Source of the DNA: Neoconidiobolus thromboides FSU 785
Taxonomy: Eukaryota; Fungi; Entomophthoromycota
DNA: 64,000 nt
Reading direction: 5' to 3'
NCBI GenBank assembly: GCA_025603075.1
Contig: MU626274.1
Location: 1-64,000 of the forward strand
The notes beneath the pieces were generated by a model. It did not search any database and was not told where the DNA came from. It saw only the letters and a list, made by a program, of their open reading frames with translations. This document shows positions 1 to 64,000 of this stretch, one piece after another. The position numbers and the translations under genes were made by a program. Numbering within the stretch: the stretch's first letter is position 1; each line of letters begins with the position of its first letter.

Positions 1-156
1 CCCTAACCCTAACCCTAACCCTAACCCTAACCCTAACCCTAACCCTAACCCTAACCCTAACCCTAACCCTAACCCTAACCCTAACCCTATCCCTATCCCT
101 ATCCCTAACCCTAACCCTATCCCTATCCCTAACCCTAACCCTATCCCTATCCCTAA
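1..156 (+). repeat. Telomeric tract (CCCTAA)n = (TTAGGG)n, with CCCTAT variants proximally
   Basis: 26 hexamers from base 1: 14 perfect CCCTAA, then a CCCTAT/CCCTAA mixture. Orientation is that of a left chromosome end. Confidence 0.97.
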
Positions 157-627
157 CCAATTTATACTCCTGAGATAACCCCAATATTTATTCCAAATCT
201 AATACTTAATACCTGTTATAACTTTGTATTTTAATTGATTTTTCTAATATTCTTTTCATATTTTAACTATTCTTATTCTGTTTTTACTATTTTAATCTAC
301 TTTTGCTCTTGTTATGATTATAATCCAGTCTTCAGTCTTACACACCCATTGATTTTGTTTATCCCTAATTCTAAAAATTACTCTAAAAATATCTTGAAAA
401 AACATTGTTAAAAAGCTTTATATTTTTAATAATTTTACAAATATTCAAACAAAACACTCAAAATTATATATATAATTTTTATATAATTTAAGTCTATAAT
501 ATACTTATTATTAAAGTTTTGATTTATTAATATTATATATATCAAATTTTATATTGATTTTATATTGGCTTTGTAGCATTAGTTGAAAAGTTCTATAACT
601 TAACAAATTTATTACTATAAGACTATC

Positions 628-1283
628 TGAAATCTGGTGCTCAGTGATTGGAGTCAAAAACAGCTATTACCTGATTGACTACACTATAAATTAAAAGGTC
701 TTAGTTTATGTGACTAAGATAGACTTGAATTATGAAGAATAGCACGTAATAGGCTACGGACTATGTAAGACAAATATAATAGACACTTCTAATGTAAAAT
801 TACGTAAAATACTATTAAGAAAACTTAGTGGCTTTATTAAATGTTTGAGATATTAAAGAATGTTATCTGGGGATGTATTTTTTCATTCAAGAATTTTGTT
901 AACAACCTTTCCACTTAAATAGCGTTTAAAAGATGGAAAAAGTAATGAAATCAAAAAAAACATCCCCATCTTCTCATTCTGATATTTATACTTTTCAGAG
1001 TATAAAAGAGTTTTCAGAGTATAGTAATTCGAGGCTTTTTGACTGAGTTATTCCCTGATATCTCAAACATTTAATAAAGCCACTAAGTTTTCTTAATAGT
1101 ATTTTACGTAATTTTACATTAGAAGTGTCTATTATATTTGTCTTACATAGTCCGTAGCCTATTACGTGCTATTCTTCATAATTCAAGTCTATCTTAGTCA
1201 CATAAACTAAGACCTTTTAATTTATAGTGTAGTCAATCAGGTAATAGCTGTTTTTGACTCCAATCACTGAACACCAGATTTCA
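628..1283. repeat. Long inverted repeat: arms 628-853 and 1058-1283 (226 bp, 1 mismatch), 204-bp spacer containing a MITE
   Basis: The reverse complement of 1058-1283 matches 628-853 except C/T at 640. Confidence 0.95.
869..967 (+). mobile_element. MITE copy 1 (GGGGATG...CATCCCC), flanked by ATCT/ATCT
   Basis: Terminal inverted repeats, internal consensus AAATAGCG(C/T)TTAAAA..GGAAAAAGTAATGAA, identical 4-bp flanks at 865-868 and 968-971. Confidence 0.9.
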
Positions 1284-1696
1284 CAATGGTTTATTTATTT
1301 AATAATAAATCTGCAATGTTGTTTATAAAGCAGTCGATAATAAATGCTTCCAAATAAAATTTTATAAGAATATGTATTTAAGATCTAGTAGAAATTCCTC
1401 TAACTTACAGTATAAACTATAATAGAATAATTTAGAACTGTGTCAGCCACTTTTACTTTTTAATAAAAAAATTGTTTTTATAGAATTTTAAGCGAAGTTT
1501 CTAAAATACAAAATATTTGAAAATTGCGTAAAATAATGAAACTAATTCGGACGTCCCCATATATTTACTAAAATAAGCTTAAAAGTATGAGATATAGAAA
1601 TACCAATACAGCTTAAAGTTTTTTTAAATCAAATTACAAAATTTAATAGTTTTATAGTATTTTATATAAATTTTATAATATTATTATTTATTATAT

Positions 1697-1794
1697 GAGA
1701 ATGTTTTTTTAACTTCATCACTTTTTCCGTCTTTTGAGCGCTATTTAAGTGGAAAAAGTGTTAGTAAAGTTCTTAAGTACAAAAATATATCCCC
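1697..1794 (-). mobile_element. MITE copy 2
   Basis: Same family in reverse orientation, ATAT flanks on both sides. Confidence 0.85.
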
Positions 1795-1952
1795 ATATAC
1801 TATTTTTACTAATTTGAGTTTATTTCAATTACATAAACTAAAATTTTTTAACTTATAATCAGTTAATTAAATAAAAACTACTTTTAACTCTAGCTATTAA
1901 GTTTTTAATTTTTGGCTTCAAAAAATGGACAAAAAATGAGTAAGTAATATTT

Positions 1953-2044
1953 AGGGGTGTTTTTTTGTTTCATTACTTTTTTCTATTTTTTATAGTGCTG
2001 TTGAGCAAAAAAACGTCGCTAAAATTTTTAAAATAGACATTCCT
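1953..2044 (-). mobile_element. MITE copy 3 (degenerate)
   Basis: AGGGGTGTTTTTTTGTTTCATTACTTTT start matches the family; the other end is eroded. Confidence 0.65.
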
Positions 2045-2388
2045 ATTCTTTACTTTAGGAATGAACATAAATAAAACTTGGAAATTTTAATATTAATTCT
2101 AAGCAGATTCTTAAGTTTAATTGTATATTATTTCAATAGATCGATTCAAAACCATCAATATAAAAAGCTTAACATCTAAAATAAATACAAACTAAATAAT
2201 TGAAGCTAAAAACATATGCCTAAGCCCAGTTGTATTAAGAGAATGAAAATTGTAGTTTGCAATTTTTAGAATGTAAATCAATAAACGCATATTACTCTTT
2301 TTTTGCAAAGCTTTAACCCAAAAACGTCATCTAAAGCTTAAACTCAAATTCATAATCCAATTTAATCTTCTAATTTAATTACAAACAA

Positions 2389-3464
2389 ATGGGATCTGTA
2401 GGAACTGGTGTAAGATATTAAACAAATTTTCAAAATTTTACCTAGAACTTATTTTTTAGTACGATTTCTCTGCTTCTACCTATTCACCAGAGGGTAGAAT
2501 CTTTCAAGTTGAATACGCTACTAAAGCTGTCGAAAATGCAGAGTAATAATAGTTTAATTGATTGTAGAAATTCAATAAAATTTATACAAATCTTTATTAG
2601 AACTTCAATTGGAATACGCTTCAAAGATGGAATTATTCTTGCTGTACAAAAATTAGTTCAATCTAAGCTTTTAGTTCCAGGAACTAATCGTCGTATTCAT
2701 TCTGTTGATGAACACGTTGGTTTGGTAATTAATATATTCCTTTATTGTAAAAGTATTTTGAGTCCTTAACTATATCAAATAGGCATCTACTGGATTATAC
2801 GCTGATGGAAAACATTTAGTAAAACGTGCCCGTGAAGAAGCACGCCATTATTTTGATACTTATCATTCCTCTGTACCTGGAAAAGTAATCAAAATCGACA
2901 AGCTATTTCACATAATACTTATTTAATTTAGATTATCTCAGATCGTATTGGGAATTATGTTCAAGCCCATACATTATATTCATCTGTAAGACCATTTGGT
3001 GCTTCAGCCATTTTAGGCTTAGTCGACCATAATGGGCCACAACTTTATATGGTGGAACCTTCTGGTATTTACTGGGTAAGTATTATAATTGACCTATCAT
3101 GATATGATATTGATATTTGCTATTAAAGGGATACCATGGATGTGCAACTGGAAAAGGACATAAAGTAGCAAAAAATGAGTTGGAAAAACTTTCCTTTGAA
3201 AACTTAACATCCAAACAAGCCATAAAAGAAGCTGCTAAAATTATATTAATATGTCATGAAGATAGTAAAAATAAGCAACTTGAGATAGAAATGAGTTGGA
3301 TTTCACCCGAAACAAACAACCAACATCAACGAGTACCTGAAGATTTATTGAATCAAGCTATTGAAGAAGCCAAGGTACCTTTAGTTCTTCTATTATTCCA
3401 ACATGCTAACGTTTTATAGGAGGAATTGAAATCTGACGATGAGGATGATGAGGATATGGAATAA
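2389..3464 (+). CDS. PRE10: 20S proteasome subunit alpha type-3 (alpha7), multi-exon
   Basis: Spliced N-terminus MGSVGTG|YDFSASTYSPEGRIFQVEYATKAVEN is the alpha-subunit signature; SVRPFG and GYHGCATGKG motifs; acidic C-tail to TAA 3462-3464. Confidence 0.93.
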
Positions 3465-3725
3465 TATTTTTAATTAAATTTATTTCAAAATTTCACATTT
3501 ACACTTTGATCATTCTTTTTTTTTTTATTGTCATTTTATAAAAAGGTATATTTATATCTTCAAAGCTTCGTTTAGATTAAAGTTAAGTAAATAAAATTAC
3601 AAAAATAATACAATTTAAGTTATAAAATAAAAGTAGATTTGTAATAGATGTTATTAGTTTATATAATATTAAATTTGAAAAGAATGAATTAAGTTTTAAA
3701 TTCTTAGTCAATGATACATGACCAA

Positions 3726-5027
3726 CTAGTTTTTTTTGGATGGTATTAATTGAGTAACTATTACAACAATAATAATAATTAAAACAATAATAGCTATTCC
3801 AAGTAGAATAAATTTTTTCTATTTAAAATTGGTTAATAAAATCAATTATAACTAAAATCAAAACTACCTTTCTTGAACTCTTAGCCAACTCAGTTGCTTG
3901 ATTAAGTTGAACGTTTACCTCACCCAAGTTTTCGTTAGCTTGTTCAACATGAGTTTCAATATTTTCAACCAAAACTTCTTGCTTTTCAACCATATATTGC
4001 ATTTCATGGTATAAACTATTTAATTCCTAAATATAAAAGTAATTAAATTTATTCAATAATTTTAAAAGTATTGTCCTTACTTCAATACTTTTAACAATCT
4101 TTTGGATATCCATGTGTCTATCTTGTACTTCTTTTAATGCACGTTTGGCTTCTCCACCACGAGCAGATTGTAAAACCTAACAAACTTAGAATCTTATCTA
4201 AAAAATTAATAAAAATAAATACAGATTGTGCGAAAACAGAGCCATTGTTATCTCCCTCAAGAGCTTCTTTAATCTCCTCTTCAGTAGCATCAGGGCGTAC
4301 TTTAATGATATGATTAATATCATATTAGATCATTTTATTAGTATTATTTACCTATACGATATTGTCTTTCCATTCTTGCTTTTACTTGTTGACGATGCTT
4401 TTGTTCAACTTTTTGATAACTAGTGATACTATCCATAAATTGTTTTTTTAAAGTAGCATACTAAAAATAATAAATTAAATGAATTTAACAAGTAACAGTA
4501 ATATACCTGAGCTTTACGGATACTATCTTGTGAAGGATCACTTAATTTGATGTTAATTAAATCTATAAAATATAGGTTTAAAAATTATATACATATGAAA
4601 TAGATTATTTACGTTGTAAGGAGGTTTTTATGGTTTGCATTAAAGTACGCGCCTCTGAAGTTAGCTTATCAGTAGTATTGGTATGCTCTATATAAAATAT
4701 TTATTAATTGTCTATAAAAATAAAGTAAAGGATCAAGTACCTTGCTGTTGTTGATCAGAAATAACATTTAAAGCTTGTTCATTTAAAGTACTAATTTTAG
4801 CAATCATCGATTTGAAATCTTCAATATCTGCTTTGATTTTAGAAATGTCTGATAAATAAGAATCATTTTCTCCAGGAGAGCCAAGTGATGTTTGATAAAT
4901 ATTAGTCATTTCTAAATCATGGGAATTGTTTTGAGCAGCAGCCTATAAATAAATATATTAATTATATTATTTTTATTATGCAATTCTATAACTTTACTCT
5001 TGCTTCAGCTAATCTATCACGACTCAT
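3726..5027 (-). CDS. Syntaxin (Sso1/2-like plasma-membrane Qa-SNARE), multi-exon
   Basis: MSRDRLAEAR start; t-SNARE helix ELNSLYHEMQYMVEKQEVLVENIETHVEQANENL; C-terminal TM anchor KKFILLGIAIIVLIIIIVVIV. Confidence 0.88.
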
Positions 5028-5364
5028 TTTTTATTTAAGTTTAATATTAAGTTTAATGATTTATAAAAAATCTGTTTATTTATCCTCTAAAAATAAATGT
5101 CAATTTATTAATAAGATAATCCAACTTTTATATTTAGAACAAGAGTAGTTAATATGATTAACGGAGTTATTAAATCAAAATAAGAACTTGGCAAGAGCTT
5201 AAGTTTATGATTGGCTTAGCTTTTCCTCAAATTCATTCTTAAGCGTTCATTCTGAATGATTTATTGTGATAAATTCTATTTTTATTCCAAAAATACGTTT
5301 ATGTTGTATGTTGTGTTTAAAACTACTCAACAAATTTAACTATACAAACTTATTAAATATTAAC

Positions 5365-6311
5365 ATGAACTATTACATTAATCCATTTATCAAAGTTAAT
5401 CTAATTGGATGTGATTTTGATGAAACTATAACAAAGGTAGATACCATTTCACTTTTAGCAAATTTAAAAGAAAGCGATGTAGATTGGAACCATTTTGTTA
5501 AAAAATATATGACTGATTACAACTTAATAAAGGAAAGTGCCTTGAACAAATTCAAACTAAAAGTCAAAGGTGAACAGAATTGGAACAAAAAAATGGATAT
5601 ACTAAATGAGTATATTGAGGAATTTAAAGTTGTAGAAGTAAACTCAATCAATAGAATTAATGAATCAAAAGTGCTAAAAGGAATAAGTTTAAATAAAATA
5701 AAAAAACTAAGCTCAGCTATTCCATTACAAATAGGTGTAAAAGAACAATTAAATAGCTTAACAAATAAAAATATTTTATTTAAGTTATTTGAAATAAATA
5801 ACATTAATAATATTAACATATTGTCATTAAATTGGTCAAAACAACTTATTTTGTTTACTATAAAATTTATGCTTCATAATGATAATAACGATACTAATAT
5901 AAATATATATTCAAATGATATTTTATTCAATGACAATAACTTATCATCAGGTAATATAACAGGGGATTTAAAAACAGGTGTTGATAAATTAAATTTATGG
6001 AAGAAGTTAATTGATAAAAGTAAAATAAAGAATCCAACTACTTTGTATTTAGGCGACTCATTAAATGATTTACCATGCCTTTGTAAGTTTTTTTAAAATT
6101 TAAATATTTTGATTTTAATTGTCTTATAGTGGAAAGTACCTTTGGTATTATAATTGGTAAGACCTCTCCGAGTAAGCAGATTATTGATATATGTGAATTA
6201 TTAGGTGTTAAAATCGTTTCTGGATTACCTTGTAAAGACAATATTATTGATAGTAATGAAAGTAAAGTATTATATCATATTCCAAATTGGTCAAGTGAAT
6301 TATTTAAATAA
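5365..6311 (+). CDS. HAD-superfamily phosphatase (CTO1/YCR015C- or TH2-HAD-like), 2 exons
   Basis: HAD motif I (CDFDETIT) and motif IV (YLGDSLNDLPCL); intron near 6084-6129 joins ORF 5266-6096 to ORF 6129-6311. Confidence 0.75.
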
Positions 6312-6680
6312 TAGACAATAAATATTGTAACACAAAGCTAGATTGTTTTTGTTAAAGATTATTTCTTTAAATTAAAATATTCAATTTATCTTATTAATAT
6401 TTGATTTTTAAGATAAATGTAGCTACTACTAGATTAAGCTATTCTAACGCGAAAATACCCGCATTTTCAAATTAAAATAATCTTCAAATTAGTAATTTAA
6501 ATTAGCCAGTTAAAATTATTTATTATTTTTAAATACTATAACATTCTTATTATTCAAATTATAAATTTGAATAAAGTAGTATTGATTCTAAAATGGTGCA
6601 ATTTAAACAAATTATTATAAACTATTTTATTTCTTTTTAATCCCTTCTTCTCTTTCTTAATATTAATTTAATTTTATACG

Positions 6681-7657
6681 ATGGGAGATGGAATCGAGAA
6701 ATTCTTTCTAGGTGGCATAGCTTGTATGTCAGCAGCAGTAATCACAAATCCAATAGGTAAATAAAAGTTAGTTAAATACAATATAGTTGATAGTAATTAT
6801 TAGATGTTGTTAAGGTCCGTTTACAGTTACAATACAATAATACCAAGATTAATAATATCAATCAAATGAAATATACAGGTTTTTTAAATGGTTTAAAACA
6901 AATGTATTTGAAAGAAGGTATCAAGTCATGGTATAAAGGTTTGGAAGCTTCTTTATTAAGAGAAGCAAGTTATTCCACCTTAAGGATGGGTCTATATGAA
7001 CCAATTAAATCAAAACTCATTAATAAAAGTAACAATAATTTATTACATATAAAGATTATATCAGCAGCTATTTCAGGTGGGATTGGTGCTTTTATTGCTA
7101 ATCCAACTGATTTGATTAAAGTTAGAATGCAAGCAATAACTAAAGATAATTTACCACCTTATAAAAATACTTTTAATGCATTTAATGTTATATTTCAACA
7201 AGAAGGAATAAAAGGACTGTATAAAGGAGTTGTAAGTCAAATTTGAACTTTATGTTAATTAACTCATTAACCAATTAAGGGTCCTACTACACAACGTGCA
7301 ATGTTATTGACTGCCTCACAGTTAGCTAGTTATGATCACTTTAAGCAATCATTACTTAAATCAAATCTGTTTACTGAAGGCTTAGTTTTACATTTTTTTA
7401 CTTCTATTTTGGCTGGTCTTGTTGCTGCAATTACTACTTCGCCTTTAGATACTATAAAATCAAGGTATATGAATCAACCTAAAGATTTAATTTATCATTC
7501 TCCTTTACACTGTGCAACCTCAACTATAAAAAATGAAGGTTTTATGGCTTTATATAAAGGCTTCTTTCCAAATTGGATAAGAATTGGGCCACATACTGTA
7601 ATAACTTTTATTATATTGGAAAATTTGAGAAAGTTATTAGGTCATAAACCATTATAA
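6681..7657 (+). CDS. Mitochondrial carrier protein (UCP/dicarboxylate-carrier-like), 3 exons
   Basis: Three Px[DE]xx[KR] repeats (NPI|DVVK, NPTDLIK, SPLDTIK) plus REASYSTLRMGLY and RIGPHT motifs. Confidence 0.9.
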
Positions 7658-8456
7658 TAAACCAAACTATTAACTTATTTTTTTTACGATAAATGAAACT
7701 TAAGGAATTTGAAAGTAATTTATTGAAAATACTAAGTGTATTTATATAAATTTCACCTCAGTTTAAAGTTTAATATAGCAAATTTCAATAATTAAATAAA
7801 ATAGTTTTATATAGCTTACGTTTATACTTAAATATAGTGTGATTTAGACAATTAAAATTAAATTTTAATATAATTATTAATTTTTTAATTCAATTTGCTT
7901 TATTATCTCATTTTAATAAGCAGTATTATCATTAAAACACGCTATAATTAATTGCTGCTCGTTTAAGATCCTTAACATAAAGACGCTGTTATATTAGCTA
8001 CAATAATTACTAATGTTATTAGTAATATGTTATCTAAATAAGATACTAATAATTAAGTATTCTTATACTAAGAAACTAAGGGATAATGAAGATAGATTGT
8101 TATCCTTAGTTCAAGTGATCTCATTTAGACCATAATTAGTTCATTAACGCCATTTTGCTTTATTGCTTAATACTTGTTCCAATAAAGCAAGCTATCACTT
8201 AAAATAATTCAAAATAATTGGAGAATGACTTTACCCACATTAATCTTTCATTATTTAAATGGAATTTTATAAGATTAACTGTTAAAGCAATTTAAAGTTT
8301 AAATTGATTAAAAGATTTCTCTTTTTTGTATTTATAATTCTCTTATTTTTATCTTTTAGAAATTATAAATTAAATAAATATCAAAAGTTTTACAATGTAA
8401 TCCTACTAATAACACTCCACTACTTTTAAAACTTACTTAACTAATTTTTACTTTAG

Positions 8457-9725
8457 ATGCGTGAATCAACTATTTCCTACCCACTTCAAAACAGAGCTGT
8501 AAAGCAAGTTCCAAATTATTACGATCGAGCTTCGATTAATTGCCCCTCTATTATTCCTTTGCTAAATTCACTAAATCAATTAATATTTTTAACAAGCACT
8601 TCAGCTGGTGCTAGAGAACAAATCGTCAAAGACGGTGGCTTAGAACAACTTATACATATCCTTAATACAACAAAAATAATTGACATAAGAACTGGATGGA
8701 AATGGTCGATGGCTTATCAATGCGTGGTTAATATTGGTGTTAGGGGTAATGAACATATACGTAAAAGAGTAGTGGAGTCAGGTATCATACCAATAGTGAT
8801 TAATATATTAGATACTTTTTTAAATTCTCTAATGAATATAAAAAATCAAAATGAATTGTACAACTTAAAAAATAAAAAAAACAACACCATTAATAATAGC
8901 AGAGAACTAGCATTTATAAGGAACTCAAACTCAAACTCAGACTCGGCTTTAAATTTAATAATGCCCAACTTAAACTCAGAGCAGAACTCATCTTCATTTA
9001 TATTATCAAATAATAACAATAATAACAATAGCCAAAATAACAATCAAAATTTGGGATTATTCATTCCAGAAGAAAATGAAAGAAGTTCATCAGAAAATAC
9101 AAATAACGTCACTTTATCTGCTGAAGAAAACGATGAGATAATGACTGGGTATGAAAGTGAAAACGAAGAAATTAATAACAACAGCCCACCCGAGTGGTTA
9201 GATAAAGTATTGTACAGGGAAGAAGATATTTTACTTTCTTTACAACTTTTGGCTTACTTATCTAAATACCCTAACTTAAGGCAAATTTTGCATACTGGGT
9301 ATGAACCTGTAAACGTTTTTCAATTAGTAGAAATGTTTACTTCAAGAGTGAATGCAACTCAAGTCCAACATTGGTCTGGTATAATAATGCGTAATGCTTG
9401 CCGTAAAGATGAAGCTAGAGGAGGTCTTCGTCGTTGCGCGTTTATGTCGTGCGGTAAATGGGAAACTTGTCCGCGTGAGTTTGCTAAATGTAGAAGGTGT
9501 AGAAAAGCTAAATATTGTTCAAAGACATGTCAATCTCGTGCATGGACAGAAGGACACAGATATTGGTGCATAGAACGTACTGCAGATGCTCAAGGAGGTG
9601 ATGAAGTAGCTCAACCAAATACTAATGAGGATCAAATTAACCAAGTTACAGCACAATTATCAAATCAAGATACTGAATTAATAAACAATGGTGACCAAAC
9701 AAGTCATTTGCCAGAAAGACCATAA
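8457..9725 (+). CDS. MUB1: MYND-type zinc-finger protein Mub1/SamB
   Basis: MRES N-terminus, VVNIGVRG, IMRNACRKDE, and a C-terminal MYND finger (CAFMSC..CRRCRKAKYCSKTCQSRAW..H..WC). Confidence 0.9.
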   Translation: MRESTISYPLQNRAVKQVPNYYDRASINCPSIIPLLNSLNQLIFLTSTSAGAREQIVKDGGLEQLIHILNTTKIIDIRTGWKWSMAYQCVVNIGVRGNEHIRKRVVESGIIPIVINILDTFLNSLMNIKNQNELYNLKNKKNNTINNSRELAFIRNSNSNSDSALNLIMPNLNSEQNSSSFILSNNNNNNNSQNNNQNLGLFIPEENERSSSENTNNVTLSAEENDEIMTGYESENEEINNNSPPEWLDKVLYREEDILLSLQLLAYLSKYPNLRQILHTGYEPVNVFQLVEMFTSRVNATQVQHWSGIIMRNACRKDEARGGLRRCAFMSCGKWETCPREFAKCRRCRKAKYCSKTCQSRAWTEGHRYWCIERTADAQGGDEVAQPNTNEDQINQVTAQLSNQDTELINNGDQTSHLPERP

Positions 9726-9913
9726 AATTAAACTATGACTAGCATAAAATTATCAAAGTAAGGGGTTTTGTTTAGATGAATTAAATTTTAATTGTTTTAA
9801 TAAATTTTATAATCTTATTTCTTTATTATGTTTATTTTTAATAGTTTATTATCTTTAAACTTATAACATTAAGGTAAAGATAACTGAATAATTAAGTAGA
9901 TAATTATTTTTAT

Positions 9914-11498
9914 TCAGTTGAATGAATTATAATAGATCACTTTATCAGTCAATCTAGATTTTTCAGCTGCAAATACTAACTTGTGTGAATCTATAAAGGG
10001 CTATTAAATATTGTTAATGATAGCAATTTCTTAAACTACCTAGAGCCTGTTTAGCATCACATAAAATATAGCTAGAATCATTATGCTTTATAGAGTTAAC
10101 AAATGCCTTAACTAATGAAAAATCACCACCACCTTTCAAATAATTAATTAATAATTATGGCGTCATCTTAATTAAAATTACCATGTCCTGAAGCACCAAG
10201 CCCAGTCATTTGATCACTTAAATCATATTCTTTTTTTTCTTTTGTTAAAAAGTTGTAAACAGTAATCAGGTTGCTACCATCACTAATTAATTCACCTTTA
10301 TCCCCAAAAATAGTGGTCTAAAGTATATTACATGTTGTTATTGTAAAATAAAATAAAAATACCTTTCTTTTACACATTAATTCAGTAAATGCTGCCATCA
10401 TAAACGATACATTAATCCCACCTTCAAACTCAATATTTACTACCTTAATTATTAATAAAATGTTTGCAGAATATTAATAACTATAGAAAATTACTTGATT
10501 ATCACAAACATCATTATCACATTCATAAACACATCTTCCATATGGACCATTTTTCAATACGTTAGTTATGTTTTCAATATCTAATAATTTAATAATTAAT
10601 ATTATGGTATAATAGTAATAATAACAAAATACCTATAATGTCACTTATTCTATCTAACATCCAATAGTTCGTTTTGTCCTTAGTCTCAAAGGTATCTAAA
10701 TAAATAGACTTAGCAGAAGCAGCACATGTGTTTTTAATTGGACATTCTAAACAAATTTTACTATCCCCAGCCTCAAGTGGCTTATTTTGTTTTTTAAAGT
10801 GAAATAAATTCCCAAAAGAAGATACTTTGTTCCATTTACGACCATTAAGATAATGAGTTAATAAGTCAATATCGTGACAACACTTTGCCATTAAAACAAA
10901 GGAAGACTCCTTCTCATTCCTCCAATTTCCTCTTACAAATGAGTGTGTAAAATGATGATAACCCACTGGCTCTAAATGTTGAATAGAAGTTATATTACCG
11001 ATTTCATCTGAAAGTATTAATTCCATAATTTTAGTATTGATAGGTGTATATCTTAATACATGCCCAACTGCAAATAGTACATTGTTTTTATTGATAGTGT
11101 CATAAATCATTTCACATTCTTTTAAATTATTTGACATTGGCTTTTCTAATAAAATATGATATTTTAGGTTTGAAAATGCTATTGTTGGCTCAACATGATC
11201 TTGGTCTTGGGTAGCAATAATAACTGCGTCACAAAACTTTGGATAATTTACTAATACTCTCCAGTCATTGGCAATATATTTATTATCCTCAATACCATGT
11301 AAGTTGGCTAAATTTTCTCTTCTTATTTTGTTAGGATCTGCCACTGCTACTACTTTTAATTCTTCAGGATAACTCAGAGCATAGTTAGCATATATCAAAC
11401 CCCTATCAATATTAATATTTTATTATTAATCCTCTATATTTAATAAAATACCTATTTCCGCAACCTATAATAGCTACTCTAACTGAACTCAATACCAT
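9914..11498 (-). CDS. Gfo/Idh/MocA-family NAD(P)-dependent oxidoreductase, multi-exon
   Basis: VRVAIIGCGNR Rossmann start, LLEKPM, GHVLRY, KCCHDID; last exon SHKLVFAAEKSR ending at TGA 9914. Confidence 0.87.
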
Positions 11499-11645
11499 TA
11501 ATTTTAAATTTTGTTTTTTATACAAAATCAAAGCTATAATATATAATGATTATCTCTAGAGATAATCATGTGTTTAATAAATCACCTGATTCAAAATTTA
11601 ATCTTCAACTCTGACATGGTTTAAATTAAAAACAAATGTTTTTTA

Positions 11646-12839
11646 TTAACATTGTGAAATAACAAAATAAGTATTATCTTTGTTTTTTACAACTAATAAT
11701 GGAACCAGTAAAAAGAACACAAACAGAACTTGGCTCCAAATAATTGAAATCAAGAAATATCTCAACTTAAGTTTAATACTTTTAAAAGCAATCAATTCGC
11801 TCTATAAATAACTATTAGTATTATGATAATTAATAGAATATAAAGATATTACTATAAATGTCGATACGGTCGAAAGGCATCCACAAAATCCATCTGAAAT
11901 ACTATAAAGTGAGATACATGATATAGTAGATAAGCCATTATGGACTGTATTATCGACTGAAAAAGATAAAAAATAAGTTACAATAGCTAATACAGCAGAT
12001 GCAATTAAATTCGCAGTCAAAGTTCCTATTGGAAAACGTGAATATTTGACATTTAACCTTGATAGTAAATATCGAATATAAGCACCTAATGGAGCAAAAC
12101 CAGCACTCAAAGCAAATCTTCCAGCGTTTAAAAAATAAGAAGTAAAAAACAATAAAAAGATAGGGAATAAAGAAAATATGATAAAATAAACTGCTTCTTT
12201 TACAATTAAATCAGTGTATTTTATACTTAAAAAGTTGCTTAATTTTAGGCGTTGTAATTTAAGTATAGAAGGCCTATTTTCCAACGAAATGGCTTTGCTA
12301 AGTGCTTCTCCACTCTTAAAACCAAAATAACTTATTGAAACTGTTACTAAGATTTGGGAAATAAATCCTAAAATGCGACTTTGAGTTGATATTATAACTG
12401 ATGAAGGTTTTCTATATAGAAAAGATAGCTCTTCAAAAGCTGCCAAATTCCATGAAGAAAACGTAGTAATAGAACCACACAACCCACTAGAAATAGAACT
12501 ATAAAGCGAAGGATGTCTATAAATGAATGTCTTTTTAAAAAATGTGATCGCTAATGTTTGTATTACTAAAAATTACTTTGAAGCTATATGTGCTTTTAGG
12601 GGGGTAATAAGACCTAATATCATGCAACCAACGAATTGAGTATACAGCAATGGGATAACAATCTGGTTTTGATATGTAAATAATGTATTTAAGCCCAATC
12701 GAATAAATAAACCAATTATTGAAGTATAAGTTATAAATGTTAGTGTTGGTAATAATCTTTCTTCATACTCTATGTTAATGTTATTGTTAGTAGCAGTTAT
12801 TATTGCAGAATCAGAAGTTAAATCAGATTCTAAACTCAT
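11646..12839 (-). CDS. FEX1: Fluoride export protein (two CrcB/Fluc domains), 3 exons
   Basis: Two CrcB motifs (GLCGSITTFSSW and GFCGCLSTVSTF), FPIGTLTANL, many TM helices. Confidence 0.88.
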
Positions 12840-12914
12840 TTAAAAAGATAAAATTCGGATTTTGACTTTTTAGCAAAATTGGATTGAAACGTTTCATCTC
12901 TTTCCTTTTTATAA

Positions 12915-15083
12915 ATGGATTTAAATAATTATAAAAAAAGATTAGTCGAACTTGAAGATAAACTTATTAAGGTAAATAGAGTAGAATAATAGTATTATAA
13001 AATAACATTGATCTATTAAGGAATTAGATTCAATAGAATCCGAAAATACTCAGCTTTACGACTTGATTTCTAATGAACATTTTTTAAATTATCACCAGTT
13101 ATTTGTAAATATAATTTCAGAATATAAAAATAAACCAACTATCACCAATCAGCTATTAAGTGAACTATTAGACTTATTACAGTTTCAATATACATTTCTG
13201 TCAAATCAAGATCAGACCGAAACTAAAGGGTATAAATTAAGACAATTTTTAGCTGAACATATAATATGGGAATCTAGTTTTATTTACTATGAGCTATGTT
13301 TTCATCTGTATTTACAACAAGGTCAGATTGAGAACAAAGATAAAATGAATCAGTTCATAGTAAAGATAGAAAATAGGGTGAAACGGATTATAACGAATTT
13401 ATTGCTAAACCAACTTTCTCCAAAAGAAAGCCATTCCATTCTAGTTCAACATTTGCATAAGATAACAAGTTATCTAAATCAAATTACTAAAACAGAATAT
13501 GGACAAATTTATGAAGAAAGCAATAGCAATGAGACAATCGATTATGTGAAAATTGTAACCTGGTGTGACTTTTTATTAATTGAACTCAAGTCTGTGCTTT
13601 TGAAAATTGTACTCAAAACAACCAAAGCAAATGTAGTACCATTATATTTAGGGCCTGTTTTTAGTGATGTGTTACAAATAATCAATCTATTCAAACAAAT
13701 AAGTGAACAAGAGGAAGATATGACTATTACTTCAGCAAGAGTTGAAAGCATTATAATAAGTAGTTTAGAAATAGCAAAATTAATAAAAGATGAACATTTA
13801 TTTCACCATTTAAAGGTTATGGATAAAGATTCTTTAATTATGGTATTACTTCCTAGTCTAAAATTCACCTTAAGTATCAATGGCATATTTAATATTTACT
13901 CGCTTCATTCTAATTATAACGAGGATAATTTGATTTCAGTAAATTATTTCTATAATAAACATCCAAAATACAATATCATTCAAAACAATAACAACATATC
14001 AAACAATGATACTAGTAATGAATTAGAACAAAAAAGACGATTTTATATAAATATCCAAAAACTATCTTTTGATACCTCTACTATATTATTAGCTAGCATT
14101 ACTAACAATACACAACCGTATCTTGTTGACTTTAAATTGATGGATGAACCTCTTGTTTTATTAGGCTATTTATATTATATAGTTACAACTATCAAAATAA
14201 ATAGCATAATGACTATAAAAGAAATTCTAAATATAAATTCATTAATAGCCACGTTATCGAGTATAAATAGTGCCCCAATAGTATATCTAGATTACATAAG
14301 CTATATCCTATTAAATTGTTTTGAAACAAGTATAATTAATTTAAGTGGCAATATAGAACAAGTTATAAAAACATGGACAGATGATGTGATTAACTGCCCA
14401 AATCCTAAACTTCGATTTGTAATGTATAAAATATTACAAAATTTATTATTCAATTTAAATGATAGCAATAAATTCAACGTTATCTTAAACTTGGTCATAT
14501 TTTATTTAAAACCCAATTTGATATCAAATGCACTTGAAATGTTGGTCGATTTATTACAAATTAGCGTTGTTGAGGATGCAAGTACCAATAAAACAACCAA
14601 TTTTGTCAAGGTTAATTTATGGGCAGCTTATTTACCTTTATTATTTGATTTTCGTCAACTTTTGCCACCAATTTTAACTCATGGCTCTGTAACTAATGAC
14701 GAATTAGTACTTAGTGTAGAATATATAAAACAAAATAATAAACTTCTAATAAAGCTTCTCAATTTTATAAAAGTAACTCTAATGTTAAAAGAAAAGAAAA
14801 AACTAGTAAATAATGACTATTGATATTACTTTTTTATACAATTAACTATTATAATTATAGGATTACTCTTTTAAATATACTATAAACGAACTTGAAGTAA
14901 ATTTTGTAGGACCGTTAAAGCAGTATCTGGCTATTATTATGGATAACGTAAGTTAACTATTTTGTCTCGAAGTTTATTATTAATATCACTATTACTTAGA
15001 TAAAGGAAGACGATGAGTTAATCATATCATACCTTAATGATACTTTAAATAATACCTTTGAGTTTATAAAATTAATAAAATGA
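12915..15083 (+). CDS. Probable YAP-binding/ALF4/glomulin-family helical protein, multi-exon
   Basis: Exon 12915-12971 splices in frame into ORF 13063-14823. All-helical Leu-rich protein with CPNPKLRFVMYKILQNLL..KFNVIL, resembling the family's conserved block (recalled, not searched). Confidence 0.5.
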
Positions 15084-15113
15084 TTTTAGTATAAAATATT
15101 TATTTAATATAGC

Positions 15114-15599
15114 TTAGTTTTCATTCTCCTTTTTAATATCCATATTTGGACTTTGTTGAGGTAGTATGCTACTTAACGAACTAACTGAGTTATGCCATGG
15201 CTGTGGTGAACTGATAGTATTATTTACTAAAGAAAAGTTTTCTAGACTAGTAATTAAATTTTCTGTAGCCCAAGGCGATAACGGTATTGGTGAATTAAAC
15301 CCAGAATCATACCCAGTATCCATATCTCTTTCATTCCCTTGTGGCGAAGTTAAACTTATATTTCTTAATCTTATAATCAAAGGGGAGTTAGGAGGTAAGA
15401 TAGGAGAATCTAATCTTTTATTTTCAAATGGTGAATTATTAAGCTTCAAAGCTGGAGAGTACCCTTTTTCTGTTGAATTTTGCCTTTGTAAGTTAAGAGA
15501 AGAAATAGATGGTGATAATTGTAAGTTTAAATTTTTCGGATTTCTACTTCCTTTTTTTGCTAGCTTATTTAAAGATAAATTCAAAGAGTTTGATCGCAT
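15114..15599 (-). CDS. Small disordered Ser/Pro-rich protein (161 aa) with MAPK-docking-like and degron-like motifs
   Basis: ATG-started single-exon ORF with biased composition and recognisable linear motifs. The overlapping + strand ORF is its antisense shadow. Confidence 0.7.
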   Translation of the reverse strand: MRSNSLNLSLNKLAKKGSRNPKNLNLQLSPSISSLNLQRQNSTEKGYSPALKLNNSPFENKRLDSPILPPNSPLIIRLRNISLTSPQGNERDMDTGYDSGFNSPIPLSPWATENLITSLENFSLVNNTISSPQPWHNSVSSLSSILPQQSPNMDIKKENEN

Positions 15600-17186
15600 G
15601 GATAGAATATAATAAATAAATAAATAAATGACTTATCTTATTATTTATATCATTCTCTCTTCAATTTATATTTAGGTACATCCCTGCTATTCTTAGTAAT
15701 TTTTTTATATTAATAGTGGTTTTAAATTGTTAATCCTTTTTTAAGTTGAAACTAAAGTTTAAAAGTTGATTAAAATTACTAGTAATAGTAAACAAATTTG
15801 TTAACCCACTTTTTAATAACAAAGCTTATTTTCTAAAATTTTATTAATTATAGTAAAAAATAATAATAAATAAAATTAAAAGTGATTATATTATTATTAA
15901 TTATTTAATAACTATAAAATATTATAAGATTATGTACAATATATATATTTGTTTTTAATTTAAAAACTTATTAAATTTAAGTGATTTAAACAATGATAAA
16001 TAGTTGGTCATGAAAGTATATTCATTTTCAATTACTAAATAACGATTGTAATATATCATAATATAATGTATAATAGAAGATTAGTTTGAAAAAGATGAAA
16101 GATTTTTTAGATGGTTCTTGATTTTAAAATTGTTTTACACTGTTACTTTTATCAAGAAAATAGAAATATTCATCATTTTTGTAGTTTTGTTTCAAAAATT
16201 ATGTACAAATACTAAAGTATTTTTTAATACAAAGTATCGGAAGTATTTAATATGGTTTAACAAACGTCTAAGAATTTTATATTAGGTTAAAAAACATGAA
16301 ATAAATTCCATTTATTATACTTATCGTTTCAGATGAATAAATAAAAGTTATTTTTAGTATTTACTTGTCATATTTTTACATAAGATTTATTAATTTATTA
16401 AAATTTTATATCATTAATGATTATTATTTCTCATTTAATTAAAACGTGAAGCAACTTACAATTAAAAAATGTGGTTTTGGTAAAATGGATATGTTATAGT
16501 TTGTGCTTTATTAAGAGAACTATAAAAAACGACTATGTAATATTTCCAAAGCAACTGACTTGTCTCAGTGAGATGTTGATTGTTTGAGCTAGATGGGTAA
16601 CCTAATCAAAGAAAAAACGAAATTCACTAAGATTTAGAATTCAATAACAAACTAGATTTTAGGTAGGCTTTTACAACTATTAAACCTCCACTATGTACTT
16701 AATAGCGATAATATTTATAAGAAAAGATTTGTGTTTTATGCCAATTCATAGCCTAATGATCAGTTATTTTGTTTTAAAATAAGTAGTTAGCATCTATAAG
16801 TGAAATTTAACAGCTGTATATACATCCAGGTTTTTAGCTTGCTTTTTTTAACCATTTTTGAAATATTATTAAGTGGATTTTGTAGAGTTCTTCAAAAAAG
16901 ATATGTCCATATAATACAAATTAAATAATATTACTTAAGTAATTGTAACAAATATTGGACTTGTATACTAGGTGTTCTTTAAACAGTTATTAAGAATACA
17001 TATGGGTTAAAGTCAAAGTTTTTAAGCAATCGGTTCTATTAACTTTTGAATAAATTAGATACACATGAAGAAACATCTTCAACTATCCTTAGAATTTACC
17101 GTATGCTGTATAAACAACTTGTTTTGATATCTTTAATAATAACTTTATATCTATCATATTGTTTTTTAAATCAAATACGATATTTA

Positions 17187-18138
17187 ATGGGTACGATAAC
17201 TTTATCAGTTTCTATCTCTATCTACCTTATCTATATATTTACAGTGATTATATTAGCTATAAATTCATTTTTAATATATGGGGGTGTTTTTTTTACTTCA
17301 TCACTTTTTTCATCTTTTAAGCACTATTCGAGTGTAAAAATTCTTAATAAAATTATTAAATACAGAAATACATCCCCATATATTTGTTCACATATTAAAT
17401 CATTTGTTAATGATTTAAAGTTAACAGCAGCTATAGATAATATTTACTATCTTATATATAAAGCGAAATTAAACGATATGATAGTGCATTGTCAAATACT
17501 TGGTCTTCTTATTAACATTATCTTGTTATTTTGAAGTTCAATTAAATACATTTCCAGCTGCAGAAAGGTTGAACAGTAACAAAAGTTAAGTTATTATTAT
17601 ATGTGAATGTTATATTATATACAAATACTTCATCTATGATGCTATTTTTATTCATTGGCGCAGCTCTAAATACAATGACTCCAGATTTATCAGGATCAGT
17701 ATATATATTATCTGTAAATAAAATGATCATCGGCTCAATCGTATACTATTATTTGTTGTCAAGTTTTTTTATTGGTATTTTAATGATATCTTTTTACTAT
17801 CATAAGTCAATAAGGAAGTTTACTATGAAGAACTTTGTTGAAATGGTTTCAGTAGATTCTATCATAAAAAAATAAACGAAATTCAAAGTTTAATTCAACT
17901 TCAAGATATATGCAGTATTAGTAATATATGTCTTTTGTATATCTAGTTCAATTTTATTTCAATTGTTAGGAACTTCACTTTATTATGGGAAGAAAAAAGC
18001 AGATAATATAAAATTCATCCTTACTCAGATTGGATGTATATTGTTTGTCATCGAGATTTTAGTTCAATGTTGCTTTTGACATTACATATATGTATTTCAA
18101 GAGAAACAAATAAAGTGTTAGATCATATTAAATGTTGA
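17187..18138 (+). pseudogene. 7TM receptor pseudogene, paralog of 29931-30836
   Basis: INSFLIY..DLKL..CQILGLLIN, IGSIVYYYLLSSFFIGILMISFYYHK and LLLTLH..HIKC* align to the 29931 protein. Carries a MITE insertion, a TM2 deletion, premature TGA at 17532 and frameshifts. Confidence 0.85.
17280..17377 (-). mobile_element. MITE copy 4, inserted in the 7TM pseudogene
   Basis: Family TIRs and ATAT/ATAT flanks; removing element plus 4 nt restores LIY-ICSHIK colinear with the paralog. Confidence 0.9.
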
Positions 18139-18705
18139 TAATGTATCAATATAGCTAATTTTGCAGCATCAATAATATATGTTATCTTATTTGAATAGGA
18201 GCAATTCAATTTTTGTTAATGAAACATTAATTATATATATATTTAAATCAGAAAATAATTAATGTTGGTATCAAAAATTAAATATTCACCTCATTATCAA
18301 AATATTGCTGCTAATTTAATATAAAGTAGTCAAATTTAACTGTAAACATTTTGTTTTCATTTTTTACATCTTTATTCACATTATAACACTTTAGGTTTGA
18401 TAACTATAATATTTAAAATTACATGTTATAACAATAATACATATTACTTAAAAAAGTAAAGATTTTTTGATTAATTAAAAGTATCTTCAATTTAAATATT
18501 TTTTTATAATATTTAATTGTAATATTTAATTGTAATATTTAACATGCATTTTAATTTTAATTTTAAGAATTGCTTATTTTGTTGCAATTTTACCCAAATA
18601 TCAATTAATGATTGGTATAATTTTAAGATCACATTAATTTGAGTCATAGTTATGATTCACCTTCCTTTTCGACTCAAATTTTAAGAAGTCTCTCCTTCTA
18701 ACAAT

Positions 18706-19088
18706 ATGGTATGTACTTTAGATTAACTCGAATTAAATATATTAAAACAGACACATCCATCTTATACTTTTGATGTTAAATAAATGAAGGATATAATACA
18801 TTTTTCAAATATACATATTAATGCTTAAAGAATCTTAAAATTCAAATAATTAAAAATGTAAACTAAACATAGGTAATCAAATAGGATTCTAAACAAGCCC
18901 CAATTAAACTTGCTCGTGTTGTAAAAGTACTTGGTCGTACTGGTTCCCGTGGTGGTGTAACCCAAGTTCGTGTTGAATTTATTGATGATCCATCCCGTTC
19001 CATCATCCGTAACGTAAAGGGCCCAGTCCGTGAAAACGATATCTTGACCCTTCTTGAGTCCGAACGTGAAGCTCGTCGTCTCCGTTAA
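18706..19088 (+). CDS. RPS28: 40S ribosomal protein S28 (exon 1 is ATG only; intron 18709-18884)
   Basis: [58 protein letters not shown]; GTATGT donor directly after ATG. Confidence 0.95.
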
Positions 19089-19720
19089 AAATATTAATTA
19101 CAATATAAATTATATCTCTATGGAGATAATAAACTAAAAAGATGAAATAACGGTAATTTATTTAAAGCAACCACATATTTTCAATCTGAATTTATGATGA
19201 AATTTACTTTATTTAATGTTTTTAGCTTTAATTATAAGAGTGATATAATGTAGTGTAAAATTGAAAAAGATGATTCGAGTAGAAAAGTGAAGGAATGTAT
19301 GTTATTAAGGAAGCAAAAGATTTTAGAATGAGAAAATGGTAGACATTAATTTAACAATTTTATAAAATACAAGTTTTGATATTGTTGGTAATTCTCAATA
19401 TATTCATTAAGAGGAGATTCTTTAAGATAAAATTTAAAGCATTTATTAAACAAGTTATAATTAATGATAGAGTTTTCACCAATTGTTTGCATAGCTATAT
19501 CGCTTTATTTTTAATATTGTTTTTATTATATAGCTACCGTTTCTATATTTTTGTCTATAATAAAATATTTTGATACATAGTGTTTATTTTTGAGTATTAT
19601 TTTTGAGCTATAGCTATATAATTTATTAGGTGTTAACTAAAATAAAATGTTAAAAGTTTTAACCAATCATTCAAAATCAATATAAACTAACTTTTAGCTG
19701 TTAGTTTTTTAAATGATTAA

Positions 19721-20910
19721 ATGAAAAGGTTCATATTTAATAGATTCCTTAAACAAAATTGTTTATTTATTTTAAATAAGCACCAGATCAATCTTAATAC
19801 TATACTAAGTAAAAGATGCTATAACATAAACAAGACAAAAAAGGAAGAATCCAATAATTTATATATTTATATATTATCAATTACTTCACTATTTATTTTA
19901 TCTTATGGTGCATATCGTACTTTGTTATCTAACATTCATAAATTTCCACCAGAAGTAAGAGCAGAATTAAGAAGTGCATTATGGGCGAAGAATAAAGAAA
20001 AGGATTTAAACACAAGTGAAGTTCACTTAAAAGCTGCTATAGATAGCATGATTGAGAATAGTAAAATAGATAATAACTCATGGCTCTTAATTGGAACTAT
20101 TTTAGAACTAGCAGAAGTATATAAAATGAACAATAAATTAACTGAAGCTATACGATCTTTTGAGCAGGCTTTAGTACATTTAGATCAAAATGACAGCATT
20201 GATCTAAATTTTAAGGATAGTATAAATAAAAAGAGTTTAAAAGAAGAAGAAAAAAACAAAAATAAAGCTCTAGGGATTTATCTTGAGCTCTATAGATTAT
20301 ATTTAAAAACGAATGATATAGTACAAAGTGATCAAAAGATTGAAAAAGCAATAGAATTAATTTTTGATGACTACTTGGATAACTCAAACAAAGGAAACAC
20401 GTACCATGAGCTTGATCATAAAATAAAAAAACCTAGTTGGCTTACAGATCAAGAATATTTGGCGGCAGTTGAAGAAATAGGATCTTATTATATTAAAACT
20501 GGGGGATTTCACCCAGCAATAGTCTTATATCAATTAGCTTTAAATAGCGGAAATGACCCGATTAAAAAGTCCATTCTATACTGCAATTTGGGTGTAGCTT
20601 ATCAAGGTTTGAAGTATAATGAGTTTGCTTTGAATGCTTTTAAACAAGGTATTTTAATATTAAAACAGGTAAAGGATGTGGAAAATGAGGATAAAGATAA
20701 AAACATGTCGACTTTATTATATAATTTAGGACTGACATCTGAGGTACTTTCACTTATTTTTAATTAAAAAATACTTACGTAATTTAGTTGAGTGGTAATA
20801 AAGAAGAAGCAAAAAAGTACTTCCAACAACTCTGGAAAAATAGAGGGAATTACCTTAAACATGTGGGCAAAAAGAAATGGAAAGTGGTAAAGGACTACTT
20901 AGATAAATAA
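19721..20910 (+). CDS. Mitochondrial TPR-repeat protein (Mgr3-like), 2 exons
   Basis: Basic presequence-like N-terminus, one TM, FPPEVRAELRSAL, several TPR-like helical pairs (LYCNLGVAY, LLYNLGL). Confidence 0.6.
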
Positions 20911-21147
20911 TTCTTTTGTAATCTTTATGAAATGAATAATCATACTATATTATGATAAATTGTTAAACCTATTGATTGTTGTCATCAATAAATAGTAAAT
21001 TTTATAGTAATTTATAGCAATAAAAGCATTCTATATTAATTTTTAATTTATTAAAAGATACATCTATTTTTTATAACAATAGATGCTATAATTATAATTC
21101 GATAAAAACTTCAGTTTTAAATTATTAAATCATCCCTTAGAAATATA

Positions 21148-22326
21148 ATGAATATTCAAAGTATTAAAAAAATAAACCTCAAACATCTTAGTCCCTTATT
21201 TATAAGACCTAGAAATATAGTTATACATAAAATGAGTTACAAAGTAGCCTGTGGTCAGTTTTGCGCAACAAACAATGTCGAAAAGAATCTATTAATTTGT
21301 AATTCACTAATAAAAAAAGCAAAACAAATGAAGAACAAAGTAAGGTTGAATTTGAATCATCAGCTTTAAACTAATTAATAGGCTATATTTTTCCCAGAAG
21401 CAAGTGATTTTATTTCAACAAGTAAAGAAGAAGCTTTCAATTTAGCTGAATCATTAGATGGTAATTTTATCAAAGAAATAAGTAAAATGGCAAAAGAAAA
21501 CGAAATCTGGATTGGAATTGGAGTCCATGAGAAGGTAACTATAAAATCATACTAATCCAGGCTATAAATAAATATTGTAAAAAAGATTGAAGACTCCGGT
21601 AAATTGTATAATACCTATACCTTAATGTCAGATCAAGGTAGTTTAGTAGTGAACTATAGAAAAGTACATCTGTTTGATATAGTAATTGGGATATTTTTTA
21701 ATAGCCAGAACTAAGATTATTGTAGAGCATTCATAATGGTCCAAACTTAAAAGAAAGTAACTATACAGAAGCTGGAAAAGAGATATCTTCTATTGTAGAT
21801 ACACCCTTTGGGAAAGTTGGATTAGCAATTGTAACTATTTATTATATGTATTTCATTTTTTTAAAAAGATTAGTGTTATGACATACGTTTTCCAGAACTC
21901 TCTCAAACTCTAAAAAATAAAGGGGCCGAAATAATTGTGTACCCATCTGTATTCACAATTAAAACTGGACAAGCTCATTGGGGTAACATACATTTTATTA
22001 ATGTTGTCTTTATTTAATATTAAGAAATCCTTGTACGAGCACGTGCTATTGAAACCCAATGTTACGTTTTAGCACCAGGACAAATAGGAAAGCACAATGA
22101 AAAAAGAGAAAGTTATGGAAACAGTCTTGTAAAATAAAATAAAATTTTCAGTTTTGGATCTAATTCACTTTTATAGATTGTGGATCCGTGGGGGGAAATT
22201 TTATCAGGATGTGGTGATAATATGCAGTCAATTTGTGATGGAACTATCAATCTTGGGTATTTGAAAAAAATAAGAGAACAAATGCCCTTAGTTTCCCATC
22301 GTAGAGAAGATTTATATTATAAATAA
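21148..22326 (+). CDS. NIT1: Carbon-nitrogen hydrolase, Nit1 / deaminated-glutathione amidase family, multi-exon
   Basis: VACGQF, FFPEASDF, YRKVHLFD, CYDIRFPE, HW|EILVRARAIETQCYV, SYGNSL|IVDPWG. Confidence 0.9.
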
Positions 22327-22426
22327 TAAATTTTAATGAAATGGACTAAATTGTTTATTTAAATGATAATAAATTTGACAAAACTATTAGACATTTTGAA
22401 GTAAATGTATAAGAAGCTTTATAATC

Positions 22427-23520
22427 TTAATTTTTTTGAACAATAGCAGATGTTTGATTGTTTTTAGCAATAAGCTTTCTTAACCCAAGTAAAAGCATAG
22501 TAACTGAGAAGGTGATTTTTTCCTTAACTAAAAATAAAATAATTTGAGATAATACGGCTTTCGAGATTTGAGCTTGCATTCCCTAAATATGATAAATAAA
22601 TTATACGCTTATATTTGAATTAGCTTACCTCATACCATCCAATTAAACCCTTGTTTTTTAAAACTCTTTTTAATACATCAATTGAATCTTTGTAAGGTTT
22701 ATATTCTGGATCATCAGTAACATGTTTAGGAGCTTTCCATTGTAATCTGACCTTGGCCATGATATATGGGTAAGTTACTATGGTAGCTATAGTTTTAGAG
22801 ATAGCTCCAATTACGAAAATTTCAAGAGCAGTCAAGTCTCTCTTTGCTTTAAGATTAAGCCAGTATCCTTTACACTTTTCAAAAACACCATATGTAATTG
22901 ATGGGTTTATCACTAAAACTAAAGATGGTTTAAGTCCTCTCCAAAGTCCAGAATACCCATCTTCTTCAATTATATCTTTCCATGTTTCAATCATACTTTT
23001 ACGATGTTCAGCTAAAGTAGTCTGCTGGCGAGTAACCGCAACAGAGACAGGTAAAGTGCATAATTGTGCTAAAATCCCAGCAACACCACCTACACTTAAC
23101 TCAGCCCAAGCAGGTAAAGTGGCATGCATCTCTCCAACCTTGGGCGTAGCGCGTTTAAGGTAATGATTTCTTATAAAAGTATAAAAGTAAAAATAAGCAA
23201 AGCTATTGGCCATTACTTGTAAAACACCAGTAGGTAACCCATTATAAACTCCAGTTATTCCTTCTTTTTCATAAACTCTTTGAATAACTTCTAACATAGT
23301 AGTTGGTCTTTTCTCACCTTCACTCTTTTCATCTGGATTTCCAACTGGAACTTGTAATACAGTTTTTGCTCTTATTTTGTTAAAAAATATTTATAAAGTT
23401 ATATAAAGCTTACAAATCTAATGGGTAAGTAGCTGTAAGGGCAAAAGCAGCTCCAACACCCCCAGATAAAGCAGCTCCAAAACTGGACCAGCTACTTGGT
23501 AAATCTTTTGAAAGTGACAT
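22427..23520 (-). CDS. ANT1: Peroxisomal adenine nucleotide transporter (Ant1/PMP34-like), 3 exons
   Basis: TYPLD, FAYFYFY, LVLVINPSITYG, KTIATIVTYPYIMAKVRLQ, GMQAQISKAVLSQ. Confidence 0.85.
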
Positions 23521-24561
23521 TTTGTATTCTAAATAATTATAAAATAACTCTTATTTCCGTTATTTTACGCTTTAAATTTACTTCGACGACTTTAAAACCA
23601 ATCAAAAACTATATTACAGAATTATTAGATCAAAGCCACATTAAGTAGCTAAATTTAGTTTAAACTCCCCATTTTGAATAGAAATTTAATTGATATTTTC
23701 CAAGCCTCATAATATTAACATGTTTCTATCATTTTTCTATTAAAACGTAATAATGATTATTTAGGTTTCTTTACGAACTTAAAATCAATCGAGCTTTTCA
23801 TTTCATTCTTAAAGGTAGTATTTGAAGTATTTATAACGCGGTTAAAATCCAAGTCCCATAAAATTCAAAGATCATACAAGTAGGTAGAGCTTTAAAATTT
23901 AGCTTTAGATACTTTATATCAAAATATTGAATCTTTTTTAATATTAGCTTTATATTATAGAAACTCCATAGGGCGTTTACTATACTAATGCTATTATGGC
24001 TGTTATAATTACTGCTTAGACAAAAATTCAAACTTAACAAAGATTAACTCAAAATAGTAATCTGGTGATTACACGATATATCCTTTTAAGATAAGGACAT
24101 GTTTGAAGATAAAAGAATATTCAAGCTTATACTTACGCCAATTCAACTAAAAATACTTATAAATTTAAACCAATAATATTAAGACAATTGTAATTTCATA
24201 GTAATAAGTAAATCAAACTAGATTACTCATTTTCTCTATTAAATCTTCAAATTGATGTAGTTTACTAAACTTTAATTTGCCTATTTTAACACAAACTTGG
24301 TTGTTTGGCAAAAGCATATTTTATATGCCAATCATCTATTCCATAATTATATCCTTAGGGATAGATATGTGCTAACGATTTCCCCTTTTTTAAAATGCAT
24401 AGAGTTAAAGTCCAATAAAAATCCAACTTAGTATTATGTAAAGGGGAGTCAAAAATCAGCTGATTTTTGCATAAACTTCAATACGTTTAAATTAAGACTC
24501 AAATTTGTAAATTTATTTTTAATTTTTTTGTAAATAAAACGTTAAACCAAAAAATTTACTT

Positions 24562-27500
24562 ATGTCATCATCCCAAAAAGCAGCGGTCTTAGACCCTGAA
24601 CATATTGGACTTCACTGCGAAATTAACTTTGAGAACACGTTGAAACAGAGAGTCAAAGAGCTACTAAAGCCAAAAAACGATTTGTAAAATTAATATACTT
24701 TAATCAATTTTTACTGACAGTATTTTGATTAAGGTTTCCAGGAAGTGAACCTATAAATTTCAATTCAAGTCACCTCGAACTACTTTGTAATGAAGATTAT
24801 TATGTTTGTGAAAAAAGTGATGGTGTAAGGTATCTTCTTTTAAGCACTCATACTAAAGAAGGGCCATCTTGCTTTTTGGTAAACAAAATTATTTACAATT
24901 TATTAAAAATTAATAAGTCTAGATAAACAAAAGGAATTCTTATCAATACATAAGTTCGCTTATGCTACCATGCCGTGAAAATTTGACTACATTTCAACAT
25001 GAATCACTTTTAGATGGTGAGCTTGTTATTGATGAAGATAAAGTAACTGGGAAGGTAAAGCATTTAAATTCAACCAAATAATCATCTAACATAATGTTTT
25101 AGAAATCAGCTCACTTTTTAGCATTTGATTTGATGGTTTATAACACGAATCTCATAACACATCGCTCTTTCGCTACTAGATTAGGAGTAATTTGTTTTAT
25201 AAATAGCTTTTTATATTTAATTTTTTCAAGATGTTACAACAAGAGATAATTGCTCCTTTAGATAAATTCTTAAATTCAAATCCAGAAATATCAAAAAAAC
25301 AGCCATTTAGGTACATTGTTTAATTATTTTTTATTTCGTCTTATTAAGTTTTCTAGTATCAAATTAAAAAAAATGGAACGTTCTTATGGATTAAGTGTAG
25401 TATTATCGAATATCCCAAACTTAAAACATCCTAGTGATGGATTAATATTTACACCAGTTGGGCTCCCATATAAAAGCGGGGTTTGTAGCAAGTTGTAAGA
25501 ATCTGTTTATTTGCAAAATATCCTTTATTTAATATTTTAGGCTTAAATGGAAGCCACTCGAAAAATTAACCGTGGATTTTCGAATCCAAGTCACTTATAA
25601 TATGGATAGAAAGCCAGTATATAACCTCCAGGTAATGCACAATGGTAGTTTAAAGGTTATATCACCCTTACAACTGTCTCCAGATCAATATGCAAAGTAA
25701 CATATATAATTTATAGTTATTTTAATCATTAATTGTTTCTAAGGTGGAGGTTATCTCCCCCAGAAGGAAAGATAGCGGAATTCAGGTAATATATTTTATA
25801 AAAGTATTATCAAATACTTTAATTTTTAGGTGGGACCCAAATTGGAGAGTCATGGTGATAGAAAAAGGTTATGCTCCACAAACAGTAGTTGGGGGATGGG
25901 TGTAAGCGTTAAACATTTTACACACAAAAGTATCATTAATCTAGTTTCCAGTTTCATAAAATTTCGTTTAGATAAGAATATACCTAATAATGAACAAACG
26001 ATCAGGGAAATTCTTAAAATAATTGAAAATGGAGTTTCTAGAGAAAAGGTAAATATTTGAGTTAAAAGTTTACTTGTTTTAATTTTTTTCAAGTTAGAAC
26101 AATCAATTGAAAAGATCAGATCTCAGTGGAAAGAGAGGGAAAGGTTGTCAATTGGACAAGGGTCATATTATGGGTAAGCCTTTATAAATACAATAGTTAT
26201 GAATCTAAAATAATTAGCCGAAATGATAATCTTGACTTGAAACGTAATACTCCAGCAAAATCTTTAACTGTAAGGATAAATGACATTAAATCAGAAGATA
26301 AAGATCATAGCGTCAATAGTCAAGAAGATGCAAAAACTCCAACAAGTGGAGCTAAAATATTAGATTCATTAAAGGAGTCACCTAGTCCTACGATAAAAAA
26401 CGAAAAGGATGTAAATGAAAAAGATTTATTTAAAATTCCAATCGGTAGTAAAGTTGATACAGCGGAGAAACCAAACGAAGAAGAAAACAGAAATTTGTCC
26501 GACTTTAGTAACTTAAAGCAATCGCCCAATACTGATAAAAATTTAATATTGATTGAAAATTCCAATAAGAAAGCAAGTTCTTTAAATGGTACTCAAATGG
26601 AACTTTTGGATAGTAAAAATCCATCAATAAATTCAAAAGAAGCTTCAAAAAGAGCCTATTCAGTCCCAAATATTAATACAAAAAACTCATTCATACCACA
26701 AAAACGGCGAATGCTTTCTGGATCAGACTTTAGTACTCTAAACAGTGTTTCTTTAAAATCCATAGAAGAAGTGTATGAAAATAATAATGGTTTGATTTCC
26801 GGAGATAGCATTAGGGCTGAAGGATTGGATCTGGTTAGAAGGGAAGGATTTTTAAGTCATATACCAGAAAATCAAAATCAAGAAGATCATAAATCTGATG
26901 GTGTTAATAGGTTGGAAACGATTGGACAAGAACCTAAAAGTATGGATAGTAGCTTAGTGGATGACGCAGATTTTAATAGGATAGAGAATTTTGAAATCAA
27001 ATATGACCAAGCTCCAGAAGCAAAAAACAAAAATAGTGTGAATGAACATGATGGCGTAAACACAATGAAGCATGAAGATCAAACGTATATTGGTATTGAT
27101 AATTATAATTCAAAGGATACAATGAAAAATAGTAATATAATACTGAGCGCAGATAACTGTGAAAACAATACCAAGTTTGAAGATAATGAGATAAAGGACG
27201 TGATTATCAACAATAATATTGGGGATATTGATATTAAAAATAGATTACTGACAAAAACTAATTCAAATAATAAAAATGATTTAGAAGAAAATCCCGTATT
27301 AGAAGCTACCACAAAGGATCTTGGTTATAAAGATCAGGATCCTAAAGAATCAAGAGACTGTAACGATCTGGAAGAAATTAAAAATGATGTCCAAAACCAG
27401 AATGAGGATCTTACAAAGCCAAGTAATCTTAATACACTAGCAGCAGTTATGAAAAGCGCTCATGACCAAGCTAATAGTATCAAAGAATCGACTAATCTTT

Positions 27501-29254
27501 ATGCAGTAAAAGCTACTGAAAATGGAGACCTTGAAAATTCAAGCAATGTCCGTGAATTAGCAGCAACTACAAAGGATGTTAATAATCAGAATCAGGATCT
27601 TGCAAACCCAAGTACTGCCCAAATAGGACACCGTGGCAACACTGATATAATTAATAAAAGTCAAGGGTATTCAAGTACTAATAAAAGTGCAAAGGCTAGT
27701 AATATTTTTATGTTGATGTCAAGTAACGATTTTAGTCCACTTCCCAAAGTAGCAGAGGTTTCAAATATTCCAGCTTCAACTACCTCAAGATTTGTACAAG
27801 AAAAACAAGCAAATAGTGAAAATAAAGTAATGGTTGAGGACATAAAACGATCAGATAGAACATCATTAAATAATCACCCAAATAATATGGCAAGTAATGG
27901 TATTCTAGGATCAGAAAACTCGGCTAAGAATATAAGCAAACTTGGTGATGGAAATGACAGACCTTCTAAAAAAGGACGTTCTAACAAGAACAATAACCCA
28001 TCGTTTGGGATATTCAAAAATGAAAAAACGCCAAATATGTTACAAACTCAAAATAAGGATCTGCCTTATGAAAACAAAGAACCTTTGAAACATATAAAGG
28101 ACAAATTCAACTCTACTTCAGATACTAAGGTAAACATTCTTCCTAAAATTCCGGATAATCCAAATGTGACTCAAGATTCTAAAGTACAACCGAGTTTTCC
28201 ATCGCATCATGGGATTCAAGATGGGCGTACATATTATCGTCCACTTGCATTAATACCTCCTCGCGCTCTTGAACCGCAAACAAACTCTCAATCTTCTCTA
28301 AATTTGCACGATATCCCAGCTGAACAGTCGCATTTCAGACAGTCAAGCTTTACTGAATTAAATGTTCGTCCTTCTCAAAATCCGCATGATATCCCAACCG
28401 AGCAACCACGGTTTAGGCAGTCAAGTTTTGCTGAGTTGAGTGCCCGTTCTTCTCAAAATTTGAGTAGTATTCCAACTGAGCAATCACACTTTAGACAGCC
28501 AAGTTTTCCTGAATTGAATCCCCAAACATCACAGAACTTAAGTAGTATTTCGAATGAACAACCACGTCTAAGGCAGCCAAGCATCACTAAACAGAATGTA
28601 CGAGGTGGATATGTTTATCCAAATTTCCCACGCGGGGTACAAGTGATACCAAACGTATCACAAGCAGGACAACAAGTGGTGTATTCTGATGCATTACATA
28701 GAAGAGGAAGCGTAGGGGTTAGGATGGTTTCAATCCAAAGACCAATTCCAATTCCAAGAGTTCAAGAAGTTTTATCGTCCCATCAAACTGCGGTTCAAAA
28801 CAATCATCTTGCACACTTAGGGTTTGTACGTAGAGCAAGTCATTCCCAGCATATTTTTAGGCCTTTAAACATGGATAATATGATTCACTATATGCCTTCA
28901 AGTTTAGCTCATAGTACAATGGCTAGCGTTAGGCCAACACCCTCAACATTTAATATTAGGAGTCATGTACCAAGCCCAAATCCCAACCTTTCTGAGCCTT
29001 CATTTCATGTTCAACCTCAAGTACCATTCTATTCTCCTCAATTACCAGATTATAATCAAAACCAGGGTCAAGTTTATGCAAATAACCAAAGTTATTTTCA
29101 AAGAACATTTCAATCAGAGGATGTAGATCAAACCCAAGAACAAATCCAAACTCAGCCTATAATTCAACAAGAACCTTCAAAAAGTACGCCTGATCATAAA
29201 CCTAAACCTGCACCAAGGCAGTCTAAGGGTATGTTAGACTTTATTATGAATTAA
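24562..29254 (+). CDS. CEG1: mRNA capping enzyme guanylyltransferase with a spliced ~1010-aa low-complexity C-terminal extension (short form stops at 26177)
   Basis: FPGSEP, motif I KSDG, LLDGELV, FLAFD, DGLIF, LKWKP, FRLDK..PN. Intron 26174-26217 joins the core in frame to ORF 26126-29254. Confidence 0.88.
28304..28590 (+). repeat. Four tandem 78-bp (26-aa) coding repeats
   Basis: HDIPAEQSHFRQSSFTELNVRPSQNP / HDIPTEQPRFRQSSFAELSARSSQNL / SSIPTEQSHFRQPSFPELNPQTSQNL / SSISNEQPRLRQPSI. Confidence 0.85.
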
Positions 29255-29930
29255 TCCATTTAAATTTCCAGCTTAATATTATAAGAAATATAAAATGCTA
29301 TTTTAATATCACTTAACTTAATTAAATTGCTAAGAATCCAAAATTTTCTCAAAATAAAGATTATTTATTTTAACAAATTTAACTTCATACATGTGAACAG
29401 CAATATATTTAGTTATTAATTTATTTATTAATTCAAAGTATTGTCATATAACAGATAATAGTTTTCAATAGGACTATAGGACAAAATGGTATTTTATTAT
29501 AATGATAAATATAATAAAAACTGAAGGTTTTGGCAGTTCAAATGTAAATATATGAATAGTGCAACTGGTGTTTAAAGTGTCTCTAGCTTTTAATGTTCTT
29601 AGGATGTGATATTTAATCCTTCACTAATTTACTTACAAATATAAAACTTTTATTAAAATTCATATAAATAATACGGTTGTTATTTATGTAGCTTGGCTTA
29701 TATATTAAATCTTGCTATAATAAGTAAATCTTTATTTTAATATTAATATTGTTTTTTTATAAATGAAAGAGTTTAATTATAAAAAAATGTTGTTTTAGAA
29801 TTTAATTAAACATACTTAGTATGGTAAATATTAGCTTACTAAAAGTAGCGAAATTTAACCTGATCAAATACAAACATAATAATTTGATATGTATTAAAAC
29901 TGTTTAATTGAAACTAACTACTTTTATGCA

Positions 29931-30836
29931 TTACCAACATTTGATGCTTTTATAAAACATCTTTACTTCTTTTGCAATACCAGTGTGTAATATTAAAAGT
30001 AAGGACGAATTGGCTAAGATTCCAATAACAAATAATATTTGCCCAACTTGATTAATAATAACAATTGTTTGGTTTAATTCTCCCCAACTATAATGAAGTG
30101 AACTTTCTAAAAGATGAAATAAAACTGATCCCGACATACAAACAACATATACTACTAATATAATATATAATCTAATTGTAGCTGAATTTAAACTGGAAAT
30201 CCTATTATCTTTTCCTGACGTTGGAACTGAGCTTATTTCAATTTGAATAAAATCTTTCATATATGTAATATTCCTGGCTAATTTATAATAACAGAATGAT
30301 ACTATTAAAACTCCAATAAAAAAACTTAATACTAAATAATGATATGTAATTGAACCAATGATGGAATCAGTTACAGATAACATGCAAATTAAATCTGAAG
30401 AAGCAGGTGCCATTAAATTTTGAGTAGCACAGTAAAGTATTAGCAATATAAAAGATATAGCATTTATATGTAAAGGTAAAAAGATGTATTTTGGTAGTTT
30501 AATTTTGAGCACTTTACACAACCTTTCTGCAGCTAAAAACACATTCAATTGAACTTCAAAATAATACACAGCATTAATCAAAAATCCGAGGATTTGGCAT
30601 CCTAAAGTGATATGAATCAGACGTTGTTTAGTCACAGAATAGTAAATATAATCGATCAATACTACTATTGGAACAAAGTACTCTGCTGCTGCTACTGCAA
30701 TAATTAACTTTAAATCCCTTGTTATTGGTTTGATGCGTAAAGCAAAGTAGATTAAAAACATATTTATAAATATAGTGACAAACATTAGAGCTATAGTAAG
30801 GTAATGGAAATAATTATATGAACCCTGAGTTTCCAT
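29931..30836 (-). CDS. Intronless class-A-GPCR-like 7TM protein (301 aa)
   Basis: Seven hydrophobic segments, Cys at top of TM3 (LGCQI), ERL at the DRY position, ECL2 Cys (LICML), TM7 ANSSLL. Confidence 0.8.
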   Translation of the reverse strand: METQGSYNYFHYLTIALMFVTIFINMFLIYFALRIKPITRDLKLIIAVAAAEYFVPIVVLIDYIYYSVTKQRLIHITLGCQILGFLINAVYYFEVQLNVFLAAERLCKVLKIKLPKYIFLPLHINAISFILLILYCATQNLMAPASSDLICMLSVTDSIIGSITYHYLVLSFFIGVLIVSFCYYKLARNITYMKDFIQIEISSVPTSGKDNRISSLNSATIRLYIILVVYVVCMSGSVLFHLLESSLHYSWGELNQTIVIINQVGQILFVIGILANSSLLLILHTGIAKEVKMFYKSIKCW

Positions 30837-31745
30837 TTTGAATATAATTAACTTTAAGGAAAAGAGTAGATATCAAAAACAAAATATTTTACCATTAAAT
30901 ATGATTAAATTGAGAATAGGCCATGCTATTTATGGTGAATATACATGTCATTCCAATGCTAAAAAGTATATTCCTGAGTTTAAATTTAAACCTTGAGACC
31001 TAAAACAAATAAATAATTACACTCTCTAATATATTGTTTTTTTAATATAACCCATTTTTTTACTGTATTTGTCTTTAATTTTTTAAATAAATCAAAATTA
31101 ATGAATTTTAAACTTGTTTATTATTATTTTAGTAAATTCAACCTTTTAATTCGAGCAAATATAGTATAAATTTGTTTTTTGAATATATTTCAAAATCTGT
31201 TCTCAATCATAAGTCAGAAAACTATTTTATTGACATTACAACCATTCTAAGGTAGATATTTGACTAAAGTTAATAATAAGTTTATCCGGTAAGATCTAAA
31301 AAATGAAAAAGGATGAAGCAAATAAAGATATAACTATGGCTCCCTCAATCATTTGTTATAATGAAATATATAAAAATAAATCCTAGAACTATAAAAATGT
31401 AGTATGTTGTGAACTCTATTAATTTAGATTAACTTTAACTGAAATAAATAAAGTATAATCTCTTTTTTTATAGGAAATTTAATTTATGAAGTTTAGTTTA
31501 AAACAAAATAAGTATAAGTTATTAGTTGATTTATGACTTAGAATAATATATTATTTTATAGTTTATATATTCTATAATCTGTTTTAAATTTATATCATTA
31601 AATTAATATATAATTATGGTGTTAAGTTGTGTAACCCAGTCATTGTCTAGTAAACCGCTTTTAATCCTTATTTTAAAATTTATTTTATAAAGAACAATAG
31701 ATGACTATTTTTTGAAATACTAATTAGATTAAAATAATTACATAT

Positions 31746-31841
31746 GGGGATGTATTTTTTTGTTTAAGGATTTCACTAGTAATTTTTCTACACAAATAGC
31801 GCTTAAAAATAGAAAAAGCGATGAAACTAAAAAACATTCCC
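31746..31841 (+). mobile_element. MITE copy 5
   Basis: Family TIRs and core, ATAT/ATAT flanks. Confidence 0.88.
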
Positions 31842-32300
31842 ATATGATAATTACTTCAATATTACTATTAATCTTAGAACTATATAAGTCAAATCTTCAA
31901 AATTCTTTTATTTAAAATTATAAGTTATATATTAAAAAAATTATCAAGTTCTATATTGATCATTTTATAGCAATCATATTTTTAAAAAACAAAAAGATAC
32001 CTGATATTACGTATTATTAGTTTAATATAAGCTTAAAAATATTGATATTAATAAATATAAATATGCTTTTTATTAGAGTTGTTAAAAACCAAATGAAATA
32101 GAGAATATTGTCTTTTATTTTGTATGGTTGCACCATATTTAAACCACAAAAAATTGATTAAATAGTTATATTGTTTTTTCTATTCAAACATATTATTTGA
32201 AATAAAACTAAATGTATTCAAATGCTTTTCAATTACTACTTATAAACTCAAAACTGAAAAAATTGAGAATAATAAAATAGCTGGTAACGAAAAACTATAT

Positions 32301-32393
32301 AGAGATGTATTTTTAAGAATTTTACTAAAAAATCTTTCCACTCAAATAGCACTTAAAAAATGGAAAAAGTGATGAGACTAAAAAAACATTCCC
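32301..32393 (+). mobile_element. MITE copy 6
   Basis: Family core, AGAG left end, ATAT/ATAT flanks. Confidence 0.85.
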
Positions 32394-33044
32394 ATATGAT
32401 AAAATTACATTATCTCTTTTTTATAAGTATAAGTATCTTAAGTTTATTTTTTGTAAGCAAAGTAACTTTAGATTAGCGAATTGTGTCAAATACTTATGAT
32501 TAAGCTAAAACTTTTAAATAACTCATTATAGAATAAATGTTATAAAACTATCATCATATTATTTCTATAAAAATTTATAACATCTGTTAATTAAAAAATT
32601 ATAGTTAAATATAATATGATCTTTTAATAAAATACTAGTTAACTAGTGTAAATGTGAGATAGGGTTTTGTATTTGATCATGATTAATTATATGTTATAGT
32701 AAAGAATGCTCTAAGCTACAAAGTTATGATCATACCATACTTTAAATAACTTGTACTAAACTAAGTCTAATAGAAATATCGATGTAAATATGATATTAGC
32801 CATCAAAAAATGAGCATGTAATTATAGCCTTATTCAAAAATACTAGAATATATAAAGCTCTATGAAATATTAAGCTATACTTCATAAATTGAAAAGATTA
32901 TTATATAATTTATTTATATTGAATAGTCATTGTGTACACCAACAGCATTAAAAGCCATATTAGGAAATAACGATAAACGCCAAATTTTCGTGGCTTTAGA
33001 TAAATCAGCCTTTGGTTTATTTCTCATTTAACATTGAAATATAT

Positions 33045-33142
33045 GGGAATGTATTTTTGTGTTTAAGAATTTTACTAACAATTTTTTCGCTCAAATAGGG
33101 CTTAAAAAATGGAAAAAGCAATGAAACCAAAAAAATATCACC
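33045..33142 (+). mobile_element. MITE copy 7
   Basis: Family core, ATAT/ATAT flanks. Confidence 0.85.
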
Positions 33143-33287
33143 ATATCCTAACATTTTAGAGGGTACGATGTAGTTAAATATCTAAAGGGGTGTTGTAAGT
33201 AGAAATTTGATAAACTCATGGTTGGCCTCTATCGTGAAACTAAAGGGTGTATAATGGAGTGCAAAAAAGGATTAAGGAGTTATTGTC

Positions 33288-33674
33288 ATGAAGTTTGCTT
33301 CTGTTTGTTCTAAAGATTATGCCATAGAATTGTTAAATACCGTAATAGCACATCATATTGTTGAAGTTGGTGAGTGCGTTAAGTGAGTTATTTTTTCTGA
33401 TAGAACTAGTTTCTGTTTTTTAATGATCAACTAATAACCGAAATTAGGTCCTGAGTGTATCAATGGAGAAGGAATAGCAAAGGTCCTTAGCAAAGATTTA
33501 GATACTGATTACAAGTATCAAAACGCATTTCTTCGGGAGATCAAAGAGTGCTTGATGAAGAACAAAGATGTAAAAGAAACCTCCATTGAGGTTGCCCTTG
33601 ATTGCTACGATTTTGTGGGTCAAAATAGAATTCACTTAATCCCGAAGCGAGGGCTTGAAAAAGGCATTAGGTAA
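33288..33674 (+). CDS. Possible small 2-exon gene (102 aa) or TE/gene relic, not in the ORF track
   Basis: ATG 33288, GTGAGT donor at 33370, ACTAAT branch-like site, TTAG acceptor at 33447; the splice keeps the frame open to TAA 33674. No family recognised. Confidence 0.25.
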
Positions 33675-33959
33675 AGACAAAATGCTCATGGCTATTGAAG
33701 TTTTTTTAAAGAAAATTTGAGGCATTTCAAATCCCAATGATTTGCTATCTACTAAACTCTTTGGACTCGATGCTCTTATCATATTTATATGTTTTAAAAT
33801 ATTTATATTTAACTAAATAAAGTTACTCCTATTTCAATGCTTTGACTAATTATATTTAAAACTATTAGTTTATATAAATATATAGGCGCTCTTTTTAAAA
33901 AAGTGGTTTTTTTTAAACCCAGAGACTGTAGGTCTATATGTTTTACTAGTTAATAACTG

Positions 33960-34960
33960 TGTGGAGATAAGATGTTAAAGTGAGACAAAGTCAAAGAGTG
34001 ATTGGCTTTCACAAAAGTGAGTAAAAGCTGTTACCATAGATTTTCCAAATCCACTAACAAAAAAAGGAATTAAAGCTTTTATAGTGTCCTTTTTGTATGC
34101 AAGTCGTGCGATAGAGGGATGAAGTCCGTTGAAGTAGAAGTTTCAGCAGTCTGGAAAGAGATTAGTGGGAGCAATAAAGTTTGGATGGGACAATAACTTG
34201 TTATGGGAGGGGGGGTGAAAAAGAAAATAGAGCATACCATTATAGCAATATAAGTTTTTATACTTGGGATTTCTGTAAGAAGTGGTGCAATATCCCTCTA
34301 TGATGGAGAGTTGCGGAGGAAATTTTTAAGGAAAGGAATCCCAGATCAAGGTCCATAGTGAAGATGCAAATGGGAAGGAAGTAAACTTATAACTAATATT
34401 TGCCTCTTTTGAAAGACATAACGTGCAGGAGTCAGATAATAATGGGAACGAATGAATTCGCCTGGTTTCTGACATATAAACACCATTACATTCTAATCAG
34501 ATATAGGATTTCAATCTGAGGAAGAATCAAGGATTGGTTATGATAGACGAGAGAAATCTACTCACGCGATAATTAGGTGAAGTCAATATTTTATATAGAT
34601 CTTTGTTAGATGGTTCTCTGATGTTGTTACTAGTGTTATCCTTGGGAAACAAAGGAATGAAATTATTCCCGAAACCTTTCAACATGTAAATAAATGTGGA
34701 AAGTAGGAAAATAAATGGCATGCTCTGCATGGAGCGGTTGGTATTGAAGATAAGAGCTTTATTATGGAGACCAAAAACGTGAGTATCAGTTTTGGATGGG
34801 ATTGCCACGAACCTATAGAGTTAGATTCTGATCCTTTAAGCCATTTGCTCAGTAAACAGCAGTTTGTAAGGGAGATATTAAGGAAACCCATATCTCCTTT
34901 AGTTATGGCTATCGTTTTGATTTGTGTTTTTAGTGACTTTTCTTGTTCAATGTCTTTAAT
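33960..34960 (-). mobile_element. Decayed 3' part of a non-LTR (L1/Tx1-like) retrotransposon ORF2
   Basis: TKGDMGFLNISLTNCCLLSKWL (ORF 34679-34891 plus upstream codons) resembles the post-RT KxGGLGxxDLxxxNxALLxKW block. GC-richer than flanks, broken by stops and frameshifts. Confidence 0.55.
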
Positions 34961-35154
34961 TTAATTTTTAAATGTATATGTACCTAAGTGCTTATCTATC
35001 AGACTATGGTGCATAAATTGGTACTCCAAGGGAAGTACAATTGAAAGAAATTACTTTGAAACGTATAAAATCATAACCAATAGTATTGATTTTTCAGAAA
35101 GAAGAAGCTAATGAAGAGTGTATAGTATGCTTCGATAAGCTCTTTCAAGGATAT

Positions 35155-35253
35155 GGGGATGTATTTTTGTATTTAAGAATTTTACCAACAAAATTTCCGC
35201 TTAAATAGTGCTTAAAAGATAGAAAAAGTAATGAAGCAAAAAAAAAATCCGCC
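35155..35253 (+). mobile_element. MITE copy 8
   Basis: Family TIRs and core, ATAT/ATAT flanks. Confidence 0.87.
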
Positions 35254-35536
35254 ATATAGTAAATTTTGTAAAAAGCCCAAATAACTTTTAACCAAGTAGT
35301 CTTCTCATCTAAAGAGTTAGAAAAAGCCTAATGAAGGAAAATAAAAGAGAGGATGTTTTTTAATAGGCGGATCGTTAACTTAAACTTCCAAAAAATAATT
35401 AAGCTCAAATGTGATGTAAAATGAGCACTTCAGGTTCAAAATATTGAATACACTAGATTTTAATAGCCCAATCAAATCATTAGATGAACAGTTTAATGGA
35501 TAACTTTTTAAAAATGGGTTTAAAATCTTTTATCAA

Positions 35537-36335
35537 ATGACAAATCTAACTAAATTGATGGTACGAAATACACAATAATTCTACAACAACCAACTAAATA
35601 ATATCTTAAAACTAAATAGATAATAGGATTGGGAAATCCAGGATCAAGATATGCTAATACAAGACATAATATAGGATTCAATATTGTTGATAAATTAAGC
35701 CTAGAATTTGGAATGAAATTTCAATATAATAAATACCTTCAATCTCATATATGTAAACGAATAATTAATCTAAATAATAATGAAGTAAACAATGAATCCG
35801 AACTTATTTTATTAAAACCAGAAACTTATATGAATTTAAGTGGAATATCCGTTAAAGCTTCAAGTACTTATTTATTAAATCATTTATTATTTTTAATTTA
35901 CAATTGTATCCAGTGAAATCAGAAAAATTAAACAAAAACCAATTATTAGTTCTTCAAGATGACCTTGAAAGAGACCTAGGTAAATTTTCATTGAAACTAA
36001 AAGGAAGTGCAAAGTAAATATTATATATAATTTTTATAAATGCTATAATTCCTATCTAGTGGCCATAATGGGATTAGTTCTATAATTAAATGCCTTAATG
36101 TAAACGTAAGATCATATCAAGTTATCATTTATGTCCATGTTTATTTATTTAATATAAAAAGGAGTTCGCTAGATTGAGGATTGGTATATCTAGACCTGAA
36201 TCAAGAGATAAAGACGTAATTGCAAACTACGTTCTTGAAAATTTCACTTATCAGGAACGAAAAATCATAGACGAGCAGTTATATCCTAACTTAGTTCATT
36301 ACATCCTTGATTATTTAAAGGGTGTTAAACAATAG
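35537..36335 (+). CDS. PTH1: Peptidyl-tRNA hydrolase (bacterial-type Pth1), multi-exon
   Basis: IIGLGNPG..Y..TRHNIGF, LLKPETYMNLSG, QDDLE, GHNGISS, RLRIGISRP. Confidence 0.92.
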
Positions 36336-36726
36336 AATTCATTTAAAGGTTGTTTGATCTATTCGTATTTGTATTTTTATTTTTATTAATTATTGTTGTA
36401 TGATATTATATGATAGCTAAATTCAAATTTAACTTTAAACTTCACTTGTAAACCATACACGTTGACATAAATATTTAAAGTCTTGAACAACAGTATTATT
36501 TTATTAAGTGTAAAGTTTTTTTAAAAGTAGTGGGGTGTAAAATCTAAAAAAAATTGCATGTGTTATATTGAGAATAATAGATTGGAAAGCAACTGCTAAT
36601 TTTTAGTAAAAATTAATTCTTTATTAAAAAGTTCAAAAAATTAAGTTACTGTTCTAACCAAAAGCCAGTTTGATCATTGAAACTTTACTCTAATTACTCT
36701 TAGGAAAGTTTATAGCTTTACATATT

Positions 36727-36821
36727 CGGGATGTTTTTTGATTTCATTACTTTTTTCATTTTTTAAGCGCTATTTGGGTGGAAAAACTGTTAGTGAAATT
36801 CTTAAACAAAAATGCATCCCT
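36727..36821 (-). mobile_element. MITE copy 9
   Basis: Family core reversed, slightly eroded ends. Confidence 0.82.
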
Positions 36822-36999
36822 AATATTTTAAATAAGTTTCAATCAATAGAACCATAAATTCTTTACAGTAATTGAAAGAAATGATTGAAATTAGTAGAAA
36901 TTACTAAATGAATAGTTATAACAGAGATCTCCCCACTTTAAGCCTGATTTAATAAATTTTATAACGATAAAAATAGATCATAGACTATAAAATTTATAT

Positions 37000-37099
37000 G
37001 GGAGTGTTTTTTTTGACTTCATTATTTTTTCCATTTTTTAAGCACTATTTAAAGCGGAAAAATTGTTAGTAAAATCCTTAAACACAAAAATACATCCCC
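37000..37099 (-). mobile_element. MITE copy 10
   Basis: Family TIRs, ATAT/ATAT flanks. Confidence 0.88.
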
Positions 37100-37657
37100 A
37101 TATAATAATTTTAGTCAACTACCGTTATCGTTATTATTGCTATTATATTATTCAATTATACTTAAACAAAGCTAAAATGAAACGAAATAATTGGATGATG
37201 AATTGAATTTTAGAGTGAAAATTCTAAATTAATAATGGGAATGTTTTTTATCTATTATCCTTTTTTGGTATCTAAAAATTCAAAAAATTAACTAATGTAA
37301 CTACTGTTTAAGTTCGAATATATATTGATAAATGGTGAATTTTATAACCAAACCTCTGTTCTATCGTATTAATCTGATGCTCACTAATTCAATTTTTATT
37401 TTAAAATGAACAGCTAACTAGCACATCATATGAGCTTGAACAGCGTATTGACTAGTTAATTCCCAAAATTTAAAATAGTAAAGGAGGGGACAATTAGTAA
37501 AAAATATTTTGCATATTAAATTTACGTATGAGTTTTGTTACATAAAATTGATCAGTTTAAGATTGAGAATGTAAATCATTACAATTTAAAATAAAAACTC
37601 GTTTGTAATTTATTTTGTTATAAAATAATTTTATATTTTGTATTTACTATATTGAAA

Positions 37658-37948
37658 ATGAATTTCAGAATTGTATCCATTGCTTTATTTGGTTTATTAG
37701 CTAACTCTATCGTTTGTGAAGATATTGGAAATGCTGCTGGTACACAAAATGCTGCTGCCGGTTCTGGACCTAAGAAAGGCAGTAAGTTATTTAGTGGTGG
37801 TTCAAGTATATTAAATAGAATACAAGGTGCTGCAAAGAGACTCCAACTCCTTGATCTTCATGATGTTATACCTAATGCCCCTAAAGCTAAAAAACAAGCT
37901 AAAGCTGCATCTGCACCAGAAGATGAATCCCAAGGTGATGCTAAATAA
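37658..37948 (+). CDS. Small secreted Ala/Gly/Lys-rich protein (96 aa), unknown
   Basis: Signal-peptide-like MNFRIVSIALFGLLANSIVC; coding-like GC elevation against flanks; ATG at 37658. Confidence 0.75.
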   Translation: MNFRIVSIALFGLLANSIVCEDIGNAAGTQNAAAGSGPKKGSKLFSGGSSILNRIQGAAKRLQLLDLHDVIPNAPKAKKQAKAASAPEDESQGDAK

Positions 37949-38175
37949 TAACCAAGTAACTAGGTAAAAGTGTCCAACTTATTTAATGCTACTTTAAATA
38001 AAAATAAGATTTTATACAAGATTTTCTGTTTTTGAGTTTTATTTTAGAATATTTAATAAAATGACTCAATCGTAATTTTTGTACTTATTGAGAATGTAAA
38101 TAACGCAAATAACATCATTGTCTGATAGTATTCCAATAGATTTTTATAAAATAGTAGATTCTCGAATCAACGTAT

Positions 38176-38272
38176 GGGGGATGTTTTTTGTTTGAGGGTT
38201 TTACTAATAATCTTTCCACTCAAATAGCGCTCAAAAAATCGAAAAAGTAATGAAATCAAAAAAATCATCCCC
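38176..38272 (+). mobile_element. MITE copy 11
   Basis: Family TIRs and core. Confidence 0.87.
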
Positions 38273-39155
38273 ATATAGCTTTTTTTATAATGATGATGTT
38301 TTCAAATGTACTAGGCAAATATTTAAATTTTAGCAAAGGCTTTTAAATAAAGCTATACTATTTACAGTTTTAATAATTTAAAATTACAAAATATTTCTAG
38401 AAAGGCTAATTGATAAAATCGATTTTGTAACCAACCTTACATGAATTTCATTTATAGAATTAAAATTTACTAGTTCGTCCTTATGGATGCGGAATCAAAA
38501 AAATAGAAAAACAATAGATGATTGTTTATGAGGTCTCTTTATATACAACTACTGTAAATCTATTGTGATCTAACTAACTGCTCATTTCAGAATAAAATTG
38601 TCAAAACCATACTGAAATCTACAAACAGGCATTAAATAAGCTGAATAAAAGATAAATGACTCTAAAAACCATTGAAAATCAGGTTGTATAGGATTTGAGG
38701 AGTTGTATATTAAACTTACCTCTGGTTAATATGATATTGCTGTTATTCTTTCTAACTTGTTTACTTTTTTGCTTTGAGGGATGATACTCCTGCTCATAGT
38801 ACTAATACTTATTTAGCATTATTTTGTTTATCTAAAATTTTATAACTATTTGTAATTTTATTTTAATAAGTAATACTACTATTTTGATTTTCTGATTTTC
38901 TTTTGAGTGATCTACAAAAAAGAAAGAATATGGCTGCTTTGTTTAGCGTACACAATAATTAAAAAATTAATATCAAGACCAAACAAAAAGAACTAATCGC
39001 TTTATCAGGGCAAAATTAACAATGCTAAATTATATCTAAAAACAATTAAAAAATCAAAATGATTAAGGACTATCAAAAGAAGATCAATATTTTCATTTAA
39101 AAAATAACAAATAGATAAAAACATTTTATTTATCTATGCTATTTTTTAAAAAAGA

Positions 39156-39857
39156 ATGAAAAGTATAACATTAATAAGCGTGTTATTAGTAACTGGAAGT
39201 TATGGACTAGGTTTTAACAAATTAAAAAGAACTGGTCTAAGATTTATACAAGGTGAGGAGCTGGACTTCAATATTATGGGTGATTTTAACGTTAACGCTA
39301 TGCCTCAGTTATTCAATTTTGGAAAAAAGAATAGCAATAAAGATACTACCCCCGTTGAGGTGCCCGCAACAGTGCAGCTGAAAGCAGACGCCTTAAATGC
39401 AGCTGACAGCTATGTAAAAAAAACCGACAGAGGAAAGCTCGCTAGACAAGTTACTAAATTTGTTATGAAGCCTACGATGAAAGTGTTTGTATCAATTGCT
39501 GGTGTTGGAGCAGGATTTGCTGATAGACCCAATCTTACTCCAAAGGTCGTGGAAACAGTTGCAGATATTTTGGAAAACGACTCAGAAGTAGTTACCAATT
39601 TATTCTCTTCCTTGGATAAAATAGCAAGCCAAGATTCACACACTGGTGAATTAATTCGTGATATTGTAATCAAACCTTATGCTAATAATAAGAAAATATC
39701 CAAGTATGTCACTAAAATATCCTCAGAAACTTATAAGCAAAATCCCAAAGCAGCCAAAGTTGCCATTGATAAGTTACTAGTTGTTCACTCAAAACATGAT
39801 CTTATTTCTGATAAATTAGCTGTTAATTTAAAAGGTATCTCTGATAAAATTGAATAA
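39156..39857 (+). CDS. Secreted helical protein (233 aa), unknown
   Basis: Signal-peptide-like MKSITLISVLLVTGSYG; intact single-exon ORF; no Cys. Confidence 0.8.
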   Translation: MKSITLISVLLVTGSYGLGFNKLKRTGLRFIQGEELDFNIMGDFNVNAMPQLFNFGKKNSNKDTTPVEVPATVQLKADALNAADSYVKKTDRGKLARQVTKFVMKPTMKVFVSIAGVGAGFADRPNLTPKVVETVADILENDSEVVTNLFSSLDKIASQDSHTGELIRDIVIKPYANNKKISKYVTKISSETYKQNPKAAKVAIDKLLVVHSKHDLISDKLAVNLKGISDKIE

Positions 39858-40276
39858 ACCAATTTTACAATAAATTAAACTTTAAAGTTTTTTGACTTTT
39901 TTATTAATATTACATTATGAAAAATAGTTAGTTGGGTTTAACCTAACCTGAATAAAACCTTTATAATAAAATTAAAGCCAGTGTCTTGGTAGAAATCTAC
40001 TTTAAAAAACATACATTCAAGGGATGAGATTTACTCTATATCTTTAGCCTAAATAAAAAGATATAATCCCTATACTATAGCTCTAAAAATTGATATAATA
40101 TGAACTACAAAATAAAAAATGTAATGAATCTTTGATATGTCCTTTGAGTATTAGTATTTAAATAAATGTATAAACCAGCAAGCAAAATAAAACGCTTTTA
40201 AATAAAACTATAATTATTAATTGTATTTAATTAAAAAGCCATTTGAATTAATTTGTTCGCATTCACCTGAGTTATA

Positions 40277-41179
40277 TTACTTCCTTTTAAATTTTGATAT
40301 AAAAGAGTTCATTTCTCTGTTTACACCAGTGTGCAACATCATAAGTAACACTGAGTTAGAAGTAAGTCCGATGAGGAAGAACAAGATCGTAAGTATATCA
40401 GCCAATTTACTAAAACCTATTTGAGATACAGTTACTTTTGGCCCATATTGTATGGTTACCAAAAAAGTTACTGAGATTAGCATCAAAGAGCAATAGATAG
40501 CCATAGTGAGATAGATTTTAAATGAAGCAAGTTTATAATTCCAGGAGCGTGATTTTGTGTCATTTACCGTACCATTTGTTGCACGAAGCTCAAGATCAAC
40601 AAAATCGTATGCCTTTAATACTTCACGTGATAGTTTGTAGTAACAATAAACAATAGAGATTGTAGCATAATAACATGCAGCAATAAAATAAAAGAAGGTG
40701 ATTGTAGCAACAGTGGATTTAAACGGGTCAGCAAAACAGGTTAAGTCGGCTGGATAAGCAGACATATCACCTCTAATTGCTACCCAAATGACTAAAATGA
40801 AAAAGCCAGCAATCACTGAAAAGAAAGGGATCATAAAGAGCCTGCTAAGTGGTTTACCTGTAATTTTTGAAAGTCTTTCGCTTGCTAAAAAGTATGAAAA
40901 CATAATTTCAAGGAAATAAAGAAGATTTAAAAATGATCCATTAACTTGACACCCTAGCTCACTGTGTATAATATTGACACCTGTAGTGATTTGGTACACT
41001 GTATTAGTTATCTTTACAACTGGGAAAACTAATTCAATAGTTGCAAGGGCAATAACAATAATAATATCATTTGTTCTCGGTCTGATTTTGGTTGCAAAAT
41101 AAATCAGAAAAGAGTTTACTATTGCTGAAATCCCTACTAATAAGAAGGAGATAAAGAATAAAGGAGAAAAGCTTGACAT
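40277..41179 (-). CDS. Intronless class-A-GPCR-like 7TM protein (300 aa from ATG 41179)
   Basis: LGCQV, LASERL, YPADLTCFADP, TSNSVLL; close paralog of 44393-45304. Confidence 0.82.
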   Translation of the reverse strand: MSSFSPLFFISFLLVGISAIVNSFLIYFATKIRPRTNDIIIVIALATIELVFPVVKITNTVYQITTGVNIIHSELGCQVNGSFLNLLYFLEIMFSYFLASERLSKITGKPLSRLFMIPFFSVIAGFFILVIWVAIRGDMSAYPADLTCFADPFKSTVATITFFYFIAACYYATISIVYCYYKLSREVLKAYDFVDLELRATNGTVNDTKSRSWNYKLASFKIYLTMAIYCSLMLISVTFLVTIQYGPKVTVSQIGFSKLADILTILFFLIGLTSNSVLLMMLHTGVNREMNSFISKFKRK

Positions 41180-42667
41180 CTTGATTTGCAAAACTACTTT
41201 AAATAAATCCGAATTAAAAATCAAATAACAATGTAACATCTATTTGTTTAAATATGTTTGATTATTTCATGCACGATTACTATAAAAAATAATAACCACT
41301 GTATACTTATGTAAATAAATGTGGCATCAGTATTAAACCTGTTTGGACTATTTTTGGCAAAAGGTAACTTTTATTTGATATACAAACATTAACCATGATA
41401 GTTCAGTTCCAATTTTTTTATTAATATATTTTCCTCAACCTGTGGATTGTACTATAAAAGGTTTTAGATACAATAAAATGCATGTTATTTAAAGAAGTAA
41501 CGATAAATGTTTCAATTTTAAAGCGAAAAGGCTAATTGTTCACTCTTTTATGCCACTTTTCCTTTAGGAAATTTGATTACTAAAAGCAACTATTAATAAA
41601 GTCTATATAGCTTGAGGTTTATTATGTTTTTATAAAAAAAAGAGTAAAAGAAAATTCTAAACGATGTTCTATAATTGAACATTTTAGAATAAAGTCATAA
41701 AAAAACAATTAATCCATCAAATGGCATCTTAAAAAATTAGCTATTTTTGATACTTTGTGTTTTTTATTTATTCAAGGCTATTTTAACACGTTTAACAAAA
41801 AGTCTCAATGAAGTCTCTAATCTACTGCTAATATTAAATACTATGCTATCGAAGCTTCCTTAGAGAGATGCACCCAATACTAAATTATCAATTAAAACTA
41901 AATAATCAGATATCTAAAGTTAATTAAAGGAATTAATAATAAAAATAATGATCAATATAAGCAAGAGTATTTTTTAAATTAATATTTTATATAATATACA
42001 TCCCTTAAAATACTATTTTAGCAAATTTATTCTAATTCATGAGATTCATGGCATGCGCTATTATGAAATGTCTAAAAATACATAAAGAGTTGACTCTCGG
42101 TATTTATTATTTTACCACAATTAGCAAATATATCATACAATTGATTTGTAAATAGTAGAATAAATTAATTTACAATATATAATTTAAAGGTGATAATATA
42201 TTAATAATTTGGGTTTGCTAGTATACCTGTCTGCTTATCTATTGACTTTTGTGATGTTAATTCCTTAAAACATAGGTCCACTAGTGATTTAGTAGAATTT
42301 ATGGAACATTTGTGATTTAAATGATGAAACTACCACTTTTAGTATTTTTTGCCATTTGATTAAAATCATTCATTAAAAACAAAATACACAATGCTTTACT
42401 ATGATAATATAGTAAGTAATACTCAATATCAATTGATGTAATATTACGAAGGAGTCTAGTATTGAAATATCCTAAATAGTATAGTAAGTTAGAATTATTA
42501 GAGCTATTTCAAATATTACAAAGCAAGTGTTTTAAAATTAAGAACAAAATTCTCTAATCCACTTTCTCATTCATTTTTTGTATATTGTAAATTTTTAGAT
42601 TTCTTTAAATAGATACTAGATAAAAAACATTCCTATAAGTAATATTAAAATTAAGCAAAAAAGCTGC

Positions 42668-42990
42668 GAAATCTAGTGCTCAGTGGCTGGAGTCAAGAGC
42701 AATTTTTACTTGATTGACTTAGCCGTAAGTTGATAGGTCTTAGTTTATACAACTAAGATACTTGAATTATGAAGAATACCACGTAACAGACTACATACTA
42801 TGTAAGACAAATATAATAGACAATATTACTATAAAATCTACGTAAAATATTATTAAAAGAGTTAGGGGTTTTATTAGAGGTACGAGATATCAGGAAACAA
42901 TTCAGTTAAAAAATCCCGAATTATTGCATTCCAAAATCTTTTCTATACTCCAACAAGTATGGATATCAAAATGAGAGGATAATATCCTTC
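42668..42990 (+). repeat. Diverged copy of the subtelomeric 854-1283 sequence, lacking the MITE (empty site)
   Basis: Colinear similarity to the reverse complement of 969-1283, continuing into 855-868 across the MITE position (GGAT AATATCCTT vs AGAT AACATTCTT). Confidence 0.85.
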
Positions 42991-43552
42991 ACGATGTGAA
43001 ATTATAAATTCTCATAGTAAATCAAAATAAGAGCATATGATTGATTGTCTCCGAACTTGAGAACACAGCAACTTAATTGATTATTATGTTATAATCAATC
43101 ATGGAGCTGACAAAGCAATATTTCACAAAATATCAATAGCTTAATTTATTATATTAAGTTAAGGCTTAACTATAGTTATCTAAAAGATTTTAATACTATA
43201 AACTGTTTATATATAATAAATAATATTGTTATTTTTAAAATAATTACAAATAGCTTTTTATTATTATTAACAATCTATTTAATTTCAAATATTTCATTAT
43301 AAAAAATGCTAAAAAAAATTAATAAATAAAGATTATCAGTATAAAAAATAAAAAAGTAAATTTATTTGTAATAAATCAATTTAGTAACTTAATGAGCTAC
43401 TAAATATATTTTTAATATTATAATAATATGTTAAAAGTGCTTGATAATTTTAGAGCATACAAAAAAAGTATATTAAAAAAATGGCTTATCTAACTGCATT
43501 GATTATACATATATTAATTCTTATAAGAACCTTGACTTTAAATATAACATTT

Positions 43553-43650
43553 GGGGATGTATTTTTGTATTTAAGAATTTTACTAACAATTTTTCCACGC
43601 AAATAGCGCTTAAAAGATGGAAAAAGTAATGAAGCCAAAAAAACATCCCC
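43553..43650 (+). mobile_element. MITE copy 12
   Basis: Perfect GGGGATG/CATCCCC ends, ATTT/ATAT flanks. Confidence 0.9.
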
Positions 43651-43759
43651 ATATTTAAAGCTATTTTTCCAATTTCCTAATATAGTAAATTATTTTAAGT
43701 AGATTTCTGATCATTTTTTTGAATTTGATTAAGCCTTTTTATATTTTAAGCTAACATAT

Positions 43760-43854
43760 AAGGGTGTTTTTAATTTCATCACTTTTCTCATTTTTGAGTA
43801 CTATTTAAATGAAAAAACTATCACTGAAATTCTTAAACATAAAAATGCATCCTC
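43760..43854 (-). mobile_element. MITE copy 13 (inverted relative to copy 12, ~110 bp away)
   Basis: Family core reversed, CCTC end, ATAT flanks. Confidence 0.8.
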
Positions 43855-44392
43855 ATATCTTATATTTTGAGAATAATTTAGAATCGTTGTTTTACGTATA
43901 TATTAATATCTTATGAATATAGCTTAAAAGCACACTCATAAATATTGTACCAAATTTTTAAAATGTTTTATCTATAATCATGTTTTTTCATTATAATACC
44001 TTTGTGCAAAGTTATTAGCCATTAATCAATTTTTTTACTGCTTTTTACAAAATAATAATGATTACATTGCCTTACAAAATCATGTATAGTTCAAAGTCAC
44101 TTTAAAATAATGGTACTATATTATATAATATACTTTTTTCCGTTTAAAGTAAGTTTAATTACGCTTTTTTAAGATAAGAAAATTTCAACTAAATAATAAT
44201 GTTAACAATAGAGATGATTTCACTATAAATTTATCTTTTTAAATAAAATGTACCATAGTGTAATTCGATAGCCAAATTATCATAGTGAATAAAAATTGTT
44301 TATATTATATATTTTATTTAGCGAATATTAACTATTTAAAAACTTGCAAAGTCGAACTTTATTCTGATATTAAAGTCACCATGATAATAATA

Positions 44393-45304
44393 TTAATTTA
44401 TTCTTTTTTTTCTCAGCCTATCAAAAAATGCGTTCATCTCCCTATTTACCCCTGTATGTAACAACATAAGTAGGACTGAATTAGAGGTAAGCCCGATAAG
44501 GAAAAATAATATGGTAACAACATCAGCATAAATTCTAAACTTTATCAGTTCAATGTTTGTCTTTGGAACAAAAGGTGTAGCTGTAAGAAATGATATCGAG
44601 ATTAACATTAACGAACAATAAACTGCTACAATAATATAAATTTTTATAGAAGCAAATCTATAATTCCATGAACGTGACTTTGTATCGCTCACTGCGCCTT
44701 GTGCTACACGCAACTCAAGATCAACAAAGTCATATGCTTTGAGTACCTCTCGAGATAATTTAAGATAGCAATACACAATTAAAATGGTTGCAATATAACA
44801 AAAAACAACAAAGTACAAAAACGTGATCAAAGCAACAGGGGATTTATACGGATCTGCAAAACAAGTTAGATCCGCAGGGTATGGAGACATTTCCCCAATA
44901 GATCCTACCCAAATTGTTAAAATAATAAACCCAAGAACAATGATGAAGAATGGGATGTTAAAATATTTTGTTATTGGTTTGCCTCTTACTTTACTAAGTC
45001 TCTCATGAGCTAAATAAAAAGCAAACATAATCTCAAGGAAATATAAAATATTTAAGAAAGAACCATTGATTTGACACCCTAACGAATCATGTATAATATT
45101 GACACCAGTAGTAACTTGGTAAACAATATTTGTAATTTTAACAATTGGGAATACTAATTCAATTGAGGCAAGTGTAATAACAACAACGATATCACTTGTT
45201 ATTGGTTTAATCCTTGATGCAAAATAAATTAAAAATGAGTTGATAACAGCTGAAGCTGCTACTAGAAACATTGAAATGATCGATAAAGCTGAAAATGATT
45301 GCAT
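44393..45304 (-). CDS. Intronless class-A-GPCR-like 7TM protein (303 aa)
   Basis: LGCQI, LAHERL, YPADLTCFADP, TSNSVLL; paralog of 40277-41179. Confidence 0.82.
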   Translation of the reverse strand: MQSFSALSIISMFLVAASAVINSFLIYFASRIKPITSDIVVVITLASIELVFPIVKITNIVYQVTTGVNIIHDSLGCQINGSFLNILYFLEIMFAFYLAHERLSKVRGKPITKYFNIPFFIIVLGFIILTIWVGSIGEMSPYPADLTCFADPYKSPVALITFLYFVVFCYIATILIVYCYLKLSREVLKAYDFVDLELRVAQGAVSDTKSRSWNYRFASIKIYIIVAVYCSLMLISISFLTATPFVPKTNIELIKFRIYADVVTILFFLIGLTSNSVLLMLLHTGVNREMNAFFDRLRKKRIN

Positions 45305-46320
45305 CTTGTTAATTTGAACTTTGAAGATTATTTTTTAAATTTGCTCTATTGTCTCTATTTAAATACATCCTTGATTCTTGGATAATAAAGGTGAAATAAA
45401 AATGCAGCTATATTCTTAGTACAAACTGGTTTTCTAAATGATTAATAAATTTGAAAAATGTAAAAGTTTAAAATGGCAATTAAAATATTAGAGTTTATTG
45501 TGAAATTACTATATTAGTACAAAACATAAACAGTTTAGCAAAAAATCTGGCATCATACATTTTTGCTGAAACTTTATTCAATTCTCCCTCACTTCAGAGC
45601 TACTTATGGGAGTATAATTACTATATTCTACATCAAAAATACAAATGGTTTTATTCAGATGTTTTAATGGCAACATTAAGAGGTGAGTGTGGCGGCTTAG
45701 TTTATTGTCATATTCTAGGTTATATTGAAATATTTAACCATTCAATCGAACTTAAGACATATATAATAAATAGATAATTAAAGTTATACCCTTTGAATCT
45801 AGCAAAACCTTGTATGTAGTATGTTATGATCTGATGTTGATTAAAATTTATTCATAATAGTTAATTTTACCTTGTTGGTATAAGATCAACCTTTAACAAT
45901 ATAAATAATCCATACTGACAATTGATCTACTTATTAACGCATATGGAAATTCTTAATAAAGTAGTTTAGTAATATATTAGCCAGCTTTATTACACGTGTT
46001 AATTAGAATAGCAATATAGTAATGAATTTGTTCTAGACTAAATAATATATAGTCAACATAATTTTAAGGTCCAAAAATGGCATTGTCTTTTGCAGCTCAC
46101 TTATATACTTTGATAAGTATTGCTAAAAGCTATAATAGCATTTACTTACTGTTCACAAAAAATTAATAAATGTATTTATACTAACTTGGGTATTATAATA
46201 AAAATAAACTAAGCTTAGTAAAATTAATTACTATAGTAAAGGATGTTGAATAATATTTATAGCAAAAACAAGGCCAATTTGTATAGTGCTAATTCATATG
46301 TATATGCTAATTTTATATAT

Positions 46321-46414
46321 GGGGTTTTTTTGTCTTCATTACTTTTTCCATTTTTAAGCGCTATTTGAGTAGAAGGATTGTTAGCAGAATTCTTAAACGA
46401 AAAAATACACCCTC
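46321..46414 (-). mobile_element. MITE copy 14
   Basis: Family core reversed, ATAT/ATAT flanks. Confidence 0.85.
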
Positions 46415-47057
46415 ATATATTATTTTATACTAAATCCAATCAATAAATTCGGATGGAGTGCCAAGATTTTTGATAAAATTAAAATTATCCATTTGTTACA
46501 ACCCTATATTATTACAGTCCATCGATTAGTTTGCTTAATAGTAAAAAGAATAAAAGTAAAATAAAGAGGAGACATAACAAGTACAAAACCTGTTACATAT
46601 AAGCATATTTTATAAATTAGTCAAATAATTATATATGTGTATAAATAAGTATAATAAAGCATATATGATACCGGTTAAAATTTAAAAGAGTAGTTTTATT
46701 TAGAAATTGTATAAAAACTTAGTTTCACGTATATAATACAGAGATTAGAAATATACTAAATTAGCTTAGTTGTATTTTAGCTTTTTGAAATAAAATCACA
46801 ACTCACTTGTTGAGCTATTACTAATACAAATTTACTTTTAGGTATATTCGACAAATCATTTCATTTGTGAAAACTATTCAAATAATTGATTTTTTAGAAT
46901 ATGTAAGTATAATAAAATTTAGGGGTGAATTTACATGTATATGCATAAAAAATACAAACCTCAATCGTAATGAAGTCCATATGTAATTGTGGTATTCATG
47001 GATGGTAAAAAATCACCAGTGAAGAATTCATTTTTGTTATTGATAAAGAATTTAAGC

Positions 47058-47075
47058 CCCTAACCCTAACCCTAA
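47058..47075 (+). repeat. Interstitial telomere-like repeat (CCCTAA)3 followed by degenerate units
   Basis: GCC CCCTAA CCCTAA CCCTAA CTCTAG TCTAAT; same orientation as the terminal tract. Confidence 0.7.
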
Positions 47076-48096
47076 CTCTAGTCTAATACCAGTATCACTG
47101 CTAATCTCAAAATCAAAGCATTACTTTAGATTATAGCTACAAGGGAAGTGAAAAAGTGTAAGAATAAGATGATTAGAGAGGATATAGTATGGTTTTTTTC
47201 CTGATTTTATTTCATAGCACATATAAACACATACATCGATTGAAATAACTCATCTCTGAGATACAAAAAGATTCTAAAGGCGTTGTTTTTTATCCAAAGT
47301 TAAAAAACTCAATACTAAAATTTCTATTAGTAGTAGCTATTTTCCTTGATTATATCTTGGAGGTTAATAGTTCAACTATTATAAGACCATATATTTGCTC
47401 TATTATGTAGAACATAAAAGAGAGTAAGGGGAAAAAACGTAATCGTATTCTTTCTACCCTCTTATCCTTCACAATTTTTAATCTTTTCTCATAATAAGGA
47501 GTTTTAATCCAAACTTATTATAAACTAATCCTTTATTAACTGCAAGTACTTTTCAACTTCAATTAATTCCTTTCATCATGAATAATTTCGCATTTTACTC
47601 TATAAAATTAATTAATTGATTGATTGATTTAAATTCATGATTTTTATTGGTCAAAATTTTCGTAATAGTATTAAATCAATTTTGCTTTTTGAATAACTGT
47701 TATACTCCTTAGTCGTGTATACTAAGTTTTTCGGTCTAATTTTCAAAAAATTACATAAACTATTAATTGATTTTAGTTATTAACTAATATATAGATGGAT
47801 TTTATTCGTCTAAAAAAGTGAAGGGGTTAATGTTTTTACATTCAAAATTTATAACTTTTTTACTGACTTTATAAACAAACACTGTCTTAGGTACGTGACT
47901 AAAGTTTTTTATTAAAAGGGATTTTTGTCAACTATAATCAATGTAGCCCTATCCTTTACTATTGATTACTATTCTTTCTATAGATAATTCATTTTTCTAT
48001 ATTGCATTCAGATTTAAGCATAAAGCAAATATCATCATTATATTTAGCCATATTTCCATGTAACTAGTTTTTGCACTGTCAAAAATTTATAGACAT

Positions 48097-48194
48097 GAGG
48101 ATGTTTTTTTTGGTTTTATTACTTTTTCCATTTTTAAGCCCTATTTGAGCGGAAAAATCGTTAGTAAAATTCTTAAACACAAAAACACATCCTC
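48097..48194 (-). mobile_element. MITE copy 15, inside the pseudogene
   Basis: GAGGATG..CATCCTC ends, ACAT/ATAT flanks. Confidence 0.87.
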
Positions 48195-48865
48195 ATATAT
48201 TGTATCAATTATGTATTAGAGGTCTCATCGTCCAAAACACCATTAGATACTATTGAATGTACCATATTTGAAATAACTTTATTTCCTTGGCTTATAGTTT
48301 GTATTTTATTTAGAGGATAAAAGGCTTTATAAAACTATGAGAAGCCCACTTAGTGAATTCTTCTGTGCTCCATTTTCTACAGTCACCATTGGCTTTGCTG
48401 TCATAAATTCTACGTCCAGCTATCAATGAAGTCTCAGTTTCAGTCTCGGTCTATCCAAGTGATTTGACTTGCTTTACTGATCCTCATAAATTTTATTTAG
48501 GTTCAATGTTTATTTTCATTTCATCGTTTGCTGCTATTTAGTCGCCATTGAATATTGCTATCTTAAGTTATCTCATTAAATATCAGAAGTATACAGCTTT
48601 ATGGGTCTTGAATTAATCTTTTGAGTGAATTACCGAACAATTTAATGTCTCAATTATAGATTTATAGGGTTGCTGCTATAAAATCATACACCATAGCGGC
48701 TGTGTATTCCTCATTAATATTGGGCTTTAGCTTTTTCCTTGTACTTGTACTTTATATTCTAGATTCATTCTAAATAGGTCTATGTTTAAGAAATTTGTCT
48801 ACATTATATGTATCATCTTTGCTTTGGGTGTTGCTTCTAATTAGGTACTATTTATGTTTTTATGT

Positions 48866-48909
48866 GAGGATGTTTTTTTTTGAAACCTTAAACACAAAAA
48901 TACATTCCC
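48866..48909 (-). mobile_element. MITE copy 16, 44-bp internally deleted form, inside the pseudogene
   Basis: Both TIRs kept, core missing; ATGT/ATAT flanks; removing element plus 4 nt restores FLC-ISINREM in frame. Confidence 0.82.
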
Positions 48910-49315
48910 ATATATTAGTATAAACAGGGAAATGAACAAGTTTTTCAATAATGTCAGAAATAAAAACTAGCCCTCTTTAATCAAACAACACAATAAACAA
49001 AATCAAGGTATTTTAATTATTTTTGTTTGAGTATATGCTAAAATACGAGTAAAATAGCTGATAAACATCTGATACTGAAAACAAATCATTTATTTAGTAT
49101 TTAAAGATATAATATGTAAATTATTAAAATTAAATTTTATGAGATAAATAAAAATGAAATATGATAAGACAATTGTGAAGAAATCTATCCTTATGATTTA
49201 AATTAAATTTTTATAATTTACTCTCAAATAATTTAACTAAGCAAAAGAAAATTTTCACTTTTTAGATTTTTATAGAATATAAAAAATACAATTTTTTCAA
49301 TTACTAAGTAATACT

Positions 49316-50962
49316 ATGAAAGGTTTATGCTTAAAGAGGCCAGCATTCAATGTCAGCAGATTATTGAATTACAAATTAAACATAAAATCCTATTATTCTA
49401 CAACCAAAGATATCCAGGTAGATATATCATTATTTAATAATAACAATTTAATTTATATTTAAAGAGTAATGTATTTCCAGTAACACCAAGATCCAACTTA
49501 ACCAGAAGCACCTATGACGCTCAAATCACTATGTTAGATAACGGAATAAGGGTAGTTAGTGATGATGTGCCAGGTCATTTCGCTGCATTTGGTGTTTATG
49601 TGGATGCAGGTTCACGTTATGAAACTAAGGGGTTTTCAGGAATATCACATATGTTAGACCGTATATCATTTAAGGTAACGATTTAGACTTTACTAATTTT
49701 AAATATTTATTGTCTTTAAGGCCACTGAGAATCTTACCTCGGAACAAATTCAAAATCAAGTGGAAGAAATGGGAGGCAATTTAATGTCACATAGCTCTAG
49801 AGAAATGATACAATATCAAGGTACAGTTTACCATCAAGATGTTGAAAAGATAGCCTATCTTTTTGCAGAAATGACACAAAAACCTTTAGTATTACAATCT
49901 GAGATCGACGAGCAAAAGATATCAACTAGCTACGAAATTGAAAATTTAATTTCCAATCCAGAAACTTATATACCTGAATTGTTACACAGCGTTGCTTTTG
50001 GTGGAAAAACTTTAGGAAAACCATTTTTATGTACTCCTAGAACTTTGAATACAATGAACGCTGCTCGAATTAAAGAATATTTAAGTAAAATGTTTATCCC
50101 AGAAAGGATGGTCATTGCTGCATCTGGTTTAGATCATGAAAAGGTAGTAGATCTTGCAAATAAATATTATTCATCAATAAAAGCACCTATAAAACAAGAA
50201 GACCAAGCAAGATCTTCAATACAAAAAATTACAGAAAAGATATTCCACCCTTCAACTTCTTTCGAACCTGATAATACTAGTGCCGTTTATCACGGTGGTG
50301 TTGAATTAGAGAATAATGATATTACTGAATTCACTCAGGTTTATGTAGGAGTGAATGGAGTCAAAATCACCGATGAAGATCTTTATCCATTAGCTACATT
50401 ACAAGCTCTATTAGGAGGAGGGTCTTCCTTTTCTGCAGGTGGGCCTGGAAAAGGAATGCATTCAAGATTATATCGTACCGTATTAAATCAATATGGTTGG
50501 TCTCAATCATGCCAATCTTTCAACCACAGTTATAAAGATGGAGGTATTTTTGGTATATCAGGATCATGTCCAGCCGATTATTCATTAGATATGTTACACG
50601 TAATTGGATACTCATTAGCTTCAGTATGTGATCCAAAACGTATTTCGAAAGTAGAGCTTGAAAGGGCTAAAAACCAACTGAAAAATAATTTATTAATGAA
50701 TTTAGAATCACGTTTAATAAGATTAGAAGATATGGGACAACAAGTGTTAGTTGCAGGATATAGGGTATCACCTGAGATTGTATGTAATAAGATTGAAGCG
50801 TTGACTCAAAAAGATTTGGCTAGGGTAGCTTCTAAATTATTCTTAAGTTCCGAAGTTGTGCCTACAGTAATCGGATATGGTCGTAATTTAGAGCCTTTAA
50901 GAGATGCCCAGCAAATATTAGCAAAGTTTGGAATAGGTGGAGTTAATTCTTATAAGGCATAA
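49316..50962 (+). CDS. MAS2: Mitochondrial processing peptidase alpha subunit, 3 exons
   Basis: VDAGSRYE..GISHMLDR, SSREMIQYQ, glycine-rich loop LLGGGSSFSAGGPGKGMHSRLY, LMNLESR..EDMGQQ. Confidence 0.95.
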
Positions 50963-51185
50963 AAGTTATCTGATGTGAAAATGATTAGAAAATAAAACAC
51001 ACAGCTCAATATTTTCTAAAAAATATGACTTTGAGAGCTTTATTAAAACATTAATAAGTAATCAGACTTAACGTAATTTAAATAACATAATAAAATGAAA
51101 CAAAAAATTATATAATAAAAGCTGATTGTAAAAACAGTTTTATTTATGAAATACTATTTAAAAAAATGAAAATAATAACAAATGT

Positions 51186-51282
51186 AGGAGTGTTTTTTAG
51201 TTTCGTCACTTTTTCCATTTTTTAGGCATTATTTAAGTGTAAGAATTGCCAGTAAAATCCTTAGACAAAAAAATACATCCTC
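51186..51282 (-). mobile_element. MITE copy 17, between convergent MAS2 and NOT4-like 3' ends
   Basis: Family core reversed, ATGT/ATAT flanks. Confidence 0.82.
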
Positions 51283-51349
51283 ATATAAAAAATGACATAG
51301 AACCTTTTATGCATTTGGCACATTCAAACATAGTGATTATAAATGGAAA

Positions 51350-54300
51350 TCAAATTGCTGGTCCAAAAGATTTAGTTGGATCCATATTTATATCCCAAAG
51401 GAGGTTTCTGCTCTGCTTTTCAATCTTCTCCTGACAATTTTTTTCTTCTTTAAAAGAGTACGCAACTACACTCTCCAAAGCTCCAATATTAATCTGTTCT
51501 GGATCCTTAACTAACTCAGAGTAAGCCTTAAATTCAGAAAAGTAAATCAGGTCAATTTTAGTAATTAAAAAGTCCTCTAAAGCTTCATCAATCTCTTCAT
51601 TTGATCTAGTCACAGTATCCCCATAGTATAACTTAAAGATATGGTATATGCCTTCAGTATCAAGGATATCAATTGGAAATTCATTAAACACGTGATTGAT
51701 TTTATCAGAAACGATTTTAACCAAGACAGGGTAATCAATAGTTTTGTGAGCACCTTTTAAATGAGCTGAGAGCATATCATGGTAATCATCCAAAACTAAA
51801 TCAATGTGGCTCACTTCAATCTCTTTATCCACTTTAGGGGGCTTAACTTCATTTTCTACAATATTTTCTTTTTCTTTCTTCTTTTCTTTATCCGAATTTT
51901 TTGGTTTAATCTAAAAAATATTAATTGTTTTAAAAAACAAAAAATTTAATATTACTATAGTATAAGGACTTTCTTGAAAAACTGGCATTTCTGCAACTTT
52001 TTTACTTGCAGCTTTTATTTTGGGCTCATTATCAACATCTGATTTATTTTCAGGGATGGAAGTCTTAGTTTTGTTTGATCCCTCTTTCTTAAAATTCGAC
52101 TCTTGTTTGTTCAGAGGCTTTGCATCAACTTTATTTAAGGAGACTTTATGTAATCCACCTCCTTTTGCCGAAGTATCAATTAAATCCTCTTTTCTTTTAG
52201 CTACTTCTACTCCATTCTTATTTTCAGTATAAGCTTCTGGTCCTGACTTTTTTAATATTTGAATTGTTGGCTGATGCAGAGGAGAAAGTGTTACTTTAGT
52301 TGTGCTTTGGGACGTAGGGGTCGCTTTATTAATGTTTTGAAGTATAGTTATCCTTTTAGGTGTATTTTGGGGTGCAGACGCTGCTTTAGATGGGTTTTGG
52401 AGTATAGATATTACTTTAGCTGTATTCTGGGATTCGGATACTACTTTATCCCTAGGCAAAGTTCCCTCTGGCCTTTTCAAGATGATAGGAGTTTGCTTAG
52501 GCTTATTTAAAGGAGTTTCACTTTTGGTTTCAACTTCTAGCTTATTAATCTTCTCCTTTTCTTTTTGGTCATTAATTGGATTAGTATCATTGACATTATG
52601 TCTGTTATGTCTGTTACTGTTACCTGAGTTAATTTCAGTAATATCTTTTTCTAAACCAATCTGACTTCCAGCTTTTGGTTTTTCATTTGGGTCATTAAAT
52701 CTGCTATTAAAATAAGCATTTTTATCTTGTAACTTTGAAGCATTGAAAATAGCTGGATTTTGAAGCTCTTTTATAGCTTTGATAGGCGTCAAAGTTTCCT
52801 GACTAAATATATCAATACTATTAATACTATTTCCATTACGTTTAGAATCTAAATTCAATTAGTGATCATATAGCTACACATTAAAGCAAATACCTTTATT
52901 TGGTTTATTCCAATCAGTATCGTTTAAATGTATATTCCCATTTATGTTATTATCTACAAAAGATTTCATATTTTTTCTATCAAGGACGTTAGAAAATTGC
53001 TTTTGATGGGCTAGGTTAGGAATAAAAGATGGAGCATTTGATCTCTTAATATATTCATTAGATTGATTTTGAATATAACTTCTAGCTCCACTACTTATAA
53101 TCTCGTTTTTACCCATCATATATTGGTCGGGATAGTTGTTTATTTCTATTTGATTTTGACGCATTAAATTTGGCTGAGGCTGATTTAAATTGTGCCTCAT
53201 AGGATTAAAACTTTGGGGTTGAAAATCAATTGGATTAATAGTAGAATCAAGCTGATGCATTATTGAACTGTCATAATTGTGTATATGGCTTACATCAAGG
53301 TTAGGTCCAAATCGATTATTAGATGAAAAATACATATCATTAAATTGGCCACGGGTGCTTTGTATATCATCTTGAAATTTATGTGGAATAGAAAAGGCAT
53401 CTTGGAGAACTCCTATATTATTTTTAGGACCAATAAAGTTATTTGGATCATCTGTTATATTATTTAAACGCATCGTACTATTGAAATTAAAATTGTAATT
53501 TATACTCTGGATACTGCTTTGGTAAGTGTTGGGTTTATGGTCTTCATAACTGTTTGGATTCTCAATTAGATTATCAATAAACACCTCCTGATTAAATGCC
53601 TTATCTGAAAATGGTGTTTTGTTCTGTGGATCTTGTTTAAACGCTTTATCTGAGAATGAAACGTTATTTTGCGTAATATTTGGGCCAATTTTCACTAAAT
53701 TATTAGGTGGGCTTTGATATTGATAACCTAAAGTTGGAGGAAATGGGTTATTACCATTAATTGAATCCATGCAATAAGTTAAAGGAATATTTGCGTTGAC
53801 ATTGCTTTGAGGTTGGATCAAATGATTTTCTATACTTTTATTTTCCTTAGGAACAAATTGACGATTGTTATCTATTATACTTCCAAAAGCTTGACTAAAA
53901 GGTGGCAGACTATTTTTAATTGGTTTATTAATGGAATCAGGTCCCAAAAGATCAGGCTCAAAGCTATAATGCGGATTTGGAATAAAGGGGTTTCCTCCAT
54001 TATTAATTTTACCGAAAAGAATGTTTGGGGTTTCATTTCTATTAATATTATATGGACTTTTATTTAAGCTTGATGATAAATTATGCTGAATTGGCATTTG
54101 AAGTTTATTCTCAAAAGGCATCATTCCAAAATAGTTTGAGCGTTCAGGAGATAGTAAATTACCATTTTCTATTCCAAAATAATGCGAACGCTCAGGAGAT
54201 AATAAGTTGCTATTATCTATTCTTTTAAATGCTTTCTCTGCTTTTTGGGTGTTTATATTTAAATCTGTCTTAGAATTTAAAATATTGATGTTTTGAGTTT

Positions 54301-56317
54301 TGTGAGGATCTTTAGCTAGTGGGAAAGAGGTGTATGACTCATTAATATTATGACTATATAATCCTGGATTTAGAGGTGTTCCACTATTGAAGTTTAGTGA
54401 ATTATATTGAGCTTGTATATTGGAATAACTTTGAATGTTTGTAATACTATCTAAAGTATAAGTCATGCCAGTACAGGCCTGTTTCAACTCAGAGTCATTT
54501 AAATTTATATTTCCAGCTTTAGTGTTTTGATTGCCGCCAAAATTTGTTTCAAATTTTTTTGCTTTATAACTAGAATAAGAACTGTCAGGAAAGTTTTGCT
54601 TTGAATCAAACCAGCTTGCTCTTCTTCCGTAACCAAACGATACATCATCTGATTTATAACTAGTTGAGGCTATATTTTTCTCATTTGATCCTTGATGATC
54701 ATCAAAATCAATCAAACTACTGTATGCACTTAATCTTCGATTGAAATCCATATTCTTACTTGGCATTTTAGGTAATTCATCATGTATAATATCTTCTTGA
54801 TTATCAACTTCTTTCAAGTTATCTTTTTCCTTTTGAGAATTTTTACTAACGTTGTCATTAACTTCATCTTGTTCATTTAAATAACCTTCATCATTGTCAT
54901 TATGCTTCTTTTTAAAATCCCGTTTAACTTCACTTTGCTTAATTTCAGGTTTGATCAAGCTTACATTATGCTTTTGAACTATTTTTTTCTTGGGATGAGC
55001 TCTTTTTATTCCAATGTCGGTTAAAGTTAACGAAGAAACATGTACTAGTCCACTATCATTATACAATGTATTGTTTTCGTCCGGTTTAGCCTCTGAGGAT
55101 CGGGTTTCATTATGGCCTTCAAGTAGATCTAGTTCACCTTTACTATTTATGCTGAATGTTGGGCTAGCTATATCATGATTTATTGGGTAGAGATTAACGC
55201 TCTTTTTTGACATACTTGATTCTTGCCTACTTTGTTCATTAACCCAAGGCCCACTTTTTTGAAGAATATTAACTTTTAATCTTATTAAAAGAAACCAGAA
55301 AATATTGGAAATAATATTACCTGAGTCTTTTCCTTTTTTACCAATATCAAGAGAATTAGATCTACTTTGACTAGGCACTGCAGTATATAAAATTCTTTTT
55401 TCACTTTCTCTAAATTTTAAAGTCAATATTTACTTTTAACTATTTGATAAATTAAATACTTTTTCTTATAAAGCTTAGCCTTTTGTTCATCGTTCCCTCT
55501 CCATTCATGAGCATATTTACAATTTACTTCCTGACATTTTAAATTATTAACAAGCTTCCTACAGTATTTGGTTTCACCCAATTTAGCTCTATTAAGAAAT
55601 CAATAACTTTAATTTTCATATATGCTTTTTATTACCTAATTTTACAACCTTGTATGACAAATTGATCATATTCCTTAACTGCAGCTACCGCTTCTTCAGA
55701 TTTACTAAAAGTAATATAAAGGTTTGCAGTTTTTCCAGCATTTGGATCTTTAGATATATTATATTTATAAGCTGCTGTTTTAACTTTTCCAAACTTTCCG
55801 AAACCTTCTTTGTTTTTTAAGAACTACAAAAATCAAAAGAAACCAAACCGTTTTAATAATATTTTTACCTCTTCAGTTCTTCCAGCAAGTGGATAGCCTG
55901 CAATAAAAACTAAATTGGGTATCTCTACTGAAATGAAAGGCTCTTCATAAGGCATTTCAAGTTTGGAGTCCGCTCTTTTTCTGAATCCTTTTTCTACTTC
56001 TATTTCTTTTTCCTTCCCCTCTTTGCTATGTAGTGTTAGACTAGGTTTTATATAAAATCATAAAACTTACATATTAGCTAAACAATTTGAAATTACTTCT
56101 CTAGCAATTGGAAGGTTACATGCATCACAGCGGCCTTTACCTTCCGGCGATAAATACCATTCAAGGCATTTTTCACATAGCTATTATTTTAGTATTATAA
56201 AAAGCAATTTCTTGAAAGGTAATTTACCTTTACAGGGCAATCACATGGTCTATTTTGATATTCTTGTTTTGTTAAAATGGCGACACAACGTACACAAATA
56301 TCATCTTCTTGTCCCAT
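51350..56317 (-). CDS. NOT4: Divergent NOT4/CNOT4-like protein (C4C4 RING, RRM, CCCH, long N-rich IDR, helical C-terminal domain), roughly 1500 aa, multi-exon
   Basis: CVRC-x13-CDC-x3-CEKC-x11-CDAC RING; RRM with FGKFGKV and NLYITF; KYCRKLVNNLKCQEVNCKYAHE finger. Introns 55410-55459, 52849-52893 and 51911-51955 join three track ORFs in frame. Confidence 0.75.
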
Positions 56318-57173
56318 TTTTTTGCCTTTTATTGGTATTTTAAGATTTGATTTATTTTAGCTGTAAACAGTATACTTTTACTCAAACCTAGTTATATCAA
56401 AGTTATAAATGGGATTAGATAAATATGTAGGTCCAAGAATCTGAACCTTTAAAATTGAGTTTTTTTGTTTAGTTTTTTGATCCAATAAGATTTTCACAAA
56501 TATCAAGAACTGATAGTATTGAATTTGATAAGTTTGAAACGGAGTAAATGATATTATAGCTTTAAGGAATAGTAGATTGGATTAGTTACTTTATCAATTT
56601 TATCAAATAATAATTTTCATTTCGAGATAAGATTTTTGTTTATACACACTGCTTAGCATTACAGCAAAAAGCCAATTCTCTAAAATTATGAAAACTTGTA
56701 TATAATATATTCTTTTCAAGTTAAATGCTAGTCATGGGCGTTTTTATAAGTTTAATAAATGATTTCATATTATGATTGCTTATCTCAATGTTTTCATATC
56801 AATATACAATATATAGACAATCCATTGTTGTTTTGTTATGAGATTAAGTATTTTTCGATGGTCAATATATCCATAAGTATATACAGTCAAAACAGATCAT
56901 TATTTAAACTTTGACAGAAGATTTTCATTCACTAAAATGATTTACAATTTGAAACAAAATTTGAGAAACTCGAGGAAATGAAATGAAATCTTATCTCACT
57001 CAAAAAACAATACTAAAGCTATAATGAAAATTTCATAAAATTATACTAAATATAAAACAAATAAAAATGAAAATCATAATATTTAATGCTTTTTTAGTTG
57101 AATATAAAAATATAGTTCTTATTTTTATAGATGTTTTAAACAAATCTATATAATTTAATGCTTAATCTAAAAC

Positions 57174-57606
57174 TTATAATTCTTGTTTTGTTGAGTCGGT
57201 TAATTCCTGATAAAATTAGGTTAAATGCTAAAAAATAAAGTCAATGAAGATAACTTACTTGAGTTAAACCAGCAGGAGGTTGAGCTTGGCTTAAACTATC
57301 AGCACGGTCTAATTCAAAAACAAGGGGAAGAGCAACAATAAAAGCAGTAGTTGAAATAACCCAAGCAGCTTTACCAATAAAACTTACGGTATTAGCACCA
57401 AAGTTATAGATTGATTTAACTGAATTAGAAACTTGTCTTCTTTGAGCAGCTGGAATAATATCTTGTAAAGCAGAAATGCGTTCCCATAAAGTTTCATTAT
57501 CTAACTCATCATCATATTCATACTCTTCTTCTTCATCGGTAAAAGACTCATCTTCAACTACAACTTTATTGACATATTCGGCATCCACTTCTTGTAATTT
57601 GACCAT
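57174..57606 (-). CDS. TOM22: Mitochondrial import receptor Tom22, 2 exons
   Basis: Acidic N-terminus, ETLWERISALQDIIP, TM segment GKAAWVISTTAFIVALPL. Confidence 0.92.
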
Positions 57607-58121
57607 TTTGAATTCGATTTAGACTTAAAATTTAATTTGGGAAATTATTGAAATTTTGAATTTGAGTCCTTCGAATATTATGGGTTTACCAATTCTTTGC
57701 ATAATTGCTTAGTAATAAATAGTTTGCAAAATTCTTAAGTGTCATATTGCCAACTTTAAGAATGAGCTATTTGTCTAAGGACATTCAAATGTAGCAACTT
57801 ATTTTCGAAATTTAGATATTTTAAAGCAATCTAATTTGTAAAATAAAGCATATTCTTGATGATAGACAGATAAAAATAATATAAGTTAATAATTGCACTT
57901 ATGATTGGGGATGGATGAGCTCAAGGCGATATCTTATAAGGCTTGCTTCAATAAAATTATAGTATTTTGGGAAAGCCAGTTAAGTAATAAGGTATTTGAT
58001 ATTAGACTTTAGAATGAAGTTAATTTATAATAATATGGAGAGCTGAACTCATACATATTTAAATTTTTTAGCTTGATCTTTTATATTAGTTTACCAGTAG
58101 CCTGGTTTGCAATAAAAATAA

Positions 58122-58133
58122 TGTGACGTCACA
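58122..58133. promoter_or_regulatory. CRE/ATF-type palindrome TGTGACGTCACA upstream of muskelin
   Basis: Perfect 12-bp palindrome with TGACGTCA core, ~130 bp before ATG 58263. Confidence 0.4.
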
Positions 58134-58262
58134 AGCTGTTTGAAAAGGATAAAAGTTTCAGCGATTTAAACACAGGAACCAATTAAAATACAAGTAAAAT
58201 AACTATAAATTTTAAAAAATGACTCTAATTTAAAAAGAAGAATAAGTAAAAATTATAAAGAA

Positions 58263-61200
58263 ATGGAAAAAAAGAGACATATAAATAGCTCAAATGGTCA
58301 ATTACCAACATCATTGACTCATCAATTAAATTATGAAATTCATTCATGGTCAGGTCATCTTTCTAATTTTCATCCCAAAAATGTATTACAAGATTTACCT
58401 TTGGATAAGAATTCAAGATGGTCAACAGATAATAATAAACAAAGTCAATTTATTATATTGGAATTAGAAAATTGTTCTGTTTTAGGTAATATTTATAGCT
58501 TACTATTATTTTTGTGTTTTATGTTTATATAATTATATATTTTATTTAGAAAAAATTACTTTTGGAAAGTTTCAAAAACGTAAGAAATTGTTGAATTTAA
58601 TTTGTATTTACTAAATGTCCATTAGCTCATATCTGTAACTTGAAAATGTTTAAAGTATATGGTGGTATAAATTTAAATGATTTAACAGAAATATTGGAAG
58701 AAGGTAATGGAAAAACAAGATAAGGTATTATTTGTATTAATAACAATATTAGGGTTATCAAATGATTCAGTAGCAGAAACTTTTTATATAAAATATAATA
58801 CGAATGGAGTAATATGAAATAAATCATAAAAAGAAAAAATTAATATATAATAATAGATATTTCCATGTAAATATATTAAGATAGTACCATTGGCTTCATG
58901 GGGTAGCAGAATTAATTATTCAATATGGTATCTAAGATTCGATGGTATTGATGAAAAAAACTATGTTCATGATATTTATCAAAAATTCAATATGGTAATA
59001 TGATACATAAACAATATAATATAAATATATTATTAAAATTTTATAACAGCAATTGGAAAAAAAAGTGATTCGATTATGTTTAAAATATTTTAGACAACGT
59101 CATTTTGAAACTTCGTTTAAAGCATTAGAAAAGGATACTGGTGTACAATTAGAAGATATTACGTTGACTAATTTGTATCAACTATTGGTAATCATTGAAT
59201 AATTATTAAGTGATTATTTTTATTTACATTAACATTATATTAGGTGAAAGAAGGCGACTTTAGTCAAGTAGAAGAATTGTTGATTAGAGCGTATAATGAT
59301 AACTTATTTGATGAATATTGTAAATCGCAGCCCTATACTTACAATTGGAGAAGGATATTTGCTTATGATGAAAGTAATATTATTATTTAATATTATAACA
59401 AATTAAAAATATGTTAACAATTAGATGGCTTATGCCCAATGCCACGTGGTGGACATCAATTCTGTTATAATCCAAACGTACGTATTTAATTATAACCAAA
59501 TATAATAATATAACAATATAATAATATAATAATACTAATATTTTACTAAATTTATAGAAGGATATTATCTATTTATTAGGTGGATGGGATGGTAATCATG
59601 ATTTAGGTGATTTTTGGTATTTTGATATTAAAACTGAAAAATGGCATTTAATATCAGATAATACAATAAAGTAATAGTTAAAATAACTAATAATATGCCT
59701 ATATTAACATATTTGTATTCCATTTCATAGTCAAAGTGGGCCTGGACCAAGATCCTGTTTTAAAACATGTTTTGATAATAAACAAAATAAACTTTATGTA
59801 TTTGGAAAATATATGAGCTCAACCGAAGCAACCAGTAATCCACCTAAAGCTGATTTTTATTGCTATGAACAGGATTCAAATAAATGGACATTAATTTCAG
59901 AGGATGTAAAGGTAATTATATATATTTATAACATATATTTATAATGAAACAATATCGTTTTAATTAAATAGAGTGAAGATGGACCTAGTTTAATATTTGA
60001 TCATCAAATGGCAATCGATCAAGAAAATCAAATCATTTATATTTCAGGTGGTAGAAAAATAACTCCATTAGGACCAGATATGAAACCACCTAAAGCACGT
60101 TATTCAAAATTATTTAAGTACGATATTAAATTAAATAAATGGGAAAAATTAAGGTAATATAAATAATACTGTAATATGATATAGATTAATATTTCAATAT
60201 AATAACATTTATAAAATTAAAGTCCTCGATTAAATACAGATTTAATGAATCAACAAGAGTTTTCAATTGTTAAAAGAAATTCCCATTCAATGATGTTTGA
60301 TCCAAAATTAAACCAATTAATTATATTAGCTGGAGACAGAAATAATAGCTCATTTTTAAGGTAATTTACATTAAATACTACTATACTATATAATTTATTT
60401 ATATTGTTTATATTATTAGTGATATGTATATTTATGATATTAGTAATAATATATATAAGCAAGTCTATCGAGATTATTCAAGTATTGGAGGTCCATTACC
60501 AGGATTTGCCCAAAGTGCAAATATTGATGAAGAATTAAGAGAAATATACATATTTTCTGGTATATCAAAAGATAAAGAAATTACGCCTAAATCTGTTTGT
60601 AATAATTTCTTTATGTATGGTTTAATCCAAGACACCTTTGTTGAAATTTATAAAAATGATATCATTGATAACGAATATTGGGATAATATGGCTAATATTG
60701 AACCAATGCCAAGATTTGCTCATCAAATGGTTTATAAAACTAGTACAAAAGTAAGTCATATGATATTACTATTATATTGTTATGTTATGTTATTTATTTA
60801 TTTTTTATTATTATGTTTAGATTCATTATTTATTTGGCGGTAATCCTAATAGCAAACCAGAAGATAAAGGACGATTGGATGATTTATGGGAATTTAAATT
60901 AATAAGGTAAATCAAAAATACATTATAGAAAGAATAATGACATTTAAACGTAAATTATAATAGACCAAAATCGGATGAAATATTAAGGAAGGCTAAATTA
61001 ATGATACGAAAACATAAGTAAATTAATTATTATATCAATAGTACTTCATTTAATAACTATTTTTAGATATCTTGAACTTTGTGAAAGTAATTCGCTTGAA
61101 GCTTTAAATTATTTAAGAGATAATGTATTTCCCTTATTAAACAACAATAATAGTATGGAAGTAGAACATTTTCAATCTTTACCAATTAAATTATTTCAAA

Positions 61201-61432
61201 CTGTAAAAGAAAATGAAGGTAATTATTATCTAATACTATAAATATTACTAATAATAACTTAATTTACATTAATTGACATATAATTTATTTAGACACAACG
61301 CTTAATAATATAACTACAAATGTTCCTCTTTATTCTCAACGGGTTCAGCTATATGAAAATTTAATACTATTTTTTCCAAATAATATGAAACAACCAACGG
61401 ATAATTTAATTGAGATTGTAAAATTACAATAG
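58263..61432 (+). CDS. MKLN1: Muskelin (discoidin-like N-domain, LisH/CTLH, kelch repeats), more than 15 short introns
   Basis: YEIHSWS..F.PKNVLQD.P.DKNSRWS, LKIFRQR, PMPRGGHQ, YLLGGWDG..DLGDFW, PMPRFAHQ, LFGGNP, LFFP..MKQPTDNL. Confidence 0.9.
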
Positions 61433-61754
61433 TTTTTTTAATATTAATAAAAATAAAAGATTTTTCAAATAATTAATTAATGATTATAAGTATTTTTAAA
61501 CAGTGATAAAACGAATACTCTTACTTTCAAATATTGAATATTCAATTTTTATAACATAATAGTTTTTAGATCTAGATTACTTAACAATACTAGTTGAATA
61601 CTAACTGAAATTAAAACTCCAATAAAGATCAGCATATAAAAAATTAACAACGATTCATTAAAACTTATTAAAAATTAAGTATAAAAATAAGTAAAGTTTA
61701 TAAAAAAATAACTTTTATATTTATTTTGTAGTTAACTACTATTTTATCTAAAAA

Positions 61755-62012
61755 ATGAAACTTAACACTATTATTTATAGTTTAATTTTAGTTACTCCAA
61801 TATTCCCATTGTGTAATATAAATCTTACGTCTAAAGACACCATAACTTCTAACTTCAATAATTGTGTAATAGCTTGTACTAAGGTCTTATCATTTGATCC
61901 AAGAAAGATTGGTTTGGATTGTGTTATGGATAGTACTTCAAGGACTGTGGTTCATTGTACATGCACTACTTCACCATGTAAGCCTTTACCACGAAATTTC
62001 TACTGTACTTAA
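61755..62012 (+). CDS. Small secreted cysteine-rich protein (85 aa, 8 Cys)
   Basis: Signal-peptide-like MKLNTIIYSLILVTPIFP followed by 8 Cys in 67 residues. Confidence 0.78.
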   Translation: MKLNTIIYSLILVTPIFPLCNINLTSKDTITSNFNNCVIACTKVLSFDPRKIGLDCVMDSTSRTVVHCTCTTSPCKPLPRNFYCT

Positions 62013-62045
62013 TTAAATTATTTAAACCTTTTTGAAAAATAATAT

Positions 62046-62144
62046 GGGGATGTATTTTTGTATTTAAGAATTTTACTAACAAATTTTCCACTCAAATAGT
62101 GCTTAAAAAATAGAAAAAATAATGAAGCCAAAAAAAACATCCCC
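62046..62144 (+). mobile_element. MITE copy 18, 33 bp after the Cys-rich gene's stop
   Basis: Perfect TIRs, ATAT/ATCT flanks. Confidence 0.9.
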
Positions 62145-62361
62145 ATCTGTACTATTGGCCATATGTGATTCCAATTTTTATAGCTCAATGTTTTAAACTG
62201 TTTGACAACATAAATCAAATATCACTTAAAATTAAAGTCATAATGATTTGTTATCAATAACAGTATTAAAGCTAAATAAAAACTACTATAATAACAGTTA
62301 TAATTTTTGGTAAAATGAGCTATAGGTTTCCATTTTTGTTTTATTACTCTTTTTATTCAAT

Positions 62362-62600
62362 ATGAAAAATGTAATTTTATATGATTATTTATAGTTTAAT
62401 CTCAATTACTAATGTCTTTTTCTCTAGATATAAAGCAACTGCTACACCTTAGGGCAGTTTAACTATCAAAGCCCTTGTAAAACAAATTGTAGTAAGGCTT
62501 TAAAAATTATTAGTAAATTTACTTGACTAACTGTGTTACAGATATCAGTTTAAAAAATGAAGTTGAATTTAATTTACTGCTTCATTATAATATTTTTTAC
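62362..62600 (+). pseudogene. Decayed tandem paralog of the Cys-rich secreted gene
   Basis: Shares ATGAAA..ATTATTTATAGTTTAAT with 61755; fragments IIYSLISIT, PCKTNCSKAL and CVTD parallel IIYSLILVT, NCVIACTKVL and CVMD; stops and frameshifts. Confidence 0.55.
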
Positions 62601-62628
62601 TACCAGCACTAAAATGTTAAAAAGATAT

Positions 62629-62723
62629 AGGGATATCTTACTTTGTTTAATAAGTGTATTAACAATTTTCCCCCTCAATTCTGATCAAAAAAGGAAAAAG
62701 CGATGAAACCAAAAGGCACTCTC
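62629..62723 (+). mobile_element. MITE copy 19 (degenerate)
   Basis: GGAAAAAGCGATGAAACCAAAA core recognisable, ATAT flanks. Confidence 0.6.
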
Positions 62724-62948
62724 ATATAACATTTTCTGAGATGGTCAAAGTCAAAAAACCGAGCACTATTTGGATTCGAGTGTGTACTAACTAAACGACT
62801 ATTTAAAAACATTAATTAGATCTTGTCCCCTAAATAGTATAACAATATTAATTATCATTTTTAAAAAAACGTCTAGTTGGTGCATATTTAGCTAATTTTT
62901 CGACTTAATTTTTTTCCTTGACTCAATTGCTTTGAGAAATTCTGTATT

Positions 62949-63044
62949 AGGGATATTTTTTTGGTTTCATCACTTCCCATTTTTTAAGCACTACTTGAGA
63001 GAAAAAATTGCTAGTAAAATTCTTAGACAAAAAAATACATCCCT
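62949..63044 (-). mobile_element. MITE copy 20
   Basis: Family core reversed, AGGGAT/ATCCCT ends. Confidence 0.8.
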
Positions 63045-63529
63045 TATATGTTAATTTGGCTAAATTAAGTTTTATTAAATTTCTATTTGAAGTTTTTTTT
63101 CAATTGATTTTCAAAAAATTGTACTTTTAATGCACTAAATTAACTGGCATTTCTATGTTTTAAATTGGTTTATAACAATAATTAGCTACTTAATTTGCTA
63201 TAAATAGATGTTAATATAATCAGAGTAAGCAAAATGTTACATATTTAGTGTATTCATTATTGTATTACAATAAATAAGCACTTTAAAAAGCACATATTAT
63301 TGTTATATTTGATGATAAAATTTGAAAAATATCAATTGCAAACTGGTCCATTATTTATTGGGGGTAATTATACATGTATATTTAAAATATCAATATTTTT
63401 TCATAAAATTAAACTAATCTATACATTTCTTAAAATTGTTTTTGCAGCAGTATGGGTGAAACTATTGCCTACGTGATGAATCGACTACATACTATTATTT
63501 TTACTGTTTATGGATAAAGACGTTTATAT

Positions 63530-63627
63530 GGGGATGCTTTTTTTGGTTTCATTACTTTTTTGTTTTTTAAGCGCTATTTGAATGGAAAGATTGTTAGTAA
63601 AATTCTTAAACAAAAAAATACATCCTC
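63530..63627 (-). mobile_element. MITE copy 21
   Basis: Family TIRs and core, ATAT/ATAT flanks. Confidence 0.88.
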
Positions 63628-64000
63628 ATATATTATTATAATTAAATCACTCCAACATTCAAATTGCATAATAAGGTTTCTAATGACTTTCCAAGTATGT
63701 GTGGATAGAATTCAGTTTAAGGCTACATAATGAAAACTTTAAAACTAATATATAAATGTATTTTGCCAAGCGATTGTGCAAATTCTGTATCTTTAAATAT
63801 ACTAAATAATAAAAATAAGCCATAATATTTAAATTAAAAGGAGAATCACTAATCTAACAGTTCGTGACAAAATATAATAATTTTTTTAAAGGGTGTTTAT
63901 TGCTTATAATGTAATTGTATTATTGGTAAGGGTGTAAAACAATAAATAATAATCTGGTATGATTAATGTTTAAAAAGAACAGTAGAATGCTCAACTTTTA

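Follow-up and report, generated by a model that had tools for sequence, protein, structure and literature searches.

To our knowledge, fungi have one short, essential guanylyltransferase. In the window analysed here, 64,000 nucleotides of the Neoconidiobolus thromboides FSU 785 genome (contig MU626274.1, positions 1 to 64,000; GC 27%), the last core exon of a guanylyltransferase gene runs into a TAA that is also part of a splice donor, and a 3-kb ORF follows directly. This raises the question of whether the gene ends at the TAA, is carried past it by splicing, or alternates between the two. Our analysis indicated that the locus is probably one 12-exon gene, in which a 383-aa guanylyltransferase would be joined via a 44-nt intron to a 1,011-aa tail predicted to be disordered, and which is a fast-evolving paralog of a canonical enzyme encoded on another contig, C32.

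Table 1. Features of the guanylyltransferase locus (window positions).
Feature	Position	Strand	Description
Guanylyltransferase core	24562..26173	+	11 exons, 1,148 nt, 383 aa with the split Gly codon completed
Core exons 1-4	24562-24683, 24734-24878, 24923-25054, 25103-25186	+	
Core exons 5-8	25231-25310, 25357-25494, 25541-25696, 25744-25785	+	
Core exons 9-11	25830-25901, 25952-26048, 26094-26173	+	
Exon 11 (last of core)	26094..26173	+	phase 2 end, 13 residues past the WKER motif
Intron 11	26174..26217	+	44 nt, GTAAGC donor with TAA 26175-26177, TAG acceptor
Exon 12 (tail)	26218..29254	+	3,037 nt, 1,011 aa + stop
Two helices, predicted	27371..27493	+	tail residues 385-398 and 401-425, pLDDT about 50
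Four tandem 26-codon repeats	28304..28615	+	TRF
Deposited model K502DRAFT_66684 (P0001, 573 aa)	26415..28250	+	

Intron 11 and the stop codon in its donor

Exon 11 reads LEQSIEKIRSQWKERERLSIGQGSYY, followed by two bases of a Gly codon that would be restored as GG/C across the exon 11/12 joint on splicing. The initial annotation had placed the terminal TAA inside a GTAAGC donor and had argued that removal of a 44-nt intron brings the message in frame with the 3-kb ORF; both points were confirmed, since the TAA lies within 26174-26179 and the tail frame contains no stop between 26111 and its TAA at 29252-29254. The spliced product of the 12-exon model would comprise 1,394 aa, in agreement with the ~1400-aa form and ~1010-aa tail first estimated, and all 12 exons of the model are intact, with no frameshift or stop.

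The 11 introns of the gene are 44-50 nt long, four to five of them exactly 44 nt (including 2, 4, 8, and 11), and the GTAAGC donor of intron 11 recurs in intron 9. Intron 11 ends in TAATTAG with a CTAAA branch-like site 13 nt before its 3′ end, and has the strongest donor score and the weakest acceptor score among the eleven. Candidate introns of the form GTAAGN...YAG and 39-50 nt in length occur at 0.31 per kb on this strand. An immediate in-donor TAA was found in five of the ten other introns (1, 6, 7, 8, and 9), and retention of any one of the 11 introns leads to a stop within 20 codons. Therefore, the in-intron stop is a generic by-product of phase-2 GTAA donors and does not in itself point to a switch.

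This result bears directly on the regulated switch that the initial annotation had read from the position of the stop, in which, depending on conditions, a 383-aa enzyme of normal length would result when intron 11 is retained and the tailed form when it is spliced. The retained form would be a complete enzyme, as it ends one residue from the end of the C32 protein, and the weak acceptor and pyrimidine-poor 3′ end of intron 11 also speak for a switch; however, its pyrimidine fraction of 0.40 equals that of intron 2, which needs to be spliced for activity, and the in-donor TAA is common to five other introns. Furthermore, a canonical short enzyme is already present on C32. With intron 11 retained, the transcript would have a 3′ UTR about 3 kb long and would be a likely target of nonsense-mediated decay. 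We consider such a switch unlikely; intron 11 is most likely an ordinary intron, typical of the gene and constitutively removed.

Coding constraint and orphan status of the tail

The sequence of the tail shows coding constraint. At the stop-codon fraction of the window (0.084), the chance of no stop is about 5e-7 in 166 codons and about 3e-39 in 1,012 codons, and the codon-usage score reaches +0.33 to +0.38 bits/codon in frame in every segment of the tail. The ORF lacks an early ATG, as first noted, the first in-frame one lying at tail codon 127 (26597), and codons 1-126 score +0.37 bits/codon in frame vs −0.51 and −0.87 in the other frames. Within the tandem repeats (TRF period 78, 76% matches, no indels), which share the consensus …IPxEQxxFRQ[SP]SFxEL…SQN with RxxS cores, the pooled pN/pS was 0.37 in frame vs 0.68 and 1.28 in the wrong frames, with pS of 0.58-0.93 and pN of 0.15-0.40 across the repeat comparisons.

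These data were weighed against an arrangement of two genes, in which the capping paralog would stop at the TAA at 26175 and the 3-kb ORF would be independent. The deposited annotation indeed keeps core and tail unfused, with a separate 573-aa model inside the ORF, and the C32 paralog ends at the equivalent position. However, K502DRAFT_66684 needs two frame changes, as only its middle segment (26570-28129) is in the tail frame and those at 26415-26507 and 28182-28250 are in other frames; across both introns predicted by this model, and for about 335 codons past its end, the tail frame stays open and scores as coding. The 126 codons without an in-frame ATG still score as coding, the splice signals and phase fit exactly, and the initial observation that the ORF has no promoter space of its own holds, zero nucleotides separating it from the core. 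Two independent genes are thus improbable.

Sequencing run X1, guessed to be RNA, contained 0.82 of the sampled words. This fits the share predicted for intron-free RNA that covers the core plus the whole tail (0.80-0.82), the predictions for the core or the tail by itself being 0.19 and 0.64, respectively; the predictions for spliced (0.824) and retained (0.840) RNA are not separable in X1 at a sampling error of 0.017. Word searches and metagenome scans found no transcript-derived protein or metagenome contig spanning exons 11 and 12, among them a word search that used tail residues 1-300 to look for transcript-derived fragments across the junction, a metagenome scan with the tail start, and a second scan whose 31-nt pattern came entirely from exon 11.

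With its high content of S, N, K, P, and Q, the tail agrees with the initial description of an N/S/Q/P-rich region; the disorder in that description is predicted by single-sequence AlphaFold2, which gave a mean pLDDT of 33 and only the two helices in Table 1, weakly predicted, as secondary structure. The last third of the tail is rich in Pro and contains RRxS/RxxS sites as well as the four conserved 26-aa repeats, and six PxxP motifs are found in the last 370 residues. The genome has one copy of the tail, which matched no Pfam family; a 13-bit Herpes_UL17 match is sub-threshold and was rejected as noise. Homologs with the same tail had been suggested as a check on the fusion, and an exhaustive HMMER search of 1.84e9 representatives found no relative; the one match in a word search with the whole tail was the partial model of the same species, nothing usable came from the protein atlas, and no contig encoding P0001 is on record. 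Collectively, these searches show the tail, at the level of detectable similarity, to be a lineage-specific orphan.

A divergent second guanylyltransferase paralog

Searched exon by exon, the core matched PF01331 in exon 2 (37.8 bits, above the 29.6 cut-off; profile positions 1-41), exon 3 (23.4 bits; 43-83), and exon 6 (26.6 bits; 144-188). Exon 10 alone scored 25.6 bits against the OB-fold family PF03919 (cut-off 26.5; profile 82-112 of 115) in a search run per single exon, exons 7-9 being too short and divergent for a score of their own. The best PDB matches of the core exons were 4PZ6, 1P16, and 3KYH. The exon 2 sequence CEKSDGVR represents motif I with its catalytic lysine and is aligned to CEKSDGIR in 4PZ6 and CEKSDGVR in C32, and motifs III, IIIa, IV, V, and VI (DGELV, FLAFDL, SDGLIFT, LLKWKP, and FRLDKNIPN) align with their C32 and PDB counterparts. 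Because all six motifs are present, as aligned to C32, the core has most likely kept the ability to form the lysyl-GMP intermediate.

The structures belong to Ceg1 (S. cerevisiae, 3KYH), Pce1 (S. pombe, 4PZ6), and Cgt1 (C. albicans, 1P16), which, like the window core, are stand-alone fungal-type guanylyltransferases without a fused triphosphatase and share with it the PF01331 nucleotidyltransferase domain and motifs I, III, IIIa, IV, V, and VI; their PF03919 OB domain has a putative counterpart in the window core. Their chains of 395-461 residues end soon past the OB fold, as does the 381-aa C32 protein, which bears out the initial statement on where fungal enzymes end, whereas the window protein would run 1,011 residues further.

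The C32 gene, K502DRAFT_323578 (P0002), is the canonical Ceg1 ortholog. It shares with the window gene the genome, the domain order, and the WKER motif in the C-terminal exon, and the two proteins are 35% identical over 367 aligned positions; the C32 gene has four introns, an 8-nt micro-exon, and a stop after 381 aa, compared with 11 introns and the tail in the window gene. The C32 introns match window introns 1, 2, and 10 in position. In the tree, the C32 protein nests with Massospora, Entomophthora, and Basidiobolus with 100/100 support within Entomophthoromycotina, the lengths of the relatives coming from a search that covered proteins of about 150-485 aa. Unlike the C32 protein, the window core does not group with other Entomophthoromycotina; it belongs to no supported group, its end branch measures 1.94 vs a median of 0.55, and it is not an ortholog of Ceg1, Pce1, or Cgt1. 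Tree and alignments, read together, show the window gene to be a fast-evolving, divergent second paralog rather than the canonical capping enzyme, and a short isoform from it is therefore less necessary. A position beside Amoeboaphelidium in the tree was rejected as long-branch attraction, and a viral origin was rejected because the intron positions are shared with C32. The initial annotation had taken the window gene as the capping enzyme and missed its status as a second paralog.

The long core branch, together with a tail that has neither relatives nor a predicted fold, might instead reflect a redundant duplicate drifting to loss, its tail being translated read-on sequence without function. 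Such decay is doubtful, as the 12 exons are free of lesions, all six catalytic motifs are kept, the 3-kb frame has stayed open despite 8.4% stop codons, and the repeats retain a pN/pS of 0.37.

Origin and architecture of the probable fused gene

A fusion in which the 44-nt intron links the core with the 3-kb ORF, as the initial annotation proposed, thus stands as the best reading, on the grounds of the intron type, the coding character of the ATG-less start, the lack of promoter space, and the constraint on the tail. Against it count the unfused deposited annotation, the searches that found no protein or contig across the exon 11/12 joint, the acceptor of intron 11, the weakest of the eleven, and the absence of comparative support, because no relative carries the tail.

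The shared intron positions point to duplication of an ancestral capping gene at the DNA level, which would have given rise to the C32 gene and the window gene. In the alignment, no more than one residue lies between the C32 stop and the in-donor TAA, an indication that the tail was added across the old stop codon: an intron probably came to span the ancestral stop, so that the coding region was extended 3′ and the old TAA now lies inside the donor. We infer that splicing of intron 11 places core and tail in one protein, in which the tail would most likely, though with low certainty, act as a flexible tether or regulatory region.

C-terminal appendages on guanylyltransferases exist in other systems. 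In trypanosomatids, Cgm1 is a guanylyltransferase fused to a methyltransferase; like the window gene, it is a further guanylyltransferase paralog that bears a large C-terminal extension and exists beside a canonical enzyme, but its extension is a folded cap methyltransferase domain, whereas the window tail has no detectable domain. In mammals, the proline-rich C-terminus of the capping enzyme RNGTT binds the Nck1 SH3 domain, giving rise to a cytoplasmic capping complex (PMC4138027). By analogy only, the window protein would resemble RNGTT in having a disordered, Pro-containing C-terminal appendage on a guanylyltransferase, which in RNGTT is a docking site; there, unlike in the window protein, the segment is short and the enzyme is a bifunctional TPase-GTase. 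Neither sequence similarity nor SH3-binding evidence linking the window tail to the RNGTT C-terminus was found.

A dedicated second capping activity, for instance in cytoplasmic re-capping or on a special class of transcripts, with a phospho-regulated tail as the tether to partners or condensates and with intron 11 retained in part of the messages so as to set the ratio of tailed to tail-less forms, is very improbable; if true, it would make the gene a fungal counterpart of specialised capping paralogs.

If the locus is one 12-exon gene, as we favour, its deposited annotation is wrong, a single gene having been split and a 573-aa model forced onto part of it. More generally, a stop inside a donor in the N. 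thromboides genome should not be taken as a regulatory signal. The gene would be a clean example of an intron extending a coding region across an old stop, and its architecture, an additional paralog whose active site is intact and whose tail is almost three times as long as the enzyme, would be unusual among capping enzymes.

Probable junction of the guanylyltransferase core with the tail

The window gene was modelled from the ATG at 24562 as 12 exons and 11 introns, all GT...AG, the introns measuring 50, 44, 48, 44, 46, 46, 47, 44, 50, 45 and 44 nt in order. Intron 11, which has the modal length, separates the guanylyltransferase core (exons 1-11) from exon 12, which codes for a predicted C-terminal extension (the tail) of 1,011 residues. 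The initial annotation had described a TAA lying within a GTAAGC donor and a 44-nt intron ending in TAATTAG that joins the core exactly in frame to a 3-kb ORF with neither an early ATG nor promoter space of its own, and all of this was borne out: the sequence matches exactly, phase 2 splicing would rejoin the codon as GG/C, and the frame entered has no stop between 26111 and the TAA at 29252-29254, its earliest in-frame ATG falling at tail codon 127 (26597). Core and tail ORF have no spacer between them, an arrangement that leaves no space for a second gene; upstream of the window gene's ATG, ~1.1 kb lack a long ORF, the nearest listed ORF ending at 23390. In this genome (24.6 Mb, GC 27%; the window is from contig C17), stop codons make up 8.4% of window codons and the chance of a tail-length open run is near 3e-39. 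The tail ORF is the window's longest open frame, and its ATG-less start is also open well past the expectation from the window's stop-codon frequency.

Coordinates of the junction, the tail features and the related loci
Feature	Position	Strand	Description
Exon 11	26094-26173	+	preceded by AG at 26093
In-donor stop TAA	26175-26177	+	from G/GTAAGC directly after exon 11
Intron 11	26174-26217	+	44 nt, ends TAATTAG
K502DRAFT_66684, whole extent	26415-28250	+	deposited separate model, 573 aa
K502DRAFT_66684, segment 1	26415-26507	+	frame other than the tail's
K502DRAFT_66684, segment 2	26570-28129	+	tail frame
K502DRAFT_66684, segment 3	28182-28250	+	frame other than the tail's
Tandem repeats, 4 x 78 nt	28304-28615	+	TRF period 78, no indels
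C32 micro-exon ATTTCCTG	L001:1445-1452 (G000 contig C32)		8 nt, between TTAG and GTAAAT
Cet1-type RNA triphosphatase (PF02940)	L005-L007, G000:C47:53767-54491	minus	single gene

Using a codon-usage score trained on the window's other long ORFs, the ATG-less tail codons 1-126 reached +0.37 bits/codon in the tail frame (the two alternative frames gave -0.51 and -0.87), the remaining tail scored +0.33 to +0.38 and the core +0.24; coding therefore starts at the acceptor and not at an internal ATG. Within the 78-nt repeats, synonymous divergence is nearly saturated (pS 0.58-0.93) and the protein is conserved (pN 0.15-0.40), with a pooled pN/pS of 0.37 in the tail frame versus 0.68 and 1.28 when read out of frame, a pattern of substitution indicating that this part of the tail evolved as translated sequence. 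A sequencing run, X1, contained 0.82 of the 31-mers sampled from 24500-29300, and the predicted shares were 0.80-0.82 for intron-free RNA over all core exons and the entire tail, 0.19 for core only, 0.64 for tail only and 1.0 for same-strain DNA. This share, which does not separate spliced (0.824) from retained (0.840) and is read on the guess that X1 is RNA, weakly favours RNA that covers both the core and the whole tail. Of the sampled words, 9% occurred in a fish-gut RNA-seq run and 5% in a soil metatranscriptome; three runs from another organism, which could be a relative ~5% diverged, contained 16%.

The tail matches the NCBI protein K502DRAFT_66684 at 100%, which assigns the window to Neoconidiobolus thromboides FSU 785, a member of the Entomophthoromycotina. 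Both predicted introns of that model fall within a tail frame that stays open and coding, and the frame continues so for ~335 codons past the model's end; K502DRAFT_66684 has the look of a forced ab initio prediction, and the annotation at 26415-28250 is in need of correction.

The core and its canonical paralog

Core exons were compared singly with profiles, and the joined sequence was used in the alignment and tree. PF01331 matched exons 2, 3 and 6, and exon 10 matched the end of PF03919 (Pfam) at a score just under the cut-off; exons 2 and 6 were closer to alpha subunits from fungi (4PZ6, 1P16 and 3KYH) than to metazoan or Chlorella-virus enzymes. The core carries each of the six nucleotidyltransferase motifs (KSDGVR, DGELV, FLAFDL, DGLIFT, LLKWKP and FRLDKNIPN). 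A single gene for a Cet1-type triphosphatase lies in the genome, on contig C47; it is heavily split, and the many stops within its PF02940 match imply many short introns.

A much stronger PF01331 match (148 bits) lies on contig C32, where the gene product K502DRAFT_323578 (P0002, 381 aa) is 50-62% identical to the Massospora, Entomophthora and Basidiobolus enzymes and nests among them with full support. Among the candidates scored across the genome, PF01331 listed no contigs besides C17 and C32. The window core aligns with P0002 end to end at only 35% identity; it has an end branch of 1.94, versus a median of 0.55, and an unreliable tree position. Three of the four C32 introns sit where the window gene has its introns 1, 2 and 10, and in the same phases (2, 0 and 0, respectively). 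The fourth follows the micro-exon ATTTCCTG, which encodes the FP(G) residues of P0002 and is absent as such from the window gene, where the same residues are contiguous with exon 2. The common intron positions and phases therefore indicate cellular paralogs arising by DNA-level duplication, and the shared positions rule out a viral or retroposed origin.

Past WKER, the last C32 exon runs 12 residues to its stop, and window exon 11 runs 13 to the in-donor TAA. This alignment would fit an ancestral stop preserved as the TAA at 26175 and since bypassed by an intron that spanned it and may have captured downstream sequence as the tail.

Constitutive or regulated splicing of intron 11

A constitutively spliced single gene fusing core and tail is the best-supported reading and a probable one; the fusion through intron 11 that had been proposed agrees with the coding signal from the acceptor, the repeat constraint, the missing spacer and a typical intron. 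The GTAAGC donor of intron 11 is identical in intron 9; among the 11 introns its donor ranked strongest and its acceptor weakest (leave-one-out score). Its pyrimidine fraction (0.40) equals that of intron 2, which is located within the catalytic domain and has to be removed.

For the regulated variant, in which condition-dependent splicing would yield a tailed or a short enzyme, no specific support emerged. Phase 2 introns number 7 of 11 (24684-26217); introns 1, 6, 7, 8 and 9 likewise give an immediate in-frame TAA from G/GTAA, and every one of the 11, if retained, reaches an in-frame stop within 20 codons, so that such a stop is generic and not a regulatory mark. Because, in addition, C32 encodes a canonical short enzyme and a retained message would carry a ~3 kb 3′ UTR, the variant is less likely a priori, and we consider it improbable. 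In a genome of tiny introns, the phase 2 majority and the stop on retention in all 11 would be consistent with selection to clear unspliced messages through nonsense-mediated decay.

Nature of the tail

No Pfam family, no paralog in the N. thromboides genome, no look-alike in the protein atlas and, among 1.84 billion cluster representatives, no relative beyond the species' own partial model was found for the tail. Its expected N/S/Q/P-rich, disordered character agrees with composition (S and N 11.6% each, K 7.1%, P 6.9%, Q 6.4%) and with single-sequence AlphaFold2 modelling, which gave a mean pLDDT of 33 and predicted just two helices, within tail residues 385-425. Tail residues 201-400 are acidic, and the final 370 are Pro-rich, with six PxxP motifs, two RRxS sites and, as RQ[SP]S motifs, the four repeats. 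A 301-aa minus-strand ORF of multi-pass membrane look (29931-30836) converges on the gene's 3′ end, the two stops being 676 nt apart.

Searches of open-access text turned up no guanylyltransferase paralog in fungi that has a tail of this kind. In the mammalian capping enzyme, a short Pro-rich C-terminus docks Nck1 for cytoplasmic capping (PMC4138027); this is the nearest precedent, by analogy and not homology. The tail here would be a disordered segment with a tethering or regulatory role.
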